From: Tolypothrix carrinoi HA7290-LM1
GTDB lineage: Bacteria > Cyanobacteriota > Cyanobacteriia > Cyanobacteriales > Nostocaceae
Direction: 5' to 3'
NCBI GenBank assembly: GCA_019358935.1
Contig: JAHHIK010000028.1
Location: 1 to 64,000, forward strand
DNA: 64,000 bases
Under the pieces are notes generated by a model. It did not search any database and was not told the DNA's origin. It saw nothing but the letters and a program-made list of their open reading frames with translations. Of the stretch, positions 1-64,000 are shown piece after piece; position 1 is the first letter of the stretch, and every line of letters begins with the position of its first letter. A program made the position numbers and the translations under genes.

Positions 1-91
1 TATACTTATGGTCATTTGAGAATAGTCTTCCATGAGGTTATACCTAATATGACTATTCTAAATATATAGACGTTCCGCTAGTTTTGTCTAG

Positions 92-829
92 TTATGGGTA
101 GAAATTAGCTAGCAGCAATAAACCCTCTATTTGCCTAATTAGCGATTCCGGAATTGATAAGTTGACACCCGCAACTTTTAGCTTGTCTCCCGCTTTTGCA
201 AGTTGACTTAACTCAGTTACCGCTTTTGTCGTCTTGCCACGAACAAAACTTGCCATCCCACGAGTATAAGTCATCAATGGTGCAAATCCTGCTAACGGTT
301 CTGCAAACGTTTCCACTATGGATGCCATGCGAACCCACTCTGCTTTTTCCTCTAATTTCAACTTGGCAAGCGTAGATGCAATTTCCCGCGCTGCTTCACC
401 AGGTTTTGTATAAGCTAAAGCCGTCCACGTCTGAACCTGAGCAAAATCACGCATATCCGGATCGTGACTCTCAAGCTGTTGTTTTACATAGACAAGCAAA
501 AAATCAGACAATTCATGAATTCGCTTTTCGCCAAAGCGGGGATTAACTTTCAATTCTTTCAGCAGTGCATTTCGCACCTCTGTTTCCATTTCATAAAGTT
601 CATATCCCACTTGATCACAAAGGCTGGAAAGTAACAAATCTGCCACAGCAAGCCAGGGAATTTTCAGTGCTTCACCGTGAATATCGCGTTGAAAATTCGC
701 CCACAACCGATACAGTAAATCGGGTGTCAGCGCTAAGGGAAAAGCAGCATGATAAGCGAAATCAAGATGCGCTTCACCAAAGTGTTGGTGAAAAGCTTCA
801 ATGCGACGAGTGACGACTTCTGGCTTCAT
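92..829 (-). CDS. Helical component of the cyanobacterial vWA-MoxR ternary system (normally effector-bearing; no C-terminal effector domain here)
   Basis: N-terminal motif AYHAAFPLALTPDLLYRLWANF...W.AVADLLLSSLC..VG.ELYEM...VR..LL is typical of the gene following vWA in these operons; only 245 aa. Confidence 0.7.
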   Translation of the reverse strand: MKPEVVTRRIEAFHQHFGEAHLDFAYHAAFPLALTPDLLYRLWANFQRDIHGEALKIPWLAVADLLLSSLCDQVGYELYEMETEVRNALLKELKVNPRFGEKRIHELSDFLLVYVKQQLESHDPDMRDFAQVQTWTALAYTKPGEAAREIASTLAKLKLEEKAEWVRMASIVETFAEPLAGFAPLMTYTRGMASFVRGKTTKAVTELSQLAKAGDKLKVAGVNLSIPESLIRQIEGLLLLANFYP

Positions 830-837
830 CTGCTTCT

Positions 838-1455
838 TTAAACTAAAGTTTTCGACAAAGAACCCTCAAACGGTTGCAATAAAATTCCGAGAATCTTATC
901 AACTGCATTAATGTAATATTCGATCGCGTCGATGCACAATATATTTTGTTCTAAAGTCAAAAACTTCCAACTAGTTCCAGTTGTAACTGCTCCATAAATG
1001 ACTTTAATTTCACTTTTTGTTTGATTAAATATTTGAGCAGCAACCATTGTGGCAGCGCATTGTCCCAGCCCTGCAATAATGTTTTCATTTTTCGCCTCAA
1101 TCACTGTAAGCACTGGAGCGCTGATAAAATATTGCTCACTAGATGCGCTGAGGATAAAGTCACAAAAGCCTGAGAGTCCTTGAGCAGGATCAACATTAAA
1201 CTCTGTCCCAGAAAATAAGCCGATTCGATAATTCAACTGTCGCCTAACCTCAGATAAAATCGGAGCAATGAGAAACTCAGAACGGGCTTTTTCGCTGTTA
1301 ATGGCAGTCGCCAAAGTTACATTTTCAGCCAGCACCCGTTGTAGTAAATCAGATGGCTGTACCCCCGCGACATCCCGAAACAAATTTCGAGTCTCGTCCA
1401 GAGTTAAGCCAAATGCATTTCTTGCTTTAACGAGAGTAAAATCACTGTATGCCAT
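838..1455 (-). CDS. Restriction-endonuclease-fold (PD-(D/E)xK) hypothetical protein, common cyanobacterial family
   Basis: SEKARSE, G.CDFILS, VIEAKNE and YGAVTTG.SWKF motifs; likely start MAYSDFTL at 1455 (ORF open from 1494). Confidence 0.7.
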   Translation of the reverse strand: MAYSDFTLVKARNAFGLTLDETRNLFRDVAGVQPSDLLQRVLAENVTLATAINSEKARSEFLIAPILSEVRRQLNYRIGLFSGTEFNVDPAQGLSGFCDFILSASSEQYFISAPVLTVIEAKNENIIAGLGQCAATMVAAQIFNQTKSEIKVIYGAVTTGTSWKFLTLEQNILCIDAIEYYINAVDKILGILLQPFEGSLSKTLV

Positions 1456-1505
1456 AAAAAGAGCGTAGAAGCTCTGCTTCTTGTCGCCAGACATCGCGTT
1501 CTATT

Positions 1506-2636
1506 TTAATTGTGTAGCATCGCTTGCCGTCCTCGCAAAACATCGATCGCACTATCCAACCCGTGACGACTCAATTCAAACATCGGCACTAAACGCGCAA
1601 TTTCACCCGCTGTTGTCCCAAACCAGCGCTCTGTCGCCATTGGATTGACCCATGCTATATAACGAACTCGTTGCTTTAACTGGTATAAAAACTTTTCTGT
1701 CAATTCTAACCTTTCTAAGCTATAACCACCCCGCGCTGCCCCCGCATCACTAAAAATCAACACAGTCGAGCATTCTGGACGCAGTTGAGCCAGAAAATCT
1801 AATACAGGTTCAGCTTTTTGGCGGGCAGTATCTCTGTAAATATACTTGGTTGGGCAGTTGTGAAAGTAATAAATACCAGCTTTTCCTAAACGTCCTCCCC
1901 GCACCGCAGTTTCCGCTAACCGCTGCGATAAAGCGTGAAAAGGCACCATTGAGCCTTTTTGGTCAATTAGTAACTGTAATTCTGTGCGATTTACTCGACT
2001 GGGAACCATTACAGGTTCTAGCAAAATTCCCTGTTGTCCAATCCGGTCAATTGTTGCTTCTACATCTAATGTGGGCAAACCTTGCCGCACGAAACGCCGC
2101 AAATGTCGCCAGCTTTGCTTCATCTGCCGTCGCGTTACGGGAAAATACTCATCGGTTTGGGTGAAGCGATTTTCTGCAATTTCCTCATAGCTACTAGTAG
2201 TAATTTGTACTGCTTCTGCTACTTGCATTTCGTCTTCTACTTCGATTAATTCTGACGAAACCGATACGGAAGCTAGTGTATTTTCGACTTGTTCGGGTTT
2301 GGGTTGAGAAGTGGGCTTAGTAGTTTTGATGTCTGAACTGTCCGGTTTTTCCGGTGAGGTGGAAGTAAAAGCGCTGTTGGTGGATACGCTCATTACTTGT
2401 TGAAAGTGATAGTTAAATAGGTGTTCTTCGTCTTTCGATTTCACCCACAAAGTACGGCAGAGTTCCGCTAATGCCTCTTGGTTAGTTGTGCCAAAGCCTT
2501 TCTGTAAAGCTTCTAGAATCAGGCGATACTCATCAATGCCCAGTGGTAAGCCTGCCTCTCGCAGCCGCGTGAAGAGGTCAAGTAGCGGTAATTCTTCTTG
2601 GGTAGTGGTAGCTAATTGTACTTGGGCGGCTTCCAT
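1506..2636 (-). CDS. vWA-domain component of MoxR-vWA system
   Basis: LFTRLREAGLPLG, LDVEATI, degenerate MIDAS LIDQKGSM, YFHNCP, FSDAGAARG, AWVNPM; ATG at 2636, alternative upstream ATG at 3065 reads through the repeat in frame. Confidence 0.8.
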   Translation of the reverse strand: MEAAQVQLATTTQEELPLLDLFTRLREAGLPLGIDEYRLILEALQKGFGTTNQEALAELCRTLWVKSKDEEHLFNYHFQQVMSVSTNSAFTSTSPEKPDSSDIKTTKPTSQPKPEQVENTLASVSVSSELIEVEDEMQVAEAVQITTSSYEEIAENRFTQTDEYFPVTRRQMKQSWRHLRRFVRQGLPTLDVEATIDRIGQQGILLEPVMVPSRVNRTELQLLIDQKGSMVPFHALSQRLAETAVRGGRLGKAGIYYFHNCPTKYIYRDTARQKAEPVLDFLAQLRPECSTVLIFSDAGAARGGYSLERLELTEKFLYQLKQRVRYIAWVNPMATERWFGTTAGEIARLVPMFELSRHGLDSAIDVLRGRQAMLHN

Positions 2637-3035
2637 TTGTATCGAGTGACAATCGCATTGTATTGAGTGACAATCGCATTGTATCGGGTGACAATCGCAT
2701 TGTATCGAGTGACAATCGCATTGTATCGAGTGACAATCGCATTGTATCGGGTGACAATCGCATTGTATCGAGTGACAATCGCATTGTATCGAGTGACAAT
2801 CGCATTGTATCGGGTGACAATCGCATTGTATCGGGTGACAATCGCATTGTATCGAGTGACAATCGCATTGTATCGAGTGACAATCGCATTGTATTGGGAT
2901 GCGATCGCATTGTATCGAGTGACGATCGCATTGTATCGGGTGACAATCGCATTGTATCGAGTGACAATCGCATTGTATCGAGTGACAATCGCATTGTATT
3001 GGGATGCGATCGCATTGTATTGGGATGCGATCGCA
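2637..3035. repeat. Tandem array of 19 x 21 bp (TTGTATCGAGTGACAATCGCA and variants)
   Basis: 399 bp = 19 units with no spacers; units 13, 18 and 19 are the variant TTGTATTGGGATGCGATCGCA containing HIP1. Confidence 0.97.
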
Positions 3036-3095
3036 TTGCACGCTATTGCAAAATTTAATTCCCATGCTTTGCGTGGGAACGAGAAGAGAAATAGG

Positions 3096-4039
3096 TTAAG
3101 GCGATCGCTCTTCACCATAACGCCGATAATCATCCCAACTCTTCAGCAACACCCCAGGATACAAAAGTTCTGTTTTCAACTTGCTGAGAATTTCGTCGTC
3201 GGAATTGTGCTTGAGTAGCATGTCGATCCAGTCCATCAACTCGCTAGTGCTAACCTTTTTGCCTGCGTCTCCTTTGTCTTGTTGCATCTGGTTGCGAAGA
3301 TTGATGAAGCGATCGATAATTGCATCCAGTAATGCTAAACGCGGATCGGAAAAACAAAAGCGAGCTTTAACTATTTTTATCAAATCCTCCCGCTGCGGAA
3401 ATTTGACGTAGTGAAACAAACAGCGACGCAAAAAAGCATCGGGCAAGTCTTTTTCATCGTTACTTGTAATAAAAACTATCGGTGTCACTTTCGCCTGAAC
3501 TTTCTTGATGGGGCTGGTCTGTTTTACCTCTATTACCTCAAACCGTTTCTCATCAAGCTCTAAGAGCAAATCATTGGGAAAGTCGATATCAGCTTTATCT
3601 ATTTCATCAATCAGTACAACTGTGCGGCACTCGTTGCGAAAAGCACGTCCTAGCGGTCCCCACTCGACGTAAGCATCAGCATTTTTCGCTTGTTCTGCGG
3701 CGTCTTTATCTATCCCAGAAGCAGCAAGTTGTGCATCTCGCAACCTGCCAACTGCATCATAAGTATACAGCCCCATCCCGCGCTCGACTGGTCGATTTGA
3801 CGTACCAAGCTTCAAAAGGTAAATTTAGCTCGTAAGCAACAGCATGAGCTAATTTTGTTTTGCCACAACCGGGTTCACCCTTCAATAATAAAGGACATCC
3901 CTTGAGCGATCGCACAAGGTACCGCTTCTACTAACTTCTCACCGGGCAAATATGGATACAAAAGTTGCCCCGTTAGCTTGTCTTGCTATGCTTGGTTTCG
4001 GCTGTTTATCCTTGTCACCAGTGTATTTCAGTCGCTCAT
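3096..4039 (-). pseudogene. MoxR-family AAA+ ATPase, 5' third broken by about 4 frameshifts
   Basis: Walker B VLIDEIDKAD.DFPNDLL and TSNDEKDLPDAFLRRC in ORF 3096-3815; Walker A GEPGCGKT (3856-3879) and YPYLP lie in other frames; ATG at 4039 abuts the iSTAND stop. Confidence 0.85.
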
Positions 4040-5006
4040 CTACAGCTTTAACCACCTATCCTCTCCTTGCTCCCAACTATAACCACACAAACCAAAAATT
4101 TCGGCAAACACCCGTTCCGGAATGCCTTCACTGTTCTGTAGAATTACCTTAACTGTGTAGTCAATTTTTTTAGTCACTTTTGTGGGTAGTGCATCAATTG
4201 CATTTTCCATCCAGTTAACTAACACTTGGTCAGATAGACGGTCAATAATCGGCAGTCTTATAGGAGTACAAGGTTCCCACATAATTTCAATTTCATCTGC
4301 AAACGCGATATCCCAGGTGTTGACACAACTATCCTGGTCAACTAAAAACATCAATAAAAAAAACTCGTTGCTTGAATAAATCGTCTGTTGAGTTGAGTTT
4401 ACCAGGGGAAGCCAAAATTCGCGGATCAATTCTTGCAAATAGTCTTCATCAATACAATCCATATCGTGAAAAACCAGGATGACGTGCTGATTTTTCAACT
4501 GAGACATCACATTTCTGGCAATTTCCGGCAATGAAAAGTCTTGTACTCCTATCTGACGCCCTAATTCACGCCATAATGCTTTGATGTCAGTCCTAAATGC
4601 TCTACGGGAGAGGTAAAATTGAATTGGTGGAGTTACGGAACCATCAGGTATTGCGTTTAACAAGCGTCTCCAAAGAAATATTTGCCCGTGTTCTGGGGAA
4701 CCATGAACCAAAAAAGCTCCGATACGTTTGTGTTCAATAAATTCTCGCTACGGAGCGCACCTGCTTGATATAGTTGAGGCGAAACAGTTCAATGTGTATT
4801 CGCTCACTTTCTAGATTATCAATTTGTTTAGCGAGGCGATCGCGTTGTGCTTCAAAACGCTCAATTTCCTTATCTAGCTGAAAAGCCACTGAAGTACCTG
4901 CCTCAATTGCCAAATTAGTCCGCAAGCATTTTATTATCTCGCTAAGTAGATCGTACTGTTGTTGAAGTTCTTCGCGTCTACGTTGTAAGTGTTGAACTGA
5001 GGACAT
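4040..5006 (-). pseudogene. N-terminal coiled-coil (EAD-like) + inactive STAND (iSTAND) protein, split by one frameshift near 4750
   Basis: ORF 4734-5006 ends LFRLNYIKQVRS; the shifted frame continues REFIEHKRIGAFLVHGSPEHGQ into ORF 4040-4711 (EFWLPLV, LLMFLVD, SEGIPE). Confidence 0.75.
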
Positions 5007-5264
5007 CTCTAAGCTTCTTTTTCCATTCAGAAATTGCCAATAGAATTTTAATTTGGCTCATTGAGGCTATTTACTCAGGTTTAATCTATTATCTGTAGAA
5101 CTTTACACTTATACTTAAGTAGTCTAACAATAGCGTGTCTGCACATTATTGTTAGACTGCTTGCAAAAATACTTCACCGGAACACAAGCCAATTTCGGAC
5201 GAATTTTAGCTAAAATCCGCCCCAATCATAATTTTGGATAACCTCTTTGAGCCTTGATGCGAAA

Positions 5265-6155
5265 TTAAATATATTTAGAGAAAAAGTAAAGAATTAACCC
5301 TGTTAGTAGTAAACAAACAATTCCCGCAGCACCAGCTAGGGGTTTTTTGTTTTTACCAGTCAACCATTCAGGGACTTTACCAGTGTAAGTAATTAACTCT
5401 GCTGTATCTAGGCAAGCGATCGCCCATACCCATCCTGCGTGCAATCCAATCGCTAAACCTAAATTATTGCGATCGCTAAACCGTGCCAATACTAGCACCA
5501 TTCCCATTAACCACAGTCCCGGTAATTGCGGTATAGTTTCCCGTCGTTCCCAAACTAAATGTAGTAAAGCAAAAATCAAGCTAGAAATAACTGCTGCTAC
5601 CCAAACTGAATAATCCTGCGCTAGTTGAGTAAACAAAAAACCGCGAAAAATCAACTCTTCTACACCACCGACAAACAAAGCTACCAAAAAAATAGGTAGC
5701 AAGATCGATTGCAATTGCTTTGTCTGGGACTCTTGCCAGCTGCACCACGAAAGCCAAAATTGCCCACCAAATACAACAGCTAAACTCAATACTCCCAAAA
5801 CAAAACCCAGTCCCAAAGAACCGAGAAGGGAAATATTCACTCTTAAGCCATAATTTGAAAAAGATGTATTAGTCAGCCAATTTATACCCCAGAGAATAAA
5901 AGGTGCTAATAAATAAAGGGAAACTAATAAAGGTAATTTTTGTTCTGGCTGCAAAGCTTTGCCCAGTTGCAAATTCAGTGCTAGTGCCGATACTATTGCT
6001 ACTGGTAACCAGCATCCTATCCAGCCAATGAAAAAAGCCATCACTACCACTACCGCTGGTGCATTTTGTAGAAATGACACTAAGGTGTTGATTGATGGCT
6101 CAAATGATGCTATCGAAACAGACAAAAACAAATACGACACACTTCTTGCAAACAT
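5265..6155 (-). CDS. CPBP/Abi (CAAX-like) intramembrane metalloprotease
   Basis: EELIFRG, FALLH and GLHAGW motifs; multiple TM helices; immediately downstream of calA. Confidence 0.92.
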   Translation of the reverse strand: MFARSVSYLFLSVSIASFEPSINTLVSFLQNAPAVVVVMAFFIGWIGCWLPVAIVSALALNLQLGKALQPEQKLPLLVSLYLLAPFILWGINWLTNTSFSNYGLRVNISLLGSLGLGFVLGVLSLAVVFGGQFWLSWCSWQESQTKQLQSILLPIFLVALFVGGVEELIFRGFLFTQLAQDYSVWVAAVISSLIFALLHLVWERRETIPQLPGLWLMGMVLVLARFSDRNNLGLAIGLHAGWVWAIACLDTAELITYTGKVPEWLTGKNKKPLAGAAGIVCLLLTGLILYFFSKYI

Positions 6156-6323
6156 AGATTTCTTGTTTTTTAATCAAGCTTCTACCAAAATTGGCGATTT
6201 ATGCAAGATACCTAATCGTATTTTTCTGACTCGACACAGTTGTTAAACAGAAGATGTTAATTTTTCTTACATAGAGAACAACTTATCAAGCATTTAGCTT
6301 GAAATGCCTCCAGATCGAAAAAT

Positions 6324-6770
6324 TTACTCCTCATCTTCGTCTTCATCTTCTTCATCTTCGTCTAATTCTAAGTCTTCATCTGCCTCGGTCAATTTTTTAT
6401 CACCTTCACCAACTTGAATCAGGTGAATATGCTTATATCCCAGCTTAATTTCAAACTCATCACCTGACTTTAAGCCCATTGCTTTGGTGTAGGTGGCTCC
6501 AATCACAATCTGACCATTTTGATGTACGCTAACACGATAGGTCGGTTCACGCCCACGTCCATCTTTTGGTGCTTCTGGACTGAGAGGAATTCCCCTAGCT
6601 GATAGCAAAGCATCGTAGAAATCGGTCAGGTTTACTCGTACCTGACCACCTTTAGTAGTTGTGTAATAGCCACATTGCTTGGCTCTTTCTCGTCGTGGTA
6701 AAGTAGAAAGTTCTTTTACCTTAGCAAGCAGTGCTTTTCCAGTTAATGGCGCGGTTGCGGTTTCAGTCAT
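6324..6770 (-). CDS. calA: Cyanobacterial AbrB-like regulator CalA (cyAbrB1)
   Basis: MTETATAPLTGKALLAKVKEL...GRGREPTYRVSVHQNGQIVIGATYT...KLGYKHIHL with acidic tail; lies between CPBP and sdhB. Confidence 0.9.
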   Translation of the reverse strand: MTETATAPLTGKALLAKVKELSTLPRRERAKQCGYYTTTKGGQVRVNLTDFYDALLSARGIPLSPEAPKDGRGREPTYRVSVHQNGQIVIGATYTKAMGLKSGDEFEIKLGYKHIHLIQVGEGDKKLTEADEDLELDEDEEDEDEDEE

Positions 6771-8234
6771 TACGCTCAAATTATCCTTAGTCTCTCCAAA
6801 CTGATAAACGATATTGTCTCATGCCAGTATTTGGCTTTTTGACACCTGCCCAAACCTACTCAAGACCCTAGGATAAGAGGTGAATTCCTGCTTATAAAAG
6901 CCATAAGATCCGAGGGAAAAAGTAGTGTAAATTCGCCCAAGAGTTTGCGGTGTAGATATTCTTCACACTCAACTCTTGTTTTCACCATCAACAGACGAAC
7001 AGCTTGCATCTGCTGGTCGGAGTTATTGCTTTATATTCGTTCTATTATGTCGCCCACAATAGATTAGAGGTTATGGTTGTCACAAGCATTAATTTCGGTG
7101 AGTGAACGGCATTTTTAAGCATTCTTTGCCATCGAGAGAGCGAAATAATTTTCTCTTTTGGCGCTAATACGGCGGTGTAATCTTAAGCCACGTTTACAAA
7201 TTGTGTCGGTTCTACTACTAGAAATAAGTCGCAGACCAATCGAAAATGCCAGGTTTTCAGTTTCGGCGAAGCGCCTTTGTTGCTCTTGAGTAGTAAGGTT
7301 TTGCTCTTCCTCGTATGAGCCTTTCTGAGAACAGCATAGTATTTGCATACGGTTCTTGTGCATACACCCTTTTATCCTGCCAGTAGAGACGATAAATTTC
7401 ACCTCTCTACATTACAAAGAAACAAAACTATAATAAGAGCCGCAGATCGGACGGCTATTTATACTGGTTTTGTTGCCTCGTAATTTTATATTAAATACTA
7501 GCATGGACTAATAATAGCAAAATTGTTGTTTATTTTTGAATTAAAGTTGCGAAGTTACTTTTATTTAAATCCCTCCCCTTGGGAAGCAAAAAACGGTGAG
7601 GATTTTCAGGAGCGCTTTATTACCGTCGGGTAAAAATGCTAGGATTTTGAGGAAGTTTGCATTTCGGATTTTCGCTCTTTGCAAAACTCCGGTTAATGGT
7701 GCTTGATTACCAATCATTCGTTATTACCGCACAGCTTTTAGAAAAATTGATTTAATTTACAGGCGGAGTTTTGACAACTGACGTAGAAAAGCGCATTTTC
7801 TTGATTTCGCACTCGGCTTCAGCGCAGTTGTCCTTCTTGTTTGCCGCAGTCGGGAAAAAAATTATGCTCAAATGGAGATGTTTATTACAAGCTTTAACAA
7901 TTCTATATAACTAAAAAAATATCGTTTAGCCATCTTTAGAGGGATTTTTCGATGTAAGGATTGTCTTTGGTGGACATTAACATATAGTTATATCTCAATG
8001 AGTGCTCTTTGAGGATAGAGGTTGAGGCGATCGCCCAACCGATTCGGCATTTAGAGAACTAAGATTTTTCTGGTTATCCTTGAACTAGAATCAGTAGCTC
8101 TTTTATCATCAGTCAATTAACAGCTGGCTTTGAATTAAGGGCAATATGATTATGGGTCAATGAGTGCAAGGAATATGCATGTACTCATGATTTACTAGTC
8201 AGACGAGATAATTTTAAGACTTTGGTTGGTGGAA

Positions 8235-9242
8235 ATGGAAGTTCTTTTTAAGGTCATTCGGCAAACAGAAAATTCATCCCCTGTGGTACAAACTTACCGC
8301 TTAGAGGCAGAACCGGGCAATACAATCCTGGATTGTCTCAATCAAATTAAGTGGGAGCAAGATGGGACTTTAGCGTATCGCAAAAATTGTCGCAATACTA
8401 TTTGTGGTAGCTGCGCTATGCGAATCAATGGACGTTCGGCTTTAGCATGTAAGGAAAATCTCAGAAGTGAAATTGCCCGGTTAGAAAATATTCCAGCGTC
8501 GGGAAGTAACGCGTCTTCTATTCCGGAAATGACGATCGCCCCGTTGGGTAATATGCCGGTGATTAAAGATTTAGTTGTCGATATGAGCAGTTTTTGGGAT
8601 AACCTAGAGGCAGTTGCTCCTTATGTCAGCACAGCAGGGCGACAAGTTCCAGAAAGAGAATTTTTGCAAACACCACAAGAGCGATCGCTTCTCGACCAAA
8701 CTGGCAATTGTATTATGTGCGGAGCTTGTTACTCCCAATGCAATGCTCGTGAAGTCAACTCAGATTTTGTCGGTCCCCATGCTCTTGCCAAAGCTTACCG
8801 CATGGTCGCAGACTCCCGCGATGGCGAAACTGAAAATCGATTAGAAAATTACAACGAAGATACCAAAGGTGTTTGGGGTTGCACTCGTTGTTTTTACTGC
8901 AATAGTGTTTGTCCGATGGATGTAGAGCCACTCGAACAAATCACTAAAATTAAACAAGAAATTCTCCAACACAAACAAGTAGCCGACAGCCGTTCAATTC
9001 GCCACCGCAAGGTATTAGTAGATTTGGTGAAAGAAGGTGGCTGGATTGATGAACGTAAATTTGGCTTACATGTAGTCGGTAATTACTTTAAAGACTTAAC
9101 AGGGTTGCTCAGTATTGTACCCTTAGGGATGCGAATGATCGCTAAAGGTAAATTCCCACTATCATTTGAGTCTTCAGAAGGAACTCAACAAGTGCGATCG
9201 CTTATCGAAGCTGTTCAAGAAGAACAAGGGAGTGGGGACTAG
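8235..9242 (+). CDS. sdhB: Succinate dehydrogenase/fumarate reductase iron-sulfur subunit
   Basis: CRNTICGSC, CIMCGACYSQC and CTRCFYCNSVCP Fe-S motifs. Confidence 0.96.
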   Translation: MEVLFKVIRQTENSSPVVQTYRLEAEPGNTILDCLNQIKWEQDGTLAYRKNCRNTICGSCAMRINGRSALACKENLRSEIARLENIPASGSNASSIPEMTIAPLGNMPVIKDLVVDMSSFWDNLEAVAPYVSTAGRQVPEREFLQTPQERSLLDQTGNCIMCGACYSQCNAREVNSDFVGPHALAKAYRMVADSRDGETENRLENYNEDTKGVWGCTRCFYCNSVCPMDVEPLEQITKIKQEILQHKQVADSRSIRHRKVLVDLVKEGGWIDERKFGLHVVGNYFKDLTGLLSIVPLGMRMIAKGKFPLSFESSEGTQQVRSLIEAVQEEQGSGD

Positions 9243-9468
9243 GGACTAGAGGGAGACAAGGGAGACAAGGGAGACAAGGGAGACAAGGGAGACAAGGGAG
9301 ACAAGGGAGATGGGGGAGATGGGGAAGACAAGGCAGACAAGGCAGACAAGGGAGATGGGGAAGACAAGGGAGAAATTTTTTCTTGTCCCCCTTGTCCCCC
9401 TTGTCCCCCTTGTCCCCCTTGTCCCCCTTGTCCCCACTCCCCACTCCCCACTCCCCACTCCCCACTTC
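9228..9468. repeat. Short tandem repeats: (GGGAGACAA)n facing (TTGTCCCCC)n plus (CCCCACT)n
   Basis: Inverted 9-mer and 7-mer arrays between convergent genes. Confidence 0.9.
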
Positions 9469-9473
9469 CAGTC

Positions 9474-9986
9474 TTAAGGTATATTCAAACGCTGTCCAGA
9501 ACGGTCATAGACAGAAATATCCCACTGTCCATTGAGAGTAGACTCAAAGGAGATTCTACTTGCATCAGCGCTGATTGTCGGGTTGCGGACTTCCGCTTGA
9601 AGATTAGCAGTTAAATTGCGCGATTGTCGCGTTTCCCGGTCATAAAGAAATATAGCCGATCGCCCTTGACGAGAAGCTGCAAAGACAATAAAACGACCAT
9701 TATCGTCAACACTAGGATGAGAAGCGATCGCATCCAAAGAATTTAAACCAGGCAAATCAATTAAATTGCTAGTCACCATATCAAACATATACACATCCTG
9801 GCTGCCCCGGCGATCGCTAGTAAAAACAATATACCTACCCGAAATTTGCGGATTTAATTCCGAAGCTGAACTGTTAAAACTTCTACCCCCCGGATCAAAA
9901 GGGTAACTTAACAAGCGAGGATAGCCAACACAGCCACTCAACAAGCCTGTTAATGCCAACACAGGTATAAAAATAGAGCGTTTCAT
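9474..9986 (-). CDS. TolB-like PD40-repeat lipoprotein
   Basis: Lipobox LLSGC; FTSDRRG, FAASRQG and PTISAD repeats. Confidence 0.85.
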   Translation of the reverse strand: MKRSIFIPVLALTGLLSGCVGYPRLLSYPFDPGGRSFNSSASELNPQISGRYIVFTSDRRGSQDVYMFDMVTSNLIDLPGLNSLDAIASHPSVDDNGRFIVFAASRQGRSAIFLYDRETRQSRNLTANLQAEVRNPTISADASRISFESTLNGQWDISVYDRSGQRLNIP

Positions 9987-10118
9987 ATATTAGTCAAAAG
10001 TCAAGAGTTAGGAGTTAAGAGTTAGGAGTTAGGAGTTAAGAGTTAAGAGTTATTCTCCCTTGTCTCCCTTGCCCCCTTGTCTCCCTTGTCCCCCCATCCC
10101 CCCATCTCCCCCTCCCCC

Positions 10119-10676
10119 TCAAGGTGCAGGCACAGTTGCACCATTAGGAATATCTAACTCAATATTTGGTCCCCGGTCTAGTACTTCAATATCCCACTGA
10201 CCGCGACTGGCAGTTTCAAATACGACATAACGTCCGTCTGGGCTGAGATGAGGATTTCTGAGCCAGCCGCGATAGATTGGGGTGAGGATTTGCGATTGTT
10301 GCGTAGCGCGATCGTAAAGTGCCACAACTGGTCTACCTTGGTCGCTAGTAATGTAAGCAATATAACGCCCTGTGTAGCTCAGACTTGGACTTTCAGCAAT
10401 TGTATCTGCTCGATTTAAACGCGGTGTGGGAATAAACTGTTGCTGTTGCAAGTCATACACCAATAGTTGGTGAACACCATTGCGATTTGAGACAAACGCT
10501 AAAAAGCGACCATTTCCACTCAAAGTCGGTTGCTCTTCAGTGTAGCGACTGTTGAGGGAATTGGAAGCAAAGGGGATAACGCCGGAATCACAGGATACAA
10601 GTAAGCTTGTGAAGCTATAGATAAAACTCCAATAAAACGGTCTTTGGAGCCAATTTTTAGGTGTAAATTTTGTCAC
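10119..10676 (-). CDS. TolB-like PD40-repeat lipoprotein
   Basis: LLVSC lipobox; PTLSGNGRFLAFVSNRNG and PHLSPDGRYVVF repeats. Confidence 0.85.
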   Translation of the reverse strand: MTKFTPKNWLQRPFYWSFIYSFTSLLVSCDSGVIPFASNSLNSRYTEEQPTLSGNGRFLAFVSNRNGVHQLLVYDLQQQQFIPTPRLNRADTIAESPSLSYTGRYIAYITSDQGRPVVALYDRATQQSQILTPIYRGWLRNPHLSPDGRYVVFETASRGQWDIEVLDRGPNIELDIPNGATVPAP

Positions 10677-10723
10677 CTCAAATGTTTTTCATCGCAATTT
10701 TTGCGACATTCACCTAAGCTTTA

Positions 10724-11671
10724 TTAAATATCATCAAATTTAGTCGAATTATCGGACTCTTCATCTGGCTGTTCCAGAGGTTTGTAATCTACGTATTCAG
10801 TTGGTGTTGCATCATCTTCGCGTTCTCTACGCACAGGTGAGTCATTAGGCGTTAGCGTTCGCGTAGCGTCTTTGCCAGGAGAAGCTCCTCCTCCGGAGGC
10901 TCGCCTTCTTCTGGCTCTGGGAGTCTCATCTTCAGTGCGAGTTTCCGGGCGGGAATTAGCATTACCACCACGACGCGCAGGTTTTCTCACCTCACCAGTA
11001 TTGTCCCAGTCATCAACTTTTTGCCGAGAAGAAGAACTCCATTCATCATCCTCAGTTCTTTCTGGGGTACGATTTACAGTCCGCCGCGAACTAGGACGAC
11101 GCGGTTTGTCTGTGGTTTCTGGTCTTTCGCGAGTATTACGGCGTTCCGAACGACGTGGTGCTTCATCACTGTAATAATCATCGTTTCTAGAGCGATCGTC
11201 CCTACTACCCCGAATCCGAGCGCGTGGGCGTTCCGTCTCATAATCATCATAAGGCAGTGGTTCTAGCTCTGCATCCACCTCAGCCTTATAGCGCCGATTA
11301 TAAGAATAGTTATCGCTGACATCTCGACCATCATCGACAATTTTCGTATTCCGCTTGGCTTGCTCAGTCGCAATACCCCGCAAGCGAATACTTTCAACTG
11401 CAAAAAACACAGTTGTACCAACCAAAAGTAGCTGACCAAATTGCAAAATCGGGTCTAATCGCCATCCTTGGAAGATAAGAATAAAACCGCACAGCAAGCC
11501 CACCGCTGCAAAAAAGATATCTTGGTCTCTTGACAGTTCTGGACGCACAGAGCGGAGAAAATACAGAGCTGCCCCAGCCACAGCCAGGAAAATTCCTAGG
11601 AAAGTGGCTGGAGTTGCTCCCACATTTACCTGAGCCAGGAAACTGGCTGAGTTCAGCCCAAAATTTATCAT
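10724..11671 (-). CDS. ycf66: Ycf66 family protein
   Basis: LYFLRSVRPELSRDQDIFFAAVGLLCG.IL.FQGWRLDPILQFGQ plus low-complexity R/D/E-rich tail. Confidence 0.9.
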   Translation of the reverse strand: MINFGLNSASFLAQVNVGATPATFLGIFLAVAGAALYFLRSVRPELSRDQDIFFAAVGLLCGFILIFQGWRLDPILQFGQLLLVGTTVFFAVESIRLRGIATEQAKRNTKIVDDGRDVSDNYSYNRRYKAEVDAELEPLPYDDYETERPRARIRGSRDDRSRNDDYYSDEAPRRSERRNTRERPETTDKPRRPSSRRTVNRTPERTEDDEWSSSSRQKVDDWDNTGEVRKPARRGGNANSRPETRTEDETPRARRRRASGGGASPGKDATRTLTPNDSPVRREREDDATPTEYVDYKPLEQPDEESDNSTKFDDI

Positions 11672-11919
11672 TGGTATTTTCCTAATATCACATCTATGTT
11701 AGCGATTAAAATCACTACTCTAATCAGGGACAAAATATTAATGTAGAGACGCGATCAAGTCACGTCTCTACATTCAGAATATGTATCTGCTAGCTAAGTA
11801 TACCTTTGACTAGCATTTAAGGAATCAATGTTCCGATTGCAACCAGGTATTTCGCTAACAAATAATTGCTTGTGAGAGTAAAGACGCGACCGGTCGCGTC
11901 TCTACTCCTGCAAGTGTTC

Positions 11920-12036
11920 TTAACGCTGGATTTTATCTTTTTGGCTAATAAAAATCAGACCAACAGTCGCCGGAACAACGACAATTACTGTACCCAAGAC
12001 AAGACTCCAAAGGAAATTTGCTAAAGAAGGCGTCAT
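11920..12036 (-). CDS. psbX: Photosystem II reaction centre protein X (38 aa, below the ORF-track cutoff)
   Basis: Manual translation [38 protein letters not shown]; lies between ycf66 and yggT. Confidence 0.95.
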
Positions 12037-12404
12037 AGATTTCAACATGAATTTACACTCTTCATCATAATTCTAATGTTGTATCAGTTCCTTGAAAAGC
12101 CTCCAAGCATTAACTCCTAAACTTAGTGACGAAGTTAACAAATAATTAAATCAACTGCGCTAGCATGTTCGGTTATCTAACCACGCGGACGAGTCAAAGC
12201 TTGTGGTTATGGCGCTTTGGATTTAGATAAAATATCATAAACACGACTAGCAGCACGCAATCAACTGAGTATCCATTAGGGCTTTACCATTACAAACTCA
12301 GAGTAATTTAGTATAAATCCCTCTCAGTGATTGAAATAAAATTATAAACAGTGCTTTACAAAGCTTAAAATTTTTTCTTTCTGCACGGAGAGTAGCTCAA
12401 ACCG

Positions 12405-12695
12405 ATGACTGGTGTTAACCTTACTGATTTGATTCTCAGTCTACTATTGGGACTGATGATATTGTTGTTTATTTTCCGGATAATTCTTACCTGGTATCCC
12501 CAAGTAGATTTAAATCGTTTGCCCTTTAATCTGGTTGCTTGGCCCACCGAACCGTTCTTAGTGCCATTGCGTCATATTGTACAACCGATCGGCGGAGTAG
12601 ACATTACGCCGATCATCTGGGTAGGAATTCTCAGTTTGTTGCGAGAAATTCTTCTAGGTCAGCAAGGGTTGCTGACCATGATGTTTCGTGTATAG
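12405..12695 (+). CDS. YggT family membrane protein (CCB3-like)
   Basis: RIILTWYPQ...WPTEPFL.P.R.IV.PIGGVDITPIIW. Confidence 0.9.
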   Translation: MTGVNLTDLILSLLLGLMILLFIFRIILTWYPQVDLNRLPFNLVAWPTEPFLVPLRHIVQPIGGVDITPIIWVGILSLLREILLGQQGLLTMMFRV

Positions 12696-12703
12696 TCGAA
12701 AAT

Positions 12704-12842
12704 TGGGCATGGGGCATGGGGCATTGGGCATGGGGCATTGGTAATTATTTTTATTCCCCATTCCCCATTACCCATTACCCATTACCCATTCCCCATTACC
12801 CATTCCCCATTACCCATGCCCCATGCCCCATGCCCCATTCCC
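12704..12842. repeat. Heptamer repeats (GGGCATG/T)n facing (CCCATTA/CCCATGC)n
   Basis: Inverted 7-mer arrays between convergent yggT and accC. Confidence 0.85.
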
Positions 12843-14188
12843 TAGCTATTATTCATCTCCTGGATAAAATTGGTATAAACATTACCTGACAAAAACTGGG
12901 GAGTTTCCATAATTTTTTGATGAAAGCCGATAGTTGTAGGTAATCCGGTAATTGCACATTCGCGTAATGCGCGTTTCATGCGGTTAATAGCTGTTTGGCG
13001 GTCTGGTCCCCAAACAATTAATTTGCCGATAAGCGAATCGTAGTAGGGAGGAATTTGGTAATCGGTGTAAACGTGGGAATCAATGCGAACACCGGGACCT
13101 CCAGGGGGGAGATAGCCGCTGATACGTCCGGGGGCTGGGCGAAAGTCATGGTCGGGGTCTTCAGCGTTGATGCGACATTCGATCGCATGACCTCGCAGAA
13201 CTACTTGCTCTTGATTAATCTTGAGTCTTTCCCCTTGAGCAATCCGAATTTGTTCGCAAACCAAGTCTATGCCGGTAATCATCTCCGTAACTGGATGTTC
13301 AACTTGAATCCGGGTGTTCATTTCCATAAAGTAGAATTTACCGGATTTATCCAAGAGAAACTCGATTGTACCTGCTCCAGTGAAGTTGATAAACTGGGCA
13401 GCTTTGACGGCAGCTTCTCCCATTTTTTCTCGCAAATCTGGGTCTAAAGCAGGGCTGGGAGCTTCTTCTAGTAGCTTTTGATTGCGACGCTGAATTGAGC
13501 AATCCCGTTCGCCTAGGTGGATGACATTACCGTAATTATCCGCCAGAATTTGAAATTCAATGTGGCGCGGACGTTCGATAAATTTTTCTATATAAACGCC
13601 AGAATTACCAAAAGCGGCTCCGGCTTCGCCTTGTGCTGCTAGAAAAAGTTTGACAAATTCGCTTTCATGTTGTACCAAACGCATACCGCGTCCACCACCA
13701 CCAGCTGTGGCTTTAACCATCACTGGATAGCCAATATGTGAAGCGATCGCTAATCCTTCTTCCTCAGACTCTACCAACCCGTCACTTCCCGGTACAGTCG
13801 GAACCCCGGCTTTTTGCATGGTTTCTTTTGCCGTTGATTTATCCCCCATTAAGCGAATCGCTTCCGCAGATGGACCAATAAATGCAATATGATGATCTGC
13901 ACAAATTTCTGCAAACCTGGCATTTTCTGACAAAAAGCCATAACCCGGATGAATCGCAGTAGCATTGCGCGTCAGTGCCGCAGCAATAATATTGGGAATA
14001 TTCAAATAACTTTTACCGCTGGCAGGTTCGCCAATGCAAACCGCTTCGTCGGCAAGCTGGACGTGGAGAGCATTACGATCAACTGTAGAGTGAACTGCAA
14101 CAGTAGCAATCCCCATTTCCTCACAGGCACGGAGAATGCGAAGTGCAATTTCTCCTCGATTGGCAATTAATATTTTATCAAACTTCAT
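12842..14188 (-). CDS. accC: Acetyl-CoA carboxylase biotin carboxylase subunit
   Basis: [27 protein letters not shown] and [14 protein letters not shown] motifs. Confidence 0.98.
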
Positions 14189-14637
14189 CTTCTAGCTTCG
14201 ATATCAGTACCAGTAGATTGACATTCTCTCCTATTCAATTTGAAACAACGCTTTCGTGTTATTGCAAATTATGACAAGAGATTCCCAAGCCTCATTCATA
14301 GTGAGCGTTGCGAGAACGATGAGGCTGACTACCTCTACGGGTCTTAACTAGACTAGCAACACGAATGTTATTAATCTATGTCAGTTTGCCGAGTCAAGGC
14401 AGTAAAAGCAAGCGTTTTTTGTGCGGTTCCGCTTCCCGGTGGAAGCTTCTTGGCAGCACTTCTCTATCGCACCCCATTTAATATCTCTTGTGCAACTGCT
14501 AAATTTCTGTCAGTCTGATATCCGCATTCGGAAAATTTTTGAATCCGTACACTTAAATAAATTAAATTTTTGGGAAATTAGCTCTTACTTTACTATATTT
14601 GTTTTTTTATGCTATATTCTATCTTCAGACAACTTAT

Positions 14638-14720
14638 GCGGATGTGGCGGAATTGGTATACGCGCACGCTTGAGGTGCGTGTGGGCAATGCCCTTGCGAG
14701 TTCGAGTCTCACCATCCGCA
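14638..14720 (+). tRNA. trnL-GAG: tRNA-Leu (anticodon GAG)
   Basis: Acceptor stem GCGGATG/CATCCGC, anticodon arm CACGC-TTGAGGT-GCGTG, long variable arm, GTTCGAGT T-loop; CCA not encoded. Confidence 0.95.
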
Positions 14721-14933
14721 TTTTTTCATATGAAGTTAGGAGTTGTAGAGACGTTCCAGTGGAACGTCTGTACGGGAGGCGCGGAGGCGCGGAGTTATTA
14801 CTCCCCCTTGTCCTCCTTGTCCCCTTGTCCCCCTAGTCCCCCACTCCCCCCACCTCCCCACCAGGGCGGTGGTTTTTTTATGCTTTTGTGTTTTTTATGC
14901 TTTTATATAGATAGGTGAAGTTTTGTAAAAACG

Positions 14934-15560
14934 TTGACTGCTACTTTTAAATCGACAAATAACTTAACAATACCCGCAGGATGGCATCGCCTCTCCCCCA
15001 TTTGGCAAGGTGACGCACAAGCCATTCAAAAAGGTCTACCTCACACTCAGCTAGCACCAACTTGGCAAATGCTACTTTTGGGTGACGGTTCCCCCACACG
15101 GCACTTAGAATTGCTTACAGGTGAGCCAACGGAAGTGGATGTAATTGACATGTCATTAGTTGGCATGGACTTGGATAATGCTCCCGACTTAATTGAAGCT
15201 GTCCCAGGACCTAGACTGCGGCGACAAGTTTGGCTGCGTACCGCTTCTGGTCAAAGATTGGCGTATGCTACCTCATGGTGGGAAGCTTCTCACGTAGATG
15301 AGTATTTGCAAAACCGTTCATTACCTATTTGGGCTAGTTTGGCTCGTCTCCGCACAGAGTTATATCGCGATGTGCAAGGAGTTTATTACGGTTACTCAGA
15401 TGCGCTACAGTCAGGTTTTGGTGTCAATGGACCTTTTTGGGGTCGTCACTATTTGTTTTGGCATCACGGACAGCCTCTGACTTTAATTTATGAAGTTTTT
15501 TCGCCTTACTTAACAAAATATTTGGGATCGATGCAGGTGACTGCTAATGGTAAGGTTTAG
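14934..15560 (+). CDS. Chorismate lyase-like protein (DUF98/Ycf21/UbiC-type)
   Basis: LLLGDGSPTRHL, RRQVWL, YATSWW, PIW.SL and WGRHYLF motifs. Confidence 0.88.
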   Translation: MTATFKSTNNLTIPAGWHRLSPIWQGDAQAIQKGLPHTQLAPTWQMLLLGDGSPTRHLELLTGEPTEVDVIDMSLVGMDLDNAPDLIEAVPGPRLRRQVWLRTASGQRLAYATSWWEASHVDEYLQNRSLPIWASLARLRTELYRDVQGVYYGYSDALQSGFGVNGPFWGRHYLFWHHGQPLTLIYEVFSPYLTKYLGSMQVTANGKV

Positions 15561-16283
15561 TGCTACGCAGGTGGAGAATTAAAAATTAAAAATTATTTTG
15601 GCGTCGCTAATTTCTTCTTTTCTAGCGAATCTTGGCAATATATGATATAATAAGCGCCTTTAATTAGTGATAAGAAAAGATTTTTGTAGTAAGGACTGAA
15701 GTCCTTATCTTAGAAGATGAGGACTTCAGTCCTCACTACGAACTCATCAAAGCAATTTAGGGATTATTTCTGGGAAAATTATTCTACAAGTAATGAATAT
15801 TTAATTTTTGATGATTTAAAAATAATTGCTAGTTATCACCAAAAAAATCAGGCTGGTTTGGGATATGCGATCGCTCAATACTAAGATATATGAGCAAAAG
15901 TCAGTTCAGATTCGCAAAAAGAGAGGAAATGGCTTTTGGTAATTGTAAACAACTCAAGTCAGAGTGAGTTTTCAAAGCTTTTGAACAAAAAGCTTTTCAG
16001 ACAAGGGTTATTTCAGCAGCGCATTATCTACGATTGCTATCTGTGATACAAAGAATTGAGGTGAAGAGCGATCGAAGAGTGATAAATTTAACGCTAAAAG
16101 TCACACTGACTTACAGGTGATTCAACCAGTTGATAACACTGTTTATTTCTTTACATGGTAAAATTTTGTCAGTGATGGTGTAAACGTCAATTAATAATTT
16201 GACTACCTAATAAATTTTTGGGGCACGTATAATATATTATATGCTCTTAAACAATAACGTAGGAAGTGACATAAATTAAACTT

Positions 16284-17036
16284 ATGCAAATAAACAACTC
16301 AGACAAAAATGACGATTATAAATACTATAGCAATACTCATCTTGAGTATGTAAACAATAATATTAACACTGAATCAAATTATTTTTCTTGTGTCTGGGAT
16401 GAAATTTTAAGAGATATTAATATTCATAATTTATTAGATATGGGGTGTGGTACAGGTATATTTTCTTGTAATTTAAAGTCGAGAATATCAGGAAAATTAA
16501 TTGGTGTTGATGGCAGCAATTATGGTTTGGAAAAAGCAAAAGAAAAAGGGTTTGATGAACTATACAGAGTTGAAGACTTTTGTAGCCAGTCATTGCCTTT
16601 AGCAAACGAGAGTGTTGATTTTGTGCTGTGTAAAGATGTTTTTGAACATCTTTTAGATCCCCTTCATTTATTATTAGAAATTCAGCGTGTTTTAACGCCG
16701 GGAGGTTATCTTTTAACACATGTACCTAATCACTTTCCTATTAATGGTCGTTGGAAGTTTCTATTTACTAATAAAATAGACACTTTTAACTATTTCCCTG
16801 GCTCAAATGCTTGGAATTTTCCTCATATAAGATTTTATAATTATGAAAGTCTTTTAGATTTTTTGGCACAGGCTAACTTGAAATTGGTTGAAAATTATAG
16901 TGGATTTTTTCCGAAGCTTCCTATATTAGATAAATTATTGCGGTATGTTATACCAAAATATTTAACAAGAAAGCTGGTAAATAGTAATCCTTCGCAGTTT
17001 GCTGAAGGCTTAACGGTACTTGTTAAGAAAGAGTAG
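16284..17036 (+). CDS. Class I SAM-dependent methyltransferase (AT-rich)
   Basis: LLDMGCGTG, DVFEHLLDP, RVLTPGG, HVPN and HIRFY motifs. Confidence 0.88.
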   Translation: MQINNSDKNDDYKYYSNTHLEYVNNNINTESNYFSCVWDEILRDINIHNLLDMGCGTGIFSCNLKSRISGKLIGVDGSNYGLEKAKEKGFDELYRVEDFCSQSLPLANESVDFVLCKDVFEHLLDPLHLLLEIQRVLTPGGYLLTHVPNHFPINGRWKFLFTNKIDTFNYFPGSNAWNFPHIRFYNYESLLDFLAQANLKLVENYSGFFPKLPILDKLLRYVIPKYLTRKLVNSNPSQFAEGLTVLVKKE

Positions 17037-17892
17037 GCTTGTCTGCATTACTGAGAATTTTTTGCAATAACTTTCAATAATTCGCAACAAGTAGCCAAGC
17101 TAGAAAACGTCGAATTTAGCAGATGTGGCAGCTGGCTTTTCACTTTTATGTGGAAAACTCAGAGTGGTTCGCGAATAATATCCGCAAACAAAATTACTAC
17201 TCATCTTTATATTTATAAGTATCTTCGACTAAATCTTTTAAACAGTTGACAGTTTCAATTGAAAGGTCTAGCGCTTCGATCTGGCATTCAAGTTAGCTTT
17301 AGTACCAGCGTTGCCTAAAAGCTTATATCAAGAATTGCCATTAGCCTTAGTGGTGAATATTCGTTCAAAAGCTTGTATTTTCTAATACTAAGAAACAGAC
17401 CTATAAGTAAAAGTTCCCGGTAATATCAGATAAGTTCCAATACAACCAACGAAAAGTTATGTCAAAATAGGGCGTGAGGCAGCTAAACACTTGCAGCTTT
17501 GTCAAGTTAAGTATATCTTCATAGTGCTTGACGTGACGAATTTATCGCCCGGACACTTTCTAATGGCTCTCACCGTCCAATCTACGAGAATCTACCTGTT
17601 GTCGGGGTGAAAGCTGCTTTCACGCTTTGTGCGGGCATCGTCGGGGTAAAAAGCGCAACCGTCGTCCAAAATTAAGCGCATACTGTAAAAAAGGGTAACT
17701 CGCTACAAAAGCACCACTAATGAAACAGTAGTAATTTGAGAAAACAATGCTTTATGTCGATTACCAAAGTATTAATAACTCTCAGTAAAGAGAAACCAAT
17801 GTAATTAACTGTCCTGAAGAAGAGTAAACCTTTTAGTTTACTGTACCAATCAAGCAAATAATGAGTTCGCAATTATGAGGTGTTAGGTTTCA

Positions 17893-19626
17893 ATGGCACT
17901 ACCTGTTGTATCTGTCTTATCAACGCAGAAAAAAAAGAAACCGTCTTTAGTGCTGACGCTTTCATCTGCCGGGTTGTTGATTGGTGTGGGGAGTGCAGCA
18001 TTCTGGCTTTTAACTCAGGGAAAATTATTTTCCAGAGATTTGCCAGTGGGTGCAAATATTATCCCTCAAGATGCCTTATTTGCGGTTTCTTTAACCACCG
18101 ATGCCAGTCAATGGCAGAAATTGCGCTCTTTTGGCACAAAAGAAACCCAAGGAGAACTAGATAAGTATTTAGTGGAGTTGCGCGATCGCTTTCTCACTAA
18201 TAACGGCTACGATTTCCAAAAAGATATCAGTCCTTGGGTAGGCAATGAAGTCACAATTGCCATTCTTGCCCCAGACATGAAAAAAAATGCACCTACTGAT
18301 GGAAGTGGTGCTACTAAAGAACAGTCGATGGTGATGGTTTTGCCAATAAAAAACCCACAAAGTGCTAAAACCATCTTGGCACAACCCAAAATGCTCAAAG
18401 GTGGCAAATTAGTCGATCGCACCTATCAAGGAATTGCCATCAAACAAACTGAAGGGCAAAGTAAAGAAAACTTTTCCGCTGCCGTACTAGATCAACGTTT
18501 CTTAGTCATCACTGATAATCCTAAAGCCACAGAAAGAGCGATTGATGCTTATAAAAATAAAACAACACTCGCTACAACAGGCGGTTTTGCAGATAATTTC
18601 CCGAAAATCGCTAACTACCAACCTTTCGCCCAGTTTTATGTAAATGTGCCGATAGCTGCTAAAATAGCAGCCGCTTCTCCAAACCGTCCTTTACCCGCTC
18701 AAGTTTTGGCTCAACTTCAGAACAACCAAGGTTTAGCGGGGACAATTACCTTAGAGTCAGAAGGAATACGCTTAAAAGGTGTTTCTTGGCTAAATCCGAA
18801 TAGTCAACGTACCCTAGCGGTAGAAAACAACGCTGGGAATATGCAAAACCGCTTACCAGCAGAAACTTTAATGATGCTTTCTGGGGGTAATCTTAAACGG
18901 TTGTGGGCAGATTATGTTTTAACATCTCACTCTAATCCAGTTTCGCCCATACCACCAGAAGCACTTAGAAGTGGAGTGAAATCACTCACCAATAATGAAC
19001 TTGATTTAGATCGGGATTTATTAAGTTGGATGGGTGGTGAGTTTTCGGTTTCGGTGATGCCATCGATTGCGAAAGAAGGTTATAAAGAAGATTTTCGTGC
19101 GGCATTTGTATTCATGGTACAAGCAAGCGATCGCGCTTATGCTGAAGCATCAATAAAACGTCTGGATGACATCATAAAAAATCAATATCAATTCCAAATT
19201 CAACAAAACACAATCGCAGGTAAACCTGCTGTCAACTGGATTGCACCTTATGGAACCTTAACTGCTACCCACGGTTGGTTAGATAATGATGTCGCTTACT
19301 TAGTTATGGGTGCCCCTGTTACCAATAAAATTGTTCCTAAACCCAACAATACATTAGCTAGTACTTTCCCATTCCAAAAAACAGTTCCCTCAGATCCTAA
19401 TCCGACAAACGGTCAGTTTTTCTTAGATGTGGAACGCACGGTGAAAAATTTTCCTTTACCGACGTTGTTCTCCAATCAAGAAACTGTACTCGAAGCAACG
19501 CGCTCAATTGGCATAACATCTGCCGTCAGTGACAGTCGTAGTAACCGCTACGACATTTTTCTCGAATTAAAAAAAGGTGATAAACCAGCACCTCTTCCGA
19601 CTCCGACAATTACACCCACTCCGTAA
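17893..19626 (+). CDS. DUF3352 domain protein
   Basis: N-terminal TM, GANIIPQDAL, DISPWVG.E, DLLSWMGGEF; adjacent to ccsB. Confidence 0.8.
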   Translation: MALPVVSVLSTQKKKKPSLVLTLSSAGLLIGVGSAAFWLLTQGKLFSRDLPVGANIIPQDALFAVSLTTDASQWQKLRSFGTKETQGELDKYLVELRDRFLTNNGYDFQKDISPWVGNEVTIAILAPDMKKNAPTDGSGATKEQSMVMVLPIKNPQSAKTILAQPKMLKGGKLVDRTYQGIAIKQTEGQSKENFSAAVLDQRFLVITDNPKATERAIDAYKNKTTLATTGGFADNFPKIANYQPFAQFYVNVPIAAKIAAASPNRPLPAQVLAQLQNNQGLAGTITLESEGIRLKGVSWLNPNSQRTLAVENNAGNMQNRLPAETLMMLSGGNLKRLWADYVLTSHSNPVSPIPPEALRSGVKSLTNNELDLDRDLLSWMGGEFSVSVMPSIAKEGYKEDFRAAFVFMVQASDRAYAEASIKRLDDIIKNQYQFQIQQNTIAGKPAVNWIAPYGTLTATHGWLDNDVAYLVMGAPVTNKIVPKPNNTLASTFPFQKTVPSDPNPTNGQFFLDVERTVKNFPLPTLFSNQETVLEATRSIGITSAVSDSRSNRYDIFLELKKGDKPAPLPTPTITPTP

Positions 19627-19627
19627 G

Positions 19628-19862
19628 GGAAGAGTTCTTGAGAGGGGGATGGGGAGAGAGGGGGAGAGGGGGAGCCAGCGCGTTGCGGAGGTTCCCTCCG
19701 TTGTAGCGACTGGCGTGGAGACAAGGGAGATGGGGGAGACAAGGAAGACGAAAAGACAAACTCCCCCTTGTCCCCACACCCGTCGCCCCCTGTCCCCACA
19801 CCCGTCGCCCCTTGTCCCCACACCCGTCGCCCCCTGTCCCCCTGTCTCCTTCTCTCCTTGTC
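19628..19862. repeat. Mixed short tandem repeats and a palindromic dispersed element
   Basis: GCCAGCGCGTTGCGGAGGTTCCCTCCGTTGTAGCGACTGGC palindrome plus three tandem TGTCCCCACACCCGTCGCCCC-type units. Confidence 0.8.
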
Positions 19863-19940
19863 TCTATATTCTCCAGAAACAGATAGGATCAATAAAGTCA
19901 AAATCCATTTTTTATTTGAATCCACTGGGGAGAACACTGT

Positions 19941-20987
19941 ATGAATCTGGTTGTACTCCAGAACTGGCTGGACAATGCCTCCTTTGCCGTTTTATTTCTC
20001 ACAATGCTGGTTTATTGGGCTGGGGCAGCTTTTGGGAATCTGTCCGCAATTGCCGCTTTGGGGACAGCTGGTATGGCGATCGCTAATTTGTGTATAGCCA
20101 CGCTACTAGGAGCGCGATGGATCGAAGCTGGTTATTTTCCTTTGAGCAATCTTTATGAATCGTTATTTTTCTTAACTTGGGGAATTACTACCGTCCATTT
20201 AATTGCGGAAAACACTAGCCGCAGCCGCTTGGTAGGGGTTTTTACAGCACCTGTGGCGATGTGTATCAGCGCTTTTGCTACCCTGACACTGCCTTCAACA
20301 ATGCAATCAGCCGAACCGTTAGTGCCTGCACTGAAATCTAATTGGCTGATGATGCACGTTAGTGTGATGATGTTAAGTTATGCGGCTTTGATGGTAGGTT
20401 CGCTGTTAGCGATCGCCTTTCTTTTCGTTACTGGCGGTCAAAATATTCAACTACAAGGTAGTTCTGTCGGTACTGGTGGTTATCGCAGCAACGGCTACCG
20501 CTTGCATAAAGCTGGTGAACTAGTTTCTGTACCAACTCCCGCTGCGGAAAATAATGGTTTTGCTCGTAATGAGCGTAATACCAACGGCAACGGCAAAACA
20601 GCAGTTTTGGATACAGTACTCGCAACACCAATCCCAAATTCCGAACAAACCCTTACACCCCAGCGCCTCAGCCTTGCCGAAACCTTAGATAATGTCAGTT
20701 ATCGCATCATTGGGTTAGGATTTCCCCTGCTAACAATTGGCATTATTGCTGGTGGAGTTTGGGCAAATGAAGCTTGGGGTACTTATTGGAGTTGGGACCC
20801 GAAAGAAACTTGGGCGCTAATTACTTGGTTAGTGTTTGCGGCATATCTTCACTCTAGAATTACTCGTGGTTGGCAAGGGCGTCGTCCGGCAATTTTAGCT
20901 GCTACTGGCTTTGTTGTTGTTTGGATTTGTTATTTGGGTGTGAATCTTTTGGGTAAGGGTTTGCATTCTTACGGTTGGTTTTTTTAA
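19941..20987 (+). CDS. ccsB: Cytochrome c biogenesis protein CcsB/CcsA (system II)
   Basis: [15 protein letters not shown] and WWD domain [18 protein letters not shown]. Confidence 0.96.
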
Positions 20988-21000
20988 GAATGTTATTGTT

Positions 21001-21031
21001 TTTCCCCTCTTTTGTGAGAGGGGAAATTTTT
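21001..21031 (+). terminator. Probable intrinsic terminator after ccsB
   Basis: TTTCCCCTCT-TTTGTG-AGAGGGGAAA followed by a T-run. Confidence 0.65.
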
Positions 21032-21200
21032 AACGTAGACGCGTTCGCCCTTGGCGTTGCCGCAGGCTAGCGGCTTGCCGCAGGCTACCGCAGAGAACGC
21101 GGAGGACGCGGAGGAAGAGAAGAGAGAGGGAATTTGGGAGTTGTTTTTGGGATTAACTTTTATCTTTTGGGAATTATAGATTTAGTTCCAGGAGATTGTT

Positions 21201-21506
21201 ATGGGAAATGGATTTGAGGGGCTGAGTCCGGATGATGTTGTGTCTATGACTTATGGGGAAATTCTAATTCCTCACCATACGTTCAAAGTGGGTGAATTCA
21301 AAGCAAAAATGAAGGAAGTCTTGCCAGGAAACAATCAACTTAAAGATAAGTGGTTGACTGAAGGACAATCTTGTGAAATCTTAAAACCTGGTGCTAAAGG
21401 TTGGCAAAAGGGAAAAGTCCGCATCACTTTAGAATTCTGCCCCGATGAACCTGAATCACCGCTTGATGACCTTCGCCAGCAACTCAAACAAATTCAACAT
21501 CAATAA
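21201..21506 (+). CDS. KGK domain protein
   Basis: W..EG..CEILKPGAKGWQKGKVRITLEFCPDE...SPLDDLRQ. Confidence 0.9.
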   Translation: MGNGFEGLSPDDVVSMTYGEILIPHHTFKVGEFKAKMKEVLPGNNQLKDKWLTEGQSCEILKPGAKGWQKGKVRITLEFCPDEPESPLDDLRQQLKQIQHQ

Positions 21507-21742
21507 TATTGCAAAAATTTCATAACGCCTTAACGAACCGCACCAGAAGCTAGTGCGTTGCGTATTTTCCACTCGTCACGTTTTCGCTCTTAAGCTTCCC
21601 CCGAAAAGCTGCCGAGAAAGTTGTAGCAACTGGCGCGATGCGGAGAACGTGGAGGAAGAGAAGAAAAAGGGAATTTGGGAGTTGTTTTTGAGATTAACTC
21701 TTATCTCTGGGGAATTATAGATTTAGTTCCAGGAGATTGAAT

Positions 21743-22099
21743 ATGAATGATGAATGGCAGCTGCTAAATCAAATAGAAGATGTTCTGCTTTTTAGGAACA
21801 ATCGGTTTGATAATTTACACCTTACTCAAATAGTGTGTCAATTTTTAAATGAAATTAAGTCCAAGTGGTTGAACGCTGTCTGTTTACAGCAATTGCTTGG
21901 AGATGGATTTGAATGTGAAGTATTAATGCCTGGTAAAAAATGGCGAACAGGCAAAATTAGAATGCGACTTTGCTTTGATTTCTGCCCTGATGTACCTGAA
22001 ATCGACGAGAAAGCGGAAAATAATCAGCTAGATATCAGTCAACCAGCCTCTCCACTTGACGACCTTCGTCAGCAACTCAAACAAATTCAACATCAGTAA
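21743..22099 (+). CDS. KGK domain protein (second, divergent paralog)
   Basis: G.ECEVL.PGKKWRTGKIRM...DFCPD...SPLDDLRQ; AGGAG RBS before ATG 21743. Confidence 0.88.
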   Translation: MNDEWQLLNQIEDVLLFRNNRFDNLHLTQIVCQFLNEIKSKWLNAVCLQQLLGDGFECEVLMPGKKWRTGKIRMRLCFDFCPDVPEIDEKAENNQLDISQPASPLDDLRQQLKQIQHQ

Positions 22100-22470
22100 A
22101 CCGCGAAAATTTCAGTACGAGCAAAGCCCAACTGCGTGTGCCAAATGCTTTTTTATGTATAGCAGTTTTTATCAAAGTCTTTTAATTGGCGTTCTTCTTT
22201 GCGCCTCTGCGCCTTTGCGTGAGACATAATATCTATATACGAAATCTACAATCTAAAAATTACTTTGATTTAGTCCGCGTAGGCGGACTTCGTTTGTGTA
22301 GCCGAGCCAGTGCGTAGGCATCGGCAGCGCGGTCTTGGGGAGGCAGTGCGTTGGGCGGCTCCGCCGACTTGAAGCATCTGCCGTGGTTCCCCCCATGAGC
22401 GACTGCCGCAAGGGTTTCCCGGCAGCCGCGCATCTGGCGTGCGATTTTAATCGTCCGGTATTAATAAACA

Positions 22471-23523
22471 ATGAGCCGCTCTTCTTGGACTCCTCTCCAT
22501 GCAAAAATACATCGCACCATTGGATCGCGTCATCTATTTGAACGCAACCAACGCTTATTAGTTGCGGTTTCCGGTGGGCAAGATTCTCTGTGTTTAATCA
22601 AATTACTGTTAGATTTACAACCAAAATGGGGATGGCATTTAGGTATCGCTCACTGCGATCATCGCTGGCGTGCTGACTCGCAAGCTAATGCACAGCATGT
22701 AAAAAATTTAGCCGAAAGTTGGGAAATATCCTTTTATTTAGAAACCGCTAACGAACCATTAAATAGTGAAGCGGCTGCACGAAATTGGCGGTATCAAGCT
22801 TTGAATACGATCGCACTTGAACATAATTACAACTATATTGTTACAGGTCACACAGCAAGCGATCGCGCTGAAACTCTTCTTTACAACTTAATGCGTGGTA
22901 CTGGTGCTGATGGTTTGCAAGCTTTAACTTGGCAACGCTTATTAACCGATAATATTCTACTAGTGCGTCCACTTTTAGAAATCACTCGCGCCCAAACGAA
23001 AGATTTTTGTACAGACTTTCAACTACCAATTTGGGAAGATTCTACCAACGAAGATTTGAAGTACACCCGTAACCGCATCCGCCTAGAATTATTACCATAT
23101 TTGCAAGAAAATTTCAACCCCCAAGTTGAATCAGCTTTAGCTCAAACTGCCGAACTTCTGCAAGCCGAAGTGGAATACTTAGAACAAGCAGCCGATCGCT
23201 TGCGCGAAGAGGCAATGGGGGAGGGAGATGGGGAGACAAGGAGACAAGGAGACAAGGAGACAAAAAGACAAGAGGAGATACTTCCCTCCCCCTTTGCACT
23301 CCCCCTAAAACTCAATCGTCGCATTTTGCAGAAAGCACCATTGGCGTTGCAACGTCGCGTCATGCGTTACTGTTTACAACAGATACTTCCATGTGCCCCT
23401 AGTTTTGAGCAAATCGAAAAACTAACAGCTTTAATTACAGCACCAAACCGATCGCAAACCGATCCATTTCCAGGGGGTGCGATCGCCAAAGTAGAAAACG
23501 ATTGGATTTATGTTAGTTGTTAG
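22471..23523 (+). CDS. tilS: tRNA(Ile)-lysidine synthetase
   Basis: AVSGGQDS PP-loop, TGHTASDRAET, RPLL, WEDSTN and RNRIR motifs. Confidence 0.97.
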   Translation: MSRSSWTPLHAKIHRTIGSRHLFERNQRLLVAVSGGQDSLCLIKLLLDLQPKWGWHLGIAHCDHRWRADSQANAQHVKNLAESWEISFYLETANEPLNSEAAARNWRYQALNTIALEHNYNYIVTGHTASDRAETLLYNLMRGTGADGLQALTWQRLLTDNILLVRPLLEITRAQTKDFCTDFQLPIWEDSTNEDLKYTRNRIRLELLPYLQENFNPQVESALAQTAELLQAEVEYLEQAADRLREEAMGEGDGETRRQGDKETKRQEEILPSPFALPLKLNRRILQKAPLALQRRVMRYCLQQILPCAPSFEQIEKLTALITAPNRSQTDPFPGGAIAKVENDWIYVSC

Positions 23524-23692
23524 TTGTTGGTTGTTGGTTGTTGGTTGTTAGTTGTTAGTTGTTGGTTGTTGGTTGTTAGTTGTTGGTTGTTAGTTGTTGG
23601 TTGTTGGTTGTTAGTTGTTGGTTAACAGTTATCGACTATCCACTATCCACTATCGACTATCCACTATCTACTATCTACTATCCACTATCCAC
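23512..23692. repeat. Heptamer repeats (GTTGTTA/G)n and (CTATCCA)n
   Basis: 7-mer arrays between convergent tilS and hmpF. Confidence 0.9.
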
Positions 23693-23714
23693 GCTCCTCC
23701 GCTCCTCCTAACTT

Positions 23715-25469
23715 TTAAGACGCTAACAATTCTGGTTGAATCAAACTTAAAATAGTTTGACGCATCTGGGTAATAGTCTGAAGTTGATAATCACCAGTTT
23801 CCTCTACTGTAGCCAAAGATTCAGCTATGCCTTGCAGCTTGTGGCGTAAACCGTCCAAGGAATCCTGAATTGGTTGTAGCGTTTCTTGATAAACATTAAC
23901 TTTAGCTGAATATTCAGCAGTGGCTATTCGCAACAGTTGCAAATTTTCTTCCAACACTTTTAGTTCTTGGTGCTTTTCTTCTTGCTCTTGGATTTGATTA
24001 TTGAGCGTTTTCTCGGCTAGCTCAATTTGAGAACGTATCTCTTCAATCTCACGTTCTAAGTTTTGTAGTTCCTCCGACTGTTGTTGTTGCTGCGCCTCCA
24101 TTTGTCGCAAAATTGGTACTAAATCTATTTTTTGATCGTCTTCATTGGCAGATGAATGTCCTTGTCGCCGATGCAATACCGCTTGGTGTTGTTTAAAAGA
24201 CTCTTGCCGCTGTAATAAACTGCGGCGTTGTCCCACCAATGTTTCATTCAACATCTGGTATAAGTCTTTTTCATCTGCCAATTCCATTTCTAAGTTGATA
24301 TGGTCATTGTCAGATGCTTGATTTAACTTATTTTGCAATTCGTCTATAGTGTCTTGTTTGAATTTAAGTTCAACTTCTTGCTCGTGGACAAAGCTAGAGT
24401 CAATTTGCAACTTTTCGTGCAAGTCCTGCACTGTTTGTTGCAGTTCTTCTAGCGGCATTTTCTCCAAAGCTTCGACATTAACTTGCTCGCCAAGAACTAC
24501 ATCCCCAGAAATAGCCACCAAAAATTGAATCTGCTGGTGTAAATCTTCTTGGTGTTGTAACTGCTGTTTAAGCATCCGAGCGCACTCTTGTTTACTAGCA
24601 AGAGATGCTGTATTCATTTTCAAATCTGCTGTTTGCTGCAAGACTGCATTTTGGGTTTGTTGCCATTCACAAGCGCGATCGCACTTTGTTTGCTCTAGCT
24701 GGTCAAGTTCCTCTTGCTGTTGAATAGCCGCAGTTCTGAGAAATTCTAATTGTTGCCAGTGTGGATTAAGAGTAGCTTGCTGGTTTTCCACCATTTCTAA
24801 GGCAAAATTAAGATGCTCGCGCACTGTTACGTTTGGATCAACTTGACTCGAAAGGCGATCGAGCAACTCGCTCAACACCCGGCTTTGCTCCTCATCCAAA
24901 ACATTTCCTTGCTGGAATTCTAATTGATGTTCCTCCAAACGGCGTTGCTCACCGCGCAAATGCTCCCAAGCACCTTCTAGTTCGTGACGATTGCGCTCAA
25001 ATTCTTCTCGCAACCGTTCTACTTTTTGTTTTGATGTATCAACTTCTTGCTTTTCGGCTTCCAGACGTTGAAAATCATCATCCATTTGTTGCAGTTGTTC
25101 CGCACGCGCTTCCATTTCCATTTCGCGGCGATTTAACTCTTGTGCTTGAAATGTCAGTGACTCTTTCCACTGGTCAATTTCTTCTTCTTTGAGCTTAAAT
25201 TTTTCTACTTGACGAGAAAAATTCTGCAAAATATTAACTAGCGGACGCCCTGCTTCTTGAATTCTCTGCACTTGACGTTGAGGATTCAATTCAACCAGCA
25301 CCAGTGCGCCGTCGTTTAATTTGCTTGCGTCTTCAGCCGCAATCACTTCTTCTGAAACATTACTCCAATTTTGGTCTGTCCGTTGACAAGCCAGTAATTT
25401 CAGTTCTGTTTTAGAACCACCACCGAGTAAGCCGCCTTTTTGTTTTTGTACTTCTGCTAAATACAGCAC
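23715..25469 (-). CDS. hmpF: Pilus motility taxis protein HmpF
   Basis: MLYLAEVQKQ...LKLLACQR...IDQWKESLTFQAQEL.RRE.E, long coiled coil, divergent from the chemotaxis-like cluster. Confidence 0.92.
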   Translation of the reverse strand: MLYLAEVQKQKGGLLGGGSKTELKLLACQRTDQNWSNVSEEVIAAEDASKLNDGALVLVELNPQRQVQRIQEAGRPLVNILQNFSRQVEKFKLKEEEIDQWKESLTFQAQELNRREMEMEARAEQLQQMDDDFQRLEAEKQEVDTSKQKVERLREEFERNRHELEGAWEHLRGEQRRLEEHQLEFQQGNVLDEEQSRVLSELLDRLSSQVDPNVTVREHLNFALEMVENQQATLNPHWQQLEFLRTAAIQQQEELDQLEQTKCDRACEWQQTQNAVLQQTADLKMNTASLASKQECARMLKQQLQHQEDLHQQIQFLVAISGDVVLGEQVNVEALEKMPLEELQQTVQDLHEKLQIDSSFVHEQEVELKFKQDTIDELQNKLNQASDNDHINLEMELADEKDLYQMLNETLVGQRRSLLQRQESFKQHQAVLHRRQGHSSANEDDQKIDLVPILRQMEAQQQQQSEELQNLEREIEEIRSQIELAEKTLNNQIQEQEEKHQELKVLEENLQLLRIATAEYSAKVNVYQETLQPIQDSLDGLRHKLQGIAESLATVEETGDYQLQTITQMRQTILSLIQPELLAS

Positions 25470-26086
25470 ACCGCTATTCCTTTTGATGCACTTAACGCCC
25501 TGTATTGGGCTATACGTTAAATAATTGCGTAAATTTGTCTTACTTCACCTATTTAGGAAAATAAGACAAACAAAACTATTTATAGACGCGAGATTTCGTC
25601 TTGATATTTATAAAATCAACTTGTCGCGTCTTTACATTTTGTACTGATGGCAGTTGTGATGACTACCGTGTTATCACTAGCATTGTAAAAGTATATTAAA
25701 CAAAGTTAAGGTTTGAAGTTAGGGTATCGTTTTCTAATGTGTTCTTTCTATACATGAAGCAGAGTGCGATGTCTTTTGACAAAAAGTCAGCGCATCTACG
25801 CCCAAAAACCGAAATTCATGAAAATTTCTCGACCCAGATTAATGTAATGCCCGTCTAAATGCTGTATTAGGACAACACAGCACAAAAGCGCTTCTTTTTT
25901 CAGTCTGTTTTAGGAATGAGCGCAAAAATAATTGTAAGGCACATTATAAAGTAGCGGTAATTCATGAATTACCGCTACTTACGACACGGCGTTATTATTG
26001 CGTAAGTCCTGTGTTTGAAACATTGAAAAAAAGGGCAAAATTAACATTGAATGTAAATAAAATGACTTGGAGCGCCTTTTAGCTAA

Positions 26087-27352
26087 ATGTACGGAAATTT
26101 AAATGAAATTGATATTCGTAGTATTCTCCAATTGATTGAGTTGGGGCAGCGAACAGGGCAATTATTTGTAGAAGCCCGTAGTCACAATAGCAACAAACTT
26201 AGTGTAGATGAAGTAATTAGACAGCGTTCTTGGTCTGAGTTTAAACAACAGTCTTGGTACGTATTTTTTCTCAATGGTCAAATTATTTATTGCCAAGATA
26301 GCGACAGCAGTTTGACAAGAATTGCCGATTACTTGCGTCATTACCGAGTTCAGACACGGCTTGACAAAGTACAACTTGCTTACCTAGAAACCCTAAATGC
26401 TCCAGAGTACGGCTATCTTTGGACGCTTTTAGAGCGGAATATTATTCAACCAAAAGTGGCGCAAACTATTATTCACCGCTTGGTGCATGAGACTTTGTTT
26501 GATTTACTGAGTTTACATCAAGGTAACTTCATTTTCGATTTGGGTTCGGCATTTGCCCCGCAATTAACTACCTTAGAGATTGCTCCGCTTGTCACCAAAA
26601 TTATGAAGCAGGTGCAAGAGTGGAAGTTGCTTTATCCGCATATTCAATCTCCCGATCAATTTCCGGTGCTTGCTGATATAACTGAACTACGCTCCTCACT
26701 GCCGGCAGCAACGCTAAATAAGTTACAGCAGTGGGTGGATGGTAAAACATCTTTGCGTCAATTGGCTCGGTATCTGAATCGAGACGTTTTGACAGTTGCT
26801 AAAGCAATATATCCATACGTGCAACAAGGTTGCGTGCATTTAGTATATTCAAGTACATCTACGGATGCACAAATACAAAAGAGTCAACAAGAGTTATTAC
26901 AAAAGACACGCATAGTCTGTATTGACGATACGGCTACGATTTGTGAAACTGTAGAGTCTATTTTGAAACCACTTGGTTATGAAGCGATCGCCTTCACCAA
27001 TCCCCTAGAAGCGATTAGCCGCATTTTTCAAATCAAGCCAAATCTAATTTTATGCGATATAACCATGCCAGAGTTGGATGGTTACGAAATTTGTGGAATG
27101 CTGCGACATTCAACAGCATTTCGGCTCGTGCCGATTATCATGCTAAGTAGTAAAAATGCATTTATCGATCGCGTTAGAGCAAGGATGGTTGGGGCATGTG
27201 ATTATTTAACAAAACCATTTACAGACACAGAATTGCTGATGCTTGTAGAAAAATATCTCAACTATAGTGTTGTTTGGCGACACAACCAAAACGTAAGACT
27301 TGTTGATCCCATCCCAGATCGAGTAAAAGATAATATCACAGAATCAGCTTGA
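26087..27352 (+). CDS. hmpA: PatA-family response regulator (PATAN + receiver)
   Basis: GNLNEIDIRSILQLIELGQRTG N-terminus, C-terminal receiver CIDD...DITMPELDGY...KPF; first gene of the cluster. Confidence 0.82.
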   Translation: MYGNLNEIDIRSILQLIELGQRTGQLFVEARSHNSNKLSVDEVIRQRSWSEFKQQSWYVFFLNGQIIYCQDSDSSLTRIADYLRHYRVQTRLDKVQLAYLETLNAPEYGYLWTLLERNIIQPKVAQTIIHRLVHETLFDLLSLHQGNFIFDLGSAFAPQLTTLEIAPLVTKIMKQVQEWKLLYPHIQSPDQFPVLADITELRSSLPAATLNKLQQWVDGKTSLRQLARYLNRDVLTVAKAIYPYVQQGCVHLVYSSTSTDAQIQKSQQELLQKTRIVCIDDTATICETVESILKPLGYEAIAFTNPLEAISRIFQIKPNLILCDITMPELDGYEICGMLRHSTAFRLVPIIMLSSKNAFIDRVRARMVGACDYLTKPFTDTELLMLVEKYLNYSVVWRHNQNVRLVDPIPDRVKDNITESA

Positions 27353-27600
27353 CTGGGGAATGGGGAATGGGGAATGGGGAGATGGGGAGACAGGGAGACA
27401 AGGGAGACAAGGGAGACAAGGGAGACAAGGGAGACAAGGGAGACTGGGGACTAGAAAAATAATTACCACCAATTACCAACAACTAACAACCCTTCGGGTT
27501 CACCACTTGCGCGGCTGTCGGCAGAGCGCGATAGCGCAGTGGTTCACCAACAACTAACAACCAACAACTAACAACTAACAACTAACAACTAACAACCAAC
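27352..27600. repeat. Short tandem repeats (GGGGAAT, GGGAGACAA, CAACTAA)
   Basis: 7- and 9-mer runs between hmpA and hmpB. Confidence 0.85.
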
Positions 27601-27664
27601 AATTCTCAGTTAAATTAGTGAAAAATAGAATAAATTTATACACGAAATGCTTGCGGGGAAGTCA

Positions 27665-27673
27665 GGGAATGCT
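27665..27673 (+). promoter_or_regulatory. Possible SigJ-type promoter element (J-box-like) for hmpB-E
   Basis: GGGAATGCT resembles the Nostoc SigJ consensus GGGaAtacT as I recall it; 43 nt upstream of hmpB ATG and ahead of an AGGAGG RBS. Confidence 0.4.
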
Positions 27674-27716
27674 CCAGATAGGGAAACGTCTACATCAGGA
27701 GGTAAATTAGGCATTT

Positions 27717-28082
27717 ATGAGTACAGTTCTGATTGTGGAAGACAGTGTGGCACAAAGGGAGATGATTACAGACCTCCTAAAAGCGAGTGGCTTAACAGTC
27801 ACCCATGCCAGTGACGGATTAGAAGCGTTAGAAGCAATTCAAACCACAGCTCCGGATCTAGTGGTATTAGATATTGTCATGCCCAGGATGAATGGCTACG
27901 AAGTTTGTCGTCGGCTAAAGTCAGATCCAAAAACCCAAAATGTCCCTGTAGTCATGTGTTCTTCCAAAGGTGAAGAATTCGATCGCTACTGGGGGATGAA
28001 ACAAGGCGCCGATGCCTACATAGCTAAACCGTTTCAGCCAACCGAGTTGGTAGGAACAGTCAAACAACTGCTGCGAGGATAA
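27717..28082 (+). CDS. hmpB: CheY-like response regulator (PilH-type)
   Basis: VLIVEDS, LDIVMPRMNGYEVCR, YWGMKQGADAYIAKPF. Confidence 0.9.
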   Translation: MSTVLIVEDSVAQREMITDLLKASGLTVTHASDGLEALEAIQTTAPDLVVLDIVMPRMNGYEVCRRLKSDPKTQNVPVVMCSSKGEEFDRYWGMKQGADAYIAKPFQPTELVGTVKQLLRG

Positions 28083-28095
28083 GGATGGAAAAAAC

Positions 28096-28626
28096 ATGGT
28101 TAAGTTACCGGACTTTTTAGGAGGCAGCGGTCAAGACCACTTCCGTCCTGAATTTCAAGTAGAAAGTCCTGAAGGTGAGTTACATTTACGGTTTTACATT
28201 CCCTCGCATCAGGAGTTTGCACTACCAGCCACAGGCATCCGCGAGGTAATTGAACTAAGTCCCGATAGAATTACTCCAATTCCTAATGCTTCTGGTTTAC
28301 TTTTGGGTACTCTAAATTTACGAGGTCGAGTAATTTGGGTGGCTGATTTGGGTCAATTTTTAGGAGAAGTAACTCCGTTAAATACCGACAAAGCAGAAAT
28401 TCCGGTGATTGCTATAGAAGAGCAAGACACAATAGTCGGTTTAGCAGTAGAACAAATTGGTGGCATGGACTGGCTTGACGTGCAGCATCTAATCGCACCA
28501 AATAACGTGCCAGATGCTATGGCTCCCTTTTTGCGGGGAGAGTGGTTATTAGATGCTCAAAAAAATCAGTGTCTGCGACTGCTAGATCAAATGGCTATTT
28601 TGCGGAGTGCGCGGTGGGCAGGATGA
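28096..28626 (+). CDS. hmpC: CheW-like protein
   Basis: ITPIPN...LLGTLNLRGRVIWVADL. Confidence 0.9.
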   Translation: MVKLPDFLGGSGQDHFRPEFQVESPEGELHLRFYIPSHQEFALPATGIREVIELSPDRITPIPNASGLLLGTLNLRGRVIWVADLGQFLGEVTPLNTDKAEIPVIAIEEQDTIVGLAVEQIGGMDWLDVQHLIAPNNVPDAMAPFLRGEWLLDAQKNQCLRLLDQMAILRSARWAG

Positions 28627-28643
28627 AATAAAAGAGGCAGGAA

Positions 28644-31439
28644 ATGGAAGCAAATATAGACGAATACTTAGAAATTTATAAACAAGCTTGTACGGCATAC
28701 GCGCAACAAAATTATGAAGTTGCCGCGACTTTAGTTGACTCTGTGGTAGAAAATTTACCCGATGATGCTAACTGCCATTTGTTGCGGGGTCACGTTTACT
28801 ATGTTTTACAACAATACGATGTGGCATCATCAGAATACCAAAAAGTTTTGCAGTTGACGAAGGATGAAGAAATTATTAGTTTTGCTCGTAATGGTCTTGA
28901 AAATGTCAATCAATACCAACAGCAAGAAGAACAAATCGCCGAGGTAGATAATCAGCCTCCCAATTCTAGCGAGCCTGAGGCTATGATGGGCGCAGGCAAT
29001 GAAGATAATAACTTTGATTTCAGCTCTGATAGTGAGCATCCGCAAGCTGTGGACGTAATCGAAGAACTATCTTTCAGCAGCCCATTTGAAATGCCCACAG
29101 ATAGTACTGTATTTGGTACGTCACTAGAATCAACAAATGATAGCGCTGACAGTAATCCTTTTGCCTTGAATGCAGAATCACAATTAGATTCAAGTAATTG
29201 GGAGGAAGAATCAAAGTTAGATTTGCCAGCTTTCTGGCAAGAAGATATCTCCCAAGCTAGTGAAGATTATACTGATAAAAATTCCCCACTTAACAGCAAT
29301 AACAATAGCGGTTCGCCTTTTGAATTTGTGCCATCAACAGGCAATAGCTTAGAAAAACCTCCGGATTTTTTGATTGAAGTTGAAAGTTCCCAAGGATTAA
29401 TAAGTGAAGAGTTTAAGTCTCAACTAAATAATGTTGAAGATGAAACTTTATTTTTGAGCGAAGTATCCAGCAAAAATAAGTCTAAACCAACAAATAATTC
29501 GGGATACAGCAGTCAAGAAAAGAATTTGAAAAGTTCATCATTAAATGGGAATTTTGCTTTTGAGGAATCTGAGGATTTAGACTCAACTGACAAAAAGCAA
29601 AACGCATTAGAGGATGACGATAGTTTTGACTTTGAAGCTTTTGAGTCTGCCTTTGGCTCAGATGCGTTAACAGATGAGGAAGATACAAACAGTATAATTA
29701 GTGGAAATACTTCCAAAAGCAATAACATCGAGTTTTTAGACGATTTTGATGCCTTTGACGATTTAGGAAACATTCCTGGTTTTGATATCACAGGAGGAAA
29801 TTCTAGTTTCAGCGATGTGTCAATACCTTCTGGTTCATTAGATACCAGTAGTAAAATAGGCAAAAAAGTTTCGCAAGTTCCGCCAATTGCGGAAAATAGC
29901 GATCGCGATTCGGAACTCTTCAGTATGACTGGTTCGCAAGAAGCAGTCCCCGTCTTTACCCAAACAGATGTCTCAAAAGTAGAACCTGTTGTTAATGTCG
30001 AGCAAGGCTTATTAGCACCATTAGAAAATGCTCCCCTGGAACAAAAACAATGGATTATCGCTGGAACTGTCGGTATTGTTTCGGCTGTAGTTGTCGCTGT
30101 AGTTAGTTTCAGTGCGGCTAATTTGTCAGCCCCGCAACAACGGGAAGGAGTGCGAAATACAGGCTGGGCAATGGCTCTAGCTGCCGGACTTGCAAGTTTT
30201 GGTACAGCCAGCTTTATGGGAAATCTTACACTCAAACAAATTCGCCGCACAACTAACGATCTGCAAACTCAGTTTGATGCGGTGCGTCAAGGAAATCTCA
30301 ATGCCCAAGCCACGGTATACTCAGAAGATCAATTAGGACAATTAGCCGCTGGCTTCAACGAAATGGCTAAGGTAATTTTCACCACCACAAATGAAGCTCA
30401 ACGCAAAGCTGATGAGCAAGAGGAGGCAAAAGAAAATCTCCAACGCCAAGTAATTCGGCTGTTGGACGATGTGGAAGGAGCTGCGAGGGGAGATTTGACG
30501 GTACAAGCTGAGGTGACGGCTGACGTATTGGGAGCAGTTGCGGACGCTTTTAACTTAACAATTCAAAATTTGCGGGATATCGTCCAACAGGTGAAAGTGG
30601 CAGCGCGGGAAGTGACAAAAGGAGCAACCAATTCAGAAACTTTTGCTAGAGCATTATCTAGTGATGCTTTGCGACAAGCTGAGGAGTTGGCAGTAACTTT
30701 AAATTCCGTGCAGGTGATGACAGACTCGATTCAGCGGGTAGCGGAAGCAGCGCGAGAAGCGGAAACTGTCACCCGTGAAGCTAGCGCTTTTGCACTTAAA
30801 GGTGGGGAAGCGGTAGAAAACACCGTGGCGGGGATTTTGGAAATTCGCGAAACAGTAGCAGAAACTACCCGAAAAGTCAAGCGTTTGGCGGAATCTTCCC
30901 AAGAAATTTCTAAAATTGTGGCTTTGATTTCGCAAATTGCTTCTAGAACGAATCTGTTAGCGCTGAATGCTAGTATTGAAGCAGCACGAGCCGGAGAAGC
31001 TGGAAGAGGATTTGCGATCGTTGCAGATGAAGTGCGTCAGCTTGCAGATAGATCGGCTAAATCTTTGAAAGAAATTGAAGAAATTGTCCGGCAAATTCAG
31101 AGCGAAACTAGTTCTGTAATGACGGCAATGGAAGAAGGTACACAACAGGTTATTCAAGGTACAAAATTAGCCGAAGAAGCCAAGCGATCGCTTGAAAATA
31201 TCATTCAAGTCGCAAATCGCATTGATATTCTTGTGCGTTCTATCACCACCGACACTGTAGAACAAACGGAAACTTCTCGCGCTGTCGCTCAGGTAATGCA
31301 GTCTGTGGAACTCACAGCGCAAGAAACCTCCCAAGAAGCACAGCGAGTTTCTGGTGCTTTACAACACTTGGTAGGTGTATCCCGCGACTTAATCTCCTCC
31401 GTTGAACGTTTCAAAGTGGAAACACTTGAAACAAGGTAA
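28644..31439 (+). CDS. hmpD: Methyl-accepting chemotaxis protein with N-terminal TPR, 2 TM and HAMP
   Basis: [30 protein letters not shown] hairpin, two TM helices, N-terminal TPR. Confidence 0.92.
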
Positions 31440-31577
31440 AAAAGTTAGGAGTTGTAGAGACGCGATCGGTCGCGTCTGTACGGGAGTTAAAAGTAAAAAT
31501 TACCACTCATAACTCATAACTCATAACTCATAACTCATAACTCATAACTCGTAACTCTATTCTCCTAACTTTGTAGT

Positions 31578-34500
31578 ATGCTGCCGGAACAACAACAGCG
31601 CATTTTAGGTTACTTTATTGAAGAAGCAAGAGACCACCTGAATACGATTGAGCAGGGGTTGTTAAATCTCCAGAGTACCCTGAACGACCCGGAAATGATT
31701 AACGAAGTTTTTCGGGCAGCTCACTCTATCAAAGGGGGAGCGGCGATGCTTGGTCTGAGTAGCATTCAGCACACGTCTCACCGTTTGGAAGACTGTTTCA
31801 AAATTCTCAAAGAGCATCCGGTTCAAATTGACCAAAAGTTAGAATCTTTGTTTCTCGGTGTTTCTGATACTTTGAAAGCGCTGTTAGAGCATTTGACTGG
31901 ACCTTTTGGTTTAACAGAAGATGCTGCTAACACTTTGATGTCAGAAACCGAGCCGGTCTTTGAATGGTTGAACGAGCATTTGTCCATGCTTGTACAACAA
32001 AGTAGCAATCAAGCAACAAGTAATACAGAAAGAACTGCATCAAATAACAAATTTCAACCGCAGGAAATCTCGACATTACATGTAGCACCGGAAATTAAAA
32101 GTGTGGGTGAGTTTCAAACTCAGGTGCTGCAAAAACTACGCGATATGTTGCAATTATTTAAGCGAATGCCAACACAAGAAACTCGACAACAACTGCAAGA
32201 TTGCTGTTATGAGTTAGCGAGATTCGGTGAGTCGTTGAATTTTTCAAATTGGTCTGGTTTGTGTCGTGACGCTGGAAGTGCGATCGCTAATCCCAAAAAC
32301 AGCTTTCTAACTTTAGCAAAAACTGTTATTACCGAAATTAAACAAGCTCTGGAATTAGCTACACAAAACAGAGACTCAGAAATTGCCATCAGTCCGCAAC
32401 TAAAAGCACTCTTGAGTGTCTTAGAAATTGACTTATTAGAAATAAGTGATAATTTTATTGCCGAACCATCGACAGATAAAAATTTAATATTAGCTAGCAC
32501 TATCAGCACTAATAATCTTGATATAGCCGCACCGACAGAAAATAATTTTGCTGATTTAGAGTTGGAGCCACAAGACACTATAAACAGTTTAACTGAGTTA
32601 TCGACACCATTAAACTTTAATAGTGAAGACGCTATCAGCAGTTTAACTGAGTTATCGACACCATTAAACTTTGGGAGTGAAGATACTATCAGCAGTTTAA
32701 GTGAGTTATCGACACCATTAAACTTTGACAGTGAAGACAGCATAACTAGCTTAACTGAATTATCCGCATCTGCGAACCAAGACCAAGATAATTTTGCGGA
32801 TATATTTTCAAGCGATCGCAAACTAAGTCAAGACGACAAACTGCTGAATAATAAAAGCATTGATTTGAATGGACCAGAGGTAGGAATAGCTGAGTTAAAT
32901 GCTCTTGCGGACTTTTTTGAAGGTGAAACTCCAGACTTGGATGAAACCTGGCAAAAAGTAGAAATTTTAGATGATACTTCAGATAATGAATTGTCAATTG
33001 ATATCAGCAACGACACTGAAGATGCTGATAACGATTTTGCAGATTTACTTTCCTTTGAAAAAGAACCTAGCAGCAATTACCAAACAAATATTACTGCAAC
33101 CGAAGATTTAACTCTTTTGCAGTTATTTGACGATAACTTACCAGAACAAGCATCGCTATTTCCAGAAACAGCTATTACAAACCTAGAATTGAGTGATAAT
33201 TCTAATTGTGAGGAAATGCCAGAACTTGCAACTAGTTCTGATGATATTGCCTTGAATAATGAATTACCATCAGATGTGGTAGACGATTTCTTGGCATTAA
33301 CACTCAATGAAAATGAATTATTTTCTCTAGGAGAAGTAACTCAACCAGAAGCTGAGAATATCAATGCAACTTTTACCTCAGCGAAAACTTCCTCCTTGAA
33401 TGACCTTGATAGCATAGAAGAACTATCCCCCGAGCAAGATAATAATTTTGAGCAGGTTTTTCCAGAAACAGCGAATGCAAATTTGGTAGAGGAAATTCCT
33501 TTAACTAATCATCTCCCAGAAATTACTCAAAGCCAAGAAGAAAGCTTTTCTTTAGATAGTCTGTTTGCTGCGGAAGAAGAGACAATACCATCTACGACAA
33601 AATCAGAATCAAGCGATTTATTTGATTTTTTAAACTTTCCAACAGCCGCAGAAATTTCTCAATCAGAAGAGGATTTAAACGACTTTTGGAGTCAGGAACC
33701 CGAAGAAGAACTTCATCAAAAATTTCATCTGGAAGTTGAGCTGGATGCAGTCAGAGCGTTAGAAGCAAGTTTGTTTGCTGCTGCTGCTTCCGGTGACATT
33801 TTTGGTAGCAGCGAGCAAGCGTCAGAAGAAAATTTTGATATCGAAGATATAGATATCAGTTTCCTACAGTCAGATTTGATATTTGCATCGGATGTGGATG
33901 ATGATTTCTTTGCTCAATTTACATCAACCGAGTCAGGGGATCTATTTAGCGATCGCGAATCTCCCCAAGATATTCACAACCTCCCCCAACAGCATACCAC
34001 CCAATTGCAGCCAGAAAACTTATCGGACGCGATGCTTCCCGAAGCTGTAGAAGCGCAACCCGAATTTACTAAATCATTTGAAGAGGAAACTAATTTATTA
34101 GATACTGCTTTTGATGAAAATAACAATGATACGCTAAATATAGAAGATACACCAAAAATTGACACCACAGAAAGTTCTTTAGTAGCACAAGATTTATTGA
34201 AGAGAGAAATCGCAATAGATATCAATGCAGAAACTTCTGAACCACAGCTAGAGACACAAGAAGTTGCACCAAAGGTAAATAATAGCTTCCAAGCTGCCTT
34301 GAACTTCACAGAAACACCTTTTTATCAAGATGAAAATTTAGCCGAGTCAGAACTGAATTTAATTAATGATTTATTTTCTGGAGAAAATTTCCTGCTAGAG
34401 GCAAATCAGGAATTTATACCAGAAACGGTAGTAGAAAGTGATAATAATGATTTACTTGCCACAGAAAATTTACTTGTATCAAATCAAGAATTTCTCCCAG

Positions 34501-37103
34501 AAACGGTAGTAGAAAGTGATGATAATAATGATTTACTGAAGACAGAAAATTTACTTGTAGAGGAAAATCATGAATTTCTCCCAGAAACGGTAGTAGAAAG
34601 TGATGATAATAATGATTTACTGAAGACAGAAAATTTACTTGTAGAGGAAAATCATGAATTTCTCCCAGAAACCGATATTGAAGAAAGTACATTTGAAGCT
34701 GTCTTGGAAGTAGCAGACGATGAAGATTTGTTGGAAATACCAGAATCTTCAGATGCTTTTAATGAGCCAACTTCAGAAGTTGAGATAATCGAGAATGAAT
34801 CTGCTGCTTTAGAGTATATCAGAGCAGAAACTAAAGCTATAGAAGATGCAGATACGGCAAATTCTGCCTCTGTTTTAGATGAATTTGCCGACTTGGAAGC
34901 ACTGCTAGAAGAGGAAGTAACATCTACTCCTGATATCGAAATATCAGACATAGATTTTGCTGACTTGGAAGCGTTGCTGGGTGAGGAAAAAGCATCAACG
35001 GTAACACCGACTGTTAATAATGTCACAAGGTTAGCTGTATCCTCCGAACTACCAAATGAATTTGGTGATTTAGAGAAACTACTGAAAGAAGCAGATCAAA
35101 CGATATCGCATTCACCAACGGTAACATCAAGCACTAGCAAAAATCAACGTCAGCCGCGTCGCGGTGCGAGATTTGAAGAAACAATGCGCGTCCCGGTGAA
35201 GCATCTGGACGATATGAGTAACTTAGTTGGAGAGTTGGTAGTAAATCGCAACACCTTAGAAGAGGATCAGGGACGACAGCGACAATCCTTAGATAATTTG
35301 TTGCATCAGATACAACAGCTTTCGGATGTGGGAGCGAGAATGCAAGAATTATACGAGCGATCGCTTCTGGAAGCTTCTTTATTAGCCAGTCGCAAATATA
35401 AAGAATCTCTTCCCCTAGTTAGTGATTCAAATACAGACAGAGGATTTAGCGAACTAGAAATGGATCGCTTTACTCCCTTCCACACGCTTTCTCAAGAAAT
35501 GATTGAATTGATCGTGCGAGTGCGAGAGTCAGCCAGTGACATTGACTTTGTTACCGAAGAAACCGAACGGGTAGCGCGACAGTTTCGACAAGTAACTACT
35601 CAATTGCAAGAAGGACTGACAAAAGCGCGAATGGAACCTTTTTCTCAAGCTACCGATGGTTTGCAACGAGGAGTGCGCGACACCGCGATCAAGCATGGCA
35701 GACAAGTAGAACTTGTAATTGAAGGTGGAGACACTTTCATCGACAAGATGATTGTAGAGCATTTGAAGACTCCTTTAAATCATATGCTCAATAATGCGAT
35801 CGCTCACGGCATTGAAACCCCAGAAATCCGTCAACAGCAAGGTAAATCACCTGTGGGAACAATTAGCGTCCGTGCTTTCCACCAAGGAAACCAAACGATT
35901 ATTTCTGTTAAGGATGATGGTGCAGGTATCAATACAGATCAAGTGAAAGCAAAAGCGATCGCTAAAAATTTAATTAGCACCGAAAAAGCCAAAAGCATGT
36001 CTCCCATTGAGGTGTATGACTTGCTGTTTGAACCGAATTTCAGCACCAAAGACGAAGCTGATGAATTATCAGGTCGCGGTGTCGGTATGGACGTAGTTCG
36101 CACTTCGATCAGCGAAATTCGCGGCACAATCACTACTGATTCTACCATCGGCAAGGGAACTACTTTCACAATTCGTTTGCCGCTGACTTTGAGTATTTGT
36201 AAAGCTTTGTGCTGCGTCTCCGACAAAGCGAGAATTGCCTTCCCGATGGATGGTGTGGAAGATACTTTAGATATACCTGCGAAAAATATTCAGACAAATG
36301 CCGAGGGACAATCATTTATATCTTGGCGCGATACAATGTTACCATTCCGACCGCTGAAAGAACTTTTAACTTTCAATCGGTTACTCAGCCGAGGTAACGT
36401 TTACGGCGGAAATCGCGACGATGATATGATTTCTGTGATTGTCGTGCGATCGGCAAATACCTTGATTGCTCTGCAAATAGATCAGGTACTCAGCGAACAA
36501 GAAATAGTTATCAAGCAGTTTGAAAGACCGGCACCAAAACCGATTGGTGTAGCTGGTGCTACCGTCCTCGGTGATGGTCGAATTATGCCGATCGCTGATG
36601 TGCTAGAAATAATTGACATCTTCCAAGGACGCACGGTCAAACAAAGTAATCTCTGGGAACAAAAAAATACTTCCGCTACCGCAGAAACACCTGCTACGAA
36701 AATTGACCCGACAGTGTTGATTGTCGATGACTCAATTACAGTCCGCGAGTTGCTTTCTCTCACCTTTAACAAAGCCGGTTATCGCGTAGAACAAGCGCGT
36801 GATGGTCAGGAAGCTTGGGATAAACTGCGTTCCGGTCTCCCCTGCGATATCGTATTTTGCGACATCGAGATGCCCCGCTGCGATGGTCTGGAGTTGCTTT
36901 CTCGCATCCAGAAAGATTCTACCCTTAACCATTTACCGATCGCCATGCTTACTTCGCGTGGTGCAGATAAACACCGACAAATGGCAGTGCAACTAGGTGC
37001 TAGTGGCTACTTCACTAAACCTTATCTGGAAGAAGCTTTACTCGAAGCTGCTTCGCGGATGCTCAAAGGAGAAAAGCTGGTTAACAGTGCTAATAACGCT
37101 TAG
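31578..37103 (+). CDS. hmpE: CheA-like hybrid kinase (Hpt, acidic linker, HATPase, CheW, receiver)
   Basis: FRAAHSIKGGA, NAIAHGIE, DDGAG, SGRGVGMDVV and C-terminal receiver. Confidence 0.93.
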   Translation: MLPEQQQRILGYFIEEARDHLNTIEQGLLNLQSTLNDPEMINEVFRAAHSIKGGAAMLGLSSIQHTSHRLEDCFKILKEHPVQIDQKLESLFLGVSDTLKALLEHLTGPFGLTEDAANTLMSETEPVFEWLNEHLSMLVQQSSNQATSNTERTASNNKFQPQEISTLHVAPEIKSVGEFQTQVLQKLRDMLQLFKRMPTQETRQQLQDCCYELARFGESLNFSNWSGLCRDAGSAIANPKNSFLTLAKTVITEIKQALELATQNRDSEIAISPQLKALLSVLEIDLLEISDNFIAEPSTDKNLILASTISTNNLDIAAPTENNFADLELEPQDTINSLTELSTPLNFNSEDAISSLTELSTPLNFGSEDTISSLSELSTPLNFDSEDSITSLTELSASANQDQDNFADIFSSDRKLSQDDKLLNNKSIDLNGPEVGIAELNALADFFEGETPDLDETWQKVEILDDTSDNELSIDISNDTEDADNDFADLLSFEKEPSSNYQTNITATEDLTLLQLFDDNLPEQASLFPETAITNLELSDNSNCEEMPELATSSDDIALNNELPSDVVDDFLALTLNENELFSLGEVTQPEAENINATFTSAKTSSLNDLDSIEELSPEQDNNFEQVFPETANANLVEEIPLTNHLPEITQSQEESFSLDSLFAAEEETIPSTTKSESSDLFDFLNFPTAAEISQSEEDLNDFWSQEPEEELHQKFHLEVELDAVRALEASLFAAAASGDIFGSSEQASEENFDIEDIDISFLQSDLIFASDVDDDFFAQFTSTESGDLFSDRESPQDIHNLPQQHTTQLQPENLSDAMLPEAVEAQPEFTKSFEEETNLLDTAFDENNNDTLNIEDTPKIDTTESSLVAQDLLKREIAIDINAETSEPQLETQEVAPKVNNSFQAALNFTETPFYQDENLAESELNLINDLFSGENFLLEANQEFIPETVVESDNNDLLATENLLVSNQEFLPETVVESDDNNDLLKTENLLVEENHEFLPETVVESDDNNDLLKTENLLVEENHEFLPETDIEESTFEAVLEVADDEDLLEIPESSDAFNEPTSEVEIIENESAALEYIRAETKAIEDADTANSASVLDEFADLEALLEEEVTSTPDIEISDIDFADLEALLGEEKASTVTPTVNNVTRLAVSSELPNEFGDLEKLLKEADQTISHSPTVTSSTSKNQRQPRRGARFEETMRVPVKHLDDMSNLVGELVVNRNTLEEDQGRQRQSLDNLLHQIQQLSDVGARMQELYERSLLEASLLASRKYKESLPLVSDSNTDRGFSELEMDRFTPFHTLSQEMIELIVRVRESASDIDFVTEETERVARQFRQVTTQLQEGLTKARMEPFSQATDGLQRGVRDTAIKHGRQVELVIEGGDTFIDKMIVEHLKTPLNHMLNNAIAHGIETPEIRQQQGKSPVGTISVRAFHQGNQTIISVKDDGAGINTDQVKAKAIAKNLISTEKAKSMSPIEVYDLLFEPNFSTKDEADELSGRGVGMDVVRTSISEIRGTITTDSTIGKGTTFTIRLPLTLSICKALCCVSDKARIAFPMDGVEDTLDIPAKNIQTNAEGQSFISWRDTMLPFRPLKELLTFNRLLSRGNVYGGNRDDDMISVIVVRSANTLIALQIDQVLSEQEIVIKQFERPAPKPIGVAGATVLGDGRIMPIADVLEIIDIFQGRTVKQSNLWEQKNTSATAETPATKIDPTVLIVDDSITVRELLSLTFNKAGYRVEQARDGQEAWDKLRSGLPCDIVFCDIEMPRCDGLELLSRIQKDSTLNHLPIAMLTSRGADKHRQMAVQLGASGYFTKPYLEEALLEAASRMLKGEKLVNSANNA

Positions 37104-37299
37104 TTGTCATACCATAAATCTTTTTTTCTTTAATTTAGCCTTTCTGGGATTGATTCGTGCCTCTCTACCAGACGCGTTGCGCGTTCGCAATGACTATAAT
37201 ATTTTGTCATTGCGGGAACAAACTGAAGTGTTCAAAGCAGCGTGTCGCAGACAAGCGATCGCTTTCGTATTGGGATTGCTTCGTGCCCCGCTTCGGACA

Positions 37300-37878
37300 T
37301 TATCCCCAAATTCGTTGCAGATTGAGTACAAAACCAGGTAAAACATTTAAGGCGGAAATAGTTTGAGGAAATTTTAAAATTTCCACATCTTGTCCTGGAC
37401 GATAAATTTCTACTTCCTGTTTTTTTCGGTTGATCAACCAACCAAGACGACACCCATTTTTCATATATTCATCCATTTTGTCTTGAACTTTTTTCAAAGT
37501 GTCGGATGGTGACATTATTTCAATGACAAAATCAGGACATAGGGGAATAAATTTTTCTTTTTGCTCTTTAGTCAAAGCATCCCAACGAGATTTTTCTACC
37601 CAAGAAACATCTGGAGAACGGTCAGCCCCTGAAGGTAAAGTAAATCCAGTTGATGAATCAAAAACTTCGCCCAATTGATTTTGTTCATTCCATGATGCTA
37701 CTTGAAGAATTAAATTAACATTACTTCTCCCTGTTTCTCCTCCCGTAGGTGGCATTATAATCAATTCTCCTTGGGCATTGCGTTCTAATTTTAAATCGGG
37801 GTTTTCTTCACACAATTGATAAAACTGCTCTCTTGTCAGTTTAATTACAGAATTGAGGTTTAATGTAAGTGCTGTCAT
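37300..37878 (-). CDS. Uma2 (DUF820) family endonuclease-fold protein, copy A
   Basis: ERNAQGELIIMPPTGGETG, RSPDVSW, CPDFVIEI.S and LGWLIN motifs. Confidence 0.93.
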   Translation of the reverse strand: MTALTLNLNSVIKLTREQFYQLCEENPDLKLERNAQGELIIMPPTGGETGRSNVNLILQVASWNEQNQLGEVFDSSTGFTLPSGADRSPDVSWVEKSRWDALTKEQKEKFIPLCPDFVIEIMSPSDTLKKVQDKMDEYMKNGCRLGWLINRKKQEVEIYRPGQDVEILKFPQTISALNVLPGFVLNLQRIWG

Positions 37879-38080
37879 AACAACCTCTAATTAACTCATC
37901 TATTATCAAAAATAGCATCGGCGACTTCTAGTCGCGGCGTTGCGCGTACAAAGTCCGCTAGCATTTACTATGCAAGGGCGAAAAATACCTGACTTACCCA
38001 TCCAGCCTGAAGAGCGATCGCAACGGCTAGAAATTAATATGTGCCTCTCTACGAGACGCGTTGCGCGATCGCTTCGGACA

Positions 38081-38659
38081 TTATCCCCAAATTCGTTGCA
38101 GATTGAGTACAAAACCAGGTAGAATATTTTCCCCGGAAATAGTTTGAGGAAATTTTAAAACTTCCACATTTTGTCCTGGACGATAAATTTCTACTTCCTG
38201 TTTTTTTCTGTTTATCAACCAACCTAGACGACAACCATTTTCGATATACTCTTGCATCTTGTTCTGAGTTTTTTTCAAGCTGTCATTAGATGACATTATT
38301 TCAATGACAAAATCAGGACATAAGGGAATAAATTTTTCTTTTTGCTCTTTAGTCAAAGCATCCCAACGAGATTTTTCTACCCAAGAAACATCTGGAGAAC
38401 GGTCAGAACCTGAAGGTAAAGTAAATCCAGTTGATGAATCAAAAACTTCGCCCAATTGATTTTGGTCGTTCCAGAACCATATTTGAGCGTTAATAGTAGA
38501 ATTACTTCTCCCTGTTTCTCCTCCCGTAGGTGGCATTATAATTAATTCTCCTTGGGCATTGCGTTCTAATTTTAAATCGGGATTTTCTTCACACAATTGA
38601 TAAAACTGCTCTCTTGTCAGTTTAATTACAGAATTGAGGTTTAATGTAAGTGCTGTCAT
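38081..38659 (-). CDS. Uma2 (DUF820) family endonuclease-fold protein, copy B
   Basis: Near-identical tandem duplicate of copy A (offset 781 bp). Confidence 0.93.
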   Translation of the reverse strand: MTALTLNLNSVIKLTREQFYQLCEENPDLKLERNAQGELIIMPPTGGETGRSNSTINAQIWFWNDQNQLGEVFDSSTGFTLPSGSDRSPDVSWVEKSRWDALTKEQKEKFIPLCPDFVIEIMSSNDSLKKTQNKMQEYIENGCRLGWLINRKKQEVEIYRPGQNVEVLKFPQTISGENILPGFVLNLQRIWG

Positions 38660-39024
38660 ATCAACCTCTAATTAACTCATCTATTATCAAAAATAGCATC
38701 GGTGACTTCTAGTCGCGGCGTTGCGCGTACAAAGTCCGCATGACAAGGACTTAAGAAAAGTTGAAACCCGCGTAGTAGGCGGGTTTAGTCTGTGTAGCTG
38801 CGATTTCAATTGCCCAGTACTGCAAAGCCTCAGCCCCGACGATATACCGCGTCATCTGCTTGATTTCCTTGTTATTGATGATGTGGGCTTACGCACTGTC
38901 AATATTTGCGAAGATTTAGTCTTGTTCTATCTTAGAACTATGTCACGAAAAAATTAGCATTTACTATGACCAGCGAAAAACACCTGACTTACCCATCCAG
39001 TCCGAAAAGCGATCGCGTTGATAA

Positions 39025-39162
39025 CTACCGCAGTTCGTTTTTCCATACGCTTTTAGCAGAATGCAATCCACCAAGCTTGCTCTTGGTGACCTCGTTAATG
39101 ATACGGTAATACTCAATTGAAGACTCCCAACTCATTCCCCCGATTAGCCCAATTGTTTTCAC
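39025..39162 (-). pseudogene. Truncated aspartate/glutamate racemase-family gene (second integron cassette)
   Basis: GAGGAG RBS then GTG: MKTIGLIGGMSWESSIEYYRIINEVTKSKLGGLHSAKSV; similarity ends after about 39 codons at the POP-derived repeat. Confidence 0.85.
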
Positions 39163-39264
39163 GATGGCTCCTCAAATGACTAAGACGATTGCTTGCCACT
39201 TCACAGTTTAATTGAACTTCTCACAGGTGACTTTGAAGTACTGTCCTAACCCAGAATAGGAGCC

Positions 39265-39348
39265 GTATAACGACCAGGGTAAGCGGCGATGAAAGAATTA
39301 TAAACGAAGCGAGAAAACTTTGTTCGCCGCTCCAACTACTTGTTAGCT
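39265..39348 (-). other. Putative integron attC site (84 bp)
   Basis: Minus strand AGCTAAC...GAGCGGCGA...TCGCCGCTT...GTTATAC: TAAC/GTTA core sites plus inner palindromic arms, 41 nt after the MOSC stop. Confidence 0.75.
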
Positions 39349-39389
39349 TGCGATACTATACGACGATGCTGGTTCAGGATCAATTAGTG

Positions 39390-39938
39390 TCAGACCCGAT
39401 CAAGAGCTTGGTGTGGTTCCGGTGGTAGTTCGATTCGGATTGAGTTGCCAGGGCGTATCTCGCCGCCAACCATAACGATCCCCATGACCCCAGCCTTACG
39501 AATGAGTTTGCCGTGTTCGTCACGTCCCAACACTGCCGCCATCAGTCCCGACTGGAACTGATCTAACTGGGCGCAGGGATTTCTCAACCCCGTCAACTCG
39601 ACAACTGCCGTGTCCCCTAGATATAGCTGTGCGCCCGTCGGCAAACTCAACAGATCAATACCGCGTGTCGTAACATTCTCACCCATTTGCCCGGCTGACA
39701 CCTCAAAGCCAAAAGTTCGCAATTCATCATGCAGTTCAGCGTGAATTAAATGCACTTGGCGTAAATTCGGCTGCGTTGGATCAACCGCCACTCGCGATCG
39801 ATGCTTGACCGTCTTGCCCATGTGTGAATCACCTTCAACACCTAGCCCAGCTAGAAGTTGAATACTCTCCTGATTTAGTTTAGTAAATGTGTGTGTTGTA
39901 CTGCGGCTGACTGCTATCACTACACCACCCATCTCCAT
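39390..39938 (-). CDS. MOSC domain protein (first integron cassette)
   Basis: GLGVEGDSH, RQVHL, GENVTTRG, LRNPC.QL and G.V..GG.IRPG motifs; GC-richer than flanks by eye. Confidence 0.9.
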   Translation of the reverse strand: MEMGGVVIAVSRSTTHTFTKLNQESIQLLAGLGVEGDSHMGKTVKHRSRVAVDPTQPNLRQVHLIHAELHDELRTFGFEVSAGQMGENVTTRGIDLLSLPTGAQLYLGDTAVVELTGLRNPCAQLDQFQSGLMAAVLGRDEHGKLIRKAGVMGIVMVGGEIRPGNSIRIELPPEPHQALDRV

Positions 39939-40061
39939 CACCTCACTGTTTCTAAATCACAAATCCCATTCTAAATCTGACCTCTGCCAGTCGCTCTATC
40001 TTCACTGAACTTTCAACATCAACAAATAACCTTCAAAAGACTGCCACCACCCGTAAACGAA

Positions 40062-40285
40062 GCCGCATAACTATTTATTATACATAAAATTACCGTCTAA
40101 TTACTCAATTTGGGGTAGTTATACAGAATTTTTCCATCTAATATCCCTATTTGGACACTAGACGGAAATTGTCCGTATATTTACCCTAATTGAGTCTGTA
40201 TGTGGCATTCTTGCGTATATCCTCGGCTAATAGCCAGAATTTTTCTGGATGTTATCCAAATCAGGACATGAGACGGAAATTTCCT
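40062..40285 (-). promoter_or_regulatory. Putative attI / integron promoter region
   Basis: Core site GTTATGC on the minus strand at 40065-40071; repeated AGACGGAAAT boxes; lies between the intI remnant and the first cassette. Confidence 0.55.
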
Positions 40286-40297
40286 TGATATTTTTCT

Positions 40298-40414
40298 CTG
40301 GAAAAACGCCCAAAAAAGTTGTTGAAACAGGTTCAGGACGCAATTCGGCTCAAGCATTATTCTTACAATACAGAAAAAAGCTACATTGACGCGGATGTGC
40401 TCTCAACCCCTTAG
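40298..40414 (+). pseudogene. intI: Integron integrase N-terminal remnant (38 codons)
   Basis: CTG-EKRPKKLLKQVQDAIRLKHYSYNTEKSYID resembles the IntI N-terminus (LL.QV...IR.KHYS..TE.SY); catalytic domain absent; divergent from the cassettes. Confidence 0.8.
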
Positions 40415-40463
40415 CAAGGTTCTATCTTAGAACTATGTCAATAATGGATTAGCCTCTAACATT

Positions 40464-42530
40464 ATGCCTGCCGAAAAACACCTGACTTACCCATCCAGCC
40501 CTTATAGCGATCGCGTTGATGACTACCACGGTACCACAGTTACAGATCCTTACCGCTTCTTAGAAGACCCGGACTCAGAAGAAACCAAAGCTTGGGTTGA
40601 GGCACAAAATAAAGTTACCTTTGGCTACTTGAACGAAATTCCCGCAAGAGAAAAAATCAAGCAACGCCTCACCAAATTGTGGGATTATGAAAAATATAGT
40701 ATCCCCTTTCAAGAAGGCGAAAACTACTTTTATTTCAAAAATGACGGACTGCAAAACCAAAGCGTCCTCTATACCCTGAAAACTCTCGACGGTGAACCGA
40801 AAGTTTTACTCGACCCGAACAAACTTTCAGCAGATGGTACTGTTGCGCTTTCCGGTTTATCTATCAGTGAAAACGGTAAACTTTTAGCATACGGTTTATC
40901 CTCATCTGGTTCTGACTGGCAAGAATGGAAAGTCCGAGATGTGGAAACAACTGAAGATTTACCAGACCATTTAAAGTGGATTAAATTCTCTGGTGCATCG
41001 TGGACAAATGACAATCAAGGCTTTTTCTACAGCCGCTACGATGAACCAAATGAAAAAACCAAATTAGAAGATGTCAACTATTATCAAAAGCTTTATTACC
41101 ACAAATTGGGTACATCCCAATCAGAAGACACATTAATTTACCAACGTCCCGACCAAAAAGAATGGGGATTTGGTAAAGCTGTCACAGAAGATGGACATTA
41201 TTTAGTAATTTCCGTTTGGTCAGGAACTGACTCGAAAAATCTGTTTTTTTACAAAGATTTGACTAACCCAAATGCAGAAGTAGTCGAACTAATTAAGGAA
41301 TTTGAAGCCGATTATAGCTTTATTGATAATGATGATAGCGTCTTTTATTTTCGTACAGATTTAGATGCACCCCGCGCTAGAGTTATTGCCATTGATAGTA
41401 AAAATCCTGACAAATCAGCTTGGCAAGAAATAATTCCCCAAGCTGCGGAAACTTTAGAAAGTGTCGGCATCCTTAACAATCAATTTGTTGCTGATTATCT
41501 CAAAGATGCTCACGGCAAAGTCAAAATTTTTGACCTCAACGGCACTTTTGTCAGAGAGGTAGAATTACCCGGACTTGGTTCAGTCGGAGGCTTTAACGGC
41601 AAACGTCATGATACCGAAACTTTTTATAGCTTCACTAGCTTTACCACACCGCCAACTATTTATCGCTACGACATAGTAAGCGGAAAAAGTCAAGTTTTTC
41701 GACAGCCTAAGGTAGATTTTAATCCTGCTGATTATGAAACTAAACAAGTTTTCTATCGCAGCAAAGATAATACGCAAGTGCCGATGTTTATCACCTATAA
41801 AAAGGGGATTAAACTTGATGGAAATAATCCCACATATCTGTATGCTTATGGCGGTTTTAATATCTCTCTAACTCCGAGTTTTTCTGTCAGTAGCTTAGTA
41901 TGGCTAGAAATGGGTGGTGTCTATGCTGTGCCCAATTTACGCGGTGGTGGTGAATATGGGGAAGAATGGCATCAAGCGGGAATGAAGCTGAAAAAGCAGA
42001 ATGTTTTTGATGACTTTATTGCTGCTGCCGAGTGGTTGATTGGCAATGGGTATACCAAGAGTGATAAGTTGGCGATCGCTGGTGGTAGCAATGGCGGATT
42101 ATTAGTTGGTGCTTGCATGACTCAGCGTCCCGATTTGTTTGGTGCAGCTTTGCCAACAGTCGGGGTGATGGATATGTTGCGCTTTCATAAATTTACCATC
42201 GGCTGGGCGTGGATTTCTGAATATGGTTCGCCGGATAATCTAGAAGAGTTCAAAGCGCTTTATGCTTATTCCCCACTGCATAACCTCAAACCCGGTACAG
42301 CTTATCCAGCAACGATGATTACCACAGCCGATCATGACGATCGCGTTGTCCCTGCTCATAGTTTCAAATTTGCCGCTGCTTTGCAAGCCGCACACACAGG
42401 TGAGAATCCTGTATTAATTAGAATTGAGACGAAAGCGGGACATGGTGCAGGTAAACCTACAGCTAAAATTATCGAAGAATCCGCAGATAAGTGGGCTTTC
42501 TTGGTGCGTACCTTGGATATGAAAGTTTAG
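40464..42530 (+). CDS. Prolyl oligopeptidase (S9A)
   Basis: DPYRFLED, YGGFN, GGSNGGLL, DHDDRVVP and AGHGAGK motifs. Confidence 0.97.
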   Translation: MPAEKHLTYPSSPYSDRVDDYHGTTVTDPYRFLEDPDSEETKAWVEAQNKVTFGYLNEIPAREKIKQRLTKLWDYEKYSIPFQEGENYFYFKNDGLQNQSVLYTLKTLDGEPKVLLDPNKLSADGTVALSGLSISENGKLLAYGLSSSGSDWQEWKVRDVETTEDLPDHLKWIKFSGASWTNDNQGFFYSRYDEPNEKTKLEDVNYYQKLYYHKLGTSQSEDTLIYQRPDQKEWGFGKAVTEDGHYLVISVWSGTDSKNLFFYKDLTNPNAEVVELIKEFEADYSFIDNDDSVFYFRTDLDAPRARVIAIDSKNPDKSAWQEIIPQAAETLESVGILNNQFVADYLKDAHGKVKIFDLNGTFVREVELPGLGSVGGFNGKRHDTETFYSFTSFTTPPTIYRYDIVSGKSQVFRQPKVDFNPADYETKQVFYRSKDNTQVPMFITYKKGIKLDGNNPTYLYAYGGFNISLTPSFSVSSLVWLEMGGVYAVPNLRGGGEYGEEWHQAGMKLKKQNVFDDFIAAAEWLIGNGYTKSDKLAIAGGSNGGLLVGACMTQRPDLFGAALPTVGVMDMLRFHKFTIGWAWISEYGSPDNLEEFKALYAYSPLHNLKPGTAYPATMITTADHDDRVVPAHSFKFAAALQAAHTGENPVLIRIETKAGHGAGKPTAKIIEESADKWAFLVRTLDMKV

Positions 42531-42655
42531 CTTCGCGCAAAGCCAGTAGGGTGTGTTACCGCGAACGCGGTAACGCACCTAAAACGGTAACAGTTTATCT
42601 TTGCATGTTGCTACTAGTATTGATAAAACGCACCAATGATGATCGGGATTTGGAT

Positions 42656-43741
42656 ATGAAACTTGATTGCGAACCTTACTACAAAACAATATTTGGTGCT
42701 GCTTATTTGGGAAACAGCCTGGAATTAATGGCAGATATCAGTAGCGAAAGTATCGACCTAATTTGTACGTCTCCACCATTTGCACTGGTTCGTAAAAAAG
42801 AATACGGAAACGTTGATGCCGACGAATATGTAGAATGGTTTAAAGATTATGCGGCACAATTTCACCGTATTCTGAAACCAACAGGTTCACTGGTTATTGA
42901 TATTGGTGGCAGCTGGATTAAAGGAATGCCAGTTCGTTCTCTTTACCACTTTGAATTAGTTGTTGCTCTGTGCAAAGCTAAAGAAAAAGGCGGACTTGGA
43001 TTTTATCTAGCACAAGAATTGTATTGGTATAATCCAGCTAAACTCCCCACCCCGGCTGAATGGGTAACAGTTCGCAGGGAAAGAGTTAAAGATTCGGTAA
43101 ATACAATTTGGTGGTTGTCAAAAGAACCGCATCCTAAAGCCAACAATAAAAGGGTTTTAAAGCCTTATAGCGATGCAATGAAGAACCTGATCAAGAATGG
43201 GTATAAACCCAAAGTCAGACCATCTGGTCATGATATTTCCGATAAATTTGCAAACGATAGAGGAGGGGCTATTCCCCCAAATATTATTGATGGACGTTGC
43301 AGTGCAGACAATGAAGTTATAGGACAACCAGTTCTTTTACAAGAAGTTTTATTTGAAGATTTAGTTCAACCCGTAAATGTGATTTCCGCCTCAAATACTG
43401 CTTCTAACGATTATTATCAACGACGTTGCAAAGAAGAAGGTTTTAAACCACACCCGGCAAGATTTCCTCAAGCTTTACCTGAGTTTGTCATCAACCTTTG
43501 TACAGAACCAGGGGATATTGTTTTAGAACCTTTCGCCGGTTCTAACATGACAGGTCGGGTTGCAGAAAGTTTACAAAGACGCTGGTTAGCTTTTGAGATT
43601 GATGAAGACTACATCAAAAGCTCAAAACTAAGATTTGAAGAAAATGCTCCTTTGGTTGTTGAACCTCTAGCAGATTTACCACTAATAGCATCAGAAAATG
43701 CCGATCAAAACCACCAGGGAGTACAATTAGGACTGTTTTAA
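42656..43741 (+). CDS. Orphan beta-class N4-cytosine DNA methyltransferase, M.PvuII-like
   Basis: TSPPFALVRKKEYGN, YWYNPAKLPTPAEWV, RPSGHDI, HPARFP and EPFAGS motifs; likely ATG 42656. Confidence 0.88.
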   Translation: MKLDCEPYYKTIFGAAYLGNSLELMADISSESIDLICTSPPFALVRKKEYGNVDADEYVEWFKDYAAQFHRILKPTGSLVIDIGGSWIKGMPVRSLYHFELVVALCKAKEKGGLGFYLAQELYWYNPAKLPTPAEWVTVRRERVKDSVNTIWWLSKEPHPKANNKRVLKPYSDAMKNLIKNGYKPKVRPSGHDISDKFANDRGGAIPPNIIDGRCSADNEVIGQPVLLQEVLFEDLVQPVNVISASNTASNDYYQRRCKEEGFKPHPARFPQALPEFVINLCTEPGDIVLEPFAGSNMTGRVAESLQRRWLAFEIDEDYIKSSKLRFEENAPLVVEPLADLPLIASENADQNHQGVQLGLF

Positions 43742-43748
43742 ACAAATT

Positions 43749-44162
43749 TCAATCCTCGATGTTTCCTCTAATGGATTTAAGCTGTCCTCGCTTGCTTTTG
43801 CTATCGAGACGTTTTCTCACAGAGCTGCGAGTCGGTTTGGTTGGTTTGCGTTTTCGGGGTAACACTGCGACGCTTTTAATGAGTTCTTGAAGTCGTTTCA
43901 AAGCCTCCTCTTTGTTCTTCTCCTGGGTTCGGTGTTCTTGGGCTTTAATAACAATAACTCCCTCCTGAGTGATGCGTCGATCGCTGAGTTTCAAAAGTTG
44001 TTCTTTATAAAAATCGGGTAGGGATGAAGCATTAATGTTGAAGCGCAAGTGTATAGCGGTGGAGACTTTATTTACATTTTGACCTCCTGCTCCTTGGGAA
44101 CGAATAGCACTAATCTCGATATCGCTATCAGGGATAATTACTTGGTTGGAAATTTGCAGCAT
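43749..44162 (-). CDS. arfB: Alternative ribosome rescue factor ArfB (YaeJ)
   Basis: RSQGAGGQNVNKVSTA with basic tail RKPTKPTRSS. Confidence 0.95.
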   Translation of the reverse strand: MLQISNQVIIPDSDIEISAIRSQGAGGQNVNKVSTAIHLRFNINASSLPDFYKEQLLKLSDRRITQEGVIVIKAQEHRTQEKNKEEALKRLQELIKSVAVLPRKRKPTKPTRSSVRKRLDSKSKRGQLKSIRGNIED

Positions 44163-44351
44163 TGTTTATATTTTGCTTAGGACAGCTTTGCATAAGTTTG
44201 TAGGTTTTTTTAACGCAGAGAGAAGTTTGAGCGGAGGTTTCCTCCGATCAAAGCTTCGGTGGGAGCGCGGAGGTAAGCGCAGAGTGACGCAGAGTTTTTG
44301 TGATAAATTTTCGTCATGAATATTATGCAATATTGTACTTAGGAACGTGGA

Positions 44352-44783
44352 TTATCGCTTTCCCATCTCTCGTAGATAAGCGGGTCGAGGTGTGAGTTGC
44401 TTCACAAGTGCTGCATCCGCCGGACAAAACTCCGCAGATATACTCTCAGCGCAAGCTAAAAATGCGGCATCATACAGCGTAGGTAACTTATATTGCTCGG
44501 CAATTTCCCAGGTTTTTGCGCGAATTTCTTCAACTTCAATGTAATCAATGGGAAGTTCGCAGAAGTCCTCAAAAAAACCTTGTGCTTCCTCTGTGGTGAT
44601 GACTTGCATCCGGGTTTTTTTTCGCAACACAGATCCAACTTCTGCCCAAGCAAAAGCTGGAGCCACCAACTTAAGATTAAGGCTTAATGCTTCTTCTACA
44701 ACAATTCTGGCTTGTGGTTGATAAATTTCTGGTACAAGGTAGCAAATCCAAATGCTAGTATCTAAGCACAATACTCTAGTCAC
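44352..44783 (-). CDS. vapC: VapC-like PIN-domain toxin
   Basis: LCLDTS, AEV.S.L, YDA.FLA.AE and AD motifs. Confidence 0.88.
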   Translation of the reverse strand: MTRVLCLDTSIWICYLVPEIYQPQARIVVEEALSLNLKLVAPAFAWAEVGSVLRKKTRMQVITTEEAQGFFEDFCELPIDYIEVEEIRAKTWEIAEQYKLPTLYDAAFLACAESISAEFCPADAALVKQLTPRPAYLREMGKR

Positions 44784-45032
44784 GCCGCTTTTCTTTTTCT
44801 CTGAAACTGCGAATCAAATCCCCAGAATTAGGTTGTATTTCTGTTTTGGCTTTGACGGTTTCGCTGCGGGCTATAATGCGTACAGGAGCTGCCCATCCCC
44901 TCCGGCGTCGCACTTCGTTTTCCAAAGCCTCAACTACTAAATCATTCAAGGATTCGAGCCACGAATTTTAGTTTCTTGGCTAAAGCCAAGCAGGTCAGCC
45001 GGAAAACGGATTGTTACGGCTTCGCGTTCCAT
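44776..45032 (-). pseudogene. RHH-type antitoxin with about two frameshifts
   Basis: MEREAVTIRFPADLL / ALAKKLK / ESLNDLVVEALENEVRRRRGW...LIRSFREKEKRRD* in three frames; stop overlaps the vapC GTG. Confidence 0.75.
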
Positions 45033-45277
45033 TGGAATATTTACAACCAAATAGTGATACCATTTATTGTAACTGCTATTTGATTTGCTATAAGACTTAC
45101 GGAGAATCATGAAAAAACTAACCGCAGAGAGCGCAGAGGACACAGAGAAATAGATTTTTGGAGAGTTTTTGCGTAAGTCATATGCTATTTTATAAGCGAT
45201 CGCATAAATGCATTTAGATGCAAATTGCTATTATTTGATAATTCCCTATACAAGACAGATAAATAGGAGTATTGAGC

Positions 45278-45694
45278 GTGAATGCATCTGAACAGGCAAC
45301 AAACGTTGAACTTGCGAGCAACATTGCGACGGTAGTTAACTTGTTCAAATTTGAGTTTCCTGATGCGAAATCGGATCTCAAACCCTGGAAAAATGACCCA
45401 GAAACCAGGGAATTAGTCGATCCAGACTCAATAGATATCGGCTTTCACTTTCCTGGTATCAGCAAATCTTGGCGCAGTCGCAGTATACTAATTCAAATCC
45501 GATTTTATCAAGATCCGATAAATAACTTGCGTCGAGCGATCGGTGTCGAGGTAGCAGGATTTGACCATCGCGGTGAAGTATGGCGACTTTCTACGGTGGA
45601 TAATTGGAGTTGTGTTGGTACATCTGAACCTTCCCCAGAAATAGAGGAAAAGCTAAAACAGTTTTGCCGACACATTTTAGAAGTCTTCAATTAG
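45278..45694 (+). CDS. Conserved cyanobacterial hypothetical protein
   Basis: AGGAG RBS; DLKPW.NDP.T...DPDSIDIGFHFPG.S motif. Confidence 0.75.
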   Translation: MNASEQATNVELASNIATVVNLFKFEFPDAKSDLKPWKNDPETRELVDPDSIDIGFHFPGISKSWRSRSILIQIRFYQDPINNLRRAIGVEVAGFDHRGEVWRLSTVDNWSCVGTSEPSPEIEEKLKQFCRHILEVFN

Positions 45695-45759
45695 CAAACT
45701 GATACTTTGTAGTTAGTTCGTAGTGAGCGGTTCACCGCTCATAAACTAACAATCAGCAA

Positions 45760-46164
45760 CTATTTTTGACAGCTACCATCAACGCAATATGCTGATTGAT
45801 ATGTGCTAGAACGCTTGCCAAATATGGTGTAGCGGTTATCGCGAATTTGTTCGTAAAAGCGATCGCCTACCCATTTCACTCCCGGTAATGCCCGATAAGC
45901 ATCCACAAATACGCTACCTAACGGCAATAATCGTCCAATCTCTTCCGCTGCCGCAGTTCCTTGCCAGCGTGTTTGCGGTGCGTTTCCATCGATCAAAATC
46001 ATTCCCTGTTCGCAATCAATAGCGGTAATTCCCCACTTTTGAAGTGTTTGCTCATCTTGCATGGAGATATAGCGAAACAACTTGCCTTGATCTAAAGTTT
46101 CTAACAATTGCACTAAAGTAACGCAAAGATTGCAATTACCGTCGTAGATAACATAATAATTCAT
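45760..46164 (-). CDS. DCC-family thiol-disulfide oxidoreductase (DUF393)
   Basis: VIYDGNCNLC and I.DNRY motifs. Confidence 0.9.
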   Translation of the reverse strand: MNYYVIYDGNCNLCVTLVQLLETLDQGKLFRYISMQDEQTLQKWGITAIDCEQGMILIDGNAPQTRWQGTAAAEEIGRLLPLGSVFVDAYRALPGVKWVGDRFYEQIRDNRYTIFGKRSSTYQSAYCVDGSCQK

Positions 46165-46334
46165 AAAAGTTGCAGATTGTTTTTTATATACAGTCTATGT
46201 TTATATTTATGAACTGACGAAATTCTGTCAATATTACCTAAGTATGAAAATTATTTACTGATTAATCTCCCCCCAGAAAGCAAGATTTTGATATTTTTAG
46301 CAAGAATTTGCAAGACAATAGTATGGGTCATCAA

Positions 46335-46690
46335 CGAACAGGGACGATTGGCAAGTCCGGAAAAAGGAAATATTCCGGAACGCAGTGAGTGCGATCGCCG
46401 AAGTCGTGACTCAAGTTGCCCAAGAAATTGGACACACACCTTCACAAGTTGCACTGGCTTGGTTACGTCATCAAAGTGGTGTGATTATCCCGATTGTTGG
46501 TGTCCGCAAGTTAACCCAATTTCAAGATAACTTAGCCTGTCTGGATGTCAGTTTATCACCAGAACATTTGCAACGTCTAAACGAAGTCAGTCAAATTGAA
46601 CTTGGTTTTCCTCATGACTTCAAAGCACAGCGACACGATCCGCGATCGCCTTTTTGGTGGTACATTCAGCACTATTGAAAATCATCGTCA
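46335..46690 (+). pseudogene. Aldo/keto reductase C-terminal fragment
   Basis: TPSQVALAWL...IPIVGVRK..Q..DNL..LDV.LS.E.L..L.EVS.IELGFPHDF; no N-terminal half; frame breaks at both ends. Confidence 0.8.
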
Positions 46691-46834
46691 TTGAGCAAGC
46701 TAATTCCAGGTTTAGAAATTTTGAATAAAAGTAACAATAATTTACAAACCGATTAATTCCATCTATCGGTAGAGAGTTTCGTGCCCTTAGGTAGTAGCTG
46801 TAGACTAGTTTTATCGACCCAAGAAAGTAAAACC

Positions 46835-47425
46835 ATGAGCGACAACAATCTATCATCTCGTCTTTACCCCACCCGTATTGATATTCCTGCTGAAGCGCGA
46901 TCGCAGATCGTTGTATTACTCAACAAAACTTTGGCAGCTACCTCAGACCTAAAAACCCAGGTAAAACAAGCGCACTGGAACGTCAAAGGAACTGATTTTT
47001 ATCAGCTACACGAATTATTTGACGAAATCGCCGGCGAACTGGAAGAATTTGTTGATATGTTTGCGGAACGGGTAACAGCTTTAGGTGGATATGCAATGGG
47101 AACCGCTCGCATGGCAGCTGCCAATTCGATTTTACCAGAATATCCTACCGATATTTTGGCAGGAATGGAGCATGTGACAGCTTTGGCAGATCGGTTTGCA
47201 CCTTATGCCAAGCATTTGAGAGAAGCGATCGCTAAAACTGACGACTTAGGCGATCTTGACACCGCAGACCTTTATACTGAAGTTTCTCGCACCATCGACA
47301 AAAGACTGTGGTTCTTAGAAGCTCATCTGCAAGCAGCAGTAGTTACAAACACAGAAAATGGAAATGGAAATGGTAACGGTGTTTCAGCTACTACTAAAAC
47401 TCAACAAACAGTTCTTGCTGGATAA
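46835..47425 (+). CDS. dps: DNA starvation/stationary phase protection protein Dps
   Basis: KQAHWNVKG..F..LHELFDE, D..AER and DKRLWFLEAH motifs. Confidence 0.96.
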   Translation: MSDNNLSSRLYPTRIDIPAEARSQIVVLLNKTLAATSDLKTQVKQAHWNVKGTDFYQLHELFDEIAGELEEFVDMFAERVTALGGYAMGTARMAAANSILPEYPTDILAGMEHVTALADRFAPYAKHLREAIAKTDDLGDLDTADLYTEVSRTIDKRLWFLEAHLQAAVVTNTENGNGNGNGVSATTKTQQTVLAG

Positions 47426-47427
47426 GT

Positions 47428-47610
47428 TGAGTGGGAGCGTTGGAGCGTGGGAGCGTGGATAGTGGATAGTGGATAGTGGTTAGGAGTTAGGAGTTAAGAG
47501 TTAAGAATAATTAATTTGTGACACCCAACAACTATCAACCAACAACTAACGACTAACAACCATCAACTATCAACCATCAACTATCACCCATCAACGCTCC
47601 AACCATCAAT
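47428..47610. repeat. Heptamer repeats (GGATAGT, GAGTTAG, CAACTAT/CAACCAT)
   Basis: 7-mer runs downstream of dps. Confidence 0.8.
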
Positions 47611-47617
47611 TATATAC

Positions 47618-47657
47618 AGTATCCTTTTGGTAAGTACGTTACTTTTAAGTGCGTACT
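47618..47657. promoter_or_regulatory. Possible HxlR-family operator upstream of pirin
   Basis: AGTATCCTTTTGGTAAGTAC-GT-TACTTTTAAGTGCGTACT resembles paired HxlR-type boxes; recognised by eye only. Confidence 0.3.
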
Positions 47658-47805
47658 TTTCATTTTATATATACATCCGTTACTATTGAGATAGTTAACA
47701 ACCGGGTTAAAAAAATCTCAATTCCAAGACTTAGCTGATACGTGAGTTGTTAACTAAAAAGCTTGTTTTTTAAATATAAATAACCATCAAAAACGAGGTA
47801 GATGT

Positions 47806-48522
47806 ATGTCTCAAAATACTGTTACCCATCTAATTCACGATAGAAACGCACGCGGTCAAACTAAAATTGGTTGGTTGGATAGTTACCATACATTTTCCTT
47901 TGGAAATTTTTCCGATCCGAATCGCATGGGATTTCGCTCTCTGCGGGTAATTAATGACGATCGCGTTGTTCCTGGTGCTGGATTTGGTACTCACGGTCAT
48001 CGGGATATGGAAATTCTTACATATGTCCTCGAAGGTGCGCTAGAGCATAAAGACAGCTTAGGTACGGGTTCGGTGATTCTTCCCGGTGAAGCGCAAGTTA
48101 TGAGTGCTGGTACTGGTATCACTCACAGCGAATACAATCACTCACAAACTGAGCCGGTACACTTTCTGCAAATCTGGATTCTTCCCGATCAGCAAGGCTT
48201 AAAACCAAGGTATGAACAAAAAGCTTTTCCTATTGAAGAAAAGCGCGGAAAACTACGCTTAATTGCTGCCAAAGATGGACGCGATGGTGCTGTCACAATT
48301 CATCAAGATGTTAATTTGTACACATCTGTTTTAGAACCGGGTGATGTGGTAAATTATCACGTTCAACCACATCGTTATGCTTGGTTACAAATAGCGCAAG
48401 GTATAGCAACCTTGAATGGTGAAGAACTTAGAGCCGGCGATGGTGTACAAATTAGCGTTGAAGAACAACTCGAAATTAGCACCCAAGTAGGTGCAGAAAT
48501 CTTGCTTTTTGATTTGGGTTAA
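47806..48522 (+). CDS. Pirin family protein
   Basis: WLDSYHTFSF, LRVINDD, GFGTHGHRDMEI, MSAGTGITHSE and FLQIWI motifs. Confidence 0.96.
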   Translation: MSQNTVTHLIHDRNARGQTKIGWLDSYHTFSFGNFSDPNRMGFRSLRVINDDRVVPGAGFGTHGHRDMEILTYVLEGALEHKDSLGTGSVILPGEAQVMSAGTGITHSEYNHSQTEPVHFLQIWILPDQQGLKPRYEQKAFPIEEKRGKLRLIAAKDGRDGAVTIHQDVNLYTSVLEPGDVVNYHVQPHRYAWLQIAQGIATLNGEELRAGDGVQISVEEQLEISTQVGAEILLFDLG

Positions 48523-49321
48523 TGTCAAAAATAGGGTAAGGGTTCAGAAGGGTTGCAGGTTTAGGGTGTAGGGTGTAGGGACCCACGCTTAAAAACGTGG
48601 GATTGAAATAAGGACGCGCTCATTTCATCGCACTGCGTGTCTCGTAAGGACATCTTTTTTTACGCTCGCTTAAACCCAGAACTAAAGTTTTCTCTCCATC
48701 CCCCACACCCCACACCCCGCACCCCACACCCTGCTTTTTGTAAAGGGAAGAAATATTTTATTTTTTAACTCTTCTGCTTGCCCCTTTTCCTAAATTATGA
48801 AATAAGTTAGAACTTACGCATTGACAGAAAGTTGAGCATGTGCATTCAAGCCCACCTTTTGTGAAGATGTTCCAGAATGAAATCACGAGCAATCAATAAT
48901 GTCCTAACCTAATCAGTTCAGAAATACGCTGCTCGAATAGGTCGCTTCTTTCCCGGCTTTGGGGGGAGCGAGTATGAATGTAGGTTGCGATCGCTCTCAC
49001 CATAACGTTGAAACTTTCTAAGATTACTGAGGCTCAAACAAATCATTTCCGATCCAATCAATACGATCGTTATCTCACAACAAATCCCCTTTGATTGTTT
49101 GCAGTCTAAATTCCCAATATTGGGCATCTGCAAAGCGCAAAAATCAATTCAGATGTTTCAAATTGGCAGACGATTTAATAGTTTTTTAGTAGACAATTCT
49201 AAAACTTTCCTCTCTCTACGGGGCTAAGTTGAAGTATAGAATTGCGATCGCTTTAAGCAACAGCCACGTATAAATCAGCTTGTGCTTCTTGCCAGAGCTA
49301 TGGCTAAAGTCGAATTTAATT

Positions 49322-49531
49322 AGCAAAATGGCATTTGACTTACTCAAAATGAACTTTTGCTTTCTCATTTTGGTGTTTTCCGCAAGCAAAATGGCATTTG
49401 ACTTACTCAAAATAAGCTTTTGCTTTCTCATTTTGGTGTTTTCCGCAAGCAAAATGGCATTTGACTTACTCATTTTGGTGTTTTCCGCAAGCAAAATGGC
49501 ATTTGACTTACTCATTTCAGTGTTTTCCGCA
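49322..49531. repeat. Composite array of ten 21-bp modules (A-B-C-A-B-C-A-C-A-C)
   Basis: A=AGCAAAATGGCATTTGACTTA, B=CTCAAAATGAACTTTTGCTTT, C=CTCATTTTGGTGTTTTCCGCA. Confidence 0.92.
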
Positions 49532-49660
49532 AGCAAAACGCGCTGGCTCCAATTTCGCGTCTCTACAATTAGGACTCATATTTGATTTTTGAAATATACG
49601 TAAAAGCCGCCTAGAATCATCTAGACGGCGTTTAATTGAGTCTAAAATTGGAAATGGCTA

Positions 49661-50455
49661 TTAACCGGTACGTGGGATGCGCTCAATCTCAGCATAACCA
49701 CTAAAAATCAACTGTTTCCCTTCAGTTTCTAAACGGTTAAGCCGCATTTTTACTCCATCCAAGTCAAAGCGATCTAAATCGACCATATTATCCAAAATAT
49801 CTGCTAGTGCTACGCTCAAGGTTCTAGATATTTCCTTTTGCGCTTCTGGTATCGAGTCAAGTTCAATTTGCGGATCTTTAAAAGAAACACGCCGACGCCT
49901 TTCAATAGCTATAGTTACAGTCATATCCAAAGGCACAAGTTCGCTGTCACCTAAATCTGCCTTTGCGAAAATCCGCAGGCGATTTTCTGGCAATAATTCT
50001 ACCTGGATTTCTGGAAAAGATACTGGATTACCGCCTGATAATTGAGTTAAGGCAGGTACAGTGAGGTTTAACAGACGTTTTTTAACAAGTTCTGCCTTAA
50101 AAGAGTAGTTAATGCCTTCTTCTGATAAAACGACTTTAGCGATCGCTTGAGTTGGTTGCTTGAGAGTTAGTTTACCACCCAAAACCGAGCCAAAATCAAT
50201 CGATACAGCATCGGTTTCTACAGAAATTTCGTCTGCGGGGAAATCTTTGCGAATCACTACGCCACTTGCGTTCATTTTAAAGCTATCAATGCTGCCTTGC
50301 AACAGTTTGCTGGAGGGATAGCAGCGCACAAAGACTTCTACTGATTCGCTTTGGCTAAACAGATGGCGAATCGTTTGGCTAGCTACAGTATTGAGCATCC
50401 GCTCTCCCCAATCTGTGCCTTTGGGATCTTTTAAACCAGTAATTCCGCCGAACAT
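49661..50455 (-). CDS. DUF2993 (LmeA-like) family protein
   Basis: DWGERMLN.VAS..IRHLF, VRCYPSSKLLQGSIDSFKM and MVDLDRFDLDGV motifs. Confidence 0.85.
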   Translation of the reverse strand: MFGGITGLKDPKGTDWGERMLNTVASQTIRHLFSQSESVEVFVRCYPSSKLLQGSIDSFKMNASGVVIRKDFPADEISVETDAVSIDFGSVLGGKLTLKQPTQAIAKVVLSEEGINYSFKAELVKKRLLNLTVPALTQLSGGNPVSFPEIQVELLPENRLRIFAKADLGDSELVPLDMTVTIAIERRRRVSFKDPQIELDSIPEAQKEISRTLSVALADILDNMVDLDRFDLDGVKMRLNRLETEGKQLIFSGYAEIERIPRTG

Positions 50456-50701
50456 GTGGTTTTGCGTCTCTAGAAGTTATTTGTATTTTTGTAACAAATT
50501 GTGAATATTATTGCAACTATCAGTTTATAGGTTGTGCTGATGATGATGTCGGGGATCGCTAATAATGGCGATCGTCTGCTTCTAGTCTAGACTTTAGTTT
50601 TCAAATTTTTCTGCAAAAAACGCAGCCAATCGTGCAGCATTGATACTTCCTGCTGTTTATGCTATCTTTAGATAGCATTAAAAAGAAAGTTTAGAGTTGT
50701 G

Positions 50702-51733
50702 ATGAAATTAGCTATCAATAAAATTCATCTTGGCGATGCACGCGATTTGTTAGCTAAGGTGGAGTTAAACTCTATTGCTTGCAGTGTGTGGTCTCCACCT
50801 TACTTTGTCGGGAAGCAATATGAAAAATATTTGTCTTATGAAGAATGGATTTCGCTACTGAGAGCAGTGATTCGCCACCATCAATTTCTGCTTAAACCAG
50901 GGGGATTTTTAGTTATTAATATTGCTGATATCCTCTGCTTTGCAGATGAATCAATGCCTCGAATTCAAGCACAGAATATAAGACGACAGCGATGTACTGT
51001 TACCCGCGAAGATGTACTTCAGGCTAAAGCGCATCATCCAGACTACAACCGATATGATCTGGCAAAACTTCTTGGTTGCAGTGAACAAACTATTGATCGT
51101 AGGCTAAACGGTAATAATATTCGAGGTGGAAAGTATAATACCCAGACACGAGTTCATCTAGTAGGTAGCATCATTGAGAGTGCGGCAACAGAAGCAGGTT
51201 TGTACCTTTACGATCGCCGCGTTTGGGTGAAGGATGCAGCGTGGGAAAACTCTAAATGGCATACTTTGTCTTACAGATCCGTCGATGAGTTTGAGTATCT
51301 TTATTTTTTCTGGAAACCTGGTGAAACAGTTGTAGATCGTCACAGGCTAACGCCAGATGAGTGGGTAGAGTGGGGATCTCGTGGCGTGTGGAATATTCCC
51401 TCTGTTCGTGCCAACAATGACCACGAAGCGAAGTTTCCCATCGAGCTGCCCCGACGTATCATCAAGCTTCTAACAGATCCAGGAGATATCGTACTTGATT
51501 GTTTTATGGGAAGCGGTTCAAGTGCTGTAGCTGCGATCCGAGAGAAACGAAATTATATCGGCATTGAGCTTGAGCCAAAGTACGTTGAAATAGCTACTAG
51601 GTCATGTGTACAAGAAAGCGAGAAGATGGCATTATTTGCCCAGAGCAACATTAATAAAGGCTCTCAACCAAATGAACATACTGCCATACAGTTAAACGGA
51701 CACAAACAGCTTTCTTTATTAAACGAGGTGTAG
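50702..51733 (+). CDS. Beta-class amino (likely N4-cytosine) DNA methyltransferase of the RM system
   Basis: WSPPYFVGK, HEAKFP.ELP and VLDCFMGSGS motifs; stop abuts the REase stop. Confidence 0.9.
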   Translation: MKLAINKIHLGDARDLLAKVELNSIACSVWSPPYFVGKQYEKYLSYEEWISLLRAVIRHHQFLLKPGGFLVINIADILCFADESMPRIQAQNIRRQRCTVTREDVLQAKAHHPDYNRYDLAKLLGCSEQTIDRRLNGNNIRGGKYNTQTRVHLVGSIIESAATEAGLYLYDRRVWVKDAAWENSKWHTLSYRSVDEFEYLYFFWKPGETVVDRHRLTPDEWVEWGSRGVWNIPSVRANNDHEAKFPIELPRRIIKLLTDPGDIVLDCFMGSGSSAVAAIREKRNYIGIELEPKYVEIATRSCVQESEKMALFAQSNINKGSQPNEHTAIQLNGHKQLSLLNEV

Positions 51734-52591
51734 TTACTTCATTGGCAGACGAGGGACGACTTTCCACTCATCATCGCTTAGTATAATCTTCTGGCAACGC
51801 CATCCATCACTAATAGATGCCAGGGGATCAAGACGCACACGTATTCGTTTAACGTGTTCGGGAGTATCTTTAGTGTCTTTCCCTGGAATTAGTAAACCAG
51901 GCGTTCGAGCATACATCAGTCCATCAAACATCAACAATCCATTGGGAACACACACTACTTCCAGGTAATGCAACGGCTGTACGCCAAAATCCTCAACAAC
52001 ATAAACAACCTTAAGAAAGTACGTCAGGCAGAGTCTCTCGGTTCCATCCAAGACATAAAACGGTGGTAACTTAGGTTGAAAGATAATGGATCTGCGCTTG
52101 CCGACAACAGGAAAAGGCTTGTTTAGCATCCCAGTATCCCAAAAAGCACCGTCCCCGGATATTTGTTGTGGAGGAACAACAACTTCATCAGTGTTGTCAT
52201 TGGGTCCGGTCATCTTGACATCAAAATGAATGAGCGCATCTTCAGTTGCAAAGCGGACATCACCACCGAATGGAAGACCAGGAAAAGTAATGGCTATATG
52301 AGTTTGAGAGATGGCACGCACAAGATTAAAACTGAGTGACTTCTCACCCACCTCGCTCCAAGGAATAGATTTTCCCGTCGGTTTTCTGCCACGTTGTCTC
52401 GGAGCATAGTCTATCCAGAACGGTAAAAGGTCATTCGCTCTACCAAAATCGTTGTACAAATTACTTGCAGCCTTGAGGGTAACGCCCACTAAAAAATCCA
52501 TGTATTTCTGTTCTTGGGCGATAATATCATCTTGCTTTAGGAGTAACTTCGAGCGAATAGCAGCACAATCAGCTTGGGTCAACACGATCAA
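51734..52591 (-). CDS. Type II restriction endonuclease, BglI-like
   Basis: PFW..Y.P..RG..P.G..IPW.EVGEK, GLP.G.D.R, D.K..GP.D, Q.SG.G, VPNGL, PGKD and KR.RV.L match BglI as recalled; start may be GTG 52585. Confidence 0.85.
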   Translation of the reverse strand: MIVLTQADCAAIRSKLLLKQDDIIAQEQKYMDFLVGVTLKAASNLYNDFGRANDLLPFWIDYAPRQRGRKPTGKSIPWSEVGEKSLSFNLVRAISQTHIAITFPGLPFGGDVRFATEDALIHFDVKMTGPNDNTDEVVVPPQQISGDGAFWDTGMLNKPFPVVGKRRSIIFQPKLPPFYVLDGTERLCLTYFLKVVYVVEDFGVQPLHYLEVVCVPNGLLMFDGLMYARTPGLLIPGKDTKDTPEHVKRIRVRLDPLASISDGWRCQKIILSDDEWKVVPRLPMK

Positions 52592-52805
52592 GTTCCTGAA
52601 AAAGTTGAGCTAATGTTAACCCAAGTGCCTGGGCGATTTTATTTGCTGTTTCAATGGTGATCGTTTTTTCGCCACGCTCAATAAAGCCTATGTAAGTACG
52701 ATGTAACCCACATAAGTCTGCAAATTCCTCCTGTGACATTTTGGTTTGAAGGCGAAGTTGTCGAATCAGAATACCTAGCCTTACAGCTAGGGGTTTTTCT
52801 TCCAT
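52569..52805 (-). CDS. RM controller (C) protein, HTH-XRE
   Basis: SQEEFADLCGLHRTYIGFIERGEK; overlaps the REase start. Confidence 0.9.
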   Translation of the reverse strand: MEEKPLAVRLGILIRQLRLQTKMSQEEFADLCGLHRTYIGFIERGEKTITIETANKIAQALGLTLAQLFQELDRVDPS

Positions 52806-52829
52806 AATGTTGAGAACATAAGGGAGAGT

Positions 52830-52861
52830 AAGTTAAAGGTCTACATACTATAGATAGCATT
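52830..52861 (-). promoter_or_regulatory. C-box operator
   Basis: Minus strand AATGCTATCTATAGTATGTAGACCTTTAACTT resembles PvuII/AhdI-type C-boxes; followed by a -10-like TATGTT 9 nt before the ATG. Confidence 0.65.
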
Positions 52862-52917
52862 AATTGGTACATAACACTTGGTTGGACTCTTCACGCCCTG
52901 CGATCGCGCTTCTTTCA

Positions 52918-55900
52918 TCAGTTCCACCTTTTGAAATTTTTCCGTAAATAACGCAACCGCATTAAGACAGGCTTTGCCCACTTCCCAGGTTGAAATTCAT
53001 GCAGGAGAATGTACAAACAAGGGATGATAAATAAAGTCATCAAAGTAGCGATCGCCATTCCAAAGAAAACGACAATCCCCAACGGTTGCAAAAACTCTGA
53101 GCCTTCGCCAATGCCCAAAGCTAAAGGAAACAGTCCTAAAATGGTAGTGACTGTAGTCATCATAATCGGGCGCAAGCGTTGCGGAGCGGCTTTGAGGATG
53201 GCGATTTGACGAGTACAATTTTCTTCTTCGCGAATTTGGTTCGCTGATTCCACCATCAAGATACCCGCATTTACCACAATTCCCACTAGCAAGACTACAC
53301 CAACGATTACCGTAGCACCAATCGCAGTTTTAGTAATGTAAAGTCCAAAAATCCCGCCGGCTAACGCTAGCGGTACAGTAAACATGATTACTAACGGATC
53401 GAGCAGCGAATTGTATTGTACAGCCATAACGACGAAGATGAGGAAAACTGCTAAAGCTCCTAAAGTTTTCAAAGCATCTTGAAGTTGTTGATTAGTTTCT
53501 TGAGCGGAACTAGGAACAATCGAAACGCCTTCAGGTAATTTTATACTTTGGAGTACTTGATTCACTTCGGCGAGCGCTTCACCAAGACTCGCTTCCTCGC
53601 TCAGGTTGCCTGCAATAATAAAAGCTTGACGTTGATTAATTCGCTGCACTTCACCAGGAGCTTGACCTTCTTCAATTCGGGCAACATCCAAAAGGCGAAT
53701 TTGTTTGTTATTTTCTGTAAATAGCGGTAATCCTTCGAGCTGAGAGGGACGCTGAATTGCTTCAGTATTTAGTTGCACCCGCACATCAACCAAACGGTTG
53801 CCGCGTTGAATTTGCGTGGGAACTGAACCTTCAATTGCTGTCTGAATGGTTGCACCAATTTGTTGTGCCGTCAGTCCTAGGTCTGCAACTCGTTCCCAAT
53901 CGGGACGAATTTGTATTTCTGGTTGCCGGGGATCGGCATCTGGTCGGAATTTAGCTGATGTTGCTTTTTCTTCTAAAGCTTGCAGGACTTGAGCGCCAGC
54001 TTGTCGTAATTTTTCTTCATCTTCACTTTGCAGGATAACATCAATTTCCGATCCTTGCGCTGGGGTATTACTCAAGATTAAACCGCGCACCTGACCGGGA
54101 CTCAGACGCAAGAGAATTCCTGCCAAGTTGAGTTTGTTTAATTGCTGAGTAACTTTTTGAACGTACTTTTCTACATCTGTGCCTTCTTTAAGATTGATGG
54201 TGCTGCTTGCCCGTAAAGGATTTTCGCTAGTATTATTACCAAATAAAGAACCGCCTACTGTGGTGAAAGCATACTCAGTTTCTGGTTGTTTCATCAAAAT
54301 GTCATCGACAACTTGCATCACTTTTTGAGAAGTTACCAAAGGTGTACCGGGTGGAAACTGCGCTCTCAAGTTGGCTTGTCCGGTACTGATGCGGGGTAAA
54401 ATTTCTTGGGGAATTTGACCAACCATGAAAAAGCTGCTACCACCGAGAATCAGCAAAGCAGCGGTGACTACAATTAAGCGAAAGCGTAAAATCTTTCTTA
54501 AAAAGCTGGCGTACAAGCGCGTAGCATCTTCAAAACGGCGATTAAACTGTCTAAGCAGCCAAAATTTACTTATACCACTAGACCAACGGATTGCCAGCAG
54601 TCGAGAAGTTAGCATTGGGACGACTGTAACAGCAACGACTAGGGAAGCAGCTACGGCAAAGGCAATTGTCAGAATCAGTTCATTAAATAATAGTGAGATA
54701 AAGCCACCAATTAAGAGAAATGGTACGACAGAAACCAAGTTAGCGGCAGTAGCAGCAACTAACGCCGATTCTACTTCTTGGGAAGAAGCGATCGCACTTT
54801 CAATAAAGAATTTTGAATTCTCCTTGTCCCCAAGTCTCCTTGTCTCCTTATCTCCCTCTCTCTGGTTGGGAGTTTTGCCGGCTTTTTCGGAAATATTTTC
54901 TAAAATGACAACCGATGTATCAATTGCTTGACCAATTCCTAAAGTCAGACCTGCTAAACTAAATACATTTAAACTCAAGCCAAACAATTTCATCATGGCG
55001 ATCGCTGCTAAACTACACAGCGGAATTGCCAGACTAATAATAAATGTTTGTCGTAATGACCCCAAAAATAACAGCACTGCTGCTGCTGCCAACAATGCTC
55101 CAGAAATCGCATTAAAAATTACATCATTTAAAGAATTGCGGATGAAGCGAGATTCATCTGTGGTGGCGGTCAAAACCATATCCGCTGGGATTAACCCTGA
55201 CTGTCGCAGTTGTTCAATCCGCTGCTTCACGCCATCTACAACCGTAATTGTGTTAGCATCAGGCTGCTTTTGGACGGACAATTTCACCGCTGGCTGACGG
55301 TTGAGGTAGACAGATACTCGTTGGTCTTCTGTGCCGTCAATTACCTCGGCAAAGTCTCGCAGATAGACGCGACGGGAGGGAGGAGGGGGAGTGGTGGAAG
55401 TGGGGGAAGAGACTTCAAGCGAGAGGTTTTCAATTTCCTTAGCATCTCGGAATCTGCCGACGGTGCGCGTTAATGGCTCGGAATTCTGCCCCAAAATCCG
55501 ACCGCCAGAAGTATCTTGGTTACGCTCTGTTAGTTCATCGAGTACATCGGTTAAGCCAATATTTAATGCTTGTAGACGGTTTAAGTCAACCAGCACTCGC
55601 ACTTCTTCTTCTGCCGCACCAGATACATCAACTGCGGCGACTCCTGGTATAACACTGAGTTCCCGCGATAATTCTTCATCGGCAAACACGCGTAAATCTT
55701 TACCTTGAAGTGAGGTAGATGTCAGTGCTAATTCGTAAATTGGTAATTGGGAGGGATCGACTTTAAATAAGCGTGGCTCTTCGATGGTCTCTGGTAACTG
55801 TCCTCTGCCTCGGTTAAAAGCTGCGGTAGCATCGTTGAGAGCCTGGTCAATATCGCCTCCGGGTTCAAAGAATAAATCGAGGCTGACCTGTCCTTCACGA

Positions 55901-56175
55901 GTGCGGGAAAAAACTTGTACTACATTCTCGGTTGCGGATAAAGCTTCTTCTAGGGGTCTGGTGATTTCATCTACTGCTACTTCGGGGGAAATACCCGGTG
56001 CTTCTAGCCGCACACCAATTCGCGGGTAGGTAATTGCTGGCAAAAGGTCTACTTGGATGGTTGTCATAAAGTATATCCCCATGACAATCACTGCTAGGGT
56101 GAGCATGAGTGTGCCGATATGTTGGCGGATAGCGATCGCGCTAATACTTAATCCGCTTACTTTAGCTTGCTGCAT
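52918..56175 (-). CDS. RND efflux permease (AcrB/AcrD/AcrF family)
   Basis: DLLPAITYP, LNVFSLAGL, GIVVNAGILMV and RLRPIMMTT motifs. Confidence 0.96.
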   Translation of the reverse strand: MQQAKVSGLSISAIAIRQHIGTLMLTLAVIVMGIYFMTTIQVDLLPAITYPRIGVRLEAPGISPEVAVDEITRPLEEALSATENVVQVFSRTREGQVSLDLFFEPGGDIDQALNDATAAFNRGRGQLPETIEEPRLFKVDPSQLPIYELALTSTSLQGKDLRVFADEELSRELSVIPGVAAVDVSGAAEEEVRVLVDLNRLQALNIGLTDVLDELTERNQDTSGGRILGQNSEPLTRTVGRFRDAKEIENLSLEVSSPTSTTPPPPSRRVYLRDFAEVIDGTEDQRVSVYLNRQPAVKLSVQKQPDANTITVVDGVKQRIEQLRQSGLIPADMVLTATTDESRFIRNSLNDVIFNAISGALLAAAAVLLFLGSLRQTFIISLAIPLCSLAAIAMMKLFGLSLNVFSLAGLTLGIGQAIDTSVVILENISEKAGKTPNQREGDKETRRLGDKENSKFFIESAIASSQEVESALVAATAANLVSVVPFLLIGGFISLLFNELILTIAFAVAASLVVAVTVVPMLTSRLLAIRWSSGISKFWLLRQFNRRFEDATRLYASFLRKILRFRLIVVTAALLILGGSSFFMVGQIPQEILPRISTGQANLRAQFPPGTPLVTSQKVMQVVDDILMKQPETEYAFTTVGGSLFGNNTSENPLRASSTINLKEGTDVEKYVQKVTQQLNKLNLAGILLRLSPGQVRGLILSNTPAQGSEIDVILQSEDEEKLRQAGAQVLQALEEKATSAKFRPDADPRQPEIQIRPDWERVADLGLTAQQIGATIQTAIEGSVPTQIQRGNRLVDVRVQLNTEAIQRPSQLEGLPLFTENNKQIRLLDVARIEEGQAPGEVQRINQRQAFIIAGNLSEEASLGEALAEVNQVLQSIKLPEGVSIVPSSAQETNQQLQDALKTLGALAVFLIFVVMAVQYNSLLDPLVIMFTVPLALAGGIFGLYITKTAIGATVIVGVVLLVGIVVNAGILMVESANQIREEENCTRQIAILKAAPQRLRPIMMTTVTTILGLFPLALGIGEGSEFLQPLGIVVFFGMAIATLMTLFIIPCLYILLHEFQPGKWAKPVLMRLRYLRKNFKRWN

Positions 56176-56227
56176 CTGTCGCTCCGCTCCAATTCAAAAT
56201 GCAAAATTCAAAATTCAAAATTAATTT

Positions 56228-57637
56228 TTAATTTCTTTTAGCGCTTGATGGTTTCTCGGAAATAATCGAAATCCGCACATCTTGCCCATCTTTTAACGGA
56301 TTACCACTCCGCACCACATAAGATTCTCCCGGTTTTAAGCCGGATAAAATTTCTACTTTGCTGTCGGCTCTTTCTCCTAGCGTCACGGTTCTAGCTGTAA
56401 CTTTTGGTTTACCATCTGTGTTATTTATGACAAATACTGTACCGTTGCGATTTTGGTTTGGGGTTTCTCTGTTGGTGGGAGAGGGCGGGGAAACCCCGCC
56501 GCTACGTTGTGTTTGTGCGTTTTGTTGTGCCTGAATCGCTGTTTGGGGTATGACTACTCGCTGTTGTGCGGTGCTTTGAAAATTCACCCGCGCTAGCAAT
56601 CCGCTGCCAATTTTGCCATCAGTGTTGGGAATTTCCACCTCAACTGGCACTAAGCGAGCTGTTACATCTGCGGCTGGGGAAATGCGTATTACTCGACCGG
56701 TGTATTTTTTATTTGGAAAGGCATCTAAACTGACTTCCACAGATTGTCCAAGTTGAATTTTTCCCAGTTCTAATTCCGAAACTTGAACGACAACTTTCGC
56801 ACGGCTAAAGTCACCTATTTTCAAGATTTCATTCCCAGGTTGAACAAGATTGCCCGGTTCTGTGACTTTTTCTGTGATTACGCCGGCAATGGGAGATATC
56901 AGCTTTGCATAAGACCGGCGCTCTTTGGCTTCAGCAACTAATGCTTGTTGGGCAACAACTCGACCTTGAGCTGCGGCAACGGCTTGCTGTTCTGTCCGGA
57001 CTTGCTCAGTAGCTGCACGGAGTACTTGGGCAGCAGTTCGCGCTTCTGTTTGTGATTGTTCGGCGGCTTGTAGGGCGATCGCTCCTTCTTTTAATAGCTT
57101 CTGTTGCCGTTGTGAGTCTGCTTGTGCTTGTACTAATACTAGTCTTAATCGTTCTACTTCTGCACGCGCATTACTTACCTGAGTTCTCGCTCTTGCTACT
57201 TCTGATTTTAAAGATGCTAATTCCGCTTCTGCTTGCTTTAATGCTGTTAATAATAAGGCATCATCTAATTGTCCGATGACTTGCCCGCTTTTGACGGCAC
57301 TGCCAATATCTACATTTAATGCTAAAAGTCGTCCTTCAACTTGCGATCGCAGCGACACAACCCGAAATGCATTCGTAGTGCCTGTATACTCTGGTTGTTG
57401 TCGCAGCAATTCTGTGCGGGCGATCGCTACATCTACTGCCGTTGCATTATTACCCTGTTCCTTACCACTACCACGCTGAGATTGTGCGTCAGCCGACTCT
57501 TTGGGAAGTGAGCCGCAACTCATCGTTAACAGTCCTACTCCTAACACACAGGCAATTAATTTGATAGAGGATACGGGAGAATCGGGAGAAAGAGTTATCT
57601 GTTTACCTCCTTGTCTCCTTGTGTACTTATGCGGCAT
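56228..57637 (-). CDS. RND periplasmic adaptor (membrane fusion protein)
   Basis: LTMSC lipobox, RSQVEGR, SPIAGVI, RISPAAD and EILSGL.PGE motifs; start uncertain. Confidence 0.92.
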   Translation of the reverse strand: MPHKYTRRQGGKQITLSPDSPVSSIKLIACVLGVGLLTMSCGSLPKESADAQSQRGSGKEQGNNATAVDVAIARTELLRQQPEYTGTTNAFRVVSLRSQVEGRLLALNVDIGSAVKSGQVIGQLDDALLLTALKQAEAELASLKSEVARARTQVSNARAEVERLRLVLVQAQADSQRQQKLLKEGAIALQAAEQSQTEARTAAQVLRAATEQVRTEQQAVAAAQGRVVAQQALVAEAKERRSYAKLISPIAGVITEKVTEPGNLVQPGNEILKIGDFSRAKVVVQVSELELGKIQLGQSVEVSLDAFPNKKYTGRVIRISPAADVTARLVPVEVEIPNTDGKIGSGLLARVNFQSTAQQRVVIPQTAIQAQQNAQTQRSGGVSPPSPTNRETPNQNRNGTVFVINNTDGKPKVTARTVTLGERADSKVEILSGLKPGESYVVRSGNPLKDGQDVRISIISEKPSSAKRN

Positions 57638-58140
57638 ATTTCTGTCCAAAATCAATTTTTTGCTATATTGGGGCGGTTTTAAGCTAAGACAGCCGTTTAT
57701 TACCAAGTAATCTTGATATATATCACTTATAAAAAAAGGCAAGAAAGCATAAGTCTGCTATCGTACTTCATTTTGTAGGAGAAATCACTGCTTTTTGCAA
57801 AACAATGTTTCCATTAATACATATTTTTATGGGAACTAGAAAAAATAGATTCTAGATGAATTTATGCATTTACTGGCTAATTATAAAGATTTTTTAACTA
57901 AGCTTTACTCTGCCCCTAGTTAGAAAACTCTAACTACTGATTCGTGACTTTTTTCACTTCTATCTTTTGGCTTAAACTACTAGAAATTTTTTATTTCTCG
58001 CGTTGTAGCGAAACTATCAGTAATTCTCGGATAATAGTGTTTAAATTAAGAAAAGTAAAGAAGTTAGATATTTAGTCCAAACATAATGTAGTTGTCTGGA
58101 CACCTGATTGTATATTGACATTGCGCGAGGAAGGCAACCT

Positions 58141-58677
58141 GTGACATCACCGCTATATTTTGCACAAACTGCTGAAGAATCCCAGATTACAGAGTTTTTT
58201 ATGGAATCGGTGGGACAGTGGCGTTCTGAACGGCGCTATTATACTCTCCCGGAGGGAGAAACAAAGGAGATGGTGAGTATAATTACCATCCGTTTTTTAG
58301 AGCCGGGATGTGACGAGTTGCTTCATCTGGCGAGGATGCATAATTTGCCAGATATCGCAAGTTTAATTTGCGGTACGCACGTCAGTTGGGATACAAATTC
58401 AGTGACGGGAAAAAAGGAATCTAAAGGTTCAACGCTGTTTGGTGCTTTAGGAAGCACTTTATATCGCGATCGCGGTTTTGCCACATCCAAACCAGTTACC
58501 GCGCAATATTATTTCCCCAACCCGAAAACTTTATGTTTGCGAACCGAGTACAATAATTCAGTATTCGAGGAAGAATTAAAGCTAATTGGTGAAAAATACC
58601 GCACACGTCAATCAATTATCTCTCGTGCAGGTGAACAATTGATGATTGGGCAGTATTTAGAAAAAAGAATTGATTAA
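58141..58677 (+). CDS. CpcS/CpeS-family phycobiliprotein lyase
   Basis: EFF..SVG.WRSERRYY, LYRDRGFA and TEY...FEEE motifs. Confidence 0.85.
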   Translation: MTSPLYFAQTAEESQITEFFMESVGQWRSERRYYTLPEGETKEMVSIITIRFLEPGCDELLHLARMHNLPDIASLICGTHVSWDTNSVTGKKESKGSTLFGALGSTLYRDRGFATSKPVTAQYYFPNPKTLCLRTEYNNSVFEEELKLIGEKYRTRQSIISRAGEQLMIGQYLEKRID

Positions 58678-58764
58678 CGTAGTAGAGACGTTCCACACCG
58701 AACGTCTCTACTCGTGGTATGTTTAGTCTTTGACATAAGCGATGAATCGCTTACTACGAAAAAA

Positions 58765-59331
58765 TTATGCGCTTGTAGCTTCAGATTGATTTAGTGCCGA
58801 ACGCGCATTCAATGACAATCCGACGCGGGAAACACCGGTGAAGAGAACGCTGACACCGACAAGCGTACCGATGAGCCAAGGTGCATTGAAGGGCCATTGG
58901 AACCAAATCATTGCGCCTAATATCAAAGTGATGATACCATCACCAAGTACCCAAGTCCAGTTTTGTTGCGGACGCAAGCGGAATGCAAGGATTAGCTCGA
59001 ATACGCCTTCAGTTAACAAAAAGCTACCTAATAACAGAGTTAATGTGAGAATACCATTGAGAGGGTAAACAAACAGCATTATACCTGTGGCAATGTAAAG
59101 TCCGCTCAATAAAAGCTTCCAAACAAAGCCTCCTTGATTGCGAGTTTCAGTAGCGTAGACTAGTTTGGCAAATCCTGAAGAGATGAGAATCAAGGCAAAC
59201 CAAGTCTCAGCGAAAATTGTTGAGACAGTAGGTAAAGCGATCGCCACAATTCCTAAAACAATTAAAAGAACGCCAATTACTAGCGATCGATTAACATTCT
59301 TTTTGACATCACCAGAAACGTTGGTTGTCAT
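58765..59331 (-). CDS. HdeD/DUF308 family membrane protein
   Basis: GVLLIVLG..AI..P and W.IGTLVG.S..F.G motifs; several TM helices. Confidence 0.88.
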   Translation of the reverse strand: MTTNVSGDVKKNVNRSLVIGVLLIVLGIVAIALPTVSTIFAETWFALILISSGFAKLVYATETRNQGGFVWKLLLSGLYIATGIMLFVYPLNGILTLTLLLGSFLLTEGVFELILAFRLRPQQNWTWVLGDGIITLILGAMIWFQWPFNAPWLIGTLVGVSVLFTGVSRVGLSLNARSALNQSEATSA

Positions 59332-59430
59332 ACAATTTTTTCCCTGTGTTTTGTGTTGATACAATTAGGCTAGGGAATTTCTGAACAACTTACGACAACC
59401 CTAAGATATACGTCATTTAGTTTAGATGTA

Positions 59431-59775
59431 TTGACACTCTCCGACCTGAAGGTACGGAGATTCTTGCTTCATCCGTCCTCCCTAGGTATCAAAGTCCGAA
59501 AACCTAAATACCCCCGTTTAGATACGTCCACAAGCGCACACGGACAAGCCACTCCCTTGCGGGGGTTCCCCCCGTTGTGGGAAGTGGCGCTGCCCGACCG
59601 CGTTTGGAATGATTTAATCGATTCTTTTTCCTCTTTCCTACACTATGTCGCACGCAGCTGAGCATTGTAGTCGGGGAGTACCCAATCTTGGCTATCTAGG
59701 CGTATTATCGCATTGCCAACTTGATTCTAGCACAAAACCGGTACTAAAGGACGGGGCTTTAAACCCATTTTTTCG
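59431..59775 (-). mobile_element. Non-autonomous IS200/IS605-family derivative (no tnpA or tnpB ORF)
   Basis: Minus strand: TTAC | CGAAAAAATGGGTTTAAAGCCCCGTCC left end ... GAATCTCCGTACCTTCAGGTCGGAGAGTG-TCAA right-end hairpin. Confidence 0.78.
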
Positions 59776-59859
59776 GTAAACATTAAATTGATGTAGGGTG
59801 CGTTACTACGTTAACGCACCCTACTACTACTACAATATGTGTGAATTGTTCAAAGGCAC

Positions 59860-60432
59860 TCAGGGCAATTCTAGTTGTAGTTCAAAACCGGGCAAAACCT
59901 CTTCACCCGAAAGCAGTGCTGGAAGTTGAACTATTTCTACAGGCTGATTTTGTCGATAAATCTCCACTTGCCGATCTTGAAAATTAATCAACCAACCTAA
60001 GCGCAAGCCATTTTCCAGGTATTCTTGCATTTTATCTTGCAGACGTTGGAGGCGGTCAGTTTCCGAACGAAGTTCTATGATAAAATCTGGTATAATCGGG
60101 GGGAATTTTTTGCGTTCATCTGAAGTTAGTGCTTCCCATCGCTCTAATTTTACCCAAGCGGCATCAGGCGATCGCTTTGCCCCATTCGGAAGCCTGAAGA
60201 TAGTCGAGGAACTGAAAACCTTTCCCAATCTGGTTTGACGGTTCCAATTATTCAAGTCTGTAATGAAGTCCGCTTCTTTATTTCCGCTTTCTCCTCCGAC
60301 TGGTGGCACAATAATTAATTCTCCTTTTGCATTCAATTCCAGGTTCAACTCTCGGTTTGCGGTGCAAAGTTGATAAAATTGCTCATCATTTAGGTGAACA
60401 ATTGGTTCTAGATTTAGGACAATTGTGTTCAT
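59860..60432 (-). CDS. Uma2 (DUF820) family endonuclease-fold protein
   Basis: GELIIVPPVGGESG, RSPDAAW, PDFIIELRS and LGWLIN motifs. Confidence 0.93.
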   Translation of the reverse strand: MNTIVLNLEPIVHLNDEQFYQLCTANRELNLELNAKGELIIVPPVGGESGNKEADFITDLNNWNRQTRLGKVFSSSTIFRLPNGAKRSPDAAWVKLERWEALTSDERKKFPPIIPDFIIELRSETDRLQRLQDKMQEYLENGLRLGWLINFQDRQVEIYRQNQPVEIVQLPALLSGEEVLPGFELQLELP

Positions 60433-60662
60433 TGAACTACCTTTGCGTATAGCAGTAACTGAGATTATTTATATATAGCAATCATATTTGAGTTGAAATT
60501 TCGGAAAATCAAACCGCATTAATATCGCCCTCAGGCTGGAAGCCGCTGGCTATACAAACGAAGCCCGCCTTCGCGGGCTTTAATCTCATAGCCCGCGAAG
60601 GCGGGCTTTGTTCGTGTAGCGTCACCCTTCTAGGGTGATGGCGATATGTTGCAAAATGTGTA

Positions 60663-62375
60663 TTAATAATGACTTCCCGATTTCCGATGATGCACGGCGG
60701 TTACACCATCTTGATTTAGCACTTTGCCGTTTTCCACAGTTGCATAAAGCAACCAGTGATCGCCGGCTTCCATACGAGTTTGCACTGAACACTCTAAATA
60801 AGCTAAAGCATCAGTAAGAAGGGGTGAGCCATTTTCTGCTTCTGACGCAGCGACATCAGCAAAGCGGTCTTGTCCTGGTTCAAAGGGTTTGAGGAAATGC
60901 TTCATTAAACCCAGGTGATTGCCTTCTTTGAGGATATTAAGGTTAAATTTGTTTCCGGAATGCGTCAGTGGTTCTACGGCGCGGTCTTTGGCAACGGCAA
61001 TTGTTAAACCTGGGGGATTAAAGCTTGCTTGAGATACCCAAGATGCTAACATTCCACTAGATACATCACCTTGCTTTGCTGTGAGAACGCACAGAGAACC
61101 GACAATTCGACCAACCGCTTGTTCAACGTTGGTCGCGGGTTGTCGCGGTGCCCGAACTTTTGTTGCTCTTTTTAGCGCTTGGGCAAAGTCGGTTCCAGCT
61201 TCTTCGCAGGTTTGTAAGGTAAGATCGTTGGGTTTGAATTTGACGCGGATGGTGTCAAATCCAAAGCGATAACCAGCGTCTTTTAATTTACCTTCGATTA
61301 AATCAACTGCTTCACCACTCCAACCAAAGGAACCAAAGACACCGGCGAGTTTGTTGTTAGTGGCAGTGGAGAGAACTATACCTAAAGCTGTTTGTACGGG
61401 GGTGGGTGCGTGTCCACCTAGGGTAGGGGAACCGATGACAAAGCCTGCTGATTTTTCTACAGCGGTACGAATTTCTTCGGGGTCAGCAAATTCGCAGTTA
61501 ATTGATTCTACACTGACACCGGCTTTGGTGATGCCGCGAGCGATCGCAGAAGCTAAAGTTGCCGTATTTCCATATGCGGAAGCATAAATCAACGCGACTG
61601 TTGTATCCGCAGATGTTTGTTGCTGACTCCATTGGCGATAAGCGTGTGTTAATTCAATTAAACCGTAACGCACTAAAGGTCCGTGTCCGGTAGCATACAA
61701 TCTCACGGGCAAGTCGGAAAGTTTATCCAGCGCTGTTTCCACTTGACGGGCATGGGGAGCCATGAGACAATCGAAATAATAGCGCCTGTCTTCGTTAAAC
61801 GATTCCCAGCCTTCATCAAAAACTTGATCGCCGCAGATATGCGCCCCAAATAGCTTATCTGAGTAGAGAATTTCCGTTTGCGGATCGTAGGTGCAAAGTT
61901 CGTCAGAGTAGCGCGGATTTGGTGTAGGAATAAATTCTAAGTGATGACCTTTGCCTAAATCGAGAGTTTCTTCGCCGCGTTTGACGAGAATTGGCAAATC
62001 TTGATTTTCCAGCGCCGCACGCAGATTTATCGCTCCTGGATTAGAACAAACAAAAGTTATCTGCGGTGCAAGTTCTAATAAAGCTTTGATAGTTGCAGCG
62101 CGATTGGGATTGACGTGACCAAGAATCACATAATCAATATCTTTGATATTAAACCGCTGTTGCAACGCTTGCAGATAAATTTCTGTAAACGTTTCTCCCG
62201 GAGGATCGATTAAAGCGGTTTTATCACCTTGAATCAAATAAGAATTGGCAGTTGTACCTTTGGCAAGTGCGTATTCAATTTCAAATCTTAACCTTGTCCA
62301 ACTGCGCGATCGCATTACTGTTGTATCTGTACCAATCGGGAGAACTTGAACGTCACGGGGTTTATTTGTTTGCAT
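60663..62375 (-). CDS. flv1: Flavodiiron protein, Flv1-type
   Basis: Start MQTNKPRDVQ; non-canonical metal site GHVNPNR; flavodoxin YASAYGNT; flavin-reductase C-terminus HHRKSGSHY. Confidence 0.88.
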   Translation of the reverse strand: MQTNKPRDVQVLPIGTDTTVMRSRSWTRLRFEIEYALAKGTTANSYLIQGDKTALIDPPGETFTEIYLQALQQRFNIKDIDYVILGHVNPNRAATIKALLELAPQITFVCSNPGAINLRAALENQDLPILVKRGEETLDLGKGHHLEFIPTPNPRYSDELCTYDPQTEILYSDKLFGAHICGDQVFDEGWESFNEDRRYYFDCLMAPHARQVETALDKLSDLPVRLYATGHGPLVRYGLIELTHAYRQWSQQQTSADTTVALIYASAYGNTATLASAIARGITKAGVSVESINCEFADPEEIRTAVEKSAGFVIGSPTLGGHAPTPVQTALGIVLSTATNNKLAGVFGSFGWSGEAVDLIEGKLKDAGYRFGFDTIRVKFKPNDLTLQTCEEAGTDFAQALKRATKVRAPRQPATNVEQAVGRIVGSLCVLTAKQGDVSSGMLASWVSQASFNPPGLTIAVAKDRAVEPLTHSGNKFNLNILKEGNHLGLMKHFLKPFEPGQDRFADVAASEAENGSPLLTDALAYLECSVQTRMEAGDHWLLYATVENGKVLNQDGVTAVHHRKSGSHY

Positions 62376-62384
62376 AGCTTTGTA

Positions 62385-62670
62385 GGGAATGGGGAATGGT
62401 GAGTCCAGCGCTGCGGGAGGGTTTCCCTCCGCAGGCGACTGGCGAACCCGAAGGGGGAATGGGGAATGGGGAATGGGGAATGGTGAGTCCAGCGCTGCGG
62501 GAGGGTTTCCCTCCGCAGGCGACTGGCGAACCCGAAGGGGGAGTGGGGAATGGGGAATGGGGAATGGGGAATCGGTAATTGCTACTCTCCTCCCTTGTCC
62601 CCCTTGTCCCCCTTGTCCCCCTTGTCCCCCTTGTCCCCCCACTCCCTACTCCCTACTCCCCACTCCCCCA
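62385..62670. repeat. Two tandem palindromic elements (84-bp period) within (GGGGAAT)n, followed by (TTGTCCCCC)n
   Basis: GGTGAGTCCAGCGCTGCGGGAGGGTTTCCCTCCGCAGGCGACTGGCGAACCCGAAGGG at 62398 and 62482. Confidence 0.9.
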
Positions 62671-62679
62671 CTTTCTTCT

Positions 62680-63999
62680 TTAATAATGGTTTCCAACTTT
62701 TCTATGATGTACTGCTGTCAAGGAGTCTGGCTTGCTGACGCGACCGGCATCAACGGTACAGTAAACTATCCAATGGTCGTTGACTTCCATCCGACTATTG
62801 ACTTCACACTCAATGTATGCTAATGCATCAGTTAAGATTGGGGAACCGTTTTCAGCGGGCTGAGTTTTGACTCCTTCAAAACGATCCGCACCTGGGGCAA
62901 ACCGTTTCAAAAAGTGCTTCATCAGCGGTTGATAATTGCCTTCTTCCAAAACGTTTAAAACGAAGCGATCGCCTACTTGCATGAGTGATTCTATCGCTCT
63001 ATCTTTGGCTACGGCAATGCTTAATCCCAATGGTTTGAAGCTGGCTTGACTTACCCAAGAGGCAAGCATGGCGCTTTTGACATCGCCTTTTTTTGCCGTA
63101 ATGATGTATAATCCTCCTGAGATTCTTCCTAATGCTTTGTCTAAATCAGCAGCGAGGGATTTCATCGCTTTGATGCTGCGATCGCGTGTTACCCATTGTC
63201 CTAAGTCTGTTCCTGCTTCTTCACACAGCTTGTAGGTATTTTCGTTGGGTGTTTCTTTAATCCGAATTCCTGGAAAGGCTACTGTTAAACTTAAATTGCG
63301 GAATTTGTTTAGTAGAGGATCGATCGGTTCGTCATTGCCACCACCTGATTCAAATATCCCTACAGCTTGTTTTTCTTTGGCAGATCCTAAAATAGTGCCG
63401 AGGGCTGGTTGTATATTAGCAGCATCAGCAGGAGGCATTCCTACCACAAGTCCGGTACAACGGCTGACAAGTTCCTGCAATTCTTGTAAGTCTGTTGCCG
63501 ATCGCAAGTCTACCATTTCCACCGCAACGCCGGTTTTGGTGATACCTGTGGCAATTGCTTGGGCAAGGCGATCGCTATATCCGTAACCGGAAACGTAAAA
63601 TACGGCAACGGTAGTTTCTGCTTTTGTCTGAGTTTTGCTCCAATTGCGATAACGCCCGGTTAATTCCTCAACGTTGTGGTATAATAGCGGTCCATGACCG
63701 GTGGCGATCGTCTTGATGTTTGGCAGTTCATCCATACGCTTGAGTGCAGAAAGTACTGACCGCGCATTTGGTCCCATCAAACAGTCGTAGTAATATTGAT
63801 AATCTGCTTCAATCGCTGCCAAATCATCATCAAAGGTGCTATCTGTGCAATAATGTAAGCCGAAAGCATCGCAAGTAAAGAGAATTTGGGTTTTGTGGTC
63901 GAAGCTGAACATGGTATCGGGCCAGTGTAAATTGGGTGCTATCACGAATTCAAGTTCGTGTTCGTTGCCCAAATCTAGGCGATCGCCATTTTTCACAAT
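62680..63999 (-). CDS. flv3: Flavodiiron protein, Flv3-type (5' end outside the window)
   Basis: PNLHWPDT, TCDAFG.H, TGHGP and C-terminal HHRKVGNHY. Confidence 0.9.
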   Translation of the reverse strand: MVKNGDRLDLGNEHELEFVIAPNLHWPDTMFSFDHKTQILFTCDAFGLHYCTDSTFDDDLAAIEADYQYYYDCLMGPNARSVLSALKRMDELPNIKTIATGHGPLLYHNVEELTGRYRNWSKTQTKAETTVAVFYVSGYGYSDRLAQAIATGITKTGVAVEMVDLRSATDLQELQELVSRCTGLVVGMPPADAANIQPALGTILGSAKEKQAVGIFESGGGNDEPIDPLLNKFRNLSLTVAFPGIRIKETPNENTYKLCEEAGTDLGQWVTRDRSIKAMKSLAADLDKALGRISGGLYIITAKKGDVKSAMLASWVSQASFKPLGLSIAVAKDRAIESLMQVGDRFVLNVLEEGNYQPLMKHFLKRFAPGADRFEGVKTQPAENGSPILTDALAYIECEVNSRMEVNDHWIVYCTVDAGRVSKPDSLTAVHHRKVGNHY

Positions 64000-64000
64000 C

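Follow-up and report, generated by a model that had tools for sequence, protein, structure and literature searches.

A probable integron remnant without a working integrase at a recombination hotspot next to the prolyl oligopeptidase gene of Tolypothrix carrinoi

The DNA upstream of the prolyl oligopeptidase (POP) gene of Tolypothrix carrinoi HA7290-LM1 is probably the remnant of a cyanobacterial integron, comprising an attI site, one intact MOSC cassette, a weakened attC site and stubs of a racemase gene and of the integrase gene (31 codons), which likely no longer recombines alone and was likely built into a hotspot at the POP 5′ end by short-homology recombination of the host, with no dedicated mobiliser. 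The window is the whole 64,000-bp stretch of contig JAHHIK010000028.1 (C28) that was analysed, and it belongs to a 7.96-Mb genome that is 99.65% complete in 184 contigs and that is, with 0.99 sites per kb, a HIP1-rich cyanobacterial one. The remnant is located between a gene ending at 37103, which from a reading of its sequence we take to be cheA-like, and POP (40464-42530). All of the parts named in the original prediction were found where it had placed them, and the integron architecture it had described was borne out (Table 1). A contig from another study (run X2) spans 39908-40620 with 2 differences, so the right side of the locus has independent support and is no assembly artefact. Elsewhere in the window, a gene reading like a DNA methyltransferase lies directly 3′ of POP (42491-43741), and tandem arrays were noted at 2637-3020 (21-bp unit, 18 copies) and in an intergenic gap at 49322-49538 (63/42-bp units).

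Table 1 Features of the integron remnant and its surroundings in the window
Feature	Position	Strand	Remarks
Two Uma2 genes around a third partial POP 5′ copy	37300..38659	-	POP copy 37959-38021, + strand, ends at HIP1
Stranded POP 5′ copy	38924..39029	+	type that starts POP functionally in congeners; cut ~12 nt after HIP1 (39009-39016)
Dispersed intergenic repeat fragment, left junction	39029..39047	+	27 genome matches at ≤3 mismatches
Cassette 2 remnant: leader and first 39 codons of an Asp/Glu racemase gene	39046..39270	-	codons at 39162-39046
attC, 84 bp	39265..39348	-	recombining bottom strand = + strand; covariance model from relatives
Cassette 1, 800 bp: leader, MOSC gene, attC	39271..40070	-	similarity to first cassette of L107
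MOSC-domain gene, intact, 180 aa	39390..39932	-	conserved ATG at 39932; GTG at 39941 would give 183 aa
attI simple site	40065..40083	-	inverted box 40083-40077, 5-bp spacer, core GTTATGC 40071-40065
attI-intI spacer with degenerate 23-bp palindromes	40084..40297	.	palindromes start at 40078, 40119, 40158, 40269; homologous to the spacers in relatives
intI N-terminal stub, 31 codons, CTG for ATG	40298..40390	+	homology to IntI of relatives
POP upstream DNA and POP 5′ copy, fused to the intI stub	40391..40527	+	the intact POP gene now starts with this copy

The peptide encoded by the integrase stub agrees in 24 of 30 residues with the N-terminal end of IntI from G034, a relative in which this protein is intact (E 3e-8), and it matches positions 12-38 of the NCBIfam integron integrase model (E 0.009, below the cut-off); the HMM check suggested for this segment also gave a match, to positions 1-24 of PF13495 (E 2e-4), though below the Pfam cut-off. 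The CTG at 40298 occupies the position of the ATG in relatives. The original prediction of a 38-codon IntI-like N-terminus with CTG in place of ATG was thus right as to the CTG and the IntI identity, but only 31 of the codons are IntI: the homology ends at 40390, and the final 7 codons of the frame, up to the stop at 40412-40414, are POP-upstream DNA. The catalytic domain of intact IntI is not present at the locus. Since the DNA beyond 40390 is POP-upstream, an N-to-C collapse of intI is ruled out, and the gene that had been called collapsed is instead truncated. The intI stub of G024 has the window sequence right up to the break, and its continuation past the break has about 11 nt in common with the POP-upstream region of G016; aligned with these relatives, intI of the window reads as cut short, with a microhomology join linking it to POP-upstream DNA. 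In the congener G009, the same stub-POP join recurs at the array's outer end, more decayed and with no attI or cassettes behind it. Additionally, POP of G016 and G024 (L037, L038) has a hydrophobic N-terminal extension of about 80 aa that was lost in the genus of the window, its remains being the POP-upstream DNA at 40391-40463. A genuine intI collapse, with the spacer joined straight to C-terminal intI codons, was seen in L094 near 1530.

The core site GTTATGC was confirmed on the minus strand, and its 15-mer core is identical to those of the intact integrons of G034, G026 and G013. The attI simple site adjoins the 5′ end of intI, the predicted crossover falls between 40071 and 40070, and homology to relatives breaks at the GTT position. 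The spacer retains four degenerate palindrome copies, with 15-18 of 22 matches, against the 5-6 copies of intact integrons; that they are IntI sites is a guess. A function as a genome-wide operator was considered and rejected, given 16 matches (7 of them a single repeated element) versus 7 in one shuffle. The strongest palindrome matches in the genome belong to the integron scraps on C43, C28 and C12, together with an unexplained one on C1 (27070-27092), a strong match of 23 bits at which no other integron part was recognised. A TATAAT at 40082-40077 falls inside the attI inverted box; it is conserved in attI and has no -35 partner, and a promoter scan was at chance level (2 sites vs 2.8 expected). 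Judged by its sequence, this motif is a candidate cassette promoter (Pc), a −10-like element from which MOSC may still be expressed.

As had been predicted, MOSC has remained intact, and its product matches PF03473 with 38.8 bits (cut-off 22.7; E 1e-9); no relative was found in the PDB by sequence. In E. coli, YiiM/YcbX are responsible for the Moco-dependent reduction of N-hydroxylated compounds. The gene has matches in 3 of 300 family genomes. A complete integron of Phormidesmis priestleyi (L107; attC 72 bits, IntI 458 bits) carries a MOSC cassette in first place, and cassette 1 of the window is 76% identical to it at the DNA level over 39327-40096, that is, over leader, gene and the start of attC. 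Among the 80 best GTDB loci, a clear attC was located directly downstream of MOSC in only two, L107 and L112, the latter having weak attCs on both sides of the gene; L104, L105 and L115 gave weaker or upstream matches, and the other 75 had no attC by the covariance model used here, so that outside these loci the MOSC gene is, by this model, mostly no cassette. The MOSC locus of G129 (L082) was left out as GC-rich and probably a contaminant contig. Codon differences between the window gene and five homologs were 65-74 synonymous and 24-33 non-synonymous, an excess that may date from before the arrival of the gene at this locus.

A covariance model trained on 17 attCs from relatives, with the site of the window left out, identified exactly the 84 bp that had been predicted as attC, with 31 bits (E 1.5e-5); it was the top of six matches in the window, the runner-up reaching 16.4 bits. 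In the 17 relatives, the hairpin was 91% paired, with 13 of 19 pairs changing on both sides and 0 of 500 shuffles as high, a figure that is favoured by the structure having been drawn from the same 17 sequences. The search for sister sites yielded eight further attCs in the genome, all stronger and on other contigs (nine attCs on nine contigs); a sequence-only attC HMM found these eight and missed the site of the window, which a hairpin-pattern finder also failed to pick up. Folding of the bottom strand, proposed as a check, gave the expected attC hairpin but a weakened one: next to the first extrahelical base, the L box has an A-C mismatch, the second extrahelical T is absent at the model position, and the R-box pairing probability is 0.28, compared with 0.72-0.98 at three sites of the G034 array and 0.79 in L107, while seven sister sites of the genome range from 0.002 to 0.82. 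Moreover, the start of the window cassette complements the R″ box of attC at only 4 of 7 bases, whereas the cassette start of L107 complements its R″ box. DNA matches to this attC subtype occurred in 10 of 300 family genomes, one of them within the G034 array. By these models, the attC of the window is genuine yet probably a poor recombination substrate.

The second cassette, as predicted, is cut after about 39 codons; the stub starts with GTG at 39162, runs to 39046 and shares 94% DNA identity with a full 234-aa gene in G360. Neither the full G360 gene (L184) nor the racemase homolog L185 has an attC, and the cassette status of the racemase therefore rests on its leader, which is common to a cassette leader in L186/G060, and on a boundary in isolate run X3. 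This run shares the repeat-racemase junction, which there follows a POP copy in a different order, and it departs from the window at about 39275 (different DNA from 39276), 5 nt past the predicted attC crossover. Most of the 27 matches to the dispersed repeat at the left junction share one downstream motif, and the same junction with POP occurs in G009. In L184 (G360, 1400-2270), the full racemase gene lies between direct repeats of about 25 bp that begin at a HIP1-like site, which makes it another short-repeat module.

The two POP 5′ repeats around the remnant (38924-39029 and 40419-40527) are 82.6% alike over 109 columns. The original prediction had them bracketing a block that may have moved as a unit; direct repeats do bracket it, and modules move between such repeats, but they are not specific to the integron, for they also flank Uma2 and DUF433-type modules. 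Extra truncated POP 5′ copies around Uma2 genes or modules presumably of DUF433 type were found at four of eight congener POP loci examined, and the Uma2 pair of the window (Table 1) is part of the same hotspot, outside the integron. Across the genus, the POP 5′ repeats read as a general hotspot that also brackets toxin-antitoxin modules. The first 30 nt of the right POP copy resemble G016 (93%), and this copy travels with the intI stub. Truncated POP copies, those of the window included, end at HIP1 in five of seven cases and at the dispersed repeat in two, although among kin the HIP1 breaks come down to only three different types of junction, and there is about one HIP1 site per kb. The same junctions are arranged in other orders in G009 and X3. 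None of the relatives was found to have an intact integron at the cheA-POP locus, and the junction pattern had 0 matches in metagenome contigs.

The following course of events, the order of which the present data do not fix, would account for the locus. IntI would have put the cassettes in at attI, as the architecture and the presence of the same cassette in an intact integron suggest. The intI gene was cut at codon 31 and joined to POP-upstream DNA, presumably through the shared word of about 11 nt, and the racemase cassette was cut at the dispersed repeat. Modules carrying a POP 5′ end would have been added and permuted at the hotspot by POP-anchored recombination, with POP restored and the older 5′ end left stranded, which is the pattern seen; the mechanism would be homology-facilitated illegitimate recombination, probably after transformation.

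An intact integrase elsewhere in the cell, as the original prediction had envisaged, was not found: the best match to TIGR02249 in the genome scored 54 bits against a cut-off of 265, and none of 10 congeners had an intI match at E ≤ 1e-40. Because the assembly is in 184 contigs, an intI could have gone unassembled. Integron scraps are present in the genome as attI at C28, C43 and C12 and as a second intI stub at C140. The relic on C43 (10459-13469 in G000) consists of attI, a cassette that is split by a recombinase/TnpB pair of IS607-like type (a label read from the ORFs), a gene for a 286-aa hydrolase-like protein and a strong attC, the R″ box of which complements the cassette start. A third relic, on C12 (51740-53262), has another attI subtype with four palindromes and the core GTTAGAC, a divergent gene pair and attC. 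On C140 (4434-4480), an intI N-terminal stub of 10 codons followed by a stop diverges from an AraC-like gene. In G009, a separate relic about 9 kb from POP (L098:8120-9496, C120) comprises an internal piece of intI, attI, a 271-aa cassette gene and attC.

In a survey of 300 family genomes with seven candidates scored per genome, 13 had an IntI above the cut-off, and in eight it was apparently intact, being almost of full length and free of stops. At the same time, the 401-bp segment of G034 covering attI, spacer and intI start had raw matches in 165 of the 300, so that an integrase-less scrap of this kind is common rather than unique, and the element is not rare. Among the matches listed, 118 of 150 begin at the attI end (counted by eye), and attC sites were found in 69 of 100 family genomes. 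Twenty orphan matches were hand-picked among the stronger ones, from 20 genomes without an IntI match. All 20 leave the reference at the crossover position, at GTT in 19 and ATT in one, and 12 have attC on the correct side and strand; their intI-side breaks are mostly different, and four of the 20 have one cassette in common and are hence not independent. As counted from these matches, orphan attI-led cassettes would far outnumber working integrons in the family (165 vs 8 of 300 genomes).

It is unlikely that the locus is still in use as a satellite platform, with an integrase from elsewhere in the cell, or one arriving only transiently, acting in trans on its attI and attC. Its attI core is intact, X3 differs at the attC crossover and yet shares the broken racemase, as if an exchange had postdated the racemase cut, and use of orphan arrays in this way has been proposed (PMC4889954). 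Such use would need incoming DNA, since no intact intI was detected in the genome or the 10 congeners and apparently intact ones occur in only 8 of 300 family genomes; furthermore, the attC has the L-box mismatch and low R-box pairing described above, the 36 attI-proximal bp match G034 at only 28 positions compared with 34-36 in 18 of the 20 sampled orphans, and the joint of a circular cassette was not found in the possible source run X1, for which contigs were searched.

Transport of the whole 1.5-kb block by a dedicated mobile unit, whether IMU- or MITE-like or site-specific for POP, is very improbable, even though direct repeats bracket the block and the POP copy in X3 is joined to its left end (40499 to 39002) in the manner of a circle junction. 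The repeats are ends of a host gene with a similarity of no more than 83%, a search for terminal inverted repeats at the ends of the block gave none, and the block is present in a single copy in the genome and whole in 0 of 60 relatives, its parts occurring separately in G009 and X3. The insertion of a solitary cassette at a genomic attG, the origin proposed for SALINs in bioRxiv 2022.09.11.507474, with flanks resembling attI and intI by chance, has almost nothing to recommend it here: six of the nine attC sites in the genome have no detected attI nearby, but at this locus the stub matches IntI as described and the spacer is homologous to those of intact platforms, and the route is refuted for this locus by that attI-intI homology. 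The most probable reading is still a decayed integron at a recombination hotspot.

Comparison with the literature places this decayed integron among known systems. Cyanobacterial integrons, CALINs and a cyanobacterial attC model have been recorded (PMC4889954; PMC8352920), contrary to the earlier impression that these integrons are little studied, and IntegronFinder tables may already hold many of the sites described here. Integrase inactivation is common (43-46%; PMC3108266) and selected owing to the cost of IntI (PMC3510236). Like CALINs, SALINs and intI pseudogenes (PMC4889954; bioRxiv 2022.09.11.507474; PMC3108266), the locus has an attC cassette without a working integrase; unlike those decayed integrons, it retains attI and the intI promoter spacer. 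The window has one clear attC, whereas a CALIN is defined by at least two clustered attCs without intI, and its attI and intI stub lie 0.7-1 kb from the attC, whereas a SALIN is a lone attC with neither an integrase nor a further att site in its vicinity; an automatic search would likely call it a SALIN. The stub lacks the C-terminal domain used in the pseudogene search of PMC4889954, in which 95% of CALINs are without a nearby intI pseudogene and attI is described as unknown for most integrons and not searchable. In a literature search covering few subscription papers and no supplements, neither a cyanobacterial attI nor orphan attI-led cassettes came up as the subject of a paper. Complete cyanobacterial integrons (L107; G034, G026, G013) share the layout, attI core, palindromic spacer and an attC of 84-88 bp with the window, which does not carry their 320-aa IntI.

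Defective integrons flanked by IMU or NFM2-MITE copies (PMC3184786) likewise lie between two repeats, but those repeats are identical and MITE-like, with terminal inverted repeats and 5-bp duplications, whereas the flanks here are diverged 5′ ends of a host gene. In T6SS immunity arrays (PMC5361080), as here, it is a conserved gene that gives incoming DNA its anchor, the stranded ends of genes pile up, and homology-facilitated illegitimate recombination is likewise only a proposal; the anchor in the window is, however, a housekeeping peptidase, the cargo consists of unrelated modules, and the breaks favour HIP1. Partial attI sites persist beside genes in delta-attI-type cassettes too (PMC12901181), although these lie within clinical mobile integron arrays, while the attI of the window stands at the head of an orphan unit in the chromosome. 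In the orphan loci L085:2987, L092:1609 and L096 (minus strand), additional attI-like sites close to the first attI recall such cassettes. Movement of integrons and cassettes by transformation is on record (PMC3410848; PMC12614218), and in Synechococcus HIP1 is an aid to transformation (bioRxiv 2024.09.10.611283).

Taken alone, the locus is what integrase loss ordinarily leaves behind, and the family-wide pattern is of more interest. Through the locus, a cyanobacterial attI becomes searchable, a site that lies outside the scope of standard tools, and a little-studied integron lineage gains an attI, a Pc candidate and a palindrome array that can be tested; the excess of orphans bears on the origin of CALINs and SALINs. 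Tentatively, integrons in this family might persist mainly as integrase-free units of attI plus cassettes, which would move from one chromosomal hotspot to another through transformation and recombination at short homologies, often HIP1, be expressed from a promoter within attI and be re-loaded by a rare passing integrase. If so, many "solitary cassettes" would have originated as pieces of a platform and not by attG insertion, and the palindromes would form a module for IntI autoregulation or an accessory-site module.
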